Positions 1 through 64,000 of a stretch of 64,000 nucleotides of DNA are shown piece after piece. Numbering within the stretch: the stretch's first letter is position 1; the number at the start of each line of letters is the position of its first letter. This DNA comes from Heterodontus francisci (lineage: Eukaryota). Position numbers and translations under genes: made by a program. The notes beneath the pieces were generated by a model. That model saw only the letters and a list, made by a program, of their open reading frames with translations, was not told the origin of the DNA and made no database searches. The stretch is from positions 52,782,581 to 52,846,580 of the forward strand of contig NC_090385.1 of NCBI RefSeq assembly GCF_036365525.1, written 5' to 3'.

Positions 1-1746
1 TCCACACCTGCATGCTATGTGCAGCTTTCATCTTTTCTTATTTCGCCGACAGTTTGTCCTGGATTGATGAAGATTTCATGAAATGATGACTTGGAAGAGT
101 TGTCTTCACTTGCCTTCCAAACATAATTTCCGCAGGTGATGATAATCCTGTATCAATTGGTGTCACCCTTAAGTGCAACATGGCTATGTGAAGAATCTTA
201 GTTTCTTGACACTTCACAATCAATGACTTGACTGTACACACAATTCTTTCTGCTAGGCTGCTTGACCTAGGGTAGGTCGGTAACAATGTAACATGGTTCA
301 CAACCCACTTCTCACACATGTTTTGGAATAGTTTGGTGGTTTATTGCAGGCCATTATCCAACACCATCTCCTCCAGGGGACCAACTAAACTGAAGATTGC
401 GCTGATAGTGTTAGCAACTGATGCGCTTGATGTTGCTCAATTGGATTATGGGAAACTTGGAGAAGTAGTCGGTAATCAATAGAAAATTGTGACCTTTAAT
501 GGAGAAGAGTTCAGTGGCTATCTTTGACTAAGGATGTGATGGGATTTTGTGTGGAACGAGTGGCTCTTTATGTTGGCTTGGTTGATGTTCATGCATCACA
601 TAACTGTACTGCTCGCCCGATGACTGTTAATTCCTGGCCAATAGACTGTTTCATGTGCAAGTCTTCTGGACTTCAACACCCATATGATCTTGGTGCAACT
701 GTGACAGAATGTCAAACAAAGCATTTGCAGAATTAACACTTGTCTTCCTTTGAAGTTAGCGCCATTTAGACACTCCCAACTCATCTCAGTATGGCCAGAA
801 GGTTCTGAGTTCTGGAGGAACCTTTTGTATCGTGTCAGGCCATCCTATGACAATGAGTTGCCATAGCTCTTTTAGAATTGGATCTTTGGAAGTCTCTTCC
901 TGTAGTTCATGTTTCCTTTGTCTGAAACGCATTAAATCTATCTGGTATACATCTTCCAGCTCTAGGATGACTTTGTCAACTTGGACATCTAATGGAATGT
1001 CTTTACATTTTCTGGGATTGGGCAATCTGCTTAGCATGTCAGTAGTCACCGTAAGATTTCCAGGCTTATATCTGATTTCGCAGGTGAACCCTTGCACCTT
1101 AATTAATAGCTGTTGTAATCAAGGTGGCTCTGGTGAGTGGTTTTTGTCATATCACCACCAGTGGTTTGTGATCTGTCTCAACTAGTAAATGTTTGCCAAA
1201 AAGATAAAGTGCGAAACCTTGTGATCTCGAATACCAGTGCTAGTGTTTCCCTTTCTGTGTTGGAATAGTTGGCTTTGTGGGCGATAAACCTTTCAAACCA
1301 AAAGCAATTGAATGACCTTCTTGCAACAGGCATGCTCCGAGACCTTTTGCAAAGCATCTACTTCAAAAATGGTATCTTTATTCGAGTCATAATACAGCAA
1401 ATATGCTTCTGTCAACAGTGACTGCTTCAGCAAATTGAATGCATGCTGGTGGTCCTTGTGCTACAGATATGGCTTATCATTTTTGAGGAGTTCCCTTAGA
1501 GATGAAGACTTCTCGGAAAAATGAGATGCAGGGAGCTAGGAAGTTAAATAGACCAAGACATCTCTGTGAATCTTGCTGGTCTTGTGGACTAGGCATGGAC
1601 TGAATATTCTCTACCTTGCTGGGATCCAGTCTTATGCCTGTATCAGAGTAGATTTGAGCCCAAAAAGTTGATATGGCTCACATTAATGGCACACTTCTTG
1701 TTGTTGAATACAAGGCCTTCTTTACTGGCTGTTTGCATTAGGATGT

Positions 1747-2728
1747 TGTTACGGCCACGTGGTGTAGCATGGATGTTCCCACTGTCCAACTCCCCATCTG
1801 ACCACAGCAAGTGTAACAGTATTAGAGTGTTTAGTGCCTTTGTGTTTTATTTGTCAAATAAACAGAGTGATAGATTTCGTTGTAGGTTTTCAAAAACAGA
1901 AAGTCAATTGTTTATTGATCGATATGCCTTATCGTGAAATTGACACTACTGCATCATNNNNNNNNNNNNNNNNNNNNNNNNNNNNNNNNNNNNNNNNNNN
2001 NNNNNNNNNNNNNNNNNNNNNNNNNNNNNNNNNNNNNNNNNNNNNNNNNNNNNNNNNNNNNNNNNNNNNNNNNNNNNNNNNNNNNNNNNNNNNNNNNNNN
2101 NNNNNNNNNNNGAAGGTGATTTTTAGTGGGGGGAAAGATTACAATAAACCTGATGAATTCTCTCGAGAATCAATTTATACATGGATGCAGACCTGAGATG
2201 ATTGTAGATTTTTCTCTTGATTGAAGGTTCTGTTGAAAATGGTGGGTTACTTCTAGCTGTATACTGTAGACATAGGATATTTTCAGCAGGGCACTGTGCT
2301 TCCCGAGTTGGCTGAAACTCAAGCTGTTATAATTAGCTTAATCTCTGGATGTCTTTTTTTTTTAAAAAGGTGAAACTGTGTCACCTCTCACCTCCTGGTA
2401 GGAGATATTCTCCTCACTTCCCCATGGTGATTGCAGAACATGGCTACTTCACACCTCTTTTGATTCAGAAGATGACATTCAATTCTGGAATGTTTTTAGG
2501 ATAGGTGTATGATGGGTTTCATTATCACCTTTTGGCTTTGAAGATTTGTCCTTTGTCAGACTGTTTGAATACACAGAAGGCCAATCTCCTTTTACTTCGG
2601 TAGCCATTTTGGACCATTGTTCACTTTTAAAAATAAAGATGCATTTTTTAAAGACAAAGTCCATTTTTCATAACTGTTCAGAGTTAGTCCATGATTGTTG
2701 TATCATCACACTCCCAGTATGTGTGACA
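1747..2728. mobile_element. Solo-LTR-like insertion inside the Gypsy RT (spans the assembly gap)
   Basis: TGTTAC...GTGACA termini with a 4-bp TSD ATGT (1743-1746 and 2729-2732); the RT reading frame resumes across it. Confidence 0.75.
1958..2111. other. Assembly gap (154 N)
   Basis: Run of N. Confidence 1.
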
Positions 2729-3068
2729 ATGTGCAGATTCATGTCATGCTCTTCTTTTGTGCTGTCATTTGTAATACAGACACACCCTGAAACATTTCAG
2801 TAATATGATCCAGATGTTGCTGGAATAAATCCTGACTTATTGATAGACCAAATGGTAAGCACAATAAATAGTATCTCCCAAACAAAGTTCTGAAAGGCGT
2901 TAACTCCAGTAAACTTTCAGAGAGGTGTATTGCAGATCCGTGTTTTGCATCTAGCTTCGAAAAGAATTTGGCTCTGGCAAACTTTTGATTTGACTCTTCC
3001 AAAGTGGGGATTTTATGAGGACAATGTTTCAATGCCCAGTGCAGCCTTCTAGGGTTAAACATATCCTG

Positions 3069-3662
3069 CTAAAGCTAACATGCAGGTGCAGCAATTAGGA
3101 AGGCAAATGGTATGTTGGCCTTTATTGCAAGAGGATGTGAGTACAGGAGTAAAAATGTCTTGCTGAGGTCACATCTGGAGTATTGGGCACAGTTTTGGTT
3201 TCCTTACCTAAGGAAAGATATACTTGCCATAGAGGGAATGCAATGAAGGTTCACCAAACTGATTCCTGCGATGGCAGGATTGTCCAATGAGGACAGATTG
3301 AGGAGACTGGGCCTGTATTCTCTAGAGTTTAGAAGAATGAGAGGTGATCTCATTGAAACATACAAAATTCTGAAAGGGCTCGACAGGGTAGATGCAGGAA
3401 GGATGTTTCCCCTGGCTGGGGATCTAGAACCAAGGGACAGAATCTCAGAATAAGAGGTAGGCCATTTAGGACTGAGATGAGGAGGAATTTCTTCACTCAG
3501 ACGGTGGTGAATCTGTGGAATTCTCTACACCAGAGGGCTGTGGAGGCTCAGTCATTCAGTATGTCCAAGACAGAGATCAATAGATTTCTAAATATTAACG
3601 ATATCAAGGGGTATGGGGATAGTGCAGGAAAATGGCGTTGAGGTAGATCAGCCATGATCTAG
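3069..3662 (+). mobile_element. CR1 LINE 3' fragment; its tail resumes at about 7450-7505
   Basis: LGLYSLEFRRMRGDLIETYKIL C-terminal CR1 motif; 3' tail ...gaatggcctactcctgctcctatt displaced by the nested element. Confidence 0.88.
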
Positions 3663-6600
3663 TTAGGAACATAGGAGCAGGAGTAGGCTATTCAGCCCAT
3701 CAAGCCTGCCCCGGCATTCAAGATCATGGCTGATCATGGCTAATCATCCACTTCAATGCCTTTTTCCCCACACTAAACTCTAAACTCTAGAGAATACAGG
3801 CCCAGTTTCCCCAATTTCTCTTCATAGGACAGTCCTGCCATCCCTGGAACAAGTCTGGTGAACTTTTGTTGTGCATCCTCTATGGCAACACTATCCTTCC
3901 TAAGGTAAGGGGACCAAAACTGCACACACTACTCCAGGTGGTGTCTAACCAAGGTTCTATACAATGGAAGCAAGACTTCACTCCTCTTGTACTCAAATCC
4001 TCTTGCAATAAAGGCTAACATAGCTTTCAGTGACTTATTGACAAGGACACTCAAGCCCTTTTGTACATCTACACTTTCTAATCCCTTACCATTTAAGAAA
4101 TACTCTGCACATCTATTCCTCCTACCAAAGTGGATAACCACACATTTTTCCACATTATATTCCATCTGGCGCATTCTTGCCCACTCACTAGGTCTGTCCA
4201 AATCCCCTTGAAGTTGCTTTGCATCATCCACGCAACACACATTCCTACATAGTTTTGTGTCATCCTCGAACTTGGAAATATTACATTTGGTCCCCACATC
4301 CAAATCATTGATATATATTGTGAACAGCTGGGGCCCAAGCACTGATCCCTGCGGTACCCCACTAGTCACAGCCTGCCAGTGTGAGAATGATCCGTTTATT
4401 CCTACTCTCTGCTTTCTGCCTGTTAACAATCCTTAATCCATGTCAGTATATTACCTCCTATCCCATGTGCTTTAATTTTGCTAACCAACCTCCTGTGGGG
4501 GACTTTATCAAAAGCCTTCTGAAAATCCAAATATACCACATCCACCAACTCCCCTTCATCAATTCTGTTAGTAAAATCCTCAAAAAAACTCCAAAAGGTT
4601 CATCAAACACGATTTTCCATTCATTAAATCCATGTTGACTATACCCAATCAGATCATTATTATCCAAGTGTCCATTTATCACATTCTTTAGAATAAATTC
4701 TAGCATTTTTCCAATGACTGATGTAATTCCCTATTTTCTCTCTCCCTCCCTTCTTAAACAGTGGGGTTACATTTGCTACCTTCCAATCTGCAGAAACCAT
4801 TCCAGAATCTATAGAATTTTGGAAGATGATCACCAATGCATCCACTATCTCCGTAGCTACCTCTTTTAACACACTGGAATATCAGGTCCTGGGGACTTAT
4901 TAACCTTCAGCCCCATTAATTTCTCCAATACAACCTTCGTACTAATTTCTGTGATTCTGTGATTCAATTCCTCATTCTCCCTAATCCTTGGATCTCTTGC
5001 ATCTTCCTCAGTGAAGACAGACCCAAAGAAATCATTTAGCTTCTCTGCCATTTCTCTAATCCCCATTATCAATTCTCCTGACTCTGCCTGTAATGGACCC
5101 ACATTTGTCTTAGCCAAACATTTCCTTTTTATGTAGCTATAGAAGCTTTTACAGTGCTTGTGTTTTTGCTAGCTTACATTCATATTCTATTCTCCCTTTC
5201 TTCATCAGTTTCTTCATCCTCCTTTGCTGTATTCTAAAATCCTCCCCATCCTCAGGTTTACTACTATTTCTGACAACTTTATAGGCCTTTTCTTTTAATC
5301 TTATACAATCCTCAACTGCGTTTGTCATCCATGGTTGACTGCCTTTACGTTTGGGGTTTTTGTGCCTTGAAGGGATGTATAGTTGCTATAAACTATGTAA
5401 TAATTCTTTAAAGACAATCCATTGCCTATGTATTGTCATACCTTTTAATGTATTTTCCCAATCCACCTCAGCCAATTTGTCCCTCATACCTTCATAATTT
5501 TCTTTGTTCAAATTTAACACCCTGGCTTCAGATTGAACTAGCTCACTTTCAAACATAATGTAAAATTCTATCATATTATGGTCACTCATCCCTAAAGGTT
5601 CTTTTACAAGATTAATTAGCCCTTTCTCATTACATAATACTAGATCTAAAATAGCCTGTTCTCTGGTCAGTTCCTCAACATACTGCTCTAGAAAACCATC
5701 CCTAACACACTCCAGAAACTTGTCCTCCACAGCATTAGTGCCTATTAGGTTTACCCAGTCTATATGCAGATTGAAGTCACCCATGATTACTATATTACCC
5801 ATGCTATATGCTTCTCTAATCTCCTGATTAATACCATGCCCCACACACTACCATTACTGTTTGGTGGCCTATAAACAACTCCTACCAATGTTTGCTGCCC
5901 CTTAACTGTTTCTTTGCTTCACCCAGATTCCACATTTTGTTCTTCCAATCCGAGATCCTCCCTTACTAATGTACTGATTCCTTCTCTTATTATCAGTGCA
6001 ACACCACCTCCTTTTCCTTTTTGCCTGTCCTTCCTAAATGTCGAATATCCTTGAATATTCAGTTCCCAGTCTTGCTCACCCTGTAGCCACGTTTCCGTTA
6101 TGGCAATTAGATCATACCCATTTACCTCTATTTGTGCCTTTAAATCATCTGCCTTGTTGCGAATGCTGCGTGCATTCAGGTAGAGTGCCCTTAACCTTGT
6201 CTTCTTGGCATTAATCTGCATTCTAAGCCTAGTTGATGCTCGCTTTTGTTTCGCCTGCCTTCTAATGTTAGCTGATACTTCACTACCTCCTGTTACCAGC
6301 TTTACTTCCTTCCAATTTGAGCTACCTCTCAGGTTCCCAACCCCGATAAGCTAGTTTAAACCCTCCTCAACAGCACTGGCAAATCTCCCTGCGAGGATTT
6401 TAGTTCCGATCCTGTTAATGTGTAGCCTGTCCATCTTGTACAGGTTCCACCTGCCCCAGAACCGGTCCCAATGTCTCAGAAATCTGATTCCCTCACTCCT
6501 ACATCAATTCTCCAGCCACTTGTTCAATCAAATCAATCCTCCTATTCCTATGCTCACTCGCACATGGCACTGGGATTAATTGTGAGGTTACTGCTCAAGG

Positions 6601-7440
6601 TCCTGCTTTTTAATTTCCTTCATAACTCCCTAAAATCTGCTTTCAGGACTCATCCCTCCTCCTACCTATGTCGTTGGTACCAATTTGGACCATGCCCTCT
6701 GGCTGTTCCTGCAGCCCCTCCATGATATCCTTGACCCTGGCACTAGGGAGGCAACACACCATCCTGGAGTTACATTTACTGTCTGATCCCGACTATCGCA
6801 TCACCGGTCACTATTGCTCTTCCACTCTTCTTCCTCCCCTCCTGTGCAGCTGAGCCACCCATGGTGCCATGGACTTTGCTCTGGCTGCACTCCCCTAAGG
6901 AACCATCGCTCTCACCAGTATCCAAAATGGAAAACCGATTAGCAAGCAAGTTAGACTCAGGGGACTTATGCACCACGTGCCTGGTGGTCATCCATTCCCT
7001 CGCTGCCGGTATGTTCCTAACCTGTGGTGTGACCACCTCCCTAAACATACTATCCATGTAGTCCTCTGTCTAGCGGATGCACAAAGTGACTCCAGCCGCC
7101 ACTTGAGCTCTGAAACCCACAGCTCAAGCTTCTGCAGCCAGTGACACTTCCTGCAGATGTATTCGTCTAGGACACATGGTGCGCCCATGACTTCCCACAT
7201 ACTGCAGGACGTACATTCCACTTGGCCGAGCTGACCTGCCACACCATAACTTAAAAAAATTATTACAATGAGAAGTAGAATAACTTATCAGTTACTCACC
7301 AATCAGCTTCTTCCACTGTATCGAAGAGAGAGGCAGCTACTGGAGGCTGAAAAAAGGTGAGAGAGGGGGAGACAGAGAGAGGGAGAGGGAGAGAAAGGAG
7401 CCCCTCCCTCACTTACCAAACTCCCTTCTTTACACTCTGT
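3663..7440 (-). mobile_element. Near full-length decayed CR1 LINE (ORF1 zinc finger plus esterase-like domain, ORF2 APE-RT)
   Basis: ORF1 CTSCSMWE...CRKC and AIVTGDAIV; APE LNARSI..ITETW..GDFN..SDH; RT GVPQGSVLGP..FEDD. Confidence 0.93.
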
Positions 7441-8677
7441 GCCTCCAGCAATGAATGGCAGAGCAGGCTCGAGGGGCTGAATGGCCTACTCCTGCTCCTA
7501 TTTCCTAGGATGCCATCTTTTTTGATCACAGCTGTTACAGAGCTGCAACAATCTGCGTGCTGCTGAACACGCTGAATAATTCCTTGCCTTGCTCTAGTAT
7601 CCAGCTCGACTTTCCATTTGTCCCTGATGTGGATACTACATTTCCTTGGTGGATCTATCGAAGGAACTGCGTCATCACTCACATGTAGGAGAGCATTTCC
7701 TTTGAAACTTCCTACGGTGTCAAATCGGTCTGGGTACATTTGTTGCAAATCCTGGATGGATTCAATGGGGTCACATCTATTTTGATCCTGTGTCCTTGGC
7801 ACACTGCTGACTCATGGATTCGAAGCTTGCTACATATTGATAGCCCTGCAACTGCTGGACCATTGGTGTCAACAACGTAGATGACTTGTGGTGACCGCAC
7901 AGTTTCCATACCTGCACTCCAACATTGGTGAACCGTTTGTACGCAGTGAGTTTAGTCTTGGTAGGTTGTATCATGGCTCCCCATCTTGTCAAGTATATAT
8001 TCTTTAGTATTCTCAGTGGCAAAATATTTGCACTTGCCCCTGTATTGACCTCGAGTCGCAGCTTGTGCTGGCCACTCGTCTCTGGGCAGATGATGTCAAT
8101 GGTGGTGAATGCTTCCTGCTGTATAACCGCATCCATCTGGTGTGCAACTGTTACCGTGTGAAAAGCTTGTTCACCTTCAGTGCCTTCTTTATAGCTTACG
8201 TCCTTGTCTATCTTGTGGACATGAATGTGTTTAGATTAGCCTCTTACAAATGCATCCCTGTTGCTCCCACAAGGTGTGCGTGTTTCTCGTCAGGCCGTGG
8301 CCTGCTGTGACTTCTGATCAATTTTCCATTACCAGACCTCTTGCACAGCCTTGCCCAGTGCCCTTTCTTATCACACACCTTGCAGTTATCCATGTAAGCT
8401 GGACAGTTTCTTGGTTGGTGCATCACACTGCACTTGTCACATATTTTGCCTTGTTGAGGTGACCTGGTTTCCTCGCCTATGGTTGTTGTTCCAAGTGCTT
8501 TTGAGCACTGTCTGCTTGCAGCTATGGCCTCGAACTTCCTACCTTCTTTCAGGAGACTTTTGATGGCATACCCTTTTTCCTTGTCTAATAGTTCTTTCTG
8601 AAAAGCTTCTATCGGAGTTAGATGCAATCACCAATTCATTATCCGTTCGGATAACTCCACCTCCAAGAAATCACAGA

Positions 8678-8955
8678 CTTTGTGTGGAGTTTGCAAGTTC
8701 TCCCTGTGTCTGCGTGGGTTTTCTCCGGGTGCTCCGGTTTCCTCCCACAAGCCAAAAGACTTGCAGGTTGGTAGGTAAATTGGCCATTATAAATTGCCAC
8801 TAGTATAGGTAGGTGGTAGGGAAATATAGGGACAGGTGGAGATGTTTGGTAGGAATATGGGATTAGTGTAGGATTAGTATAAATGGGTGGTTGATGGTCG
8901 GCACAGACTCAGTGGGCCGAAGGGCCTGTTTCAGTGCTGTATCTCTAAACTAAAC
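8678..8955 (+). mobile_element. HE1/V-SINE-like SINE, 5'-truncated, inserted in the Gypsy gag
   Basis: V-domain core ttctccctgtgtctgcgtgggttttctccgggtgctccggtttcctcccac; CR1-like tail ending (TAAAC)n. Confidence 0.85.
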
Positions 8956-9915
8956 TTTTCCTTTCTCATGGCATCTGCTGACAAATTGATCGATAGCCTC
9001 CTGGGACTGCTGTCTGTATGCCATCAGTTGCAGACGATGGATTCTAAAATTAATCGAGACCTTCAGCTGCTCCTGTAATGTAGTCCAGAGTCTCACTGGG
9101 TCCTTCTGTTCCGCTTCAGATAGTCCTGAGGTGTTGATCCGATGCAGCCTTACATTGCCAATCATGATTTTTATTTTAATTGCTTGCTTGTCAAGCTGTG
9201 TGACAGCAAGATCCAAAAAGCACAACTCCATGCGCTATTTGGAGAGCTGAAGTTCGTGGAGATCTTGGATTTTCCAATTCATTGACGAGTATTTGGTAGC
9301 TGTGGTGCCACATTTCTGGTCCACAAGAATTCTTAGTTGTAGCTTTTCCCTTTTAATGGCTTACTGTCTTTTTTTGAGGCTTTCCCTGAAGGGAAAACAA
9401 ATTTCAGGTCTGCTGTGTCTACAGCGTCGGACTTCAGCCATGTCCTGAGCTCTGTGCCTATAGCACAAGCTTGCAGCCTGTGATCGGGCAGACTCCACCC
9501 ATGAAGCGATTATGGCAGCAAAGCACACTGTGCGTAATGATGGTGCTGTTCTGCAACCTCAACGTGAACTGACTCTGCTCACTTTTCCCGAGCCCAATTC
9601 CACCCGATTACTGCCTTTTCTTGCCAGCCACCACGCAAATAAACAACCGCCTTCATGTACTCATGCTCTCCTGAGCACTGAATTCATCAGATGGTCATTG
9701 AACCCGACAGTGTCATGCTGTCATCGCTACCTCCGACGATGCATCGTGTTGGCCTGTCTTCAATGATTCCGAAGGGAGAGATTGCTGTTCCTGATGTCTT
9801 GCTCAAGATCACTGACCCCATTGAACACTGTTGCTAAGCTTCTCTGCAGTACTGCTACTTCGATGTGTTCTGCTGCCTCCATGCTGTGGTCTTCAAATGC
9901 ACATCACTACCACCA

Positions 9916-10139
9916 TATTGTATTATTGCTTTCTTCAGCAATAAGGTACCAAACAATCTTGAGTTATGTGTTGTTAAATACAAGCTTCTTTATTGTGAAG
10001 GAACATGTTTACAAGCGATCTTTATCATACACAAGTGACTAGGTGACTAACATCTCCAACTGCTCAATCACATGTTGGTTGACATCACTTCCTGTGATGA
10101 TATAAGAGGTACTCAAACTGTTGAAGTAATATCACAACA
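9916..10139 (-). mobile_element. 5' LTR of the Gypsy element, followed by a primer-binding site
   Basis: Minus strand begins TGTTGT and ends ACAATA, followed by TGGTGGTAGTGATG, which resembles a decayed tRNA-Leu PBS. Confidence 0.7.
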
Positions 10140-10270
10140 GGAATGTCATTGATAAAGCAGTTGAGGATGGTTTTGCCTAGGACATTACCCTGAGGAACTC
10201 CTGCACCGATATCCTGGGGCTGAGATCATTGGCTTCCATCAACCAAAACCATCTTTCTGTGTGCTAGGTT
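10140..10270 (-). mobile_element. CR1-like RT fragment adjoining the Gypsy LTR
   Basis: Minus-strand translation AGVPQGNVLG..FIND. Confidence 0.65.
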
Positions 10271-10718
10271 TGCTATGCTCTTAAATGAGGGTAAATCCAC
10301 TGCATATAACTTAAAGTGATTGCACTCATACTCAGAACTTCATGACCTCTGGATCCATCAGGACAAATATTGTCAGTCCTCTATATGATTGCATCACTCT
10401 GAACATGAGGGCAATAGTAACTCTCCCATCTGTTGCAGGATAAAAATTGAAATTTTCACATTTCCCACTTGCCCAATTGACCATTATCCGATTGTGAGCA
10501 TAGACAGAGAGAGTCAGTCCGCTACTGAACAGAAGGGCATCACAGCCAAGTATAGTCTTGTCCTCACCCATTGTTCAAAATGTAGATAGCAATCAAGCTA
10601 TCCTTGTGGTTTTATTTTTCTTTCCTTAGCCCAGGGGAACGGAGGAAAATTGAAGCGCCTCTATTGCTGCATTGGCTAAAGATCAGCTCGCTCAGCACAA
10701 CACAGGGATTGAAATCAA

Positions 10719-10936
10719 AACAGAAAATGCAAGATAAATTCAGCAGGTCAGACAGCATTTATAGAGACAGAAACAGAGCTAATGTTTTAGGTCTGTGACT
10801 TTTCATCAGGTCATCGACTTGAAATGTTGCTAACTCTGTTTCTCTCTCCACAGGTGCTGTCTGACCTGCGAAGTATTTCCAGCATTTTCTGTTTTGATTT
10901 TAGATTTCCAGCATCGCAGTATTTTGCTTTTGTATT
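10719..10936. mobile_element. Short fold-back Penelope-terminus element
   Basis: Inverted arms of the Penelope terminal sequence; 15-bp TSD AGGGATTGAAATCAA (10704-10718 and 10937-10951). Confidence 0.8.
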
Positions 10937-11197
10937 AGGGATTGAAATCAAGTGGCTGTTCACTGGATGGAGCAGTTTGACCAGATCAGAGAGATTGACT
11001 GCCAAGGGAAAGGGACATACAAGGTGGTAGATTTAAATTTCAAGTTCACTTCTGCTAAACTTAAAGTTTTTTTTTGAAAAGCTGTAACCTTTGGCTATGT
11101 CTCATGTGGGGGTTTTATTATGTTTATCTCTTAGCAAAAAAAAACTAGTACCTTAGTACACTGTGTCAACTGTGAGTAAATTGATTTTAAAGTTAAC

Positions 11198-11346
11198 CTG
11201 CTTCTTCTATCTGCAAGCCACAGCTCATTGTTGACAAGTAACAAACTAGGGGTTGGAGACTGGTCTAGCCCAGGCCCAGGACCTGGCAAAACTCTTACTG
11301 TTTCAAAAGATGTTAAACCAGTGATGAGCACCATGAGATACTCCAT
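11198..11346 (-). CDS. Candidate first coding exon of an unidentified minus-strand gene (MEYLMVLITGLTSFETVRVLPGPGPGLDQSPTPSLLLVNNELWLADRRS...)
   Basis: Good acceptor (tttttttctattgctgcag|, exon starting 11350), ATG in aatATGG context, only one open frame, weak CAG|GTTAAC donor. No recognised homology. Confidence 0.25.
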
Positions 11347-12439
11347 ATTTCTGCAGCAATAGAAAAAAATGTTGCTGTAACTTTACCTCATTATTCCAAT
11401 AAAACAGAGTTTTTAAAAAATGACAAGTTATTGTTCAGCCTCCACGTTGTGCCAGAAATAGCACACTGCAATTAGAAAAAAAGTGACACAACTCTCTGCT
11501 AGTCAGAGAGCAATGCAGGGTCTGCAACTGTGTGATGATAACTGAATGGAATCTTCCACATCCTGTACTGTAACTGTGAAACGGGAGCAAGGCAACAGCA
11601 CGGAAGCTCCACATCTGATACTACAGTATTAACCACAGATCATACAATAAATTTCAACTGCAGCCCACGCCATGCTCACACAATGTTCAGCACGTTGTTT
11701 CCAGTGAATTATCTCAGTGTCTTGCTCCATCCTGCTGAATTAATTGGTCATAAAGCTGTGAGCAGGGAGCTAGGAAGAGAATGGAGACAGGGAAAGGAAT
11801 GTAGCTTTGGCCAAAGTATTGCAAATATGAGGCAGCAACCTCTGAAGCTATCCTGGCTAAAACATCTATGACTGAGATGCATTATAGAAATGTGGGGAAA
11901 GATGGGGGTTAGTAGTATCTAGCTGGGGTGCAGTCAGGCATGCACAAGAGTATGTGCCCCAGCTCCTCTATTCTGGGGAAAAAAAAATCACTAGACTGAT
12001 TCTTCAGCTCATTTGATCTCACCCTTTCAGAATACCAACCTCATAATCTTCTCAAGTTGGGTTGGACCATTTCTTTCCCACTGAAAACAGAAGTGGGAGA
12101 TTAACAGAATACTCAGAATAAGGTGCTTTCTGGAGTCTCCCTGATAATTTTTTAATCATTTCAAATGGTAAACTCCAAAAATACATCTTATTCTGAGTAT
12201 TACATAGCACAATATAATTAACATAATACCATGTAATATCCAGAATAAGATGTGTTTTGAAGTTTGCCATATAAAATTACACGCTTATCCACTCAAAAAA
12301 GTAACTAAATGAATTCATCAATACTGTTTATCTGTGGCAGGCATCACAATCTGAGTGAATAGATAGAATGGGTTGGCAGTAAGGGTGATTGAGGCCAGAA
12401 CACAACTCAATTAAAAAACCAGTACACGTTGGAATGTTT

Positions 12440-13020
12440 AACTGGAGAAATGTACTTGAATAATGTAGGCTGAAACTGTGGAGGGATTTGAAAGTGAGAG
12501 TGGTGCAAGGTTAGAATGATCTTCAGGAGAGTACTTGGGTTGCAGGATTCTTAATGAGCTGAAGTTTGTCAAGGATGGAGGTGGGCATGACAGCAAAAAG
12601 AGCATATGAGCAGTTGATACTTGAAATAATGAAGGCATGGGTAGTGGAGGGGTGGGGGGGGTGGGCGGTGGTGAGGTAGCAGTGTACCAGGCAATAGATC
12701 AGAAATGGAAGAAAGCAGCCGTGAAGACCAGATGTTGGATACAAAGTTCAGCTCAGGGTTGAACAGCATGCCAAGATTGTTGTGGAATACTGGCCTCACC
12801 TTAAGTGATGAGCTAATGAGGTTCACGCCACCAATACCAAAAGCACATAGGTGCTGGTAAGCATTGAGCAGGATGCCTTAAAATTTTCTGGCATTAAGCT
12901 GCAGGAAGTTAAGAATCATGCAAAGCCTGATGTTGCACAGGCAGTTTGAAAATACAACCAACAGTCTGGAGTCAAAGGTGGTTAGCAGAGAGGTAGATTT
13001 GAGTGTTATCATCATACATG
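12440..13020 (-). mobile_element. Old L2-like LINE fragment
   Basis: Degenerate L2 RT C-terminal motifs (NLGMLFNPELNF; HAFIISSIN..LQLIKN). Confidence 0.55.
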
Positions 13021-13257
13021 TGAAAACTGAATACCTCAGAAACACTCACTGCCCTCCTCCTTTATAACCTCAGTGGTTGTCGTTACCCATGCACATCTTA
13101 TAGCAGTGTATACAAAGAAGCATGGGTAACAACAACTGACATTTCAGTTAACACCAGTGCTTACCCAGTCTGAAAAAGGCCTGCATCTCCCCTCCCCACA
13201 ATGTGTTGCAGAATTGTAAAAAAGGAAGCAAATGCAAATTGCAAGCAAGTGGGTGGT

Positions 13258-13258
<1 letters not shown>

Positions 13259-13311
<53 letters not shown>

Positions 13312-13338
13312 GTGTGTGTTTGTGTGTGTGTGTGTACA
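13259..13338. repeat. Compound microsatellite (TA)n(TATG)n(TG)n
   Basis: Read directly from the sequence. Confidence 0.97.
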
Positions 13339-14369
13339 TATGCACAAACATATCTGAAATATTTTACTCAGTGGATATGTGTGATGTGTTTTCAAGTGGG
13401 GAAGTGGGGGTGGGGGTGGGGGTGGGGGGGGGGGGGTCGGTGTGCAGGGTGCGGTTCCCAGTTTAAATCTGAGCAAGGGATTCAGTCTAAACGGTTTCCA
13501 GTTTGCATAACTATTTAATGGATACCACCATTTCTGGGAAGTCAGTAGGAGAGTAAGTGAAGGCTACTTGCACGTAGGAATTGCCTACTCCTGGCCCAGG
13601 CTAACAAAAATGAGATAGGCACTCTCTCTCTGTCCATCATTGATGAAAAGCAGATTGCAGGAGGTTTCCTTAAAAACAATATTTGAAGGAAAACTCAAGA
13701 TTTTAAACTATCAACCTGCTTTCCTGATGACTCATAAGGCAATTGGAGTATGTGGTATGATATTAAACTATCTGGACCAAGAGGATCCCAAGTTCAGTCG
13801 CTGGTCTGTGCGGAGTCTGCTGGGCTCAGCTGGGTTAATGTTGTGACATTGCATTTGGTCTCAGTTATTCCCAGGGTCATGACCCCTCTGAATAGTATAT
13901 ATGTTCAACAAAGACAGGATCTGCCTAGTAGTTGAATAGCCTACCAATACTTACTGTCTCTTCTAACATATGAATGTCAATTAATCAATACAACTGACAG
14001 CCCTTGCCATTAGAAATATGCCTCGATATGAATCAGCACCTTCAGGAAAAGAGAAAATTGGAAGAAAAAGAAACAAATTTACTCCTGGTGAACAGATTAT
14101 TCCTTTAGGCTTCAAACTAGATGCTATCACAGAGAAGCAGTTAACTCCGAAGGAGAGATTGTTAGCACCATTTGGTTTCAAATGGTATCTTGCTACTGGC
14201 TGAGAATTTATAGAAGTCAAAGAATTCTAGATACAGGGGTGTTCAATCTTTTAGACCAGTGGACTGGATCCTTATGATGCAGACAGTGAGAAGACCTCTT
14301 CTGATTAATTGTTCATTTGCACTATAAATTTAAAATGGTGCTAAGCAAGAACTGCTTGCCCCAATGCTA

Positions 14370-15100
14370 AAGTTGTACTATGTACTTTATCATACCCCTT
14401 CATAATCTTGAAGTCCTCTCTCGGCCCTAGTGTAAAAAGTCTTAACTTGTCAAGTCTTTTGTCACAACTGTAACTCTTCATTATTGGTAACATCCTAATG
14501 AATCTACACTGCACCTTTCTATTTTTTTTATGTTCCTCATATAATGGGGTGGCCCAAAGCTGTGCATAAAAGTTCCAACTGTGGTTTAACTAAAGTCTTG
14601 AATAAGTTTAACATTAGCTGCTTGTTTTTTTTGTTTGTTCTATGCCACTGAATCCAAATCCAAATATTTAATTTAGCTTTTTATGACCGGATCTACTTGT
14701 GCTACCCCTTTTAACAAGCTAGATATCTGCACACCAAAGTCTCTCTGCTCTTCTTACCCTTTAAATATTATTCAAGCTTCATTTTCTTGGCTTTTTCTTA
14801 TTTCCAGATGTATAATTTCACATTTTTTACACTGAACTGCATCTGCCACCCTATGTGTCACATTGCAATCTTTCACAATCCTTATATAATGACATAACCC
14901 CCTAAATGTTGTGTCATTAGCAAATTTTGATATTGTTCTCTCAATTCCTAAATCCAGATCACCTATATGTATAAAGAAAGAGCAGTCGTAACACAATTCC
15001 TCTGGAATCCACTCACTGTCTCTTTCCAGTCGCAGAAACTTCCTTTTACCCATCCCCTTTGCTTTCTGCCTTAATCTATCTGTCTATCCAGGCCCAGATT
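14370..15100 (-). mobile_element. Old CR1 fragment
   Basis: DLDLGIERTISKFANDT motif. Confidence 0.65.
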
Positions 15101-16278
15101 CACCTGAATGCCATGTGATTATCTTTGTCATAACTCTCTCATACTGTATGATATCAAATGTTCAGTGTGCTGGAATAAAAAAGTACGAAACAATGGGTCT
15201 TGCCTAAAGAGCAAAATAACATGGGAGAAGATGCTGTCCATAGTAATTAGTTATTTTTTGTACTGCCTGTGCATCACACTATGTTCTGTTAATATTTTTA
15301 GCTTAATGTAAAAAAAAAAGCACATCAAAAGTTGCAGGGTACTTTTGTTATTTTTGATATATCTAAACATGAGTAACAATTTATTTAATGGAAATATTAG
15401 TTCATTTTTTGTCAGTGTTATTTGACACGTGTAAGATTTCATTTGGGGGGGGGGGCGGGGGGGGGGGGGGGGGAGGTGTGATCAGGCTTTGCAAACAATT
15501 TTCATCTATTATGCTTGCCACCAAAAACTGGGCAAGATAGGGATAGGACAGGGAGTGGGATCACAACTTGACTTATAAGATTTGCCATACTGCTGATAGA
15601 AGTCTACTAAAAATCTTAATCATCTCAATAATCAATGCTCCCACATTACATGTCATGACTTTTGGTTGCTCATTTACCAGGCTGCCTGATCAAGAACTGA
15701 ATGATTGACTTATTTTCTATTGATTATTCTGATGGCTCAATCTGAATGGTTGAGAGAAAGGACATGAATGCTTAGTTAAAAACCCATATTCCCAGAATGA
15801 TGTGAACTGTTGTAGCTCAGTATTTAATTAGCAATTCAGCTTTAATGAAGGTTCTAATGGGTTTTCTGCTGCACCAGAGGACATGAAGGTAATTTCACAC
15901 TTAGACCTTAGCCAGCATATTAGTAGTGCTCCATTCTAATGTGAATGTAATGGCTCATTCATTGCAAACATAATGGGCCAGAACTGCTAGAGTATCAGTC
16001 TGCTCGCAGAATATATCTTACCTGTTTGAGTTGAAACTATACCGTACAATATCAATACTGAGATATTATTAGCTAGCAGATTAACATATTAATCCTTTGC
16101 CTACCATCTTAATGACCATACTAACCCATTAATGGCCTTCATTAAAGCAGTGGCTAATATAAGAGTTAATAATATCACAGGACATAATTTCCATCTATAA
16201 AAGGAGGGTAGAAAGCTTTCTGTTGTTATATGTAGTGGCATTCAAAATGTATTCATGCACATTCCCTGTTTGACATTG

Positions 16279-17977
16279 TCTTCTTCTTCGGCCTCCTTGT
16301 CTCGAGAGACAATGGGTAAGTGCCTAGAGGTGGTCAGTGGTTTGTGAAGCAGCACCTGGAGTGGCTATAAAGGCCAATTCTAGAGTGACAGACACTTCCA
16401 TAGGCACTGCAGATAAAATTGGTTGTTGGGGCTGTTACACAGCTTGCGCTTCGGTCTTTTTTCCTGCCAACAGCTAAGTCTCTTCGAATCGCCACTCTTT
16501 AGCCCCGCCTTTATGGCTGTCTGCCAGCTCTGGCGATCACTGGCAACTGACTCTCACGACTTGTGGTCAATGTCACAGGACTTCATGTCGCGTTTGCAGA
16601 CGTCCTTAAAGCGGAGACATGGGCGGCCGGTGGGTCTCATACCAGTGACTAGCTCGCTGTACAATGTGTCCTTGGAGATCCTGCCATCTTCCATGCGGCT
16701 CACATGGCCAAGCCATCTCAAGCGCCACTGGTTCAGTAGGGTGTATATGCTGGGGATGTTGGCCACTTCGAGGACTTCTGTGTTGAAGATACGGTCCTGC
16801 CACCTGATGCCAAGGATTCTCCGGAGGCAGCGAAGATGGAATAAATTGAGACGTCGCTCTTGGCTGACATATGTTGTCTAGGCCTCGCTGCCGTAGAGCA
16901 AGGTACTGAGGACACAGGCTTGATACACTTGGACTTTTGTGTTCTGTGTCAGTGCGCCATTTTCCCACACTCTCTTGGCCAGTCTGGACATAGCAGCGGA
17001 TGTCTTTCCCATGCGCTTGTTGATTTCTGCATCAAGAGACAGGTTACTGGTGATAGTTGAGCCTCGATAGGTAAACTCTTGAACCACTTCCAGAGCGCAG
17101 TCACCGATGTTGATGGATGGAGCATTTCTGACGTCCTGTCCCATGATGTTCGTTTTCTTGAGGCTTTCAAGAGTGCCAAGCCTGCTATACTCTCAGCACT
17201 CCATGAACTGCTTTGCCTGTGCTGGGATGAAGGAGCAGTACCACAGGACATGCACAATGCCAATATCATTACCCTCTATAAGAACAAGGGTGACCGCGGT
17301 GACTGCAATAACTACCGTGGAATCTCCCTGCTTAGGATAGTGGGGAAAGTCTTCACTCGAGTCATTTTAAACAGGCTCCAGAAGCTGGCTGAGCGTGTCT
17401 ATCCTGAGGCACAGTGTGGCTTTCGAGCAGAGAGAGCCACCATTGACATGCTGTTCTCCCTTCGCCAGCTACAGGAGAAATGCCGAGAACAACAGATGCC
17501 CCTCTACGTTGCTTTCATAGATCCCACCGAAGCCTTTGACCTCGTCAGCAGACGTGGTCTCTTCAGACTACTAGCAAAGATCAGATGTCCACCAAACTTA
17601 CTAAGTATCATCACCTCATTCCATGACAATATGAAAGGCACAATTCAGCATAGCAATGCCTCATCAGACCCCTTTCCTATCCTGAGTGGCGTGAAACAGA
17701 GCTGTGTTCTCACACCTACACTGTTTGGGATCTTCTTCTCCCTGCTGCTCTCATGTGTTCAAGTCTTCAGAAGAAGGAATTTTCCTCCACACAAGATCAG
17801 ATGGCAGGTTGTTCAACCTTGCCTGTCTAAGAGCGAAGACCAAAGTACAGAAGGTCCTCATCAGGGAACTCCTCTTTGCCGACGATGCTGCATTAACATC
17901 CCACACAGATGAGTCTCTGCAGAGACTCATCGACAGGATTGCGGCTGCCTGCAACGAATTTGGCCTAACCATCAGCC
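16279..17977 (-). mobile_element. RTE-clade LINE, 5'-truncated with an inverted 5' part
   Basis: 3' part on the minus strand (16279-17165, (GAA)n tail, YQACVLSTLLYGSE); RT part on the plus strand (NYRGISLL..QCGFR..GVKQ..LFADD); 10-bp TSD TTTGACATTG. Confidence 0.93.
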
Positions 17978-19731
17978 TTTGACATTGAGTGACACTGTAA
18001 ACCCATACTTTCACTTTTTATAGAAATATCAAACAAGAGAAATCTTCAACAACACATTGATAATGGTGCTACATATAATAACCAGAGGAATTCTTGCCCC
18101 ACATAGTTTGTGAGAGTTTTATACCACTTTCCACTACAGCCTAATAATTGACCAATTACCAAAGACAATGTCACCAAGAATAGTGTAATTTTTTTTCAAA
18201 GTTCAAAGTTTAAAACCTGTTTCAGAAAAATTTTCAAAATACAAATTATACCACAAACAGCAAACTAAATAGCACATTTTCCATTTAGCAATCCTCTCAG
18301 TAGTGTTAGCCTATAGTAGGTGAGGAAATGCTATGAGATAACTTATGACCCTGAATGTTTCCGTACTGTTAGATGTCATGGAGGCATGGGGAGTTTTGCA
18401 CAAGTGTGACTACCCTAGCTCAATAACCAGGACAGCAATGAGCATGAGCAGCCCCACTCTCAATAGTCCAAACATGCCTTTGGGGGTGTGTATGGTCAGG
18501 TTTGTGTCTGCATGCCCTTTCATGACCCAATCGGCAATGCAATATTTTAACATCCTCTATGTTTCTGGCTGAAATGATGCATTGTGCAATTAGTATGGAT
18601 TCTGTGGTCAGCTTTCACCATGCTGTTAACTCTTTTCTATGTACTCAGGGCATTCATTTTAAACCTAGAAATTATTTGTGACATTAGCACATCACTTAAC
18701 ATAACCCATTTAAGATACTGTAAATGGGCTTGTGCCTTGGATGAAATAATAATAAGAATGCCATACAAATGCAAATCATAAAAAGTAATTTACAGGCTTT
18801 TGTTTTTAAAATCATATCCGTTACAAACCTCTCCATAATAGTATAACATTTTAAAATATACATACCTTTTAAAACTAACTTTTTGTTATTGACACTGGTA
18901 GATAAGACTGAATAAAATAAGAATGAGCAAGTCAAAAAATATTGGGGAACGACACTGGTTACCAGATGTGACATCGTAAGTGTATTCAGAAATAATGTTT
19001 TGCCATTTTATCACAAATAGTGACAGAGTATTTCTTCCTAACCCCTCACTTATTCTCCAAAAATATACAATGCAAAGTGACCACTCTATATATTAATCCC
19101 TTATTTATTGCTGCTTAGTTGAGCTAGAGCTTTTAACTCTTAGCACAAGGCTGTAACGTGATTTCAGTAATATATATGTTCTACTGATAACATAAAACTA
19201 TTTGGAATTATCTGCAATGTGACCAGGCACTGAAAATTAAATTTTAAGTTTTTTAAAAGATCATTCTCAACAATGGATAATCTTTGAAGGTGAACTGGAA
19301 TAAAAAGACTTAATTGAAATGATAGTTCCAAGAAAACAAAAGAAAAATTTACTTTATAAACAAGCTTTTGTTGTTAAAAGTGGCGGTGGATATAAAAGCA
19401 TGTCTCACGTCCTACAACAATTAGTTAACGCACCCTCCATCTTAAAACAGAACTTTCAACACCTGTTTTTCTGAGGAAAAAAATTTATTAATGCTTGCGC
19501 AGTATGTTTTGCGTAATAATATACACTATATATATTTCTTAAACTGAGCACAATTGCTAGTGTGTCTAAGAGATGCATAAAGAAATAACAATGAACAAAA
19601 CTAATTTGAAAACTAAAATATATTAACTATGTCATTTATCATTGTTATAATTTTAGATTATTTGGATAAAACAGTGTCGGTATAACTGTGAGATCCGAAC
19701 AACAGAAATATAACAGACAAATACTGCTTAC

Positions 19732-20170
19732 CTCTGTAACTTGGTCCCAGTGTTTTTTAAGTAAGATTCCAGCCAATGACCAAACTCTTTTAGGAATCTA
19801 AATTGCTTGGCGCTGAATTGCAACTGCGCTGAATCTTCAGTGTTTCATCAGTGCTGATTGACAGCCGGTTCCTGGGTTTATCCCGAGATTGACAGTTGAA
19901 CAGTTCACCATTGGTGCTGTAGCAACAATAGTCACCAATGGGAGAAGTGCTGGGGCGGGACCCATAGTTAGAACCGCACCCCTTCAAATTAACATCTGTG
20001 TGTACCGAAGCGGAACTAGTCGGTTTCAGTTGAGTAGTAATGCTGGACGTGTTTAGTTTCAGAATACTCCAGAGATGAGTACTGTACTCATCTGCCTTCA
20101 AAGATAATGCGTTTCCTGTCTGTACGTAATAACTTTCCTTTGGCTATCCCATTAGGGCAGCGCCTGATCG
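19732..20170 (-). other. Candidate non-coding/5' exon of an unidentified minus-strand gene
   Basis: Apparently unique sequence, CpG-enriched relative to its flanks, ending in a consensus donor GAG|GTAAGC at 19731 on the minus strand. Confidence 0.4.
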
Positions 20171-22219
20171 TGTCTCAAGGAAAGAGAGGAAACAATGATA
20201 TTGCTCATAATAAATAAAAAAAGAACACAGGATTTTCGATCTATCCAAATTAATCAGCCAGTAAATGGCCTAATATGACCAACTCATTAAATTGTCACCT
20301 TGGAACATGGGAATTCTTGAAATTGAGTAGAATTTGGAATCCCAAAATTGCTATTGATTCTGCAATTTCAAATTTTCTTCCTTGTATCCATGATTTTGTG
20401 GTAAAATCTGGCCTGATTGAATAACTAGAGTGTACTGCCAGTTTGGTGGAGGGAAGTTAAGGGCAATGCTGAACATTTCAAGTCTTGAGACCTGTTTCAT
20501 AGAAACCACCAGAAGTTATCTGAAATGTTGGCTCCAAATCCTAACTGTTTAGAATAGTTAGGGACATTTACTCTATCTCTTGCTGTGTAATCTGTATGAG
20601 TCTTCAAACATCCCATTTGTGATGGTGATACAAGTGATACTGATGTCTTCAGTGAAATTTTCCCAATGTCATTTTGGTGCGAGTTCTCTACCCCAACTTC
20701 TGTAGCACAGGGTTCCTGACAAGCCTGGACTAATTACTTTGTAAGGTATGAAGAATGGGAGGAAGTAAATTTTGTGGCAGTGTGCACAGGGACCAAGCAA
20801 ACCTTAAGATAGTGTTAGCTTTTATTGTTGAAATGATGAGGTTCTTTTCAATTCATTGAAAGGTCGCCGCAAAGATCAAAGGAATACTTGATTGTTGCTT
20901 GACACTTTTCAAGGAACTTAAACATGATGTACCTTGTCACATGCTCCCTATTCGGAAAGGGAGCTGCGTTGCAAGGCAAGGGTCAACATTGTACAATATC
21001 TTTCAATCTGGCTTGCGAGAGGACACATGCACATAATCAAATCCTAGTAAGCAACTACAAGCCTTTCAGGGTTGGGCTTAATGACATAGATGTGGACATT
21101 ATTTAAGAATAAATATGCCAAGGATAAATGGGCATCTTTAAAAAAATCATTATGAGAGACCATCCAGGGAAAGTGCATAGCTAAATACAGTAAAGGCCAA
21201 GTAAACAAAAATGTTCTGGAATGAATTAACAGGAAAATTAAAAGGGAAATTAGGAGAAAAAAATTAACAGAGGTTATTGGAGGAGGTAGAGGGGACCCTT
21301 CAGGTCAAATTAAAAATTACACAAAGACGTGTCAAAAAAAAGACTGTGGGTGTCAAGACAAACTGCAAAGGGACATAGCAGCAGATGCAAAACGTCACAC
21401 CAAAAGATTTTCCTAAACTACAACAGGAAGAGGATAATCTAGGGAATAGAATTCCCTACCTAAATAGAACAGGGTAGATTATTGTCTTTACCTCCTCGGT
21501 GTTAAGGCATAGCCTGGACAGAGTGCAGAAAATAAATCTGGATGGAATGAAGGCATGCCTGTTACAGAACCTACTAGTTTCTTTCCATTAACAATCTTCC
21601 CTGCCAGACTTTCCAGTCTGTACACCACTCAGGCAATAGTCAGATAGTAAAGACAAAAATCTATCCTTCGAACTATTCGTAATCATAATAGCCGTGACAT
21701 CCACTTTCAATACTCCAATACCTAGGTCAAGCTGCAAATTCACATAAAAACCTGAATGAAATATGGAATTTCTCATGGACAGATCCTAGAATCCATCACT
21801 TTTGCATCTTGAAGGCCATATGATGTCGTGAACTTTGATTTCCAAGACACTCTTCGTTGGCTATCAATAATAAGAGATAGATCTGGATTAGTAAACAGCT
21901 AAAGGGAAGGAAGTAGAGGCATTTGTAAGAGAAACTGAGGCACAATGGAGGGAGGTAGTTAATGGCGTGCCTTGGGAGTCCATGTTGGAACCCTTCCTGT
22001 TCTTAATACATCTGAAATCAGAGTCTCAATGCAGAATAGTTAAATTCACAAGTTACTCCAAGCTAGGGGGTCTTTGAATTTAAAAGAGGCAACCAAGATC
22101 TTAGAAAGAAAGCTGGTTGGGGTTTGTACACAGGCCAGTTAATTGCAAGTGAAATCCAATAGGGGCAAATCCAAACTATTATATTTTGTAAGGAAAAACA
22201 GATGGTACATGTACTCCAT

Positions 22220-22740
22220 CTTTGCAACATGGCAACAACATCTCTGCTGCCACCTCTTCCCACTGCCACCAAGACACTAATCCATGCTTTTATTATCTCT
22301 ACTTCTAACCTCCACTCTACAACTTTCCGCAAACTGCACCTTATTTAGAATGTCACTGCTTGTCTCCTGACCTACACAAAGCTCCAGTCTTCCACGATTC
22401 CAGTCCTCATAGACTCCATTGCCTTCCCATACCACTATGAATCAATTTCAAGATCCTTACCTTCACCTTCAGATGTCTCCATAACCTTACTTACCCTATC
22501 TTTTTCAGTCCTGTGTCCCTGATAACACTACTGCTTCTCAGACACTTGTCTATTCCTTGGTTCCAACCTCTTTGCTTCATTGTTGGCAGCCATTCTTTCA
22601 ACCGGTGTGTCTCCACTTTCTGAAATTCCCTCCCAAATGTGCTTTGTTTTACTTCCTCACTCACTGCTTTCAAAAGCCAGCTAAAGACTTTTATTTCCAA
22701 CTGTTCTTTCAGCCTGCCCTTAATGCCATTCTACCTAATC
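22220..22740 (+). mobile_element. Old L2-like fragment
   Basis: Pyrimidine-rich degenerate L2 3' region, similar to 41560-42000. Confidence 0.5.
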
Positions 22741-22910
22741 TTTTCTGCTACATTTTCAGTCATACAAATCATCTTACCTCAAATTATTTTGCCTTTTATA
22801 TCTTAAATTACTCTCATGGGTAAGTCCCACTCCCCATACCTTTGAACTTGTTTATCCTTACGTTAGGATCTGGCTAAACTTTCAATAACACACCACAAGC
22901 AAATGGCAGA

Positions 22911-23126
22911 AATAAAAACAAAAAGTGTTGGAAATACTCAGCAGGTCTGGCAGCATCTGTGGAGAGAGAAGTAGAGTTAACGTTTCAGGTCAGTGACCTT
23001 TCATCACTGACCTGAAATGTTAACTCTGCTTCTCTCTCCACAGATGCTGCCAGACCTGCTGAGCATTTCCAACACTTTTTGTTTTTATTTCAGATTTCCA
23101 GCATCTGCAGTATTTTGCTTTTATTT
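22911..23126. mobile_element. Short fold-back Penelope-terminus element
   Basis: Near-perfect ~85-bp inverted arms; 14-bp TSD AAGCAAATGGCAGA / AACCAAAGGGCAGA. Confidence 0.85.
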
Positions 23127-24354
23127 AACCAAAGGGCAGATACTGTATGGTAATTATTTTTAGCTACTGGGTTTATCTTATGGCTTCATAAGATTTCACT
23201 CTGGTCTCCAAAAGCAATCATATATCATATTCAACACTATCAGTCATCAAAGAGTGGTCAAAGGAAGGTTCGGGCTGATTAGAGACTGAAACGGAGATTT
23301 TCTTGTGAAGGCAGAGGGCCTGGATGAGGTACTAATTGAAAATAATTCACTAGAGAAGAGGATACTGCCAATACAGCAGTAAAGGAGAAGGCAGTAGCAA
23401 TATTGGATAGGATAATAATAAAGAAAAAGGAGGCACTTAATAGGTTGGCAGTCCTCAAAGTAGAAAAGTCACTTGGCCTGGATAAAAATGACAGAGACTG
23501 TGAACAAATATTTTGTACCTGTCTTCATGATAGAAGACTGTAAAAGCATCCCAATACTAGTAGAAAATCAAGGGGCAAAAGGGAAGGAAGAACTTAAAGC
23601 ACTCATTAGCACTAGAGAAGAAGTACTAGCCAAACTAATGGGACTAAAGTTTGACAAGTGCCCCGGACCTGATGGCCTGCACCCTCGGGTCTTAAAAGAA
23701 GTGGCTGTAGAGATCATGGATGCATTGGTTGTAGTCTTCCAAAATTCCCTAGATTCTGGAAAGAGCAGATTGGAAAACTGTAGATGTAATGCTGTTATTC
23801 AAGAAAGGAGAGAGACAGAAAGCAGGAAACTATAGTCCAGTTAGCGTAACATTTCTGATTGGGAAAATGCTGTATCCATTATTAAGGAAGTAGTAGCAGG
23901 ACATTTGGAAAATCATAATACAATCAAGCAGAGTCAGCATGGTTTTATGTTAGGGACATCATGTTTGACAAATTTATTAGAGTTCTTTAGGGATGTAACA
24001 AGTAGGGTGGGTAAAGGGGAACCATTAGATTATAGCGTATTTGGATTTCCAAAAGGCATTCGATAAGGTACCACATAAAAAGTTACTGCACAAGATAAGA
24101 GTGCATGGTGTTGGAGGTAATATATTAGCATGGCTAGAGGATTGGCTAATTAACAGAAAATAGAGAGTTAACATAAATGGATCATTTTCAGGTTGGCAAA
24201 CCATAACTAGTAGAGTGTGACAGGGAACAGTGCTGGGGTCTCAACTGTTTACAATCTATAGTCATAACTTGGATGAAGGGATTGAGTGTATTGTCGCCAA
24301 ATTTACTGACGATACAAAGATAGGTAGGAAAGCAATTTATGAGGAAGACACAAA

Positions 24355-25824
24355 GGCTGAATTTTCAGGCCTCCCCGAAGTCAGGAACAGAGGTGGGGTT
24401 GGTGGGGGGTGGGGGGTGGGAAGCAGGGTGGTGGGTGCTCAAAATACCAGCACTGGCTAGTGTATCAGTCTGAGAAGCCATTCCCAGTACTGGCCATTTG
24501 GGATTTTGGGGAGGTGACTTCAGGGCCCAGGAAGGCTTCCCGTCCCCAGAAGGTGGGCAAGCAATTAATCTTATTAAAGGCCTTGTTAAAGGTAAGTTTG
24601 GGAGGCCAACTAAGATTTTCCAATTGGCCGCCAGCGGACTGGCTGTTTTTTGAGTATTTAAATTAAAGTTTTTAAAAAGTTGCTGAGAGGGCACCTTACT
24701 GTTAAGGCACCCTCCCAGTTACTTACCTTGTACTGCAGCTGTGGTCATGGGACAAGGTATGCATCTCCAACCCTGATCACACTAAATAACACTCCACTTG
24801 AAGTGCTTAGCAAATTCTGCTACCTTGGGTCCACGGTGATAGACAATCTGTCCCTTGATGAAGAGCTCGATACACACTTGGAAAAGCAGCTACCACCTTT
24901 GGCTGACACACGAAACGCACATGGGATACACCAAACTAACCCTTAGGACAAAGCTGATGGTCTATAAGGCCTGTGTTCTCAGCACCTTGCTATATGGCTG
25001 TGAGACATGGGCAACAACAGCTCCAAGGAAAATAAGCTCAATAATTTCCATCTTCGCTGTCTGTGGTGCATTATGGGTATATCCTGGCAGGACAAAATCA
25101 CAAATGCGGAGTCCTCTCAAAGACAGAGCTCCCAAGTGTGTTGGCACTAATCAAACAGAGGCAGCTTTGGTGGATTGGACACGTGCGCAGGACAGTCACG
25201 TACCCAAGGCCCTTCTGTATAGTGAGGTAGCCGGGGCCAGATGACCAGTGGGGCGCCCAAAACTCAGCTTCAAGGATGTTTGCAAGTGTGACATGAAGGC
25301 CCTAAATGTCGACTATCACACCTGGGAGTCACTAGCTGGTGAAAAAGGGAAAATGGCAACTCATCCTGTGGACTGGCATACACTACCATGATGACCAGTG
25401 GCTACAGCAGTTTGACAACAGGCGCCAATGCCGAAATCAACAACTCACAGCGTCATTTGGCAGCTTCACATGCGGCACTTGTGGCAGAACCTTCCTTTCA
25501 AGGATTGGCCTTCATAGCCATCAGCAAAGGTGCACCAAGAGAAGACACCCCACCTAAATGGATTGTTTGCTGCATGTCCATCATCTTTCATAGATGGAAG
25601 GATGCCAACCAACCAACCAACTCTCCTGTGAAGCTGAAGGCCTCTGATTGGCCCTCCAGCTTTGAGAGACTGCTCACTGGCCTTAATTGGACAGGAAACC
25701 TGTCTCCATGCCTATGAAGGGCTTCCGCATGTGAAAATCTTAACTTTAACCAGCTTCCCTCCGGAGCTGCATTTCTGACCCGAAAACAAACCTGTTTCTT
25801 GCCTCCGTGGTGAAAATTCAGCCC
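24355..25824. mobile_element. Harbinger-like MITE that itself contains an RTE
   Basis: TIRs GGCTGAATTTTCA / TGAAAATTCAGCC(C); apparent 3-bp TSD AAA inside the CR1. Confidence 0.65.
24740..25620 (+). mobile_element. RTE LINE 3' fragment (second subfamily)
   Basis: FCYLGS, YKACVLSTLLYGCETW, C-terminal C2H2 (CGTCGRTFLSRIGLHSH); (CCAA)n tail. Confidence 0.85.
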
Positions 25825-26258
25825 AAAGAGTCTGCAAAGGGATATAGATAGCTTCAGTGAGTGGGCAAATTTTGGCAAATGGAGTATAATGTGGGAAATA
25901 TGAGGTTATCCTTTTTGGTAGGAAGAATAGAAAAGCAATACAATTTGTAAATGGAGAGAGACTATGGAATGCTGTAGTACAGAGGGATATGGGTGTCCTC
26001 ACACATGAAACATAAAAAGTTAGCATGAAAGTATAGCAAGTAATTAGGAAGGTAAATGGAATGTTGGCCTTTATTGCAAGGGGGATTGATTATAAAAGTA
26101 GCGCAGTTTTGCTACACGTACAGAGTGTTGTTGAGACCACACCTAGAGTACTGGAGACAGTTTTCATCTCATTATTTAAGGAGGGATACACTTGCATTGG
26201 AGGTGGTTCAGAGAAGGTTTACTAGATTGATTCCTGGGATGAAGGGGTTGTCTTATGA

Positions 26259-28100
26259 GGATTAAGGAGAATCCCAAGGCTTTTTATACGTATATAAAGA
26301 GCAAGAGGGTAACCAAGGAAAGGGTTGGCCCACTCAAGGACAGAGGAGGGAATCTATGTGTGGAGCCAGAAGAAATGGGTGAGGTACTAAATGAGTACTT
26401 TGCATCAGTATTCACCAAAGAGAAGGACTTGGTGGATGATGAGTCTAGGGAAGGGAGTGTAGATAGTCTGGGTCATGTCGTTATCAAAAAGGAGGAGGTG
26501 TTGGGCGTCTTGCAAAGCGTTAAGGTAGATAAGTCCCCAGGGCCTGATGGGATCTACCCCAGAATACTGAGGGAGGCAAGGGAAGAAATTGCTGGGGCCT
26601 TGACAGAAATCTTTGTATCCTCATTGGCTACAGATGAGGTCCCAGAGGACTGGAGAATAACCAAAATTGTTCCTTTGTTTAAGAAGGGTAGCAAGGATAA
26701 TCCAGGAAATTATAGGCCGGTGAGCCTTACGTCAGTGGTAGGGAAATTATTAGACAGGATTCTTCGGGACAGGATTTACTCCCATTTGGAAACAAATGAA
26801 CTTATTAGCGAGAGGCAGCATGGTTTTGTGAAGGGGAAGTTGTGTCTCACTAACTTGATTGAGTTTTTTGAGGAAGTGACGAAGATGATTGATGAAGGAA
26901 GGGCAGTGGATGTTGTCTATATGGATTTCAGTAAAGCCTTTGACAAGGTCCCTCATGGCAGACTGGTACAAAAGGTGAAGTCACACAGGATCAGAGGTGA
27001 GTTGGCAAGATGGATACAGAACTGGCTTGGTCATAGAAGATAGAAGGTAGCAGTGGAAGGGTGTTTTTCTGAATGGAGGGATGTGACTAGTGGTGTTCCG
27101 CAGGGATCAGTGCTGGGACCTTTGCTGTTTGTAGTGTATATAAATGATTTGGAGGAAAATGTAGCTGGTCTGATTAGTAAGTTTGCGGATGACACAAAGG
27201 TTGGTGGAGTTGCGGATAGTGATGAGGATTGTCAGAGAATACAGCAGGATATAGACCAGTTGGAGACTTGGGCAGAGAAATGGCAGATGGAGTTTAATCC
27301 GGACAAATGTGAGGTAATGGATTTTGGAAGATCTAATACAGGTGGGAAGTATACAGTAAATGGCAGCACCCTTAGGAGTATTGACAGGCAGAGAGATCTG
27401 GGTGTACAGGTCCACAGGTCACTGAAAGTGGCAACGCAGGTGGATAAGGTAGTCAAGAAGGCATACGGCATGCTTGCCTTCATCGGTCGGGGCATAGAGT
27501 ATAAAAATTGGCAAGTCATGCTGCAGCTGTACAGAACTTTAGTTAGGCCACACTTAGAATATTGCATGCAATTCTGTTCGCCACACTACCAGAAGGACTT
27601 GGAGGCTTTGGAGAGGGTACAGAGGAGGTTTACCAGGATGTTGCCTGGTCTGGAGGGCATTAGCTATGAGGAGAGGTTGGATAAACTCAGATTGTTTTCA
27701 CTGGAACGACGGAGGTGGAGGGGCGACATGATAGAGGTTTACAAAATTATGAGTGGCATGGACAGAGTGGATAGTCAGAAGCTTTTTCCCAGGGTGGAAG
27801 AGTCAGTTACTAGGGGACATAGGTTTAAGGTGCGAGGGGCAAAGTTTAGGGGGGATGTGCGAGGCAAGTTCTTTACACTGAGGGTGGTGAGTGCCTGGAA
27901 CTTGCTGCCGGGGGAGGTGGTGGAAGCAGATACGATAGCGACGTTTAAGAGGAATCTTGACAAATACATGAATAGGATGGGAATAGAGGGATACAGTGCC
28001 TGGAAGTGCAGAAGGTTTTAGTTTAGGCAGGCATCAAGATCGGCGCAGGCTTGGAGGGCCGAATGGCCTGTTCCTGTGCTGTACTGTTCTTTGTTCTTTG
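26259..28100 (+). mobile_element. Young 5'-truncated CR1 LINE; ORF2 broken only by one in-frame TAG
   Basis: ORFs 26255-27043 and 27053-28021 lie in the same frame and cover the RT (NYRPVSL, QHGF, GVPQGSVLGP, FADD); (TTCTTTG)n tail. Confidence 0.95.
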
Positions 28101-30099
28101 AAAGGTTGAACAGGTTGGGCCTATTCTCATAGGAGTTTAGAAGAATGAGAAGATATCTTATTGAATCATATAAGATTTTGAAGAAGCTTGACAGGATAGA
28201 TACTGAGAGTGTATTTCCCCTCAAGGGAAAATCAAGAACGAGGGGGCATAGTTTCAGAATAAGGGTCGTCCATTTAAGACAGAGATGAGGAGGAATTTCT
28301 TCTCTCAGAGGATCATAAACCTTTGGAATTCTCTTCCTCAGAGCTGAGGAGGCTGGGTCATCGAATATATTCAAGGCTGAGATAGATGGATTTTTGAACT
28401 ATAGGGGAGTCAAAGATTATGGGGAACAGGCAGGAAAGTGGAGTTGAAGCCAAAATCAGATCCGCCATTTTGTAATTGAATGGCACAGCAGGCTTATGGG
28501 GCTGTATGGCCTACTCCTGCTCCTATTCTTATGTTCTTATGTTCCTCACTAAGTCTTCCTCGCTATGATCTGGGGCCTTGTGCCAAAATTGGGAAAGCTG
28601 TCCCACAGACTAGTCAAGAACAGCCTGACATAGTCATACTTACAGAATCACTCCAGTAACAGTTTAAAATCAATGTTCATGACAAAATCAGTGTGCCTTA
28701 TTCTTGGCAGGTGGGGTCCTAGCACGACAATTATTATTAAAGGTACTGTGGTTACTAATGGAGTAGGACCATTGCTCTTCACAATCTTTATTAATGATCT
28801 GGTGAAGGCATTGGGGGAATGGTCCACAAATTTGTGGATTATACAAAGATTTGTTTGAGTATAGAAACTTGGATGAGACAAAATCATAGAATCATACAGC
28901 ACAGAAGGAGCTATAGAAAGGTGATATAGAAACCCTGGAAAAACTTCAGAAGAGGGCCAATGGGTTAATACCTAGCTTCATGCCCCTTAATTCCACAATA
29001 GGCTTACAGAGCAGGAACTTTTTATTTTGGAAAAACATAGACTTTGGGAAGATTTGATTGAACTTTTAAAATAATGAAGGGACTAAACTGTGTTTGTATG
29101 GGTAGATAATTTGGATTAGATACATTAGGGAAAACTAGGGAGGGAGGGGTGTGCATTTCAGTTCCATAAGAATACAACTAGGTTAAATGTCAGGAAATTT
29201 ATCTTCTTGCAGAGCTGTATTGAAGTCCCTGGCACCACAAGCATTCAGGGTCCCTCTGAACTAACCCCACCCCCAACAAACACACAAAAAATCCATTGCT
29301 CCAATCCATTAAAACAGAAATGTGTGGTCGAAGAAATAAGCCTACAGAATGTTTACACACTGCATTAATAATAAAGCAAACCATAGCACAATATACTGCA
29401 CTTCAATGAAACTGCTTAGCTTTAGGGGGGTCCTACAGCCCAGAAAATAAAATAATAGTTGCCTGCCAATTCTGTAAACTGAACACTCAGTCTGTATTCT
29501 ATCACAGCAAATATCTAATAATTAAGGATACAAAACACTAAAACTAAACATTTGAATTGCAGTATTTTCTCAGTAAGCTTGGGAGGTTTTGTTATATTAA
29601 AGGTGCTATAAAAATATAAGTTGTTGTTGTAAGAACAATCCAAGATTTAAAAAAATCCTTATTGCAACATCTCAAAATAATCAAATAATTATATTACCAT
29701 TAGATACATATTTTAATCCTTAATTTCACAGTGGAACATTTTTTTGGAGAAAGGAATGAAAGTGGAACCTTTATTGAACGTTAGAATGGAATCCGTCAGG
29801 AAGCAGAAAATCCTAATAATTACCATTAACAAGTAAGATTTTGCTTGTATTATAGATGAATACATTAATGTAGTAAATTTTATTAATATCATTTTAATAT
29901 ATGTATATATAATTTAATAATATAGTTTTAAAGAAAGTCATTTGGAACTTTTTTCCTCTCCCTTTTCTTTAACACATGCCTCCCTCTTCCCCCGTGTTCT
30001 TTCACTATGTTGGGTTGTTTTCCCTTTAAATGAGTACATTTCCATTCCCACCAACTCGCAGGTCGCGTGCGAGAGGAAGTCCCCCCTCCCCTCCCCTCC

Positions 30100-30290
30100 T
30101 CCCTTTCTTCTCATTGGTCTGATGCGTTCCATTTTGAAAAAGGCTCCTCCCTTAACAACTGCGAACTAGCAACGCATCCTGGCGGCGTGCTGATTGGCGA
30201 GCGCCTGGCAGCCTGGAGCCAATAGTGGAGAGTTGGTGGCTATGCCGCACTTTTCAAAAAAGGTTGGTGTAGCTGGAATTGGAGGAGCTG
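30100..30290 (+). promoter_or_regulatory. CCNB3: CCNB3 promoter: CpG-rich, multiple CCAAT boxes and CHR-like elements
   Basis: ATTGG at 30113, 30193 and 30278; CCAAT at 30219; TTTGAA at 30133 and its reverse TTCAAA at 30253; local CpG enrichment. This is the typical layout of a G2/M cell-cycle promoter (NF-Y plus DREAM/MMB). Confidence 0.7.
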
Positions 30291-30508
30291 AGTGTGTGAG
30301 CGCTGCCGGGAGTGGGGTGATCAGTCCTGGGATACAGAGTCCAAGCCGCTGGCTGCCTTCATCCTGAGCAGAGCGTATTGTAGAGCCGCGTTCTCCACTC
30401 GTTACAGTGAGGATTTATCTTGGAGTCTCTGGACTAAAGCGCCCCTTTGTTTCATTCAGCCTTGTGTTTTCAATCAGTATCGCTTCCACAAAGTTCGAGG
30501 TTCAGCAG
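30280..30508 (+). other. CCNB3: Putative non-coding exon 1 of CCNB3 (start approximate)
   Basis: Follows the promoter and ends at CAG|GTTTGT (donor 30509). The next acceptor is tctcttctgtaaag| ending at 30834, just before the ATG. Confidence 0.45.
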
Positions 30509-30847
30509 GTTTGTAAATTGTTCGAACACCTTTCGTTCTGTTTGATTGCATTAACAATGATGCAAATGTTGCAATCTCTTCCTGCATGTGGATGCGCTCT
30601 GTTTCCCCCAGTGGGCTGCATTTCCACTTTGACCAGATGGGAGGGAGAGTCAGTGAATCCCAACAGGAGAAAGGTCGATACGACTGCAAGATGAGTGTGG
30701 CTTTGTTTTCTTTTGCTGCTTCGGCAAGTAGCGCTTCCAATCTTCTACTCTAATTAACTAATGCATTTATCTTTCTGTTTCCCATTAGTTCATCTGATCC
30801 GGTTCTTTCCCCCTCGCCCCTCTCTTCTGTAAAGGCTTGTCTAAGCA

Positions 30848-30919
30848 ATGCCTCAAGCCTCAGAAGCAAAAATCCCTCAAAGTGGATCATTCGAAAAGGA
30901 GCCTTCTGTAACGGAGAAG
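30848..30919 (+). CDS. CCNB3: Cyclin B3 coding exon 1 (MPQASEAKIPQSGSFEKEPSVTEK)
   Basis: ATG in context gcaATG after a polypyrimidine acceptor; AAG|GTAAGG donor; phase 0 joins the next exon. Confidence 0.8.
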
Positions 30920-31319
30920 GTAAGGACAGTGAGCTAATTGCTATAAAGACAGGAGTGAAAGCCTTTGTGTGTGAATGACGGCGTTCGATTATTATAGAAT
31001 TGTTGCACAGAAATTCAAAAACTTTCAGAAATGCTTTCCAGATTGATGCAGCTGTTTAATGTTAGTGCAAATTCGAATGAGACGCGGTGCATTGAATATT
31101 TGCATATGGTAATCAGACAAGGGAATGGAAAATGGAAACATTCAGTTTAATGTTGTCATCAGAATAATACAAAATGTACATCGATTGATTACATTAGTTG
31201 TCTTTGGAGATGTTTTCAGTAGGGAGAGTGTTGGTTTTTAACGGAAGGAAGTCAGTCATGTCGAGTATGTTTACATTTGAAAGTGTGCACCTGATTTGAT
31301 GACCTAACCGAATCCTGGG

Positions 31320-31492
31320 TAGCAAAGCAGAATACTGTGGGTGCTGGAAATATGAAATAAAAACAGAAAATGCTGGAAATACTCAGGAGGCTAGGCAGTA
31401 CCAGTAGGGAGAGAAACAAAGTTAACGTTTTAGGTCAATGTTCTTAATGAACGGCCATCGATCTGCAACGTTTCTCTCTCCACAAATGCTGG
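31320..31492. mobile_element. Degenerate fold-back Penelope-terminus element in a CCNB3 intron
   Basis: aaaacagaaaatgctggaaatactcag..gttaacgttttaggtc..tctctctccacaaatgctg. Confidence 0.65.
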
Positions 31493-33370
31493 TAGCTCAG
31501 TTTGAACCCAAGAAAGCAGCTTGCTGCAGATTGGGGCTGAAAGTTAATGTAACATAGTATATTTAAAGTAACAGTGTTTTTAAACACTTAGTTACAGGAG
31601 TACAATCTGGATTAAAATTGAGACTTGACTGTGTTAGATATCTGTTGCACCTCGACTACTGGACTTCAGAGGATAGTCTAGAGTTGACATTGAGTTACAG
31701 GTAGATATGAACGTCTTCGATTATTAATTGCTGATTAATGTGTAGTCTGCAATAAATGCCTGTCGGTGGCTAAGCCTTTAATTGTTGTAGCACAACCCAG
31801 CTGTTGCACAGCCCAAACACCTGCTTCCATGCATAATTGGTTCCAATGACGGTGTCTATTTGCAAAGTATATCCTGGTTTGGTAACATTTTAGTTTGTCA
31901 CTTTTTGTTGAACTCTGTTAAATGCTCCTGCTTTTGTACAGTCACATCCTTACTCAAATTCTAGATGTTTAAATTTTTCTTCCTCAAATTGTTGCAGTAT
32001 ATCTGACTACCAGAGTGATGCAGCAGAAAAAAAAGGTGCAGGGTGGTACAACTTTTATGATGTTCAATGATATTGATTGCATGATGTTGGGGATGTTTTC
32101 TCTTAAGTGTTCAAAATTTGTCTTCCAGGCAACAACAATAATCTTTTCCATATTTTTCAGCTCCATCATGTTGGGGGAAAAATTGTTTTTATAAATTCAC
32201 AAAAGAACGAAGGTGTCATCCAAGATTGCATTGCAACAAGGTTTTTACTGCTTTTTGGGACATGTGACATGCTGTGTGCTTTTTAAAAAAAAAAATGTAT
32301 TTGACACCTCTGGCTGCACCAGGAGTGATTGACTTCAATGTAAAAGACAGTTTAGTAAACTGGATCTGCTGGAAGAGCTTGCACTTAATGTTTGCACAGA
32401 TTTGTGGACCCTTATTGTGCTTCATTAAAGATGTGCGACTCAATTGTTAGTAGCTGGCATTGCTCTTGAGCGCAGGTTTGATGCTGGCCAAAACCAAGAT
32501 CTATAAGGACAGAAAATGCTGGAAATACGCAGCAAAATCTCAAAAGATGTTAGTATTTTCGATTTGAGCCACTGTGTCAGAATTATGCTTCAAAATGGAC
32601 AAAATTCTATTCTCTTGGGGATGGAAGTCAGCTCTGATGGTGTCAATGTTGATATTGATCCTCTGAGCAAGAGACATTTGGCATCATATTTGGGCCCTTC
32701 ATTTTAGGTGCAAGGAGGTTTCTATTGCATACTATACAAAAAACACTACTTATGTCACTAATCTCATGGGTTTAGAATGAGTTTAACACAGTGGGGCAGA
32801 AGCGGAAGTTAGTTCAACTGGAGCATATCATTTGTTATAGTCTTCTTCAGGCCATTTCGACTTGGTTTTTGTAAAGGATCTGTCCCTGAAGAGTATTTGG
32901 AAGTCCAATGCAATTTCAGCCATGCAATCCTGGGATCATTAACTTGTCTGTCACAAACTAATGCACCAGCTTTTTCAACCCTGTAGTTTGTGAACGAAAA
33001 TTCTTAATATAACATTGTCTTCATTACTCGCATGTAGCGGCTATTAAACAACCCTACTTTATTTGGCATATTCATTCTTACTTTAGATTCCCACACCAGG
33101 TTGTTGCTTGTATTTCTTGGGTTACTCCTGAATAGCATTCGTGGAAGCCTGGATGCATGTAGTTTGCTTGTCCTCTCTGCCACAAGAGGTGCCAGGATTG
33201 TTGAGCAGGGAATTCGAAGGATTTGGAAGTAATAGCATGAGAGAAAAAAAACTCATTACTAAATCTCCTTTTTGCCAGCACAATGTGTCTGTTGGAATTT
33301 CACAAGTTTTAATGACCAATAATTTAGTTTCAAATGCAAAATGCATAATAATTTCTTCATTCTCATTCAG

Positions 33371-33454
33371 GATGATGGTTTTCATATCAAACGTTCTCCT
33401 TCATCACCCCAAGGTGGTCCCAAGAAGAGATCAGCTTTTGAAGACCTCACTAAT
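33371..33454 (+). CDS. CCNB3: Cyclin B3 coding exon 2 with destruction box
   Basis: DDGFHIKRSPSSPQGGPKKRSAFEDLTN, matching the cyclin B3 motif SPSSPQGGPKKRSAF-D-TN; cag| acceptor and |gtaagt donor. Confidence 0.95.
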
Positions 33455-33577
33455 GTAAGTTCTGTGACTTGGTTCTTTCTTCATTTACCAGGTAAGACTA
33501 TCCCTCTGTGAAAAGTTTGGAGTACTGAAATTTGTATTTTATTCAGACCTTTTTCCTTACCCCTCCAATTCTTGTAG

Positions 33578-33693
33578 GCTAAACAAAGTCAAGACCTGAT
33601 TTCAAAGAAAAAAGCTGGGAAACCAGTGGGTAAGAAATCTCAGAAAAGTACTGTTGGACAAGAAACATCCAAAAACAATGAGAATCTAAAAAG
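33578..33693 (+). CDS. CCNB3: Cyclin B3 coding exon 3
   Basis: AKQSQDLISKKKAGKPVGKKSQKSTVGQETSKNNENLK; tag| acceptor and AG|gtgaac donor; ends in phase 2. Confidence 0.88.
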
Positions 33694-35351
33694 GTGAACA
33701 TCCTACTCCTTCTGATTTTTTTTTTTACATGTCATGAGTATCTAAGTATATGCCAATGGTTGCATTTATATACCATATGTTGAAGTTTCTTAAAATAGTT
33801 AATAGGATAAATTGCTTTATAATTTCAGTAACTGAGGCATATGTGGTAGCTCTTTGGCAGCAGGATCCCTCAAACAAAAATGAGATGCATGATTGGCTAT
33901 TTTGTTTTTTTGGCGATTGAAGGAAGAAAATTTAGCAGGGAGAATTCCTTGCTTTTTGAATATTGCGAGGTGATCTTTTAATGTCCACCTGCTCCACCAG
34001 AACAGTCACTTGTGGTCTTGGTTAAATGTCTCATCCTAAATCCCTCCACCTGCAATGTACTGGCAGACTATGTTATGAACTGAAATTCTGTTAAGGTTTG
34101 AATCGAAAGCCTTCTGACCCAAAGGTGTGAGTGCTGTCAAGCTAACCTTTTTGTTTTCTCTAACTGATTTCCTTTTGTCCCTCAGGCCTTCCCCCTACTT
34201 CTTACAATGTTTTGACTGAGTAATAGCTAGCTTGGGGTTGTCCAACCTTTTCACCTAGGGGGCCACATTACAATTTTTGTCTTGCATAGGGGTCTAGTGA
34301 GACAATTTTTGAAAAGATAAAATTTCTTAATCAAAACAGCAATAAATGTACATTTTTGTGAAGAAGCTTTAAATAAGACTAATTTAATGAGTTTTATTTT
34401 CTCTTCACTATGTTGGACACTGATTTAGTGAGATATCCACCATCATTTTGCTCGCACATGTGTAGCGATGTGGGTCTGTCTGCCTGTCCTTGCTCTCTCG
34501 CTCTGCAATCTACTCTTTACACTCCATGATTTACAAGGAAGTCTGAGACATTCTCTCAAATTGACCATTTGTACCTCCATCACATCCTCTACCTTTATTG
34601 TCTACTACAATCTTTATACCTGTCACTTCAACACTAGGTTTAATTGCCTCTTATAGCTATAGATCTCAGAACCGTAATCGAGACACTGATTACTAATTGC
34701 TCGAGGTAAATAATGGACAGTGGGACATTGCATAACTACCTTGCTTTTTTTGTCTTTAAATTTACATGCATCCTTAACGTAACTATACGCCTCACATTTG
34801 CCATTAAAATATTTTTCTGGGGTAATGTAGTATTGGTGTTCATCTGTTCACTTGTTAAACTTGTTTGGTTTAGTGTGCTGTAAATTGGTTTATTGTCCAT
34901 TTGTAGTTGCATATATTAAAGCATTTGGCCTGTGTAAATATCTGCTGCATCTTTGCCTGCCCCCATGTATATATCATTCCACTGTTAATTGCATCTATTC
35001 CTATTCATTTGCATTGGAAGAAATTTCATATCTGAGAATAGTATACAAAATTATTCTTTTTTTGGCTGTGCAATTGGTTAACTGACAAATCTCAGCTCCG
35101 AGTTCTGTAAAATGTGTTCTAGTGTTATTCCTTTTTTTATTATTGTGACTGAATCACTGATTAATGGGAGGTGGATATATCAAGATTCTGCTGGGAATAT
35201 GGGGTCTTGTAGCAAAACTATTCTTGGATGTCGCCTTAAGGTATTGAAATCATTTGAAGGCAATACCTGACTGATTTTTAATTATTAATAACACAATGAT
35301 TTATACATTGTATAAAAGAATCCCTTCCTCTTTTCCCTTTTCTCCCTTCAG

Positions 35352-35469
35352 TATGGTATCTAAAGCTTCCCAGGAGCATCAGGATAATGCAGTGGAGCTG
35401 AAGAAGCCCAAGGCACAAGTACCACTTAAGGAAAAAGCAGCTGATGTAGATAAATTAGCAGAAATAAAG
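35352..35469 (+). CDS. CCNB3: Cyclin B3 coding exon 4
   Basis: SMVSKASQEHQDNAVELKKPKAQVPLKEKAADVDKLAEIK; strong polypyrimidine acceptor; phase compatible with exon 3; |gtaaat donor. Confidence 0.85.
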
Positions 35470-35939
35470 GTAAATAAATTTCTAGAGAATCGACCAGCAC
35501 AGTCCACTGCTACATCTTAAAGTACTTTACTTAATAAAAAAAAAATTCATTATGTAGGGACTGCCTACATGGCCAACACAACAGCCATTCTGTACCAGCA
35601 ACCCCTCGCAAATAAGCATGAGATGAAGAATGATGAGGCAACAGTTGTAATAGATAAGAAAATATGTACATTTGAGGATTTTAAGCATGGCCAAGTTGGC
35701 ATTGTGCATCCTGTTCTTTCAATATTGGATTCCTTTAGAAGTACACCAGGTTCCCTGAATCTCTTCAGTATTGCTTTTAATAGTCACAAACTTGCTGTTT
35801 GTTACTTGTGCTGTTTAGAAAATAACTACATGTTGTTTTACTACATAACTACAGGCATATTTCTTTTTAAAATATATATATACTATTTTATATAACAGAT
35901 TCTGCTTGGGTTAATCTGAAACTTTCTAAAAATAAATTT

Positions 35940-36687
35940 TACAGTAAATGGCAGAACCCTTAGGAGTATTGACAGGCAGAGAGATCTGGGTGTACAGGTC
36001 CACAGGTCACTGAAAGTGGCAACGCAGGTGGATAAGGTAGTCAAGAAGGCATATAGCATGCTTTCCTTCATCGATCGGGGCATAGAGTATAAAAATTGGC
36101 AAGTCCTGCTGCAGCTGTACAGAACTTTAGTTGGGCCACACTTAGAATATTGCGTGCAATTCTGGTTGCCACACTACCAGAAGGACGTGGAGGCTTTGGA
36201 GAAGGTACAGAAGAGGTTTACCAGGATGTTGCCTGGTCTGGAGGGCATTAGCTATGAGGAGAGGTTGGAAAAACTCGGATTATTTTCACTGGAACGATGG
36301 AGTTGGAGGGGTGACATGATAGAGGTTTACAAAGTTATGAGTGGCATAGACAGCGTGGATAGTCAGAAGCTTTTTCCCAGGGTGGAAGAATCAGTTACTA
36401 GGGGGCATAGGTTTAAGGTGAGAGGGGCAAAGTTTAGAGGGGATGTGCGAGGCAAGTTCTTTACACAGAGGGTGGTGAGTGCCTGGAACTTGCTGCCGGG
36501 GGAGGTGGTGGAAGCAGGTAGGATAGCGACGTTTTAGAGGTATCTTGACAAATACATGAATAGGATGGGAATAGAGGGATATGGTCCCCGGAAGTGCAGA
36601 AGGTTTTAGTTTAGGCAGGCATCAAGATCGGCACAGGCTTGAAGGGCTGAATGGCCTGTTCCTGTGCTGTACTGTTCTTTGTTCTTT
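35940..36687 (+). mobile_element. CR1 3' fragment, same family as 26259-28100
   Basis: Closely matches 27352-28100. Confidence 0.93.
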
Positions 36688-37528
36688 ATCATTTCCAGCT
36701 AACCCTAAATCTTCTCTCATACCGTCACTCAAGTTAACAGTTTGAATTTATTTTTCGATGATTCCATTGCAGCAGAGCTCCAGTTTCTTGCATTGAAAAT
36801 GAATGTGCCCATTCTGTTAATCTAACGGAGGGATGTGCATAGTCAGAAGCGCATCTGCAATGCCAGCAAACCGTGTTATTGAGACTTCAAAACTCTCTTT
36901 TTGGGTTCACACTTCTACTCTGTGTTTTAATGCAAAGTAAATGGCTGCCGCTGGTATTTACATCAGCTTGCAATTCTGGCTGGCCTCAGGCTAGCTGGGT
37001 TTTTAGGCTAGCATTCTGGTTTTTGCACTGAATGCCAAAAGTTCAAAATGGTCCATTGCCAGAATGGAAACAAGTTTGTGGTTCTGGGATTTTTTGACCA
37101 TTTTTCCAAAGAATGAATTCGGATGGAAGAGTTGTATTGAAGGATAGTGTTTTAAAGCAAAGTATATACGTTATAAATTTTTAAAAAGGATCAGAGATAA
37201 ACTGTGTACGATGGGGATTGTCTGGTATAGGATGTCTCCTAGTGTTGTGAACACTGAGCGTAGTGTTTCCAAGTGAATTTGGTATCTATTGAATTAGCAG
37301 ATATTGTATAACTATTTTGTAACCTACCAGCCCTAGGTTCATTAGCTGCCTAAAAGGTGCAGGGAATCTGATGGAGTACTCCTTTCTCGTTAAAGAGTAC
37401 TGATCTCTGTCTAATATTCTGATGCAGCTGAACTGAAACTTATAAAAGTGTAAAAAAGGAAGTGTAATAAATATCACTGTAATTTGCAAAAGGAGAACAA
37501 TTAATTGGAGAAATTCTATGACTTGTAG

Positions 37529-37627
37529 TTGCCTGCTTATGATGAAGTAGATGAAGAGAATCTGAGCGACCCATTCCTGAATGCAATCTATGCAAATGAT
37601 ATATTCAGCTACATGAAGGAAAGGGAG
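37529..37627 (+). CDS. CCNB3: Cyclin B3 coding exon 5
   Basis: LPAYDEVDEENLSDPFLNAIYANDIFSYMKERE; tag| acceptor and |gtaagc donor. Confidence 0.95.
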
Positions 37628-38119
37628 GTAAGCAATCTACTCTTGGAACCATCTTCCTTCCTCCCAAAAAGCAGCATTGTTCTTGTATGTTTCGCAACAA
37701 GATTGCTGTGGTTCCCTGATTTTGCAGGCAGTCTGTGTTTAATTCTCCACTTTGTTGTTTTATCACACCTTACTTTAATACCCAGTGCTCTGCATTTACA
37801 ATCTTTAACATTGGAGGCTGTTTGAAATTCGGATGCAAATGGTAAAAGAATTCTCCAGCAGCTACACAATTGCACTGATGCCACTCACAGGTTTGTTGAT
37901 CATGCAACATAAGTTTCATCAGAGTAGGTCATTGATTTACTGTTTTTAAATCTTCAAAAACAAGCTGGATAAATATCTGGCTTGCAATGGGATTGTAGAT
38001 GTAGCGCAAGTTTGGACTGGACTGACTTTTGTCTATGATGGAAAATCTGTCATCCCTGAATAGAGGAAATGTGAGCATGAATTGATATTCTAGAGTTCTG
38101 ATTATTTTTGGAGCTGGCG

Positions 38120-38431
38120 TATTTATTTATTTAGAGATACAGCACTGAAACAGGCCCTTCGACCCACCGGGTCTGTGCCGACCAACAACCACCCATTTAT
38201 ACTAACCCTACAGTAATCCCATATTCCCTATCACCTCCCTACACTAGGGGCAATTTACAACAGCCAATTTACCTATCACCTGCAAGTCTTTGGGTGTGGG
38301 AGGAAACCGGAGCACCCGGCGAAAACCCACGCAGACACAGGGAGAACTTGCAAACTCCGCACAGGCAGTACCCAGAACTGAACCCGGGTCCCTGGAGCTG
38401 TGAGGCTGCGGTGCTAACCACTGTGCCGCCC
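38120..38431 (-). mobile_element. Full-length HE1/V-SINE-like tRNA-derived SINE
   Basis: tRNA-like head (ggcacagtggttagcac..gggttcagttc), V-domain, (TAAA)n tail. Confidence 0.9.
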
Positions 38432-38723
38432 ATTTTGCAACACTTTTTTTTAATGGATTTGTTGGCGTCTGGAATGAATTGTACAAGGTCTGGTTAAGGG
38501 GAGGGCTTGAGGGGCCAAATGCCCTTAACTTTGCATTTTCTTGTATTATCAGTTGCAAAGGCATCTCTAAATGTAGTTTCCTTTTGTATTGATAAATGGG
38601 GTGGGGGAGTGTTGAAGATGGAAACTGGACGCAATTGGAAGTTGATGTTTGTTGATATGCTTCTGTAGATCTTGGCTAACAGCAAACTAATGTTTAGATA
38701 CATTGTGATTCTTGTGCTGGCAG

Positions 38724-38816
38724 GAGAAATTTGTTCTGAAAGGCTACATGGAAAAGCAGCCTGACCTGAACATTGAGATGAGGGCAATCTTGGTGGACTG
38801 GATGGTTGAGGTACAG
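38724..38816 (+). CDS. CCNB3: Cyclin B3 coding exon 6 (MRAIL motif, start of cyclin box)
   Basis: EKFVLKGYMEKQPDLNIEMRAILVDWMVEVQ; cag| acceptor and |gtaggt donor. Confidence 0.97.
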
Positions 38817-39584
38817 GTAGGTACCATCACCTTAAGTTTTAGGCCACTTTCACTTGATTTTCTTACTAGTAGGTTGGCTTGTTTTGTTCATCTGATTCTT
38901 TCCTCCATACAAGTGTGTCCCTGTACTATGCCACTCGTGGCCAAGAGGGCTGCCAGAGTTGGGACAGTGATGCGGCAAGACTGAGGAATATTGAGGAAAG
39001 TCTGAGTGACTGACTCCCAGTTCTTTCTTCCCTGCCCTGCTTTGTTAGTTTGCAGGTGTGAAGTGTGTCTCCTCCCTTTAGAGCTTTCCTTGTAGAAGGG
39101 GTAGGTTGGAAATTCAGTAGGTTGGAAAAAGTAAAGGGGGCTGCAACACCCTTTCCTTCAAATTGCTTTAATTTGCATACTTCACAAGGATGAAACTGAA
39201 GGATTAGGTTGATGGTAGAAACTGTACTATTGGCTTCTTTCGTGAAACATGAAAAACTCGGAGTATTATGTATGGTGGCTGGAGGTGCATTCAAGGGTGA
39301 CACCAACATTATAGACAACTTCAGCTGAGCCCAGAAACCAAAAATCAAATGACTTACTATAATATGAATGTTCCACATGTTTAGGAGCCTCCTAATGGGC
39401 AAATGTATTTTTATAAAGTTAAGCACTAATTACAAAGCCAATAATTTCCAGAGTTGTTTTTTTTTTGACCCGAGGCTTTGGTCATCTGCCAATCTACAGA
39501 TTTCCCTCACCAACAGCAATTGATCTCAAGATGTGCCTGTTCACAATTTTCCTTTGTAGTCTTAAAAGGAAAGGGCATTAAGCA

Positions 39585-41100
39585 TGTTAGGAACAGAGGA
39601 ACAGGAGTAGACCATTCAGCCCTTCGAACCTGTTAACGGCATTCAATAAAATCATGAATGATCTGTATCTTTAACAATTCACCTGCCTGGCTCCATATCC
39701 TGTTATGCATTTATCTAGCAAAAATATATAGATCTCAGATTTAAAAGTTTTAATTGAGCTAGCATAGATCTGCTCTTTGCCTGAAGGAATATTTCTGACC
39801 TACTCTCCTGAATGGCCTGGCTCTGATTTTAAAGTTATCCCCTTTGTCCTAGATTCCCCTCAAGTGGGAAAAGTTTATTTCTTTACCCTATCAATTCTTT
39901 CTCAAAATCCAAAAAACCTCAATCAAATCACCCCTTAATCTTGTGTATTCCAGAGAATACAAGCCTAGTTTATATAACTTCTCATCACGCCTTGGTAACA
40001 TTCTGATTTAACTGCGCTGCACCCTCTCTTCCTAAAGTGTGGTGACCAAAACTGAACGCAATACTCTAGTTGGGGCCCAGCGTGTTATAAAGGTTCAACA
40101 TAACTTCCCTGCTTTTGTACTCAAAGTCTCCATTTATGAAGCCCAAGATTCCATATGCTTTGCTAACCACACATTCTCAATATGTACTGTCACCTTCATT
40201 GATGCATTTGCACCCTCGGGTCCCTCTGTTTCTGAACAAACACTCTTTAAAACTGTGCCATTAAGTCCATATTGCCTCTCCTATCCCTTCTGCCAAAATG
40301 CATCACGTCACACTTGTCTGTATTAAATTCTATCTGCCACTTCTCTGCCCATTCTGCTAGTCTATGTCCTGTTGCAAGCATTCATATCATCCTCATTGCC
40401 ACTCCTCCAAGTTTGGTATCATTAGCAAATTTTAAAATTTTACTCTGCATTCCAACATCCAAGTCATTTATATACAGCAAAAAAAAAAGCAGTGGTCCCA
40501 ACACTGACCCTTGGGGAACACCACTGTCTACCATCCTCCAGTCTGAAAAACATTTACCCAAACTCACTGTTTTCTGTCCTTGAGCCAACTTTTTATCCAA
40601 TTGGAAACTGACCTTCCTATTCCAGGAGCCTCAATTTTATTAACCAGCCTTTTATGTGGCGCTTTATCAAACACCTTCTTAAAATCCATATGGCCAACAC
40701 CCACTGCATTCCCTTCATCAACCTTCTCTGCTACTTCATCAAAACATTCAATTAAATTAGTCAAGCATAATCTGCCTTTCTCAAATCTGTGCTGGCTATC
40801 CTTAATTAACGCAAACCTCTTCAAGTGTCTGTTATTTCTCCCGATTTATTGTTTCTAAAACCTTAACCACCACTGAGGTTAAACTAACTGGCCTTGCAAC
40901 CTTTCTTGAATAAGGGTGCACATTTGCCACTCTCCAATCCTCTGGCACCCCCACCATCTAGGGTAGATTGGAAGATTATGGCAAGCCCTCCTGCTATCTT
41001 CACCCCCATATCCTTTAGCAAACTGGGATGTAATCCATCTGGACCCTAAGCATAGCCAACCTTTCCATGACCACCTCACTCTCCATTTTTACCCTATCCA
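39585..41100 (-). mobile_element. CR1 LINE fragment
   Basis: SGVPQGSVLGP..KFANDTKLGG; QHRFEKGRLCLTNL. Confidence 0.88.
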
Positions 41101-41229
41101 TTGCCTCTACAGTATTTAAGATGTGGCCTAACCAGGGCTTTCTATAAGTACAGGAAAACATCCTCTCCTTTTTATATTCTAAACACTCCCGCACAGTTAC
41201 CTCAAGTGCCCTCCTATTTCACATCTACT

Positions 41230-42132
41230 TGCTACCCCTCAGCAACATCATCCAAAAACATATCCGGTTCCACATGTGCTGATAGCTTTACCCTACCACC
41301 ACTTCTCTTGACCCTTCCATTGTCACTGCTGGTCTATCATCCAGAACTGGATGAGCAGAAATTTTCTCCAAATAAATATTAGGAAGACTGAAGCTGTTGT
41401 CTTTGGTTTCCACCACAAATTCTGTTCTCTAGCCTCCAACTCCATCTCTCTCTGGTAACTTTGAGGCTGAACCAGACTGTTTGCAACCTTGGTGCCATAT
41501 TTGACCCCGAGATGAGCTTCCGAACACTCATCCATGCCATCATGAAGACCACCTATTTCCGTAACATCCTCTGACTCTGTCCATGTCTCAGCTCATCTGC
41601 TGCTGAAACCCTTATTCAAGCCTTTACACTTGACTATTCCAACACACTCCTGGCCAACAGCCCATCTTATACCCCACATAAATTTGAACTAATCCAAAAC
41701 TCTGCTGCCTGAATCCTAACTCTCACCAAATCCTGTGTTTGCTGACCTACATTGGCTCCCAGTCTGATAATGCCTCAGTTAAAATTTTCATCCTTGTTTT
41801 CAAATCCTGGTATAGCCTCCCCACCCCCTCCACAACTCTAATCTCCTCAAGCCCTACAACCCTTTGAGATTTGTGTTCCCCTTGTGCATCCCCAATTTTA
41901 ATCACTGCACCATTGGTAACTGAAGGCACAGCTGCCAAGGCCTTGAGCTCTGGAATTCCCTCCCTAAAATTCTCTACCTCATTCCATTCCTTTAAAACCT
42001 AAACCTTTGACTAAGCTTTTGGTCATCTGTCCTCATCTCTGGCTTGGTGTTGAATTTTGTTTGATAATGCTCCTATGAAACACCTTGGGACATTCTGCCA
42101 TGTTGAAGGTGACTAAAGCTGCCAGTTGTTGT
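41230..42132 (+). mobile_element. L2-like LINE 3' fragment
   Basis: NLGAIFDPEMSF and LDYSNTLL motifs; L2-type end ...gttgttgt. Confidence 0.7.
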
Positions 42133-42370
42133 AGCCCTCTAGTTATAAAAGCTAACATTCCATTAGCCTTTTTTTCTGTGTGTACCTCACTACTACTTTT
42201 TAGTGATCTGTGTACATGAACTCAAGTCTCTTTTGGACCTTCACTGTTCCTAAATTTTCACATTATGTTGGGTGTAACCTTGTTGTGTATAGTTTCGTGT
42301 CATGTTCAAGACCCTTTAATGCATTTGCTGTAATTCATTGACCTAAATACCTCATTTTTATTTTCAAAAG

Positions 42371-42508
42371 GAAAATTTTGAGCTGAATCATGAGACTCTG
42401 TACCTGGCAGTGAAGCTGGTGGATCATTACCTGGCAATGACTGTGTGTATGAGGGAAACACTGCAACTGCTGGGTTCTACTGCAGTCCTAATTGCTGCAA
42501 AATTTGAT
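42371..42508 (+). CDS. CCNB3: Cyclin B3 coding exon 7
   Basis: ENFELNHETLYLAVKLVDHYLAMTVCMRETLQLLGSTAVLIAAKFD; aag| acceptor and |gtaagc donor. Confidence 0.97.
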
Positions 42509-42539
42509 GTAAGCACTTTTACCAGTCTTTATATGAGTC

Positions 42540-42992
42540 TAGTTCTTTGCCAGCCTCTCCTCTTCCACTCTCCAAACACCTGAACTCATTTAAAACTCTG
42601 CTGCCTGTATCCTAACTCGTACCAAGTTTCATTCACCCATCACCACTCCATGGCCTCATACCTATTTATCTCCAATTTTCTCCAGCCCTACAACTCTCTG
42701 AAAATGCTGTGTTCCTCCAACACTGGCTCTTGTACATTCCTCACCCCCTTCAACTCACCTTTGGCACCTGTGCCTTTAGCTGTTGAGGCCCTAAGCACTG
42801 CAATTCCCTCCTAAACCCCTCTTTCACTCTCACCACCTTTTTAAGATGCTGCTTAAAACTTGGCTCTTTCACCAAGCTTACGATCATCTGTTTTAATATG
42901 TCTTTCTTTGGCTCAGTATCGGTTTTTCTCTGATAATGCTCCAATTAATTGCCTTGTGTTGCTATAGGTGCTATATAAATACATTTATTTGT
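42540..42992 (+). mobile_element. L2-like 3' fragment
   Basis: Similar to 41670-42130; ends ggtgctatataaatac. Confidence 0.6.
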
Positions 42993-43668
42993 ACCTTGAG
43001 GGAACAGTTTTGGGAGTTAAAAGGGGGGGGGGGCGTGTTTATAATTAGGATTGGTATGTGCTGTCAGTGAGGGATATGGTATGTGACGCAATGAGCAAAG
43101 ATAGTTATTTTATGTAGTTTTCTAGCATCTGTATGGTATCAGCATGAAAATTAATCTAGTGTAAAAATTAATTTTATTATACTAAAAGGACAGCTACTGT
43201 CAATAAGCCTGTTAAAATGGCAATATAGTGCCAGGAATTAAGCTGTAGGATTCCAATTCTCCTCCACAAACCTCATGCCAAAGAGGTCATTTCCTGATGT
43301 TGGCTGCAATGTCAAGGGGAGGTGCTGATTGCATGTCTGGCCACTATGGTACCAATTGGTGAACATTTTTAGATGCTGTAAGCAAAAGTACATTGACCAA
43401 GGAAAGGTAAGCAGCTTTAAACCTCTATCCACTGTACCATAGATGTGCAATCTGTGCTGCAGGGGCTGGGAGTTTTGTTGGGAAGGGGGCAACACATTGA
43501 GAAAAACCTATGTAAAAAGAACAATACAAAGGTGGCAAAAAAGAGGAAGAAAAAAGACTAAATGGAAAAAATCCCTCCGCTATCTACATCAGCACAAAGT
43601 TAGCTTTACATTCCAAATAAAATGTGAAAATAAACTTGTATTGGGTGATACACGTTTGTCATTTTTAG

Positions 43669-43824
43669 GAGCGGTGCCCTCCCTGTGTGGATGACTTCTT
43701 GTATATCTGTGATGATGCATATCAAAGGGAGGAACTGCTTTCAATGGAAGTGAACATTCTCCGAACCCTGAAGTTTGACATCAATATTCCTGTGGCCTAT
43801 CGGTTCTTGAGAAGATATGCAAAG
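43669..43824 (+). CDS. CCNB3: Cyclin B3 coding exon 8
   Basis: ERCPPCVDDFLYICDDAYQREELLSMEVNILRTLKFDINIPVAYRFLRRYAK; the ERCPPCVDDFLYICDDAY stretch is characteristic of cyclin B3. Confidence 0.97.
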
Positions 43825-44185
43825 GTTGGTCACTTTTTTTTCTATAATTGGAACTAGAATTTTCAGTGCCACTTGCCTAAGCTTACTAGTGGTCAATATA
43901 CTCATTTGACACCAAGCACACAATTTTGTTTGTTCCCTCTGTTCTATTCCAGAAAGTTGGTGAAGGATAGTACTGAAGTCAATCTTTACAGTCTTGTAAT
44001 GTTTCAGTCTGTAAATAAATGCAAGCATACACCTAACTCAACCACACCCCATTTTCAAATAGTGTGCTCAAGTGAAACCCCAATTAATGCGCTCCACCTG
44101 CATATGATTAAACTCAATTAATATACAATTAACGCCCTCTTCTCCTGAAGGCACTTAACTGTTTCTGGGATATATTTGCTCTGTA

Positions 44186-45172
44186 ATAAAAACAGAAAGT
44201 GTTTGAAATACTCAGCAGGTCTGGCAGCATCTATGGAGAGAGAAAGCAGAGTTAACATTTCAGGTCAGTGACCTTTCATCAGAACTGGCAAAAGTTAGAA
44301 ATGTTTTAAGCAAATAAAGCAGTCACGGGGGAAGACAGAACAAAAGGGAAGATATTGATGGGACAGAGGGCCGGAGAGATTAACCGATGAGGAGGTCATG
44401 GGGCAAAGGCAAAGAGTGTGCTAATGGTGTGGTGAAAGACACTGCATTAGTGCAGTGAGATTGTTAATGAAAATCATGAACAGCCCTAACCAAAAGCATA
44501 AACATGAAAAAACCAGTGGGCAGGTACATGTTTTTTTAAATAAACAAAATAAAATAAAGTAAAAATAAAAAAGGGCCCGTCATGCTCTGAAATTATTGAA
44601 CTCACTATTCAGTCTAGTATGCTGTAGTGTGCCTAATCGGTAAATGAGGTGCTGTTCACTAGAACACTGCAGCAAGCCCAGCATAGAGGTGTAGGCATGA
44701 GAGCAGTGGGGTGTGTTGAAATGGCAAGCGACTGGAAGCTTGGGGTCACGTTTTTGGACTGAGCGGAGGTGTTCCACAAAGCGGTTACCCAATTTACGTT
44801 TGGTCTCCCCAATGTAGAGGAGACTGCATTGTGAGCAGCGAATACAATATACTAAATTGAAAGAAGTACAAGTAAATTGCTGCTGCACCTCAACGGAGTG
44901 TTTGGGGGCCTTGGATAGTGAAAGAGGAGGTAAAAGGGCAGGTATTACACCTCGTGCGATTGCATGGGAAGGTGCAGTGCGACGGGGATGAGGTGTCGGG
45001 GGTAATGGAGTGGATCAGGGTGTCTCGGAGGGCACAATCCCTTCGAAATGTGGGAGGGGAAGATGGGTTTGGTGGTGGCATCACATTGGAAATGGTGGAG
45101 GATGATCCTTTGGATGTGGAGACTGGTTGGGTGGAAAGTGAGGACAAGGGGAACCCTGTCGTGGTTCTGGGC
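44186..45172 (-). mobile_element. Penelope-like element 3' portion (GIY-YIG endonuclease plus terminal repeat)
   Basis: NLVYCIRCSQCSLLYIGETKRKLGNRFVEH; 14-bp TSD ATATTTGCTCTGTA (44172-44185 and 45173-45186). Confidence 0.92.
44250..44286 (-). ncRNA. Minimal type I hammerhead ribozyme motif in a Penelope terminus
   Basis: AGUU-CUGAUGA-A-AGGUC(ACU)GACCU-GAA-AUGU-U-AACU: conserved core with helix I AGUU/AACU and helix II AGGUC/GACCU. Confidence 0.75.
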
Positions 45173-45916
45173 ATATTTGCTCTGTAGTTTGAGACCATAA
45201 GAGGAGTGATGTGGTACTGCTGAGAGTGCAGAGAGCTTTTGTCTGTATCCAGCTCATGCTGTACCTAACCTAAGGAGATTTTTACTGCTTGCTACTATGT
45301 GCAAAGGGTGCTATTCACAGAATATTGATGGCATCATGATCTTCACCATCGAGCAGTACAAAGCTGTTGCCTTATGTTTTCCCCCTGTCCCTGCACACCT
45401 CCAAAAGAAAGCAGATAGAGAGAATAAGGCTATCAGGAAATTCTGTTTTGGGAACAGCAAGGTTTAAACATTGCTATCAATACTAAATATTCTCTGCTAT
45501 TTGGAGTTAATATTTGAGATGCCCTTGAAAATGACAAAAATTTACATGAAAGTAGGAAAGTATTCTCAACTGTCCAACTGAAAGTCTGGCATTTGAGAAC
45601 TATCTCTGAAATGTTATCTTACAGAAATAATAGTCAAAGTTACTAATCTTGCCTCTAGCTGATGCATCGAAGGGCTGCTTGGAAACTACTGTACTATTGT
45701 ATTATAATTGTGATATGTCACATTCATTTATGGGGGGGAAATGGGTTGAAGCTTGTCTGGGGATCAGAAGGGATGGTTAACTCACCTTGTGTATGTTTTT
45801 TCAGCAGTACAACTGTTCATGAGCTCTCTTCTGGTTGGAAATGTCAGTTTAGTTTTCAGAGTGCACTGCTAGACTAATCTGCCTGTGTTTTCTTACAATC
45901 TGAATAATGTTTACAG

Positions 45917-46066
45917 TGTGCTAGAGCCAACCTCGAGACATTGACACTTGCTCGATATATATGTGAGTTGACCCTGCAGGAATATGAATTTATCCGGGAG
46001 AGGGCTTCCAAATTGGCTGCATCCTGCCTGTTACTTGCCCTCAAGATGAAGGAGCTTGGAGGATGG
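45917..46066 (+). CDS. CCNB3: Cyclin B3 coding exon 9
   Basis: CARANLETLTLARYICELTLQEYEFIRERASKLAASCLLLALKMKELGGW; cag| acceptor and |gtgagt donor. Confidence 0.97.
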
Positions 46067-46501
46067 GTGAGTGCTAATTGCCAGTCGCCATATTAACACA
46101 CTGACTACTGTACCTCTTTTTTTTTTCTGTTATCTTTGCCACATGGTTCTGGTATATTTCCTGCTTCTAAACCTGTTGAAGCTCTCAGCTGACTATTGGG
46201 GCATTTGAGATAGTAACCCAGTAGATTCTACTTCCCAAGGAAAAATTGGGAAGAGGCATTTAACATCTGCTCCATGCTTTCCCCAAAACACTGCCTTTGT
46301 GCTTCTAGTGATTGTGGCATCATGTATTAATACTCCAATGTGCTGTGCCACTGTGTGGCCTCTTGCAATTTCAGTAATCAGGATATGCTATTTGAGGATA
46401 GGATGAGCTGATGAATTCATTCATGTTTCAACAGATCTATGGCAGTTTTAAATAGCAGTTTAGTCAGGAAATATTGCTTATTACACCCTCTTGTGTTTCA
46501 G

Positions 46502-46632
46502 ACTCCAACTCTGGAACATTATACTGGATACCAGGTCACTGATCTGCATTCACTGATGAGGAGACTGAACCTTTTACTTTACAGTAAGCCAGATGAAAAG
46601 TTGAAGGCTGTGCGGTACAAGTATGCTCACAA
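46502..46632 (+). CDS. CCNB3: Cyclin B3 coding exon 10
   Basis: TPTLEHYTGYQVTDLHSLMRRLNLLLYSKPDEKLKAVRYKYAH; AA|gtaaga donor, phase 2. Confidence 0.96.
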
Positions 46633-46769
46633 GTAAGAATTTAACTATGTGGCTGGCAACATTTCATTATATATGTTTAATACAACAGTATAAGTGGTAC
46701 ATCTTGCCTAGTCATGGCACGCTAACCTTTAGGAAAAAAATGTGGCATTCTGATTTCTAACTTCATATG

Positions 46770-47470
46770 AACAGGTGTAAGCTATTTAGTCCCTCAGCCT
46801 ATTCAGCCATTCAGTTGGACCATGGATGATCGGTACTCCAACCCCATTTTCCTCCATCAATCTGTATCCTTTGATCCACTTACTTAAGAATCCGTCTTGT
46901 ATTGACCTAGCATCCACAGGCTTTTGCGGAGAGAGTTCGATTTCACTATCCTTTGCATGACAAAGTGTTTCCTGATTTCACTCTAATATTAGGGTTGTAT
47001 CCCCTTGTGTGAATTCCCCCACCAAAGGCAACAGTTTCTTTGAATTACTTTATTATTTTAAAACCTCAATTAAATATCCCCTCAATCCTCCATTGTCAAG
47101 ACAAGACAACCCAAATTTATAAAACCTGACTTCAATTTAACTGTTAACCCCCAGTATCATTCTAGTGAGTCTGTGCTGCACCTCTTCCAAGGTCAGTCTT
47201 CTTGAGCTGCTGCAGTGCCTAGACTGAACACCGTACTCCAAACCGGGTCTGACCAAGGCTCTGTACGACTGAAGCACAACTTCCTCACCTTTTGAATTAC
47301 AGACCCCTTGTAATACAGGTCAACATGCCATAAGCCTTTTTGATTGCTTTTTGCACCTGTCCACTTGCTTTTAGTGATTTTTGTGTGCATAGGCACCCAA
47401 ATCTCTCCTCCTTCACAGTTCCTAGTTTCTCACCATTTAGAAAAAAACTGTCATTATTTATTCTTGATTT
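46770..47470 (-). mobile_element. CR1 3' fragment
   Basis: KAIKKAYGML motif and CR1-type 3' end. Confidence 0.8.
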
Positions 47471-47718
47471 ACTTATCACCAATTAAAGAATGGCCACTTG
47501 GTTGCGGTTTTGGATGCCTTTGTATACTAAGCGACATCTGGCAAAGAATAAAGATGGTGATTTGTGGTTCACGAGAGATTAGAACAGGTGCAGAGACTGA
47601 ACTGTAACAAATAGTTTGATTTGAAGGCACATTTGATTCGGTCTTGCTCTCTCTGTATTCTTTACACCGGTTTGTCCTTGAGGGTTTTCATTGCCTTTTT
47701 AATTGTTTTAATTCATAG

Positions 47719-47794
47719 GGTATTCTTCGAAGTAGCAAAAATTCCACCCATGGATGTTCTAAAGCTAGAAGAACAGCTGAGGTCGAACACTTAA
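47719..47794 (+). CDS. CCNB3: Cyclin B3 last coding exon
   Basis: KVFFEVAKIPPMDVLKLEEQLRSNT then TAA. The summed CDS is 1233 nt (410 aa plus stop) with all phases consistent. Confidence 0.96.
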
Positions 47795-49280
47795 TCTGAG
47801 GAAGTAGTGTTGCATCATCCGTATTCATGTATATAGTATGTAAATACTTGCAGCACTTGCTTAATATTTCTTTACTGTGATATCTCTGCTAAGCAGAAAC
47901 GATTGTGTAATTATTCATAATGGTCACTTATGCAGTAAATACATTGAAAGACAGTACCTGAATACCAAGATACAAGACAAATTAAAATTAGAATAGGCCA
48001 TTGCAGACTTTAAAAAAAAAAGTTAATTTTTTAAAGTCTAAAACCTTAAATGTAGTGCAAAAAAATCTATAAATATTGGCCTGTCAAAGACATAGCCCAG
48101 CTTATTTTATTTTCTGTCACAAGAATGGAAATAACATTAAGTACCTACTGAATGTATCATAGACTTTTTGATTTCCTAAAAAAGAAACTTTCATTTAAAA
48201 AAAAATGTACCAATCCCTAACTTTGTAGATTATAGATGGAACCAGCTTATTTCTTAGAACAAAGTGTTATTTAAAAGATTAATTGTCTTGTTGAAATAAT
48301 TAAGTTTCTAGGGAGTCCTGTTCTTGATCATGTACAGCATTCTGTAGTTTTTCTTTTTACCGTGGTAGTGAAAATGTTTTTTTATTTTAACTGAGAAAAT
48401 TTAATTTTCTTCATCCTACCCTCATTTTCAAAAATAAATTTCTTGCAGGCTAGGACAAGAAAAGAGCCAAAAGCAGCAAGCCTTTCTGCTCCTGAGTACT
48501 TTTTTGTTAATCTGCAACAACGTGCTAGACAGTAACACAAGCTAACTTGATATAATTTTTAATTCCTTTTATCTTTTCCCTTCTCTGCAACCACCCCCCC
48601 ACCCCTCCCCACACCACCACAGTTGAGGAAGTGGCTTTATTGCTGCTCGATCCAACCCATCTATTCCACCCTGCAGTGGGAACTCAACAAATGCAGGAGA
48701 AAATACATCCTGCCAATTTATGGCCAGTATTTCTGTATGCAACCAAACTATATTTTAAAAAGTCCATTATTTGTTAAATTTCATAATTTAGGATTGGGAA
48801 GAATGTAATACATTGGCTCAGAAGAAGCAATGTTTGCTAATCTTGTGCCTGTGTAACGTTCTTTGTTTGTTTATGCTAAAACAGAGTTTTAAAATTTACT
48901 AAAGGGCTGGTGTTTCAGGGGCCACTATCAACGAAGTAGATCAATTTCAAGTGCTGAATTTTTCAATGTTACTGTTAATCATACCACTTGTGATGTTTCA
49001 CTTGTTAATATAATGTGTATTTGAAACTATTTAAAGTGTGCTTTGGAAGCTATGTAATTTTTGTACATGTTCTGTATTTAAGTGTTTTTAAGCAAATGGC
49101 TTGTCATGGGCAAAAAATGAATATAGCATGTGTTTGTATGTAAATATATATATGTTTGGATACCTCTGATCCATACTTTCAGCATCTCTTGTTTTAAAAA
49201 CCCTTTCTTCCTTGTAAGTATGGCTAAGTTTCATTTATTTTATAAAATAGATTAAATGTATTTACTAACATGTCGTTGGT
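47795..49280 (+). promoter_or_regulatory. CCNB3: CCNB3 3' UTR with candidate poly(A) signals, Pumilio elements and CPE-like motifs (3' end approximate)
   Basis: AT-rich stretch with no recognised repeats; TGTATATA 47828, TGTAAATA 47839 and 49139; AATAAA 48433; TTTTAT 49238 followed by ATTAAA 49251. Confidence 0.55.
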
Positions 49281-49921
49281 GTAATTGTTGAAAAAAAAAA
49301 TCTTCAATTTTTGTCACTGTTTAATTGCCAGTTACATTAATCAGAACTGGGCTGCTTATTCACAAAACGAGTGTGCAATAATCCTATATTTTTAAGTAGA
49401 ATACCAAAATGATACTTTGCCCAGTGGATTTTATCTTTATTCATATTGAAGTTTGTATTGATTTTTTTATGGTGAGGGACATTAGTGCTAATTGAACAAT
49501 TTACTAGTTTTGGCACCAAGTTTTGTCATCCAGAATGCTCCATCAGGCATTGAACAGCTAGATAGAGAGTAAAACTCCCTCTTTTGTCCCAAAAATGTGT
49601 TTAGTATTTCCCCTCAGTAAATATAACTTGCACCAAATGCAGTTTTGTGTTGAGAACTGTCATCCACTGGGTGCTGAGTTTAGACTGATCCAAACTCGCT
49701 TCATCATATAATGTATGTACTTGATGTCAGTAACTGGTTTATTGGCCATATCATAAAGCCAAACAAAGTTTGAGCTTTGAACAGAGAAAGTCAGTGGTTG
49801 AAGACTAGGGTCAATGTAGCTTGAAGGCATCATCCATGATCAAGGTCTAAAAGCATGTAAGAATGCTAAGGCAAGAGTGCCATTAAGTTCAGGAACAAAT
49901 GCAGAAGAGTAGTCTTAAGTA

Positions 49922-50385
49922 AAGACAGAAAATGCTGGAATTACTTGGCGTGTCTGGTAACATCTGGAGAGACAGTTAATGTTTCAGGTCAATGGCCTTT
50001 CAACAGAACTAGGAAAAGTTAGAAATGTAACCGGTTTTAAGCAGGTGAAGTAGGGGATGGTGGGGGAAAAAGAATAGGGAAGGGCTGTGAAAGGGTGGAG
50101 TATTTGAATGACGAGTGGTAGTTGGACTGGGCCCAAGGGAGTGGTGATGGGCATAAAACGAACAAAGGATGTGCCTAGAGTAGGTATGTTGCCGTGTGAA
50201 GGAAAAACAAGAGAAAAACCAAAACATGCAAAGAAAGGGAAACATGGGGAAAGATTACAGTCTGAAGTTATTAAACTGAGTTTGGAAGGCTAAGTGCTTA
50301 TTTGAAAGAGGTGTTATTCCTCAAGCTTGCATTGAGCTTCAGTGGAACGCTGCAGCAGGCTGAGGACAGAGCGGTCACCGTGAGT
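49922..50385 (-). mobile_element. Degenerate Penelope terminal fragment
   Basis: Homologous to 44186-44700. Confidence 0.7.
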
Positions 50386-50404
50386 CTCTGATGTTTAAGA
50401 TGTA

Positions 50405-51295
50405 GAGACATAAAAAATAGGAGCAGGAGTAGGCCATTTGGACCTGCTCCGCCATTCAGAAAGATCCTGGCTGATCGTCTAATTCAGTACCCTGTTCCTG
50501 CTTTTTTTTCCTCCCCCATAATCCCTTGGGCATTAAGAAATATATTTACCTCCTTGAATATATTTAATGATTTGGCCTCCACTGCCTTCTCCAGTGGAGA
50601 ATTCCACAGGTTCACCACCCTCTGACTGAAGAAATTTCTCCTCATCTCGGTTCTAACTGTGACCCCTGATTCTGGAACATCCTCCCTGTACCTAGCTTAT
50701 ATAGTCCTGTTAGAATTTTATAGGTTTCTATGAGATCCCCTCACATTCTTCTTAACTCTAGTGCCTTTAGACCTAGTCAACCCAATCTCTCCTCATACGT
50801 CAACCCTGCCATCCCAAGAATCAACCTAGTAAATCTTCTTTGCACTCCCTCTAAGGCAAGAACATCCTTCCTCAGAGACCAAAACAGCACACAATACTCC
50901 AGATATGGTCTCAGCAAGGCCCTGTATAACTGCAGTAAGACATCCTTGCTCCTGTACTCAAATTTTCTTGCAATGAAGGCCAACATCCCATTCGCCTTCC
51001 TAATTTCTTGCTGCACCTGAATTCTTGCTTTCAGTGACTTGTGTAAAAGGACACCCAGGTCTCCTCGTACCTCGCCCTTTCCCAATCTATCACCATTCAG
51101 ATAACCTGTCTTTCTGTTTTTACAACCAAAGTGGATACCTCTCATTTATCCACGTTATACTGCATCTGCCATGTATTTGCCCACTCACCCAACTTGTCCA
51201 AATCACATTAGAGCCTCTTTGCACCCTCCTCAAAGCTCACTTTCCCCCCAGCTTTGTGTCGTCTGCAAACTTGGAAATGTTACATTTAGTTCCCT
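50405..51295 (-). mobile_element. CR1 3' fragment
   Basis: KANGMLAFIARKFEYRSKDVLLQLYRALLRPYLEYC. Confidence 0.88.
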
Positions 51296-51651
51296 GATTC
51301 ATGTTCTGTTATTAAAATGACTTGTTCTGTTTTGATAGATTGTGTAGTCATATGTGTAAGTAGTATGGAAACTTAAGTAGTTGGCAGCATATGAACAATC
51401 AATACCCATGTTCTCATGGTAGATCCAGTGATTTACTACATCTATATTGTGTTTAATATGGAAAAATATTGTCTTTGTGAAGTATTTTTGTAGAGGTCAC
51501 CCAGCCAAAGATGCAAAGATTAAGAAACGTGACTTAAAGTTTGGGCAGAAGTGGGTTAAGGAAGAAAGGGGGAATGGGTTCAGCAAGGAAATTCCAAACA
51601 GTTAGACCTAGGCGGCTGAAGGGAAGGTTTTTAAATAATAAAAAAAAAAAT

Positions 51652-52036
51652 ATTTCATGGGATGTGGGAGTCACTGGTAAGGCCAGCATTTGTTACCCAT
51701 CCCTAATTGCGTTGCTAGGTCATTTCACAGGACAGTTAAGAGTCAACCACATTGCTGCGGGTCTGGAGTTACATGTCGGCCAGACTCTAAGGATAGTAGA
51801 GTTCCTTCCTTAAAGGATATTTGTGAATCAGATGGGTTTTTACAACCATCGATAATAGTTTCATGGCACCATTACTGAGAATAGCTTTGAATTCCAGATT
51901 TTGTTTTTATTAATTGAATTTAAATTCCATCAGCTGCCATGGTGGGATTTGATCCTGTGTTCCCAAGGCATTAGCCTGGCCCTCTGGGATTAACTGGATT
52001 ACTAGTTCAGTGATATTACCACTACACTACTGTCTC
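51652..52036 (-). mobile_element. tRNA-derived SINE, DeuSINE/SacSINE1-like
   Basis: Minus-strand head gtagtggtaatatcactgaactagtaatcc..ggatcaaatcccaccatggcag; body ..tccagacccgcagcaatgtggttgactc. Confidence 0.7.
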
Positions 52037-53559
52037 CTAGTAGTGGTGGAGGTGGGCAGCCTTTGTGATGGAGAGAATAATCAACCACTTAATCTTTAAA
52101 AAAAAAATCAAGCGGTCATTCATCTTGCTGCTGTTATTGGAACATTTTACTGGTGCAGGATGGCTTTGTGCTTGTTAACATATCAATTGCTGTTTGCTTT
52201 GAAGCACAAAGATGAATTGCTTTGAGCTGTTTTGATAATCTGAAGTTCTATATACATGTATGTTTACTATTTTGTATTTCTAGATGTTCTTGCCACCATA
52301 GACTAAAATCTAAAGCAGTTAGATTGCATGAGAATGTCAAAACTGAACAGAAAAACAAATGGTCATTACCGATACAGTGCAACTTGCATAAACAGAAATT
52401 TCCAAAAATACCTGCAAAAAATGGACATTTACTGAAACACCAAATTAACTTGCATATACCAAGAGGTACTCTGAAACCACACACGCACAAATGCCGACCT
52501 ATGGACGGTTTTCGATACACAAAGTACTTTTCCAATTTAAAACGTGCAATACGGCCTGTTGTAAAGCTGCTGTTTCTGGAACTGTTAGAGTTCAGATCAC
52601 TGATGCCTCCCTCTTTCAGTTTGCTTCCTTTCTGCCCCCAAATTCTCATGAGTTTAGCATATGCAGGTTAACATGAGGTCGCAGTGCGTTTTGTGAAAGT
52701 TACGACTTTTGTGGAATGGGGAGCTCTTTTCTCAGCATCCATAGTGTTTGAAAGACTGCCCTATCTATGGGATTAAATGCTTGCACAGATCTCACAGGAA
52801 CAGAGTATTTCTCTACCACTATGGATGCTGAGTAGAGAACATCCCATTCAATAAAGACATTTATTTCACAAAACCTGTTGCTACCTCTCATTGACCTCGC
52901 CTTTCTTCCAAATGAAGAAAAGTGCATGCGAACAGGGAGAAGGGCCATCCTATCCCAGGGCCATGTCTGTACACTCGATGGCTGCTGGCAGTTACTTTCC
53001 TCTGACCCTGCCATCATCATCTTTCCCTCTGCTTCCAATGGGGGAGCTTTGGAAATTGAAGGAAGATGGCTGTCCAAGGTTTCTATTTCTGCTGCTCTAT
53101 AGAGTGAACAGCTCTGAGTCCCAGCTATCAGTCCTACAGCCTCGCTGCTCATCCAGAACACTGCTGTTTCACTCCTCTACATAATGTGACCTGTTGTGTT
53201 TTCCCTTCCAAATGTTCCCAATCTGGTCTAAGAATGGCCTTTGGAAACTTCAGTGTACCAGCACAATCTGTTTTGTATTCCCCTTTATTTTAATTCTGTG
53301 GCTGTCCTAATGCTGGTAAGTAGAACTGAGAAAGGCAGTTCATTACTGAAGTTACAGTCTGCTGTAAGAGAGCTGCTTGAAATGAAAATGCAATGTAGAC
53401 TGCAAAACTGTTGAATGAACAAAGCTGGACACTGGTGTGTGGGAAGAGGATTCTTAGCATTGCTGCAGTTGATTCGGTACCGATAGCAATCTCAAGAAAT
53501 AGCTGAGATTACAGAGAACATTTTTACAGTACATCATATGAAAATTAAGGATACTTGCA

Positions 53560-55600
53560 AAAATGATCGATCCCTAAAGATGAGGTAATAGAGATGGTTG
53601 ATGAGGGTAATGCAGATAATGCTGTGCATAAGGACTTCCAAAAGGCATTTGATAAAGTGCCACATAACTAACTTGCCAGTAAAGATGAAGCCCATGGAAT
53701 GAAAGGGGAAATGGAAGCATGGATACAAAGTTGGGTGAGTGACAGGAAAGACAGAGTTATGGTAAACAGTTGCTTTTTGGACTGGACAAAGGTGTACAGT
53801 GGGGTTCTCCAGGGATTGGTACTCGGATCAAGCTTGTCTTGGCAGCTGCGTTTGCTGACAATGCAACCATGAGGTGGCACACTACTGGCACATGCACAAA
53901 TGCAGCCTCATCGACTGAAATGCCACTGTCTGCAATGTCTCAAACAGCTGTCAGTAATAAAAATGGCACTGCTCAATTTGAAACAGAAAAACAAATTGAA
54001 CCCAAACCCTCTCACCCCTCAATGGCCGCAATCACCACCTCCACACACGCCCCCCCCAACAGTACGCTGCTCCCACCTGCGATCACCGCTTCTCTTCCCC
54101 GCTCTCTCCTGTGATCACTGCCGCAATCGGTTTCCCGCTCCCTCCCGCAATCACCATTTCGCTTCCCAGCTCCCGCCTTTTCACCACTCCATCCTGCCGC
54201 TCCCGCTTGCTCACCACTCCATCCCACCTCTCGCTCCCCGCCTCGCCACCCAGAGAAGCAGCTGGGGCGGGGTGGTGGTGGGGGTGAACTGGGGAGAGCG
54301 AGTGGCGAAGTGTTGGAAGCGGTGGGATGGAGCAATGAGTAGTCTGGAGCAGTGAACAGGCAGGAGCAGTCTGGAGCAGTCTGGAGCGGTGAGTAGGTGG
54401 GTGTTGGGGAGGAAGCGGGGAAGAGAAATGGCAATTGCGGAAAGGAGCGGTAAGAGAAGCGGCACTTGAGGTGGGAGGGAGCAGGGTACTGTTGACGGGG
54501 GTGGGGATGTAGGCGACGATCACGGCCATGGAGGGGTGCGGCAACACTCGGACAGCATTATGTCTGACATCATTACATGGTGACATTGCTGCGCGTGTGC
54601 ACGGACCCATACTGCCAAGCTGGCAAATGTTCAGATGCACTGACGACGTTGGCAATCGCTCTGCGCATGCTCTACGTTGTCAGGAGACACTCCATTTCTT
54701 GACATATATTAATGACCTAGACTTAGGTGTATGGGACACGATTTCTAATTTGCAGATGACACAAAACTTGAAAGTATTGTGATGTGTGAGGGAGATAATG
54801 ATAGATTTCCAGAGAACAGACAGGCTGGTGGAATGGGCGGTCACGTGGCGGATGAAATTTAATGCAGCGAAATGTGAAGTGCTATATTGTGATAGGAAGA
54901 ACGAAGAGATCAGGATCAGACAGATGTGGGAGCATATGTGCATGAATCATTAAAGGTGACAGGGCAGGTTGAGAAAGTGGTTAAAAAGGCATATGGGATC
55001 CTGGACTTTATAAATAGAGGCGTGGTGTACAAAAGCAAGGAGGTTATGATGAACCTTTATAAAACACTCGTTCGACCTCAACTGGAATATTGTGTACAAT
55101 TCTGGGCACTACACTTTAGGAAGGATGTGAAAGCTTTAGAAAGGGTGCAACAGAAAAGATTTACAAGGATGGTTCCAGGGATGAGAGACTTCAGTTACTT
55201 GGATAGATTGGAGAAGCTCGGCCTGTTCTGCTCAGAGAAAAGAAGGTTGAAATAAGATTTGATAGATGTGTTCAAAATCATGAGGAGTCTGGATGGAGAA
55301 GAGAGAAAATGTTCCCATTGGTGGAAGGGTAGAGAACCAGATATGTTATTGGCAATGGAAACAATGGTGACATGAAGAAAAACTTTTTTATACAGCGAGT
55401 GGCTAGGATCTAGAATGCACTGCATGATTGTTTGGTGGAAGCAGATTCAATCATGGTTTTTAAAAGGCAGTTGGAACATTATCTGCAGAGGAAAATTAGT
55501 GGGGCTATGGGGAAAAGGGCTGGGGAGTAGGGCTAGTTGAGTTGCTCTTGCAGAGAGCTGGCACAGACACAACAGACTAAATGGCCTCCTTCTGTGCTGC
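53560..55600 (+). mobile_element. CR1 fragment interrupted by a GC-rich fold-back insert (about 53830-54690)
   Basis: The CR1 RT frame continues on both sides (GVLQGLVLG | FLTYINDLD). The insert has imperfect inverted arms at about 54010-54110 and 54440-54540. Confidence 0.75.
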
Positions 55601-55968
55601 ATCCATTAATCAAACTGCCTCTTAAATGCTTCTGTGCTATTTGCCTTAATTGCTTCTTGTGGTAGGAAGCTCCTCATTGTAATCACTCTCTAGCTAAAGA
55701 AGTTTGCAGTCGTGTTCATGTGACAGACATGCAGATGAATATAAAAATAAAATATTATAGCATCTACTTTTGGCTGGGTTTAGATTCTTCTCTATGCGCA
55801 TGTGCAAAAGAAGTCCTTCAGTTGAAGGAACATTCTAATCCGTAAATGAGATCCAAGTGCTGACGAATCATGCACATATGCCCCCACATCTGTCTGTTGA
55901 TGTATATGCGCAACTAAAATCCAAGTGCTGATTAGCTGCTGTACATGTGCAAATAAGATCCACATGAT

Positions 55969-58900
55969 ATAAAAACAGAAAGTGCTGGAAGTACTCAGCA
56001 GGTCTGGCAGCATCTGTAGAGAGAGAAGCAGAGTTAACATTTCAGGTCTGTGATCTTCCATCAGGACTGGCAAAGGTTAAAAATGTAATAGGTTTTAAGC
56101 AAATAAAGTGGGGTGGGGGAAAAGAGAACAAAAGGGAAGGTGTTGATAGGACAGAGGGCCAGAGAGATTAACTGACAAGGAGGTCATGAAACAAAGGCAA
56201 ACAGAGTGTGCTAATGGTGTGCTGAAAGACAAAGCATTAGTGCAGAGAGGGTGTTAAATGGAAGAATAATGAACAGTCCTAGCCAAAAGCACAAACATGA
56301 AAAAAACAGTGGGCAGGCACATAGTAAAAAAAAATGAAACAAGTAAAAATTAAAAAAAAAGGGCCAGTCATGCTTAATTATTGAACTCAATGTTCAGTCC
56401 AGTAGGCTGTAATCGGTAATCGGTAAATGAGGAGCTGTTCCTCGAGCTTGTGTTGATGTTCACTGCAATACTGCAGCACTGCAGTAAGCCCAGGACAGAG
56501 ATGTGGGCATGAGAGCGGAGTGGGTGTGTTGAAATGGCAAGTGATCGGAAGCTCTGGGTCATGGTTTGAGACAGAGCGGAGGTGTTTCGCAAAGCGGTCA
56601 CCCAATCTGCGTTTGGTCTCTCAAATGTAGAGGAGACCTCATTGTGAGCATCGAATACAGTATACTAAATTGAAAGAAGTACAAATAAATCGCTGCTTCA
56701 CCTGAAAGGAGTGTTTGGGGCCTTGGATATTGAGGAGAGAGCAGGTAAAAGGGCAGGTATTACACCTCCTGTGATTGCATGGGAAGGTGCCACAGGAAGG
56801 GGACGAGGTGTCAGGGGTAATGGAGGAGCGGAGTAGGGTGTTGCGGACGGAACGATCCCTTCAGAATGCTGACGGGGGAGGAAAAGATGCGTTTGCTGAT
56901 GGCATCACGCTGGAGGTGGCAAAAATGGCGGAGGATGATCCTTTGGATGTGGAGGCTGGTGGGGTGGAAACTGAGGACAAGGAGAACCCTGTCGCGGCTC
57001 TGGGAGGGAGGTGAAGGGGAGGGGGCAGAAGTGCAGGAAGTGGGCTGGACATATCAGAAGCACTGTTGAGGAAGGTTGCATCATCAGCCCGCTTCTACCC
57101 CCTTCCCAAAATCCACAAACCGGACTGTCTTGGCAGACCCATCGTTTCAGCCTGTTCCTGCCCCACTGAACTTATTTCTTCCTATCTTGACTCTATCTTT
57201 TCTCCCTGGCCCAGTCTCTTCCCACCTACATCCCTGACACTTCTGACGCCCTATGTCATTTTTCCATTTTCCAGTTTCCTAGCCCTAACCGCCTCCTCTT
57301 CACTATGGATGTCCAATCCCGCTACACCTCCTTCTCCCACCAGGATGGTTTGAGGGCTCTCCGCTTCTCCCTTGAACAGAGGCCCAACCAGTCCCCATCC
57401 ACCACCACCCTCCTCTGCCTGGCTGAACTTGTACTCATATTGAACAACTTCTCCTTCAACTCCACTCACTTCCTTCAAATAAAAGGTGTTGCTATGCGTA
57501 CCCGCATGGGTTCTAGTTATGCCTGTCTTTTTGTGGGATATGTCAAACATTCCTTGTTCCAGTCCTACTCTGGTCCGCTCCCCCATTTCTTTTTCCGGTA
57601 CATTGATGACTGTATCAGTGCCATTTCCTGCTCCGACCCTGAACTGGAAAACTTTATTCACTTTGCTTCCAATTTCCACCCTTCTCTCACCTTTACATGT
57701 TCCATCTCCAACACCTCCCTTCCCTTCCTTGACTTCTCTGTCTCCATCTCTGGGGATAGCCTGTCCACTAATATTCATTGTAAGCCCACCAACTCCCACA
57801 GCTACCTTGAATAAAATTCATCACACCCTGCCTCCTGTAAGGACTCCATTCCATTCTCCCAATTTCTCTGTCTCCAACACATCTGCTCTGATATGCAACC
57901 TTCCGCAACAGCACTTCTGATATGTCTTCCTTTTCCCTCAACCGAGGATTGCCCCCCACTGTGGTTGACAGGGCCTTCAACCGTGTCCGGCCCATTTCCT
58001 GGAGAAAAGATAGAGTCAAGATAGGAAGAAATAAGTTCAGTGGGGCAGGAACAGACTGAAACGATTGGTCGGCCAAGACAGATGGTTTGTGGATTTTGGG
58101 AAGGAGGTAGAAGCGGGCTGATGATGCAACCTTCCACAACAGCGCTTCTGATATGTCCAGCCCACTTCCCGCACTTCTACCCCCTCCCCTTCACCTCCCT
58201 CCCAGAGCTGCGACAGGGTTCTCCTTGTCCTCAGTTTCCACCCCACCAGTCTCCACATCCAAAAGATCATCCTCCGCCATTTCCGCCACCTCTAACATGA
58301 TGCCAACACCAAACGCATCTTCCCTTTCCCTCCTCTGTCAGCATTCCAAAGGGATCATTCCCTCCACGACACCCTGGTCCACTCTTCCATCACTCCCGAC
58401 ACCTCGTCCCCTTCCCATGCAATCGCGGGATATGTAATACCTGCCCTTTTACCTCCTCTCTCCTCACTATCAAAGGCCCCAAACACTCCTTTCAGGTGAA
58501 GTAGCGATTTGCTTGTACTTCTTTCAATTTAGTATACTGTATTTGCTGCTCACATTGCGGTCTCCTCTACATTGGGGAGACCAAACGCAGATTGGGTGAT
58601 CATTTTGCGGAACACCTCTGCTTGTCTGTAAACATGACCCCCAGCTACCGGTTGCTTGCCATTTCAATTCACCACCCTGCTCTCATACCCACATCTCTGT
58701 CCTGGGCTTGCTGCAGTGTTGCAGTGAACATCAATGCAAGCTCGAGGAATAGCACCTCATTTACCAATAAGGCACACTACACCCTACTGGAGTTGAGTTC
58801 AATAATTTAAGAGCATGACTGGCCCCTTTTTATTTTTACTTTATTTTATTTTGTTTCATCATTTTGTTTTACCATGTGCCTGCCCACTGGTTTTTTCACG

Positions 58901-59203
58901 CTTGTGCTTTTAACTAGGGCTGCTCATTATTCTGTCATTCACATTCTCTCTGCACTAATGCTTTGTCTTTCAGCAAACCATTAACACACTCTGTTTGCCT
59001 TTGCCTCATAACCTCCTTGTCAGTTATTCTCTGTGGCCCTCTGTCCTATCACTCACCTCCCCTTTTGTTCTCTTTTCCCCCACCCCCACTTTATTTGCTT
59101 AAAACCTAATTATTTTCTAACCTTTGTCAGTTCTGATGAAAGGTCACACACCTGAAACATTAACTCTGCTTCTCTCTCCACAGATGCTGTCAGACATGCG
59201 GAG
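55969..59203. mobile_element. Palindromic Penelope-like composite (RT plus two inverted GIY-YIG/terminal arms)
   Basis: RT motifs ARFYPLPKIHK..GRPIVS, MDVQSRY, QIKGVAM, FRYIDDC; arms 55969-57205 and 58001-59195 are reverse complements. Confidence 0.92.
59129..59165 (+). ncRNA. Minimal hammerhead ribozyme motif (slightly decayed)
   Basis: AGUU-CUGAUGA-A-AGGU(CACAC)ACCU-GAA-ACAU-U-AACU. Confidence 0.65.
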
Positions 59204-59527
59204 TAAAGGCCAGCTACCCGACCCGACGATATGTGTTGGTTTCGGGTTGCACTTCCGGGTCCGGTATTCGAACTCGGGCCGGGTTGAACACGCTCCATCA
59301 CAACCTCAGGTTAGTGGCTCAGATATTAATTTACTTTTTGGTCTTTTTGTGGTGGTTTTGTTAGTTATTTTAAACTTGTGCAGGTAAGGAACAAAGTGAA
59401 GAACAGAAGGTAAGTTAACTGATGGTCGGGTTGGGAATGGGGAAAAATGGAAGGACTCAGGCCAGGTCTGGTTGTGGTTCTTTTGTGCTCGGGTCTGATT
59501 TCAGTTGCAGACCCGAGCAGGCCTTTA
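59204..59527. mobile_element. hAT-like MITE
   Basis: TIR TAAAGGCC..GGCCTTTA; subterminal ACCCG repeats; degenerate 8-bp TSD derived from CTGCTGAG. Confidence 0.7.
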
Positions 59528-59535
59528 CTGCTGAA

Positions 59536-60411
59536 TCATGGGGCAGGACGTCAGAAATGTTCCATCCATCAATATTGGCGACCACGCTCTGGAAGTGGTT
59601 CAAGAGTTCACCTACCTAGGCTCAACTATCACCAGTAACCTGTCTCTAGATGCAGAAATCAACAAGTGCATGGGAAAGGCTTCCACTGCTATGTCCAGAC
59701 TGGCCAAGAGAGTGTGGGAAAATGGCGCACTGACACAGAACACAAAAATCCGAGTGTATCAGGCCTGTGTCCTCAGTACCTTGCTCTATGGCAGCGAGGC
59801 CTGGACAACGTACGTCAGCTAAGAGCGACGTCTCAATTCATTCCATCTTCGCTGCCTCCGGAGAATACTTGGCATCAGGTGGCAGGACCGTATCTCCAAC
59901 ACAGAAGTCCTCGAGGCAGCCAACATCCCCAGCTTATACACACTACTGAGTCAGCGGCGCTTGAGATGGCTTGGCCATGTGAGCCGCATGGAAGATGGCA
60001 GGATCCCCAAAAACACATTGTACAGCGAGCTCGTCACTGGTATCAGACCCACCGGCCGTCCATGTCTCCGCTTTAAAGACGTCTGCAAACGCGACATGAA
60101 ATCCTGTGACATTGATCACAAGTCGTAGGAGTCAGTTGCCATCGTTCGCCAGAGCTGGCGGGCAGCCATAAAGGCAGGGCTAAAGTGTGGCGAGTCGAAG
60201 AGACTTAGCAGTTGGTAGGAAAAATGACAGAGGCGCAAGGGGAGAGCCAACTGTGTAACAGCCCCGACAAACAATTTTTTCTGCAGCACCTGTGGAAGAG
60301 CCTGTCAGTCTAGAATTGGCCTTTATAGCCACTCCAGGCGCTGCTTCACAAACCACTGACCACCTCCAGGCGCTTACCCATTGTCTCTTGAGATAAGGAG
60401 GCCAAAGAGAG
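59536..60411 (+). mobile_element. RTE LINE 3' fragment, same family as 16279-17165
   Basis: MGQDVRNVPSINIGDHALEVVQEFTYLGS..YQACVLSTLLYGSEAW. Confidence 0.92.
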
Positions 60412-60419
60412 TTCCAACA

Positions 60420-60541
60420 CGTTAACTCTGCTTCTCTATAGATGCTGCCAGACCTGCTGAGTGATTCCAGCATTTCTTGTTTTTATTCCAGCACTTTCCG
60501 TTTTCATTTCAGATTTCCAACATCTGCAATATTCCGCTTTT
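60420..60541 (+). mobile_element. Remaining Penelope terminal sequence
   Basis: gttaactctgcttctct..cagatttccaacatctgcaatatt. Confidence 0.75.
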
Positions 60542-60660
60542 AAAATCCACGTGCTGATTGGCTGTTGATGGGCATGCGCAAATGGAAGCCCAGTGTCGAT
60601 TGGCTGTTGATAGGCATGCGCAAATGGAATCCCTCGGTTGTTGATTGGCATGCGTTTCGT
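60541..60660 (+). promoter_or_regulatory. MARS2: MARS2 promoter: ~42-bp tandem units each with a CCAAT box (ATTGG) and an NRF1-like GCATGCG(CA)
   Basis: gattggctgttgat(g/a)ggcatgcgcaaatggaa occurs twice, plus a partial third unit, immediately upstream of a CpG island. Confidence 0.65.
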
Positions 60661-60770
60661 TGATGTGTGTTGGTCAGCACGCAGCCGCAGAAGCTCCAGG
60701 CCTTGTTGGTGGGTCAGGCGGGAATGGTTGTGAATAGGGACTGGGGCCTGGTGTCGGTAGTGCTGCCGGT

Positions 60771-61092
60771 ATGACAGGTTCGGCGTACAGGCGAGCTGTG
60801 CGCCTAGCTCGTGAGTTGCCGTCTTTCGGCGCTAGGTGCTTCTGGTCGCCCGCTGGCAGTGAGCGGGGTCTCCGCTGCCGTCTGCCTCCGGGCTGCGCAG
60901 TCGCTTGCATCGTCCGTGCTCTGCCCTGCCGGTACTCGGGATCCTTGGCCGGCCTCAGCCCTTTCCTCATCACGACTCCCATCTTCTATGTGAATGCGGC
61001 TCCTCATATCGGCCACCTGTACTCAGCGGTGCTGGCGGACGCCTTGTACCGTTCCAAGGTTTTACTGGGATACCAAGCCAAGTTTGTAACAG
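60771..61092 (+). CDS. MARS2: Mitochondrial methionyl-tRNA synthetase, first coding exon (gene continues beyond the window)
   Basis: Arg-rich mitochondrial-presequence-like N terminus, then [26 protein letters not shown] (class I HIGH motif of MetRS). Similarity ends at the ACAG|GTACAA donor inside the expected TG-TDEHG motif. Confidence 0.93.
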
Positions 61093-61342
61093 GTACAAGG
61101 GACCAGCGGCCTCCGCAGCAGCCAGTTATCCCGTAAACAAACGGGAGCTTTCTCCTTGTGCCCCGCGTATCTCCAGAAAACTGAACGTGAAGTTGGCAGA
61201 ATTAATTTGGGAAAGATTACCCGCATGTTGTATTCAATGTTTACATTGAAAAGAAATTCCAAATTTTAGTTAATGTTTCTACACAACTTTATGCATTATT
61301 TATCATATGAAACAGTTTTCCACAAGTTTTAGTAACTTATTA

Positions 61343-61585
61343 AAAACAATGTTGGAACTACTCAGCACATCTGGCAACATCAATGGGGAGAGAAAATGTT
61401 AATGTTTCAGGTCGATGACTTTTCGTCTGAACTGGGAAAAGATAGAAATGTAGTAGGTTTTAAATAGGTCATATGAGGGAAGGTGGAAAGAGAACAAAAG
61501 GGAAGGTATTTGATGGGGCAGAAGAGGGGAGACATTAAAAGTTAAGAGTTGGTGGCATGCCTAGAGTCAGTAAAGCCATTGTGTT
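61343..61585 (-). mobile_element. Degenerate Penelope terminal fragment in MARS2 intron 1
   Basis: Homologous to 44186-44460. Confidence 0.7.
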
Positions 61586-61597
61586 AGTATCTTCAGG

Positions 61598-61989
61598 TAA
61601 AGGCCTGCTCAGGTCGGGAAAAAGAACCCGACCCGAACCCGACTGATCCACAGCAGACTGAGCTCGACCAGGCCTGAGTCCCTCCAATTTCGCCCCAAGC
61701 CTGACCCAACCATCTTTACCTTCCGACTGGGAAGCTCCACGAAGGTGGAGCGCATGCATGACGAAGTCCTAGAGATGTCACTCACTTACTGCACAGACTC
61801 CATTTTGTCCCGGACTCTCAGCTCAGCTAATTTTTTTATTTTTAATACTTACCGGCAGAGCATTTGCCCTGTGTGTCTGGCCTGGCCCGACCCAAGCATG
61901 ACTCTGATTCGGCCAAGCCTGACCCAAGCCCGAATGCCCGACACATGTTGTCAGGTTCAGTCGAGTTTGGGTTGGGTAGCAGGCCTTTA
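61598..61989. mobile_element. hAT-like MITE
   Basis: 12-bp TIR TAAAGGCCTGCT / AGCAGGCCTTTA; 8-bp TSD TCTTCAGG / TCTTCAGA. Confidence 0.85.
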
Positions 61990-62109
61990 TCTTCAGACCC
62001 TTAAATTTTTGTTGTTCAGTTAAAATATGGAAATCCAGAAGCTGTCGTCAGCAATACCCCACTCCTCCACAGGGTGCGTCTTTGCAGTCCTTGTCAATAG
62101 ATGCTGAAG

Positions 62110-62413
62110 CGTGGCTACCCGACCAGCTGACATGTCGAGGTCGGGTCTCTCTTGCGGGCCCAGCATTCTGGGTCGGGCTGGACGTGGACAGTGCTGCCTT
62201 GCTCCAGGAAGTATTCTTCAAATGAACATTCAGGACATCAAGGCGGGAAATGTGCAGTCTGGACTCTGCACTCTGCAGTAAATCCTGGCTACCCGACTAT
62301 ATGTGTTGGGGTTGGGTCGGGCATTTAAAAAAATTGAAGGACTCTGGCCCGGGTTGGCTGTTGTCGGGTCGGGCCTGGGTCAGGTTTTAATTTTATACCT
62401 GAGCCAGGCTTTA
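62110..62413. mobile_element. Related degenerate hAT-like MITE
   Basis: gctacccgac start, gggtcggg repeats, ends ccaggcttta. Confidence 0.55.
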
Positions 62414-63701
62414 CTTGACGCTGAAATTAGAGTAGTGGCCTGTACTTGGGTACTTACCTGTTGGTTCTGCACTCAAGATGTCTGAAAAACTTAGGACTGG
62501 TACATAGGGCCAGTAAGTGAGTTTTCAGTGGTGTCATAAGTGAAAATTACTGAACAATCCCTCTGGCCCTGCAGAATTAATTTTACAAATTTGGAGTCTC
62601 ATTCCCTTATGCAAATTGTTGCAGATTTTAAAAGAAATAAAAAGTATTTTTTACTTTTTCTGTTTGCTCTTATCTGTCTCCCTTAATCCCATCTGTATTT
62701 CTCTATCCTTATTTAGCTTCCTGTACATAATTTAAATGTAATTTATATTTCCTATTCTTTACATCTTGGTTTGGACTCTGCATGTCTGTAAGGATACCAA
62801 TCTGGTGGAAGAGCCTCGCTGTTGTTCCCCCTGTTCAGATATTACAGATTCTCTAGAGGGCACTGCACTAAAACAGACTCTGGATTAGTGGAAATTCCAC
62901 TGACAATTTCATGAGAAGTCTGGGAAGTTGTACTGGAAATGAACAGTGAAAGCCATTCCTTTGCCAATGAGGGCAAAATCTGAGCTGTAATGTGTCCTAG
63001 TATTGATAGCCACAGTAAATAGAAAAATGGAGCATATCCACCAGATATAATGTTCGTCCAACAAATGAGTCTGACTGAGCTATATAAGTGATTAGACTTT
63101 TTAAATATACTGCTCTCTGGGGGAAATTTACCATTGCTGTGACAATGCAATGTGAATATCAGAAAAATGGGAAATTTGGAAATATTTATATCTTGTTTCC
63201 AGATTTCCAGCATCTGCAGTATTTTGCTTTTTTTTAATGGAAAAGGGTTCGGTCCATTGCAGTTTTATAGTGAAACAATAAGACTTGCGTCCATTGAATT
63301 AAATATTTAAACAATGTGATATAAAAACCTAGAAATATTTATAATGACTTGCTACAGATGTCTTGTGGTAAAGAAACATGCTTTGCTCTGCCATACTAAT
63401 GATGGTGTGATGACTATCCACTTGCTTGATTTTTCCTCATTTTACTCAAATAGTAAAAGCACTTTCATGTTGTCTTGGTTGTAACAGTCATGCTAACGTG
63501 CTACATGCAGAGTTTCCTTCAGTGGAATATTGTATTGTTAATCACAAGTATGAATGACCGAGCTTGTTTTAATAAATTGAAACTGGGAATGACTTAGACC
63601 TTTCTAACAAGCCATAGTTGTCTCGCCAAAGTTAATGGATGTAGAAATTAACGATGACATTGCTCCCTTTGTTTCCTTTCTTAATTGATATCTCCAGCCC
63701 A

Positions 63702-64000
63702 CTCATAGAATCATAGAAAGTTTAAGGCACAGAAAGAGGCCACTTGGCCCATTGTGTCTGTGCTGGCCAAAAAACGATCCACTTATTCTAATCCCACCTT
63801 CCAGCATTTGGTCCGTAGCTCTGCAGTTTACAGCCCTTGAGGTGCATATCCAGACTCCTTTTGAATGAGTTGAGGGTTTCTGCCTCAACTGCCCCTTCAG
63901 GCGGTGAGTTCCAGACCATCACCACCCTCTGGGTGAAAAAGTTTTTCCTCATCTCCCCTTTAATTTTTCTACTAATCACTTTTAAATCTATGCCCCCTTG
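63702..64000 (-). mobile_element. CR1 3' end
   Basis: RKNFFTQRVVMVWNSPP motif; (ATTCTATG)n tail. Confidence 0.88.

What the first reader, a model, noticed from the sequence alone, without database searches (positions are those of the whole stretch)
22897..23140. ~217-bp fold-back Penelope mini-elements that turn around at the hammerhead ribozyme
Seen: two independent inserts, 10719-10936 (218 bp) and 22911-23126 (216 bp), plus a decayed third at 31320-31492. Each consists only of the Penelope terminal sequence in two inverted arms. The two intact inserts carry long TSDs (15 and 14 bp), like the coding Penelope copy at 44186 (14 bp). The hairpin apex falls at the helix II/core of the hammerhead motif (..TTTCAGGTCAGTGACCTTTCATCACTGACCTGAAA..). 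Inference: these are either a non-autonomous hairpin retroelement family mobilised by Penelope RT/GIY-YIG, or recurrent integration products in which the ribozyme structure sets the point of template fold-back.
Basis: partly seen in the sequence, partly recalled or inferred. Interest (0 to 1): 0.7.

Follow-up and report, generated by a model that had tools for sequence, protein, structure and literature searches.

The report
Double-primed Penelope retrotransposon hairpin stubs
These ~217-base hairpins are real, very short head-to-head insertions of the end of a Penelope-type jumping gene, made anew at each site rather than copied as a family, likely when both cut DNA strands each prime a copy that runs off the front of the element's RNA just ahead of its ribozyme motif.

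Summary
In detail: 22911-23126 and 10719-10936 are inverted pairs of a Penelope-like (Neptune/Nematis-type) terminus with 14-15 bp TSDs and a 36-nt tail on one arm; 31320-31492 is decayed. They are not a family. The 6-Gb genome holds at least 4,099 + 8,271 such fold-backs; 49 of 50 sampled junctions differ; the 22911 junction occurs 170 times, in several subfamilies, with the tail on either side. The apex is not set mainly by helix II: solo and paired arms alike end at the ribozyme's 5' edge (-8..+6, peak -6..-2), often after an extra G, which fits a capped RNA start (inferred; no RNA-end data). Helix II supplies the joint in a minority (615 loci). Exactly one arm is tailed in 79 of 85 fold-backs, and each arm often holds sequence the other lacks, so two separately primed cDNAs were likely joined by microhomology. 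The layout (inverted pLTR, tail, TSD) is published; the twin-priming/run-off reading was not found in my eight searches, but this scan has reported it before, in this genome and at least 28 others. Moderate interest.

The parts
22897..22910 (+). left TSD copy (14 bp, 2 mismatches to the right copy)
22911..23006 (-). tail-less arm of the Penelope terminus, +96 to +1; carries helix II, GAAA, helix III but lacks C3 and the helix I 5' strand
23004..23006 (.). 3-nt microhomology (TCA) joining the arms
23004..23089 (+). second arm, +11 to +96; lacks the CUGANGA box
23090..23126 (+). 36-nt tail (+97 to +132), between the two inferred reverse-transcription start sites
   Evidence: PMC11167929
23127..23140 (+). 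right TSD copy
10704..10951 (.). older fold-back 10719-10936 with perfect 15-bp TSD; arms end at 0 and +8; tail on the right arm; the two helix II loops differ (ACA / ATC)
31320..31492 (.). decayed fold-back: tailed antisense arm, short deleted sense arm from -3; no long TSD found
44172..45185 (-). 1-kb 5'-truncated, tail-less single arm (44186-45171) with GIY-YIG remnant and 14-bp TSD
55966..59205 (.). long inverted pair of the same element (arms about 1.1 and 2.1 kb, RT remnant), joined about 1 kb upstream of the ribozyme motif: long end of the same continuum

Best explanation
These hairpins are independently formed, dead-end insertions of a Penelope-like retrotransposon end, likely made when both strands of the cut target each prime a cDNA at one of two internal start sites on the element's RNA, the cDNAs run off the RNA's predicted capped 5' end just ahead of the hammerhead motif, and their ends are joined by microhomology. 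Shown: TSD about 14 bp; one tailed and one tail-less arm; arm ends piled at -8..+6; excess G before the -4 base; variable junctions with microhomology or short inserts; +97 and +133 lie inside the 5' leader of an intact 3,296-bp tandem unit (ATG at +168). Inferred: that -4 is the transcription start (TATAA begins 29 nt upstream, initiator-like TCAGTT), that the G copies the cap, that both cDNAs come from one RNA or one source locus, and that host end-joining makes the joint. Helix II and helix I matter only as local sources of complementarity for the joint.
For: One tailed arm in 45 of 50 and 34 of 35 fold-backs and 30 of 30 helix-II joints (3 of these 30 are also in the 35), while 42 of 85 unselected arms carry a tail, so independent arms would give about half. 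The tail-less arm reaches further at the apex in 21 of 45 and 17 of 34, which self-priming on one cDNA cannot give. The helix II loop faces either way, 18:12. Unselected arms: of 67 that reach +6, 30 end in -8..+6 (15 nt), 9 in -35..-9 (27 nt), 28 run on; of the first 100 listed young arms, read by eye, 70, 4 and 26. G before AGTT 4,530 against A 2,242 genome-wide; G share 0.67, expected 0.44 from local composition. Arms agree at a multi-state subfamily site in 47 of 50 listed loci, about 0.34 expected from arm frequencies (by eye); 11 rare variants shared by both arms in 95 of 112 pairs. In vitro, the anole PLE cuts and extends both strands, starts at two internal sites that bound the tail, does not need ribozyme cleavage, and is predicted to be a dimer (PMC11167929). 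L1 twin priming and the extra cap G at full-length 5' junctions are the precedent (PMC11702581 passages).
Against: No RNA 5'-end data: the runs offered were contigs only. The -4 site also reads as a 3' splice site (YAG), and in D. virilis Penelope the intron ends at the 5' end of helix I (PMC4209133) with the transcription start further upstream (PMC2377424). The G could be a terminal-transferase addition; C also follows ends at -3 and -1, and in several loci the G is matched by the target. Arm concordance could come from subfamilies active at different times or from later hairpin correction; 76 rare variants are private to one arm, and the loops of the 10719 arms differ. PMC11167929 saw no difference of start site between strands, so the strict one-tail rule is not explained by its data. 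8 of 50 shorter arms end at +27..+35, around the predicted cleavage site (1 of 35 in the young set). The fold-back patterns cap the distance between arms, so those sets overstate apex clustering; only searches are free of that.
Confidence: 0.68

Rival explanations
1. A non-autonomous hairpin family: one or a few founder hairpins are transcribed and re-inserted by the Penelope protein.
For: Similar size and TSDs at many loci. Two loci 1.9 Mb apart (L320, L322) are the only two in the genome with one 3-nt-insert junction, share a loop variant and tail side, and have different flanks.
Against: 49 of 50 and 28 of 35 junction classes distinct; the 22911 junction has 170 copies in at least six sequence backgrounds with the tail on either side; a complex junction recurs in 25 loci of several backgrounds; neither window insert keeps a whole ribozyme core, the upstream promoter-like region or the sequence past the tail.
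Confidence: 0.05
2. Self-priming: one cDNA stalls at or folds back on helix II and copies itself (first reader; akin to the self-priming proposal in PMC3846280).
For: 615 loci join exactly on the helix II palindrome; one junction needs a short helix-II snap-back; in 18 of 30 helix-II joints the loop reads as the tailed arm's cDNA; arms share variants.
Against: 12 of 30 helix-II joints have the loop the other way; in 38 of 79 one-tailed fold-backs the tail-less arm holds apex sequence that the tailed arm lacks, as at 22911; solo arms end at the same boundary; ends pile up at the far (5') side of the structure, after the enzyme has passed it.
Confidence: 0.1
3. Two primed cDNAs as in the best explanation, but the 5' boundary is made by RNA processing (a 3' splice site at AG|TT or a nuclease cut beside the folded ribozyme), not by a transcription start, and the G is an untemplated addition.
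For: YAG is kept in all long variants seen (TCAG, CCAG, CTAG) after a pyrimidine tract; the D. virilis intron ends at this point of the ribozyme (PMC4209133); 12 of 14 ORF-bearing copies with a core in reach extend upstream of -4.
Against: No shared upstream exon sequence is joined to the short arms; many ends include the AG; TATAA begins 29 nt upstream of the -4 base.
Confidence: 0.15
4. The boundary is the hammerhead cleavage site.
For: A small bump of arm ends at +27..+35: 8 of 50 shorter arms, 5 of 85 unselected arms.
Against: The predicted cut (after GAAACGTT, +31/+32; read from the minimal motif of PMC4209133) lies about 35 nt from the main pile-up; the youngest subfamily has CCGAAGA in place of CUGANGA and shows the same boundary; helix I complementarity (AGTT/AACT) explains some +29..+33 joints.
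Confidence: 0.03

Closest known systems
Insertion unit of endonuclease-bearing Penelope-like elements: inverted 5'-truncated pLTR, optional 30-40 bp tail, TSD (PMC3846280, Pen2a_Av; PMC8557442 Fig. 2 legend)
   Same: Head-to-head inverted terminus, tail on one end, TSD, palindrome or overlap at the inverted junction.
   Different: Here both arms are reduced to about 100 nt, tens of thousands of copies exist, and the ends pile up at one boundary; PMC3846280 explains the inversion by self-priming on an antisense template.
Anole Poseidon PAc internal initiation (PMC11167929)
   Same: Two start sites near the 5' end of the unit that bound the tail; both target strands extended; ribozyme cleavage not needed; AT-rich junctions.
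   Different: Other clade; start sites lie in the ORF there and in the 5' leader here; the paper does not treat inverted stubs or the 5' boundary in the text read.
LINE-1 twin priming and cap-derived extra G (PMC11702581 passages; Ostertag and Kazazian 2001 seen only as a reference-list entry)
   Same: Second target strand primes internally; cDNAs joined by microhomology; TSD kept; extra G at complete 5' ends.
   Different: In L1 the two cDNAs copy different parts of the RNA; here they copy the same 100 nt, which needs strand displacement or two RNAs.
Metazoan non-LTR retrozymes (10.64898/2026.07.22.740005, abstract and introduction)
   Same: Short, non-coding, derived from the PLE pLTR with a type I hammerhead.
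   Different: Retrozymes are head-to-tail repeats with whole ribozymes forming families; these are head-to-head, with broken cores and unique junctions.

Membership tests
EN+ Penelope-like element (parent element) | One ORF with RT and C-terminal GIY-YIG | tested here: met
   896-aa ORF in tandem L375: RVT_1 E 2e-05, GIY-YIG E 0.0019, both below Pfam's curated cut-offs; DKG and YIDD motifs seen
EN+ Penelope-like element (parent element) | Tandem or partial-tandem units forming pLTRs | tested here: met
   3,296-bp head-to-tail units
EN+ Penelope-like element (parent element) | Minimal type I hammerhead in the pLTR | tested here: met
   AGTT-CTGATGA-A-helix II-GAAA-CG-TT-AACT read directly, fits PMC4209133; Rfam has no match; youngest subfamily has U4C; activity not tested
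EN+ Penelope-like element (insertion structure) | Inverted 5'-truncated copy, 30-40 bp tail on one end, TSD | tested here: met
Neptune/Nematis clade | CX2-5CxxC linker before GIY-YIG | tested here: met
   CNRRRCNTC in P0001; criterion from PMC8557442
Neptune versus Nematis | Placement in an RT tree | not tested
   no tree built
Non-autonomous hairpin family | Copies share one junction, one layout and private variants | tested here: not met
   one unexplained pair
Non-LTR retrozyme | Head-to-tail units each with a whole hammerhead | tested here: not met
   head-to-head; 22911 lacks C3 on one arm and the whole box on the other
Non-LTR retrozyme | Circular RNA from the locus | not testable with these tools
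   only contigs were offered
Twin-primed insertion | Each arm holds template sequence absent from the other; TSD kept; microhomology or insert at the joint | tested here: met
   38 of 79 one-tailed loci; 34 microhomology, 5 blunt, 46 insert of 85
Twin-primed insertion | Both cDNAs from one RNA molecule | tested here: inconclusive
   47 of 50 concordant; 11 shared against 76 private rare variants, A>G 3 of 11 against 5 of 76

The most novel reading that the evidence does not exclude
The stubs are a fossil record of an undescribed core step of Penelope transposition: a protein dimer primes both target strands at two fixed sites on one capped RNA and makes strong-stop-like cDNAs; long and tandem copies arise only from templates on which the start site is internal (a circle or a strand transfer to the 3' end), which would give the hammerhead a job at the RNA's 3' end. 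The contrast of 70 of 100 terminal arms against 2 of 14 ORF-bearing copies that stop at the boundary fits two classes of template.
Probability: 0.3. Interest if true: 0.7.

Novelty: new variant of a known kind. Interest (0 to 1): 0.42.

Why it matters
How Penelope-like elements make their inverted ends and one-sided tail, where their RNA starts and what the hammerhead does are open questions (PMC11167929, PMC8557442). Tens of thousands of minimal insertions turn them into countable predictions: one tail per hairpin, a fixed 5' boundary with an extra G, and no role for the cut site. The in-vitro system to test them exists. For annotation, these stubs should not be filed as MITEs, microRNA hairpins or a ribozyme family. 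The loci themselves show no sign of function.

Tried and rejected
Rfam scan of the window: no hammerhead model matched; weak microRNA hits at 22958-23042 only reflect the long hairpin. RNA runs: four of 20 listed runs were laid, all contigs; depth rises about 20-40-fold downstream of the boundary in three of them, but genomic copy number does the same and contigs show no RNA ends, so this is not used. BLAST with the 22911 insert returns look-alikes by design and was not used for proportions. The first junction script over-extended four palindromic loci; one search replaces it and still mis-calls a few (L158, L164, L197, L198, L206, L224 ends; L196, L202, L310 tails), left uncorrected in the counts. 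A test for shared A-to-G changes was too small to decide. Pfam found nothing in two of three window fragments. RNAfold of the tandem unit's CCG variant gave an alternative stem rather than the hammerhead fold; not evidence either way for a dimeric ribozyme. PMC11371274 and PMC6431247 passages added nothing. No tree, no structure or complex prediction was run.

Full report
Numbering: the C of the hammerhead CUGANGA box is 0; sense is the strand of the ORF.

1. Observation. Both intact inserts are as described. At 22911-23126 the left arm is antisense +96 to +1 and the right arm sense +11 to +132, overlapping by TCA; the TSD is 14 bp with 2 mismatches. At 10719-10936 the arms end at 0 and +8 with a perfect 15-bp TSD. 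31320-31492 is decayed with no long TSD. All three junctions differ and only one arm carries the last 36 nt. The window also holds a 1-kb single arm with a 14-bp TSD (44186-45171) and a long inverted pair (55966-59205) joined about 1 kb upstream of the motif.

2. Parent element. A search for what follows the tail found a 3,296-bp head-to-tail array (L375). Its unit has the hammerhead motif, then +97 and +133, then an 896-aa ORF from +168 with weak RVT_1 and GIY-YIG hits and a CX4CxxC linker, the mark of Neptune/Nematis (PMC8557442 passages). The motif fits the minimal, palindromic-helix-III hammerhead of PMC4209133 (parts 1-2 of 4 read), with a predicted cut near +31/+32; Rfam has no match. 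The youngest subfamily reads CCGAAGA. Upstream lie a C-rich box, TATAA starting 29 nt before the A at -4, and TCAGTT; the TATA and initiator consensus are recalled. That the host is a cartilaginous fish is my inference from recalled repeat sequences and genome size.

3. Abundance. Exact-word patterns find 4,099 and 8,271 (youngest subfamily) short fold-backs. In 1.2 Mb taken at 24 arbitrary places, 94 terminal clusters gave 13 fold-backs, 29 long copies and 52 short solo or unclear copies; four more scored just under the fold-back threshold. That is roughly 65,000-85,000 if extended to 6 Gb, a rough figure.

4. Family or recurrence. The first 50 listed loci and the first 35 of the 50 listed were fetched and scored: 49 and 28 distinct junction classes; lengths 154-283 bp; TSD in 38 of 50 and 33 of 35 (mode 14 bp; control 0 and 2); 34 joints with microhomology, 5 blunt, 46 with short inserts. 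The 22911 junction has 170 copies in at least six sequence backgrounds; of 30 fetched, 22 have the tail on one side, 5 on the other, 3 none. A complex junction recurs 25 times in several backgrounds. Against this stands one pair, L320 and L322, the only two copies of their junction, alike in loop variant and tail side but with different flanks; a common source locus or one re-mobilisation would both explain it.

5. Where the arms end. The fold-back patterns cap the arm distance, so unselected arms were used. Of 85 arms (62 from the random blocks, 23 from flanks of other loci), 3 end at +36..+60, 5 at +27..+35, 10 at +7..+26, 30 at -8..+6, 9 at -35..-9 and 28 run on. Of the first 100 of 58,832 arms with an exact helix II word, read by eye, 70 end at -7..+6, 4 at -8..-25 and 26 run on. 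Solo arms with TSDs stop at the same place. So the boundary is the 5' edge of the motif, not helix II or the cut site, and it does not need a fold-back. Before AGTT, G occurs 4,530 times and A 2,242 times among 10,848 non-C cases; the G share of G+A is 0.67 against 0.44 expected. In some loci the G is in neither target copy (L180, L181, L296, L300, L308), in others it is matched by the target. An extra G marks capped full-length 5' ends in L1 (PMC11702581 passages). A capped start at -4 is the simplest reading, but the site is also a YAG acceptor, and the D. virilis intron ends here (PMC4209133; start site further upstream, PMC2377424 part 2 of 4). RNA runs were contigs and decide nothing.

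6. How the two arms arise. Exactly one arm is tailed in 45 of 50 and 34 of 35 loci, against 42 of 85 tailed among unselected arms. In 21 of 45 and 17 of 34 the tail-less arm reaches further at the apex, as at 22911, so each arm holds sequence that the other lacks; one self-primed cDNA cannot give that. The helix II palindrome is the joint in 615 loci and 4 of 35 young ones; in 30 of 30 fetched one arm is tailed and the loop faces either way, 18:12. In six of these the tail-less arm begins inside the terminus next to the TSD, as expected for priming by target microhomology. Arms agree at a multi-state site in 47 of 50 listed young loci (about 0.34 expected, by eye) and share 11 rare variants in 95 of 112 pairs, 17 pairs dropped for misalignment or divergence; same source locus is supported, same RNA molecule is not shown, and later hairpin correction is not excluded. 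The 10719 arms differ in the loop. PMC11167929 (parts 1-2 of 4) supplies the biochemistry: both strands cut and extended, two internal starts that bound the tail, cleavage not needed, predicted dimer; it saw no strand difference in start site.

7. Long copies. Of 19 fetched copies that continue into the ORF, 14 have the core in reach; 2 start at the boundary and 12 extend upstream. Terminal arms stop there far more often. This hints at two template classes (capped linear, and circular or read-through, the circle being proposed in PMC4209133), on a small sample that includes tandem units.

8. Comparison and novelty. The inverted pLTR, tail and TSD are published (PMC3846280 passages; PMC8557442 passages; PMC8969392 passages); PMC4209133 notes min-HHR pairs on opposite strands 100-700 bp apart. 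Retrozymes are head-to-tail (10.64898/2026.07.22.740005, part 1 of 5). Eight searches showed no paper on twin priming, the one-tail rule or a capped boundary in PLEs; subscription papers, Repbase and supplements were not seen. The scan's own notes hold the same reading many times: 201 findings in at least 29 genomes and 96 in this genome; they are unchecked and are not counted as support.

9. Verdict. Real; recurrent dead-end products of a known insertion pattern; not a family; the ribozyme shapes a minority of joints. Interest 0.42, for a testable account of an open mechanism.

Noticed in passing
L375 (G000:C1:104036500-104046400): Head-to-tail array of 3,296-bp units with an open 896-aa RT-endonuclease ORF; the youngest subfamily has CCGAAGA in place of the CUGANGA hammerhead box, so the most successful recent lineage may have a weakened ribozyme.
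   Followed up: partly
L320:1480-1710 and L322: Two fold-backs 1.9 Mb apart are the only two copies of one 3-nt-insert junction and share a loop variant; candidate for a re-mobilised hairpin or a common source locus.
   Followed up: partly
L314 and L318: Two fold-backs with the same complex junction sit about 50 bp apart in copies of the same host repeat on one contig; hints at a local target preference.
   Followed up: no
L375, leader of the unit (+33 to +168): Four acceptor-like pyrimidine-YAG motifs follow one another (at about +51, +100, +136, +164), two just before an ATG; the tail itself is a degenerate repeat of the 35 nt before it.
   Followed up: no
L157: Fold-back with tails on both arms inside a larger perfect inverted duplication that includes the flanks; probably a later rearrangement.
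   Followed up: no
window 60419-60542: Short sense copy with a duplicated +72..+96 stretch before the tail, next to another retro-insertion and just upstream of a probable gene start.
   Followed up: no
window 60950-61100: ORF fragment with [23 protein letters not shown], which resembles the HIGH motif region of a mitochondrial methionyl-tRNA synthetase (recalled, not searched).
   Followed up: no
window 16285-17912 and 59535-60408; 26243-28021; 7777-8627: Other retroelement remnants by eye: an RTE-like pair in opposite orientation at 92% identity, CR1-like copies, and gag/protease-like fragments.
   Followed up: no
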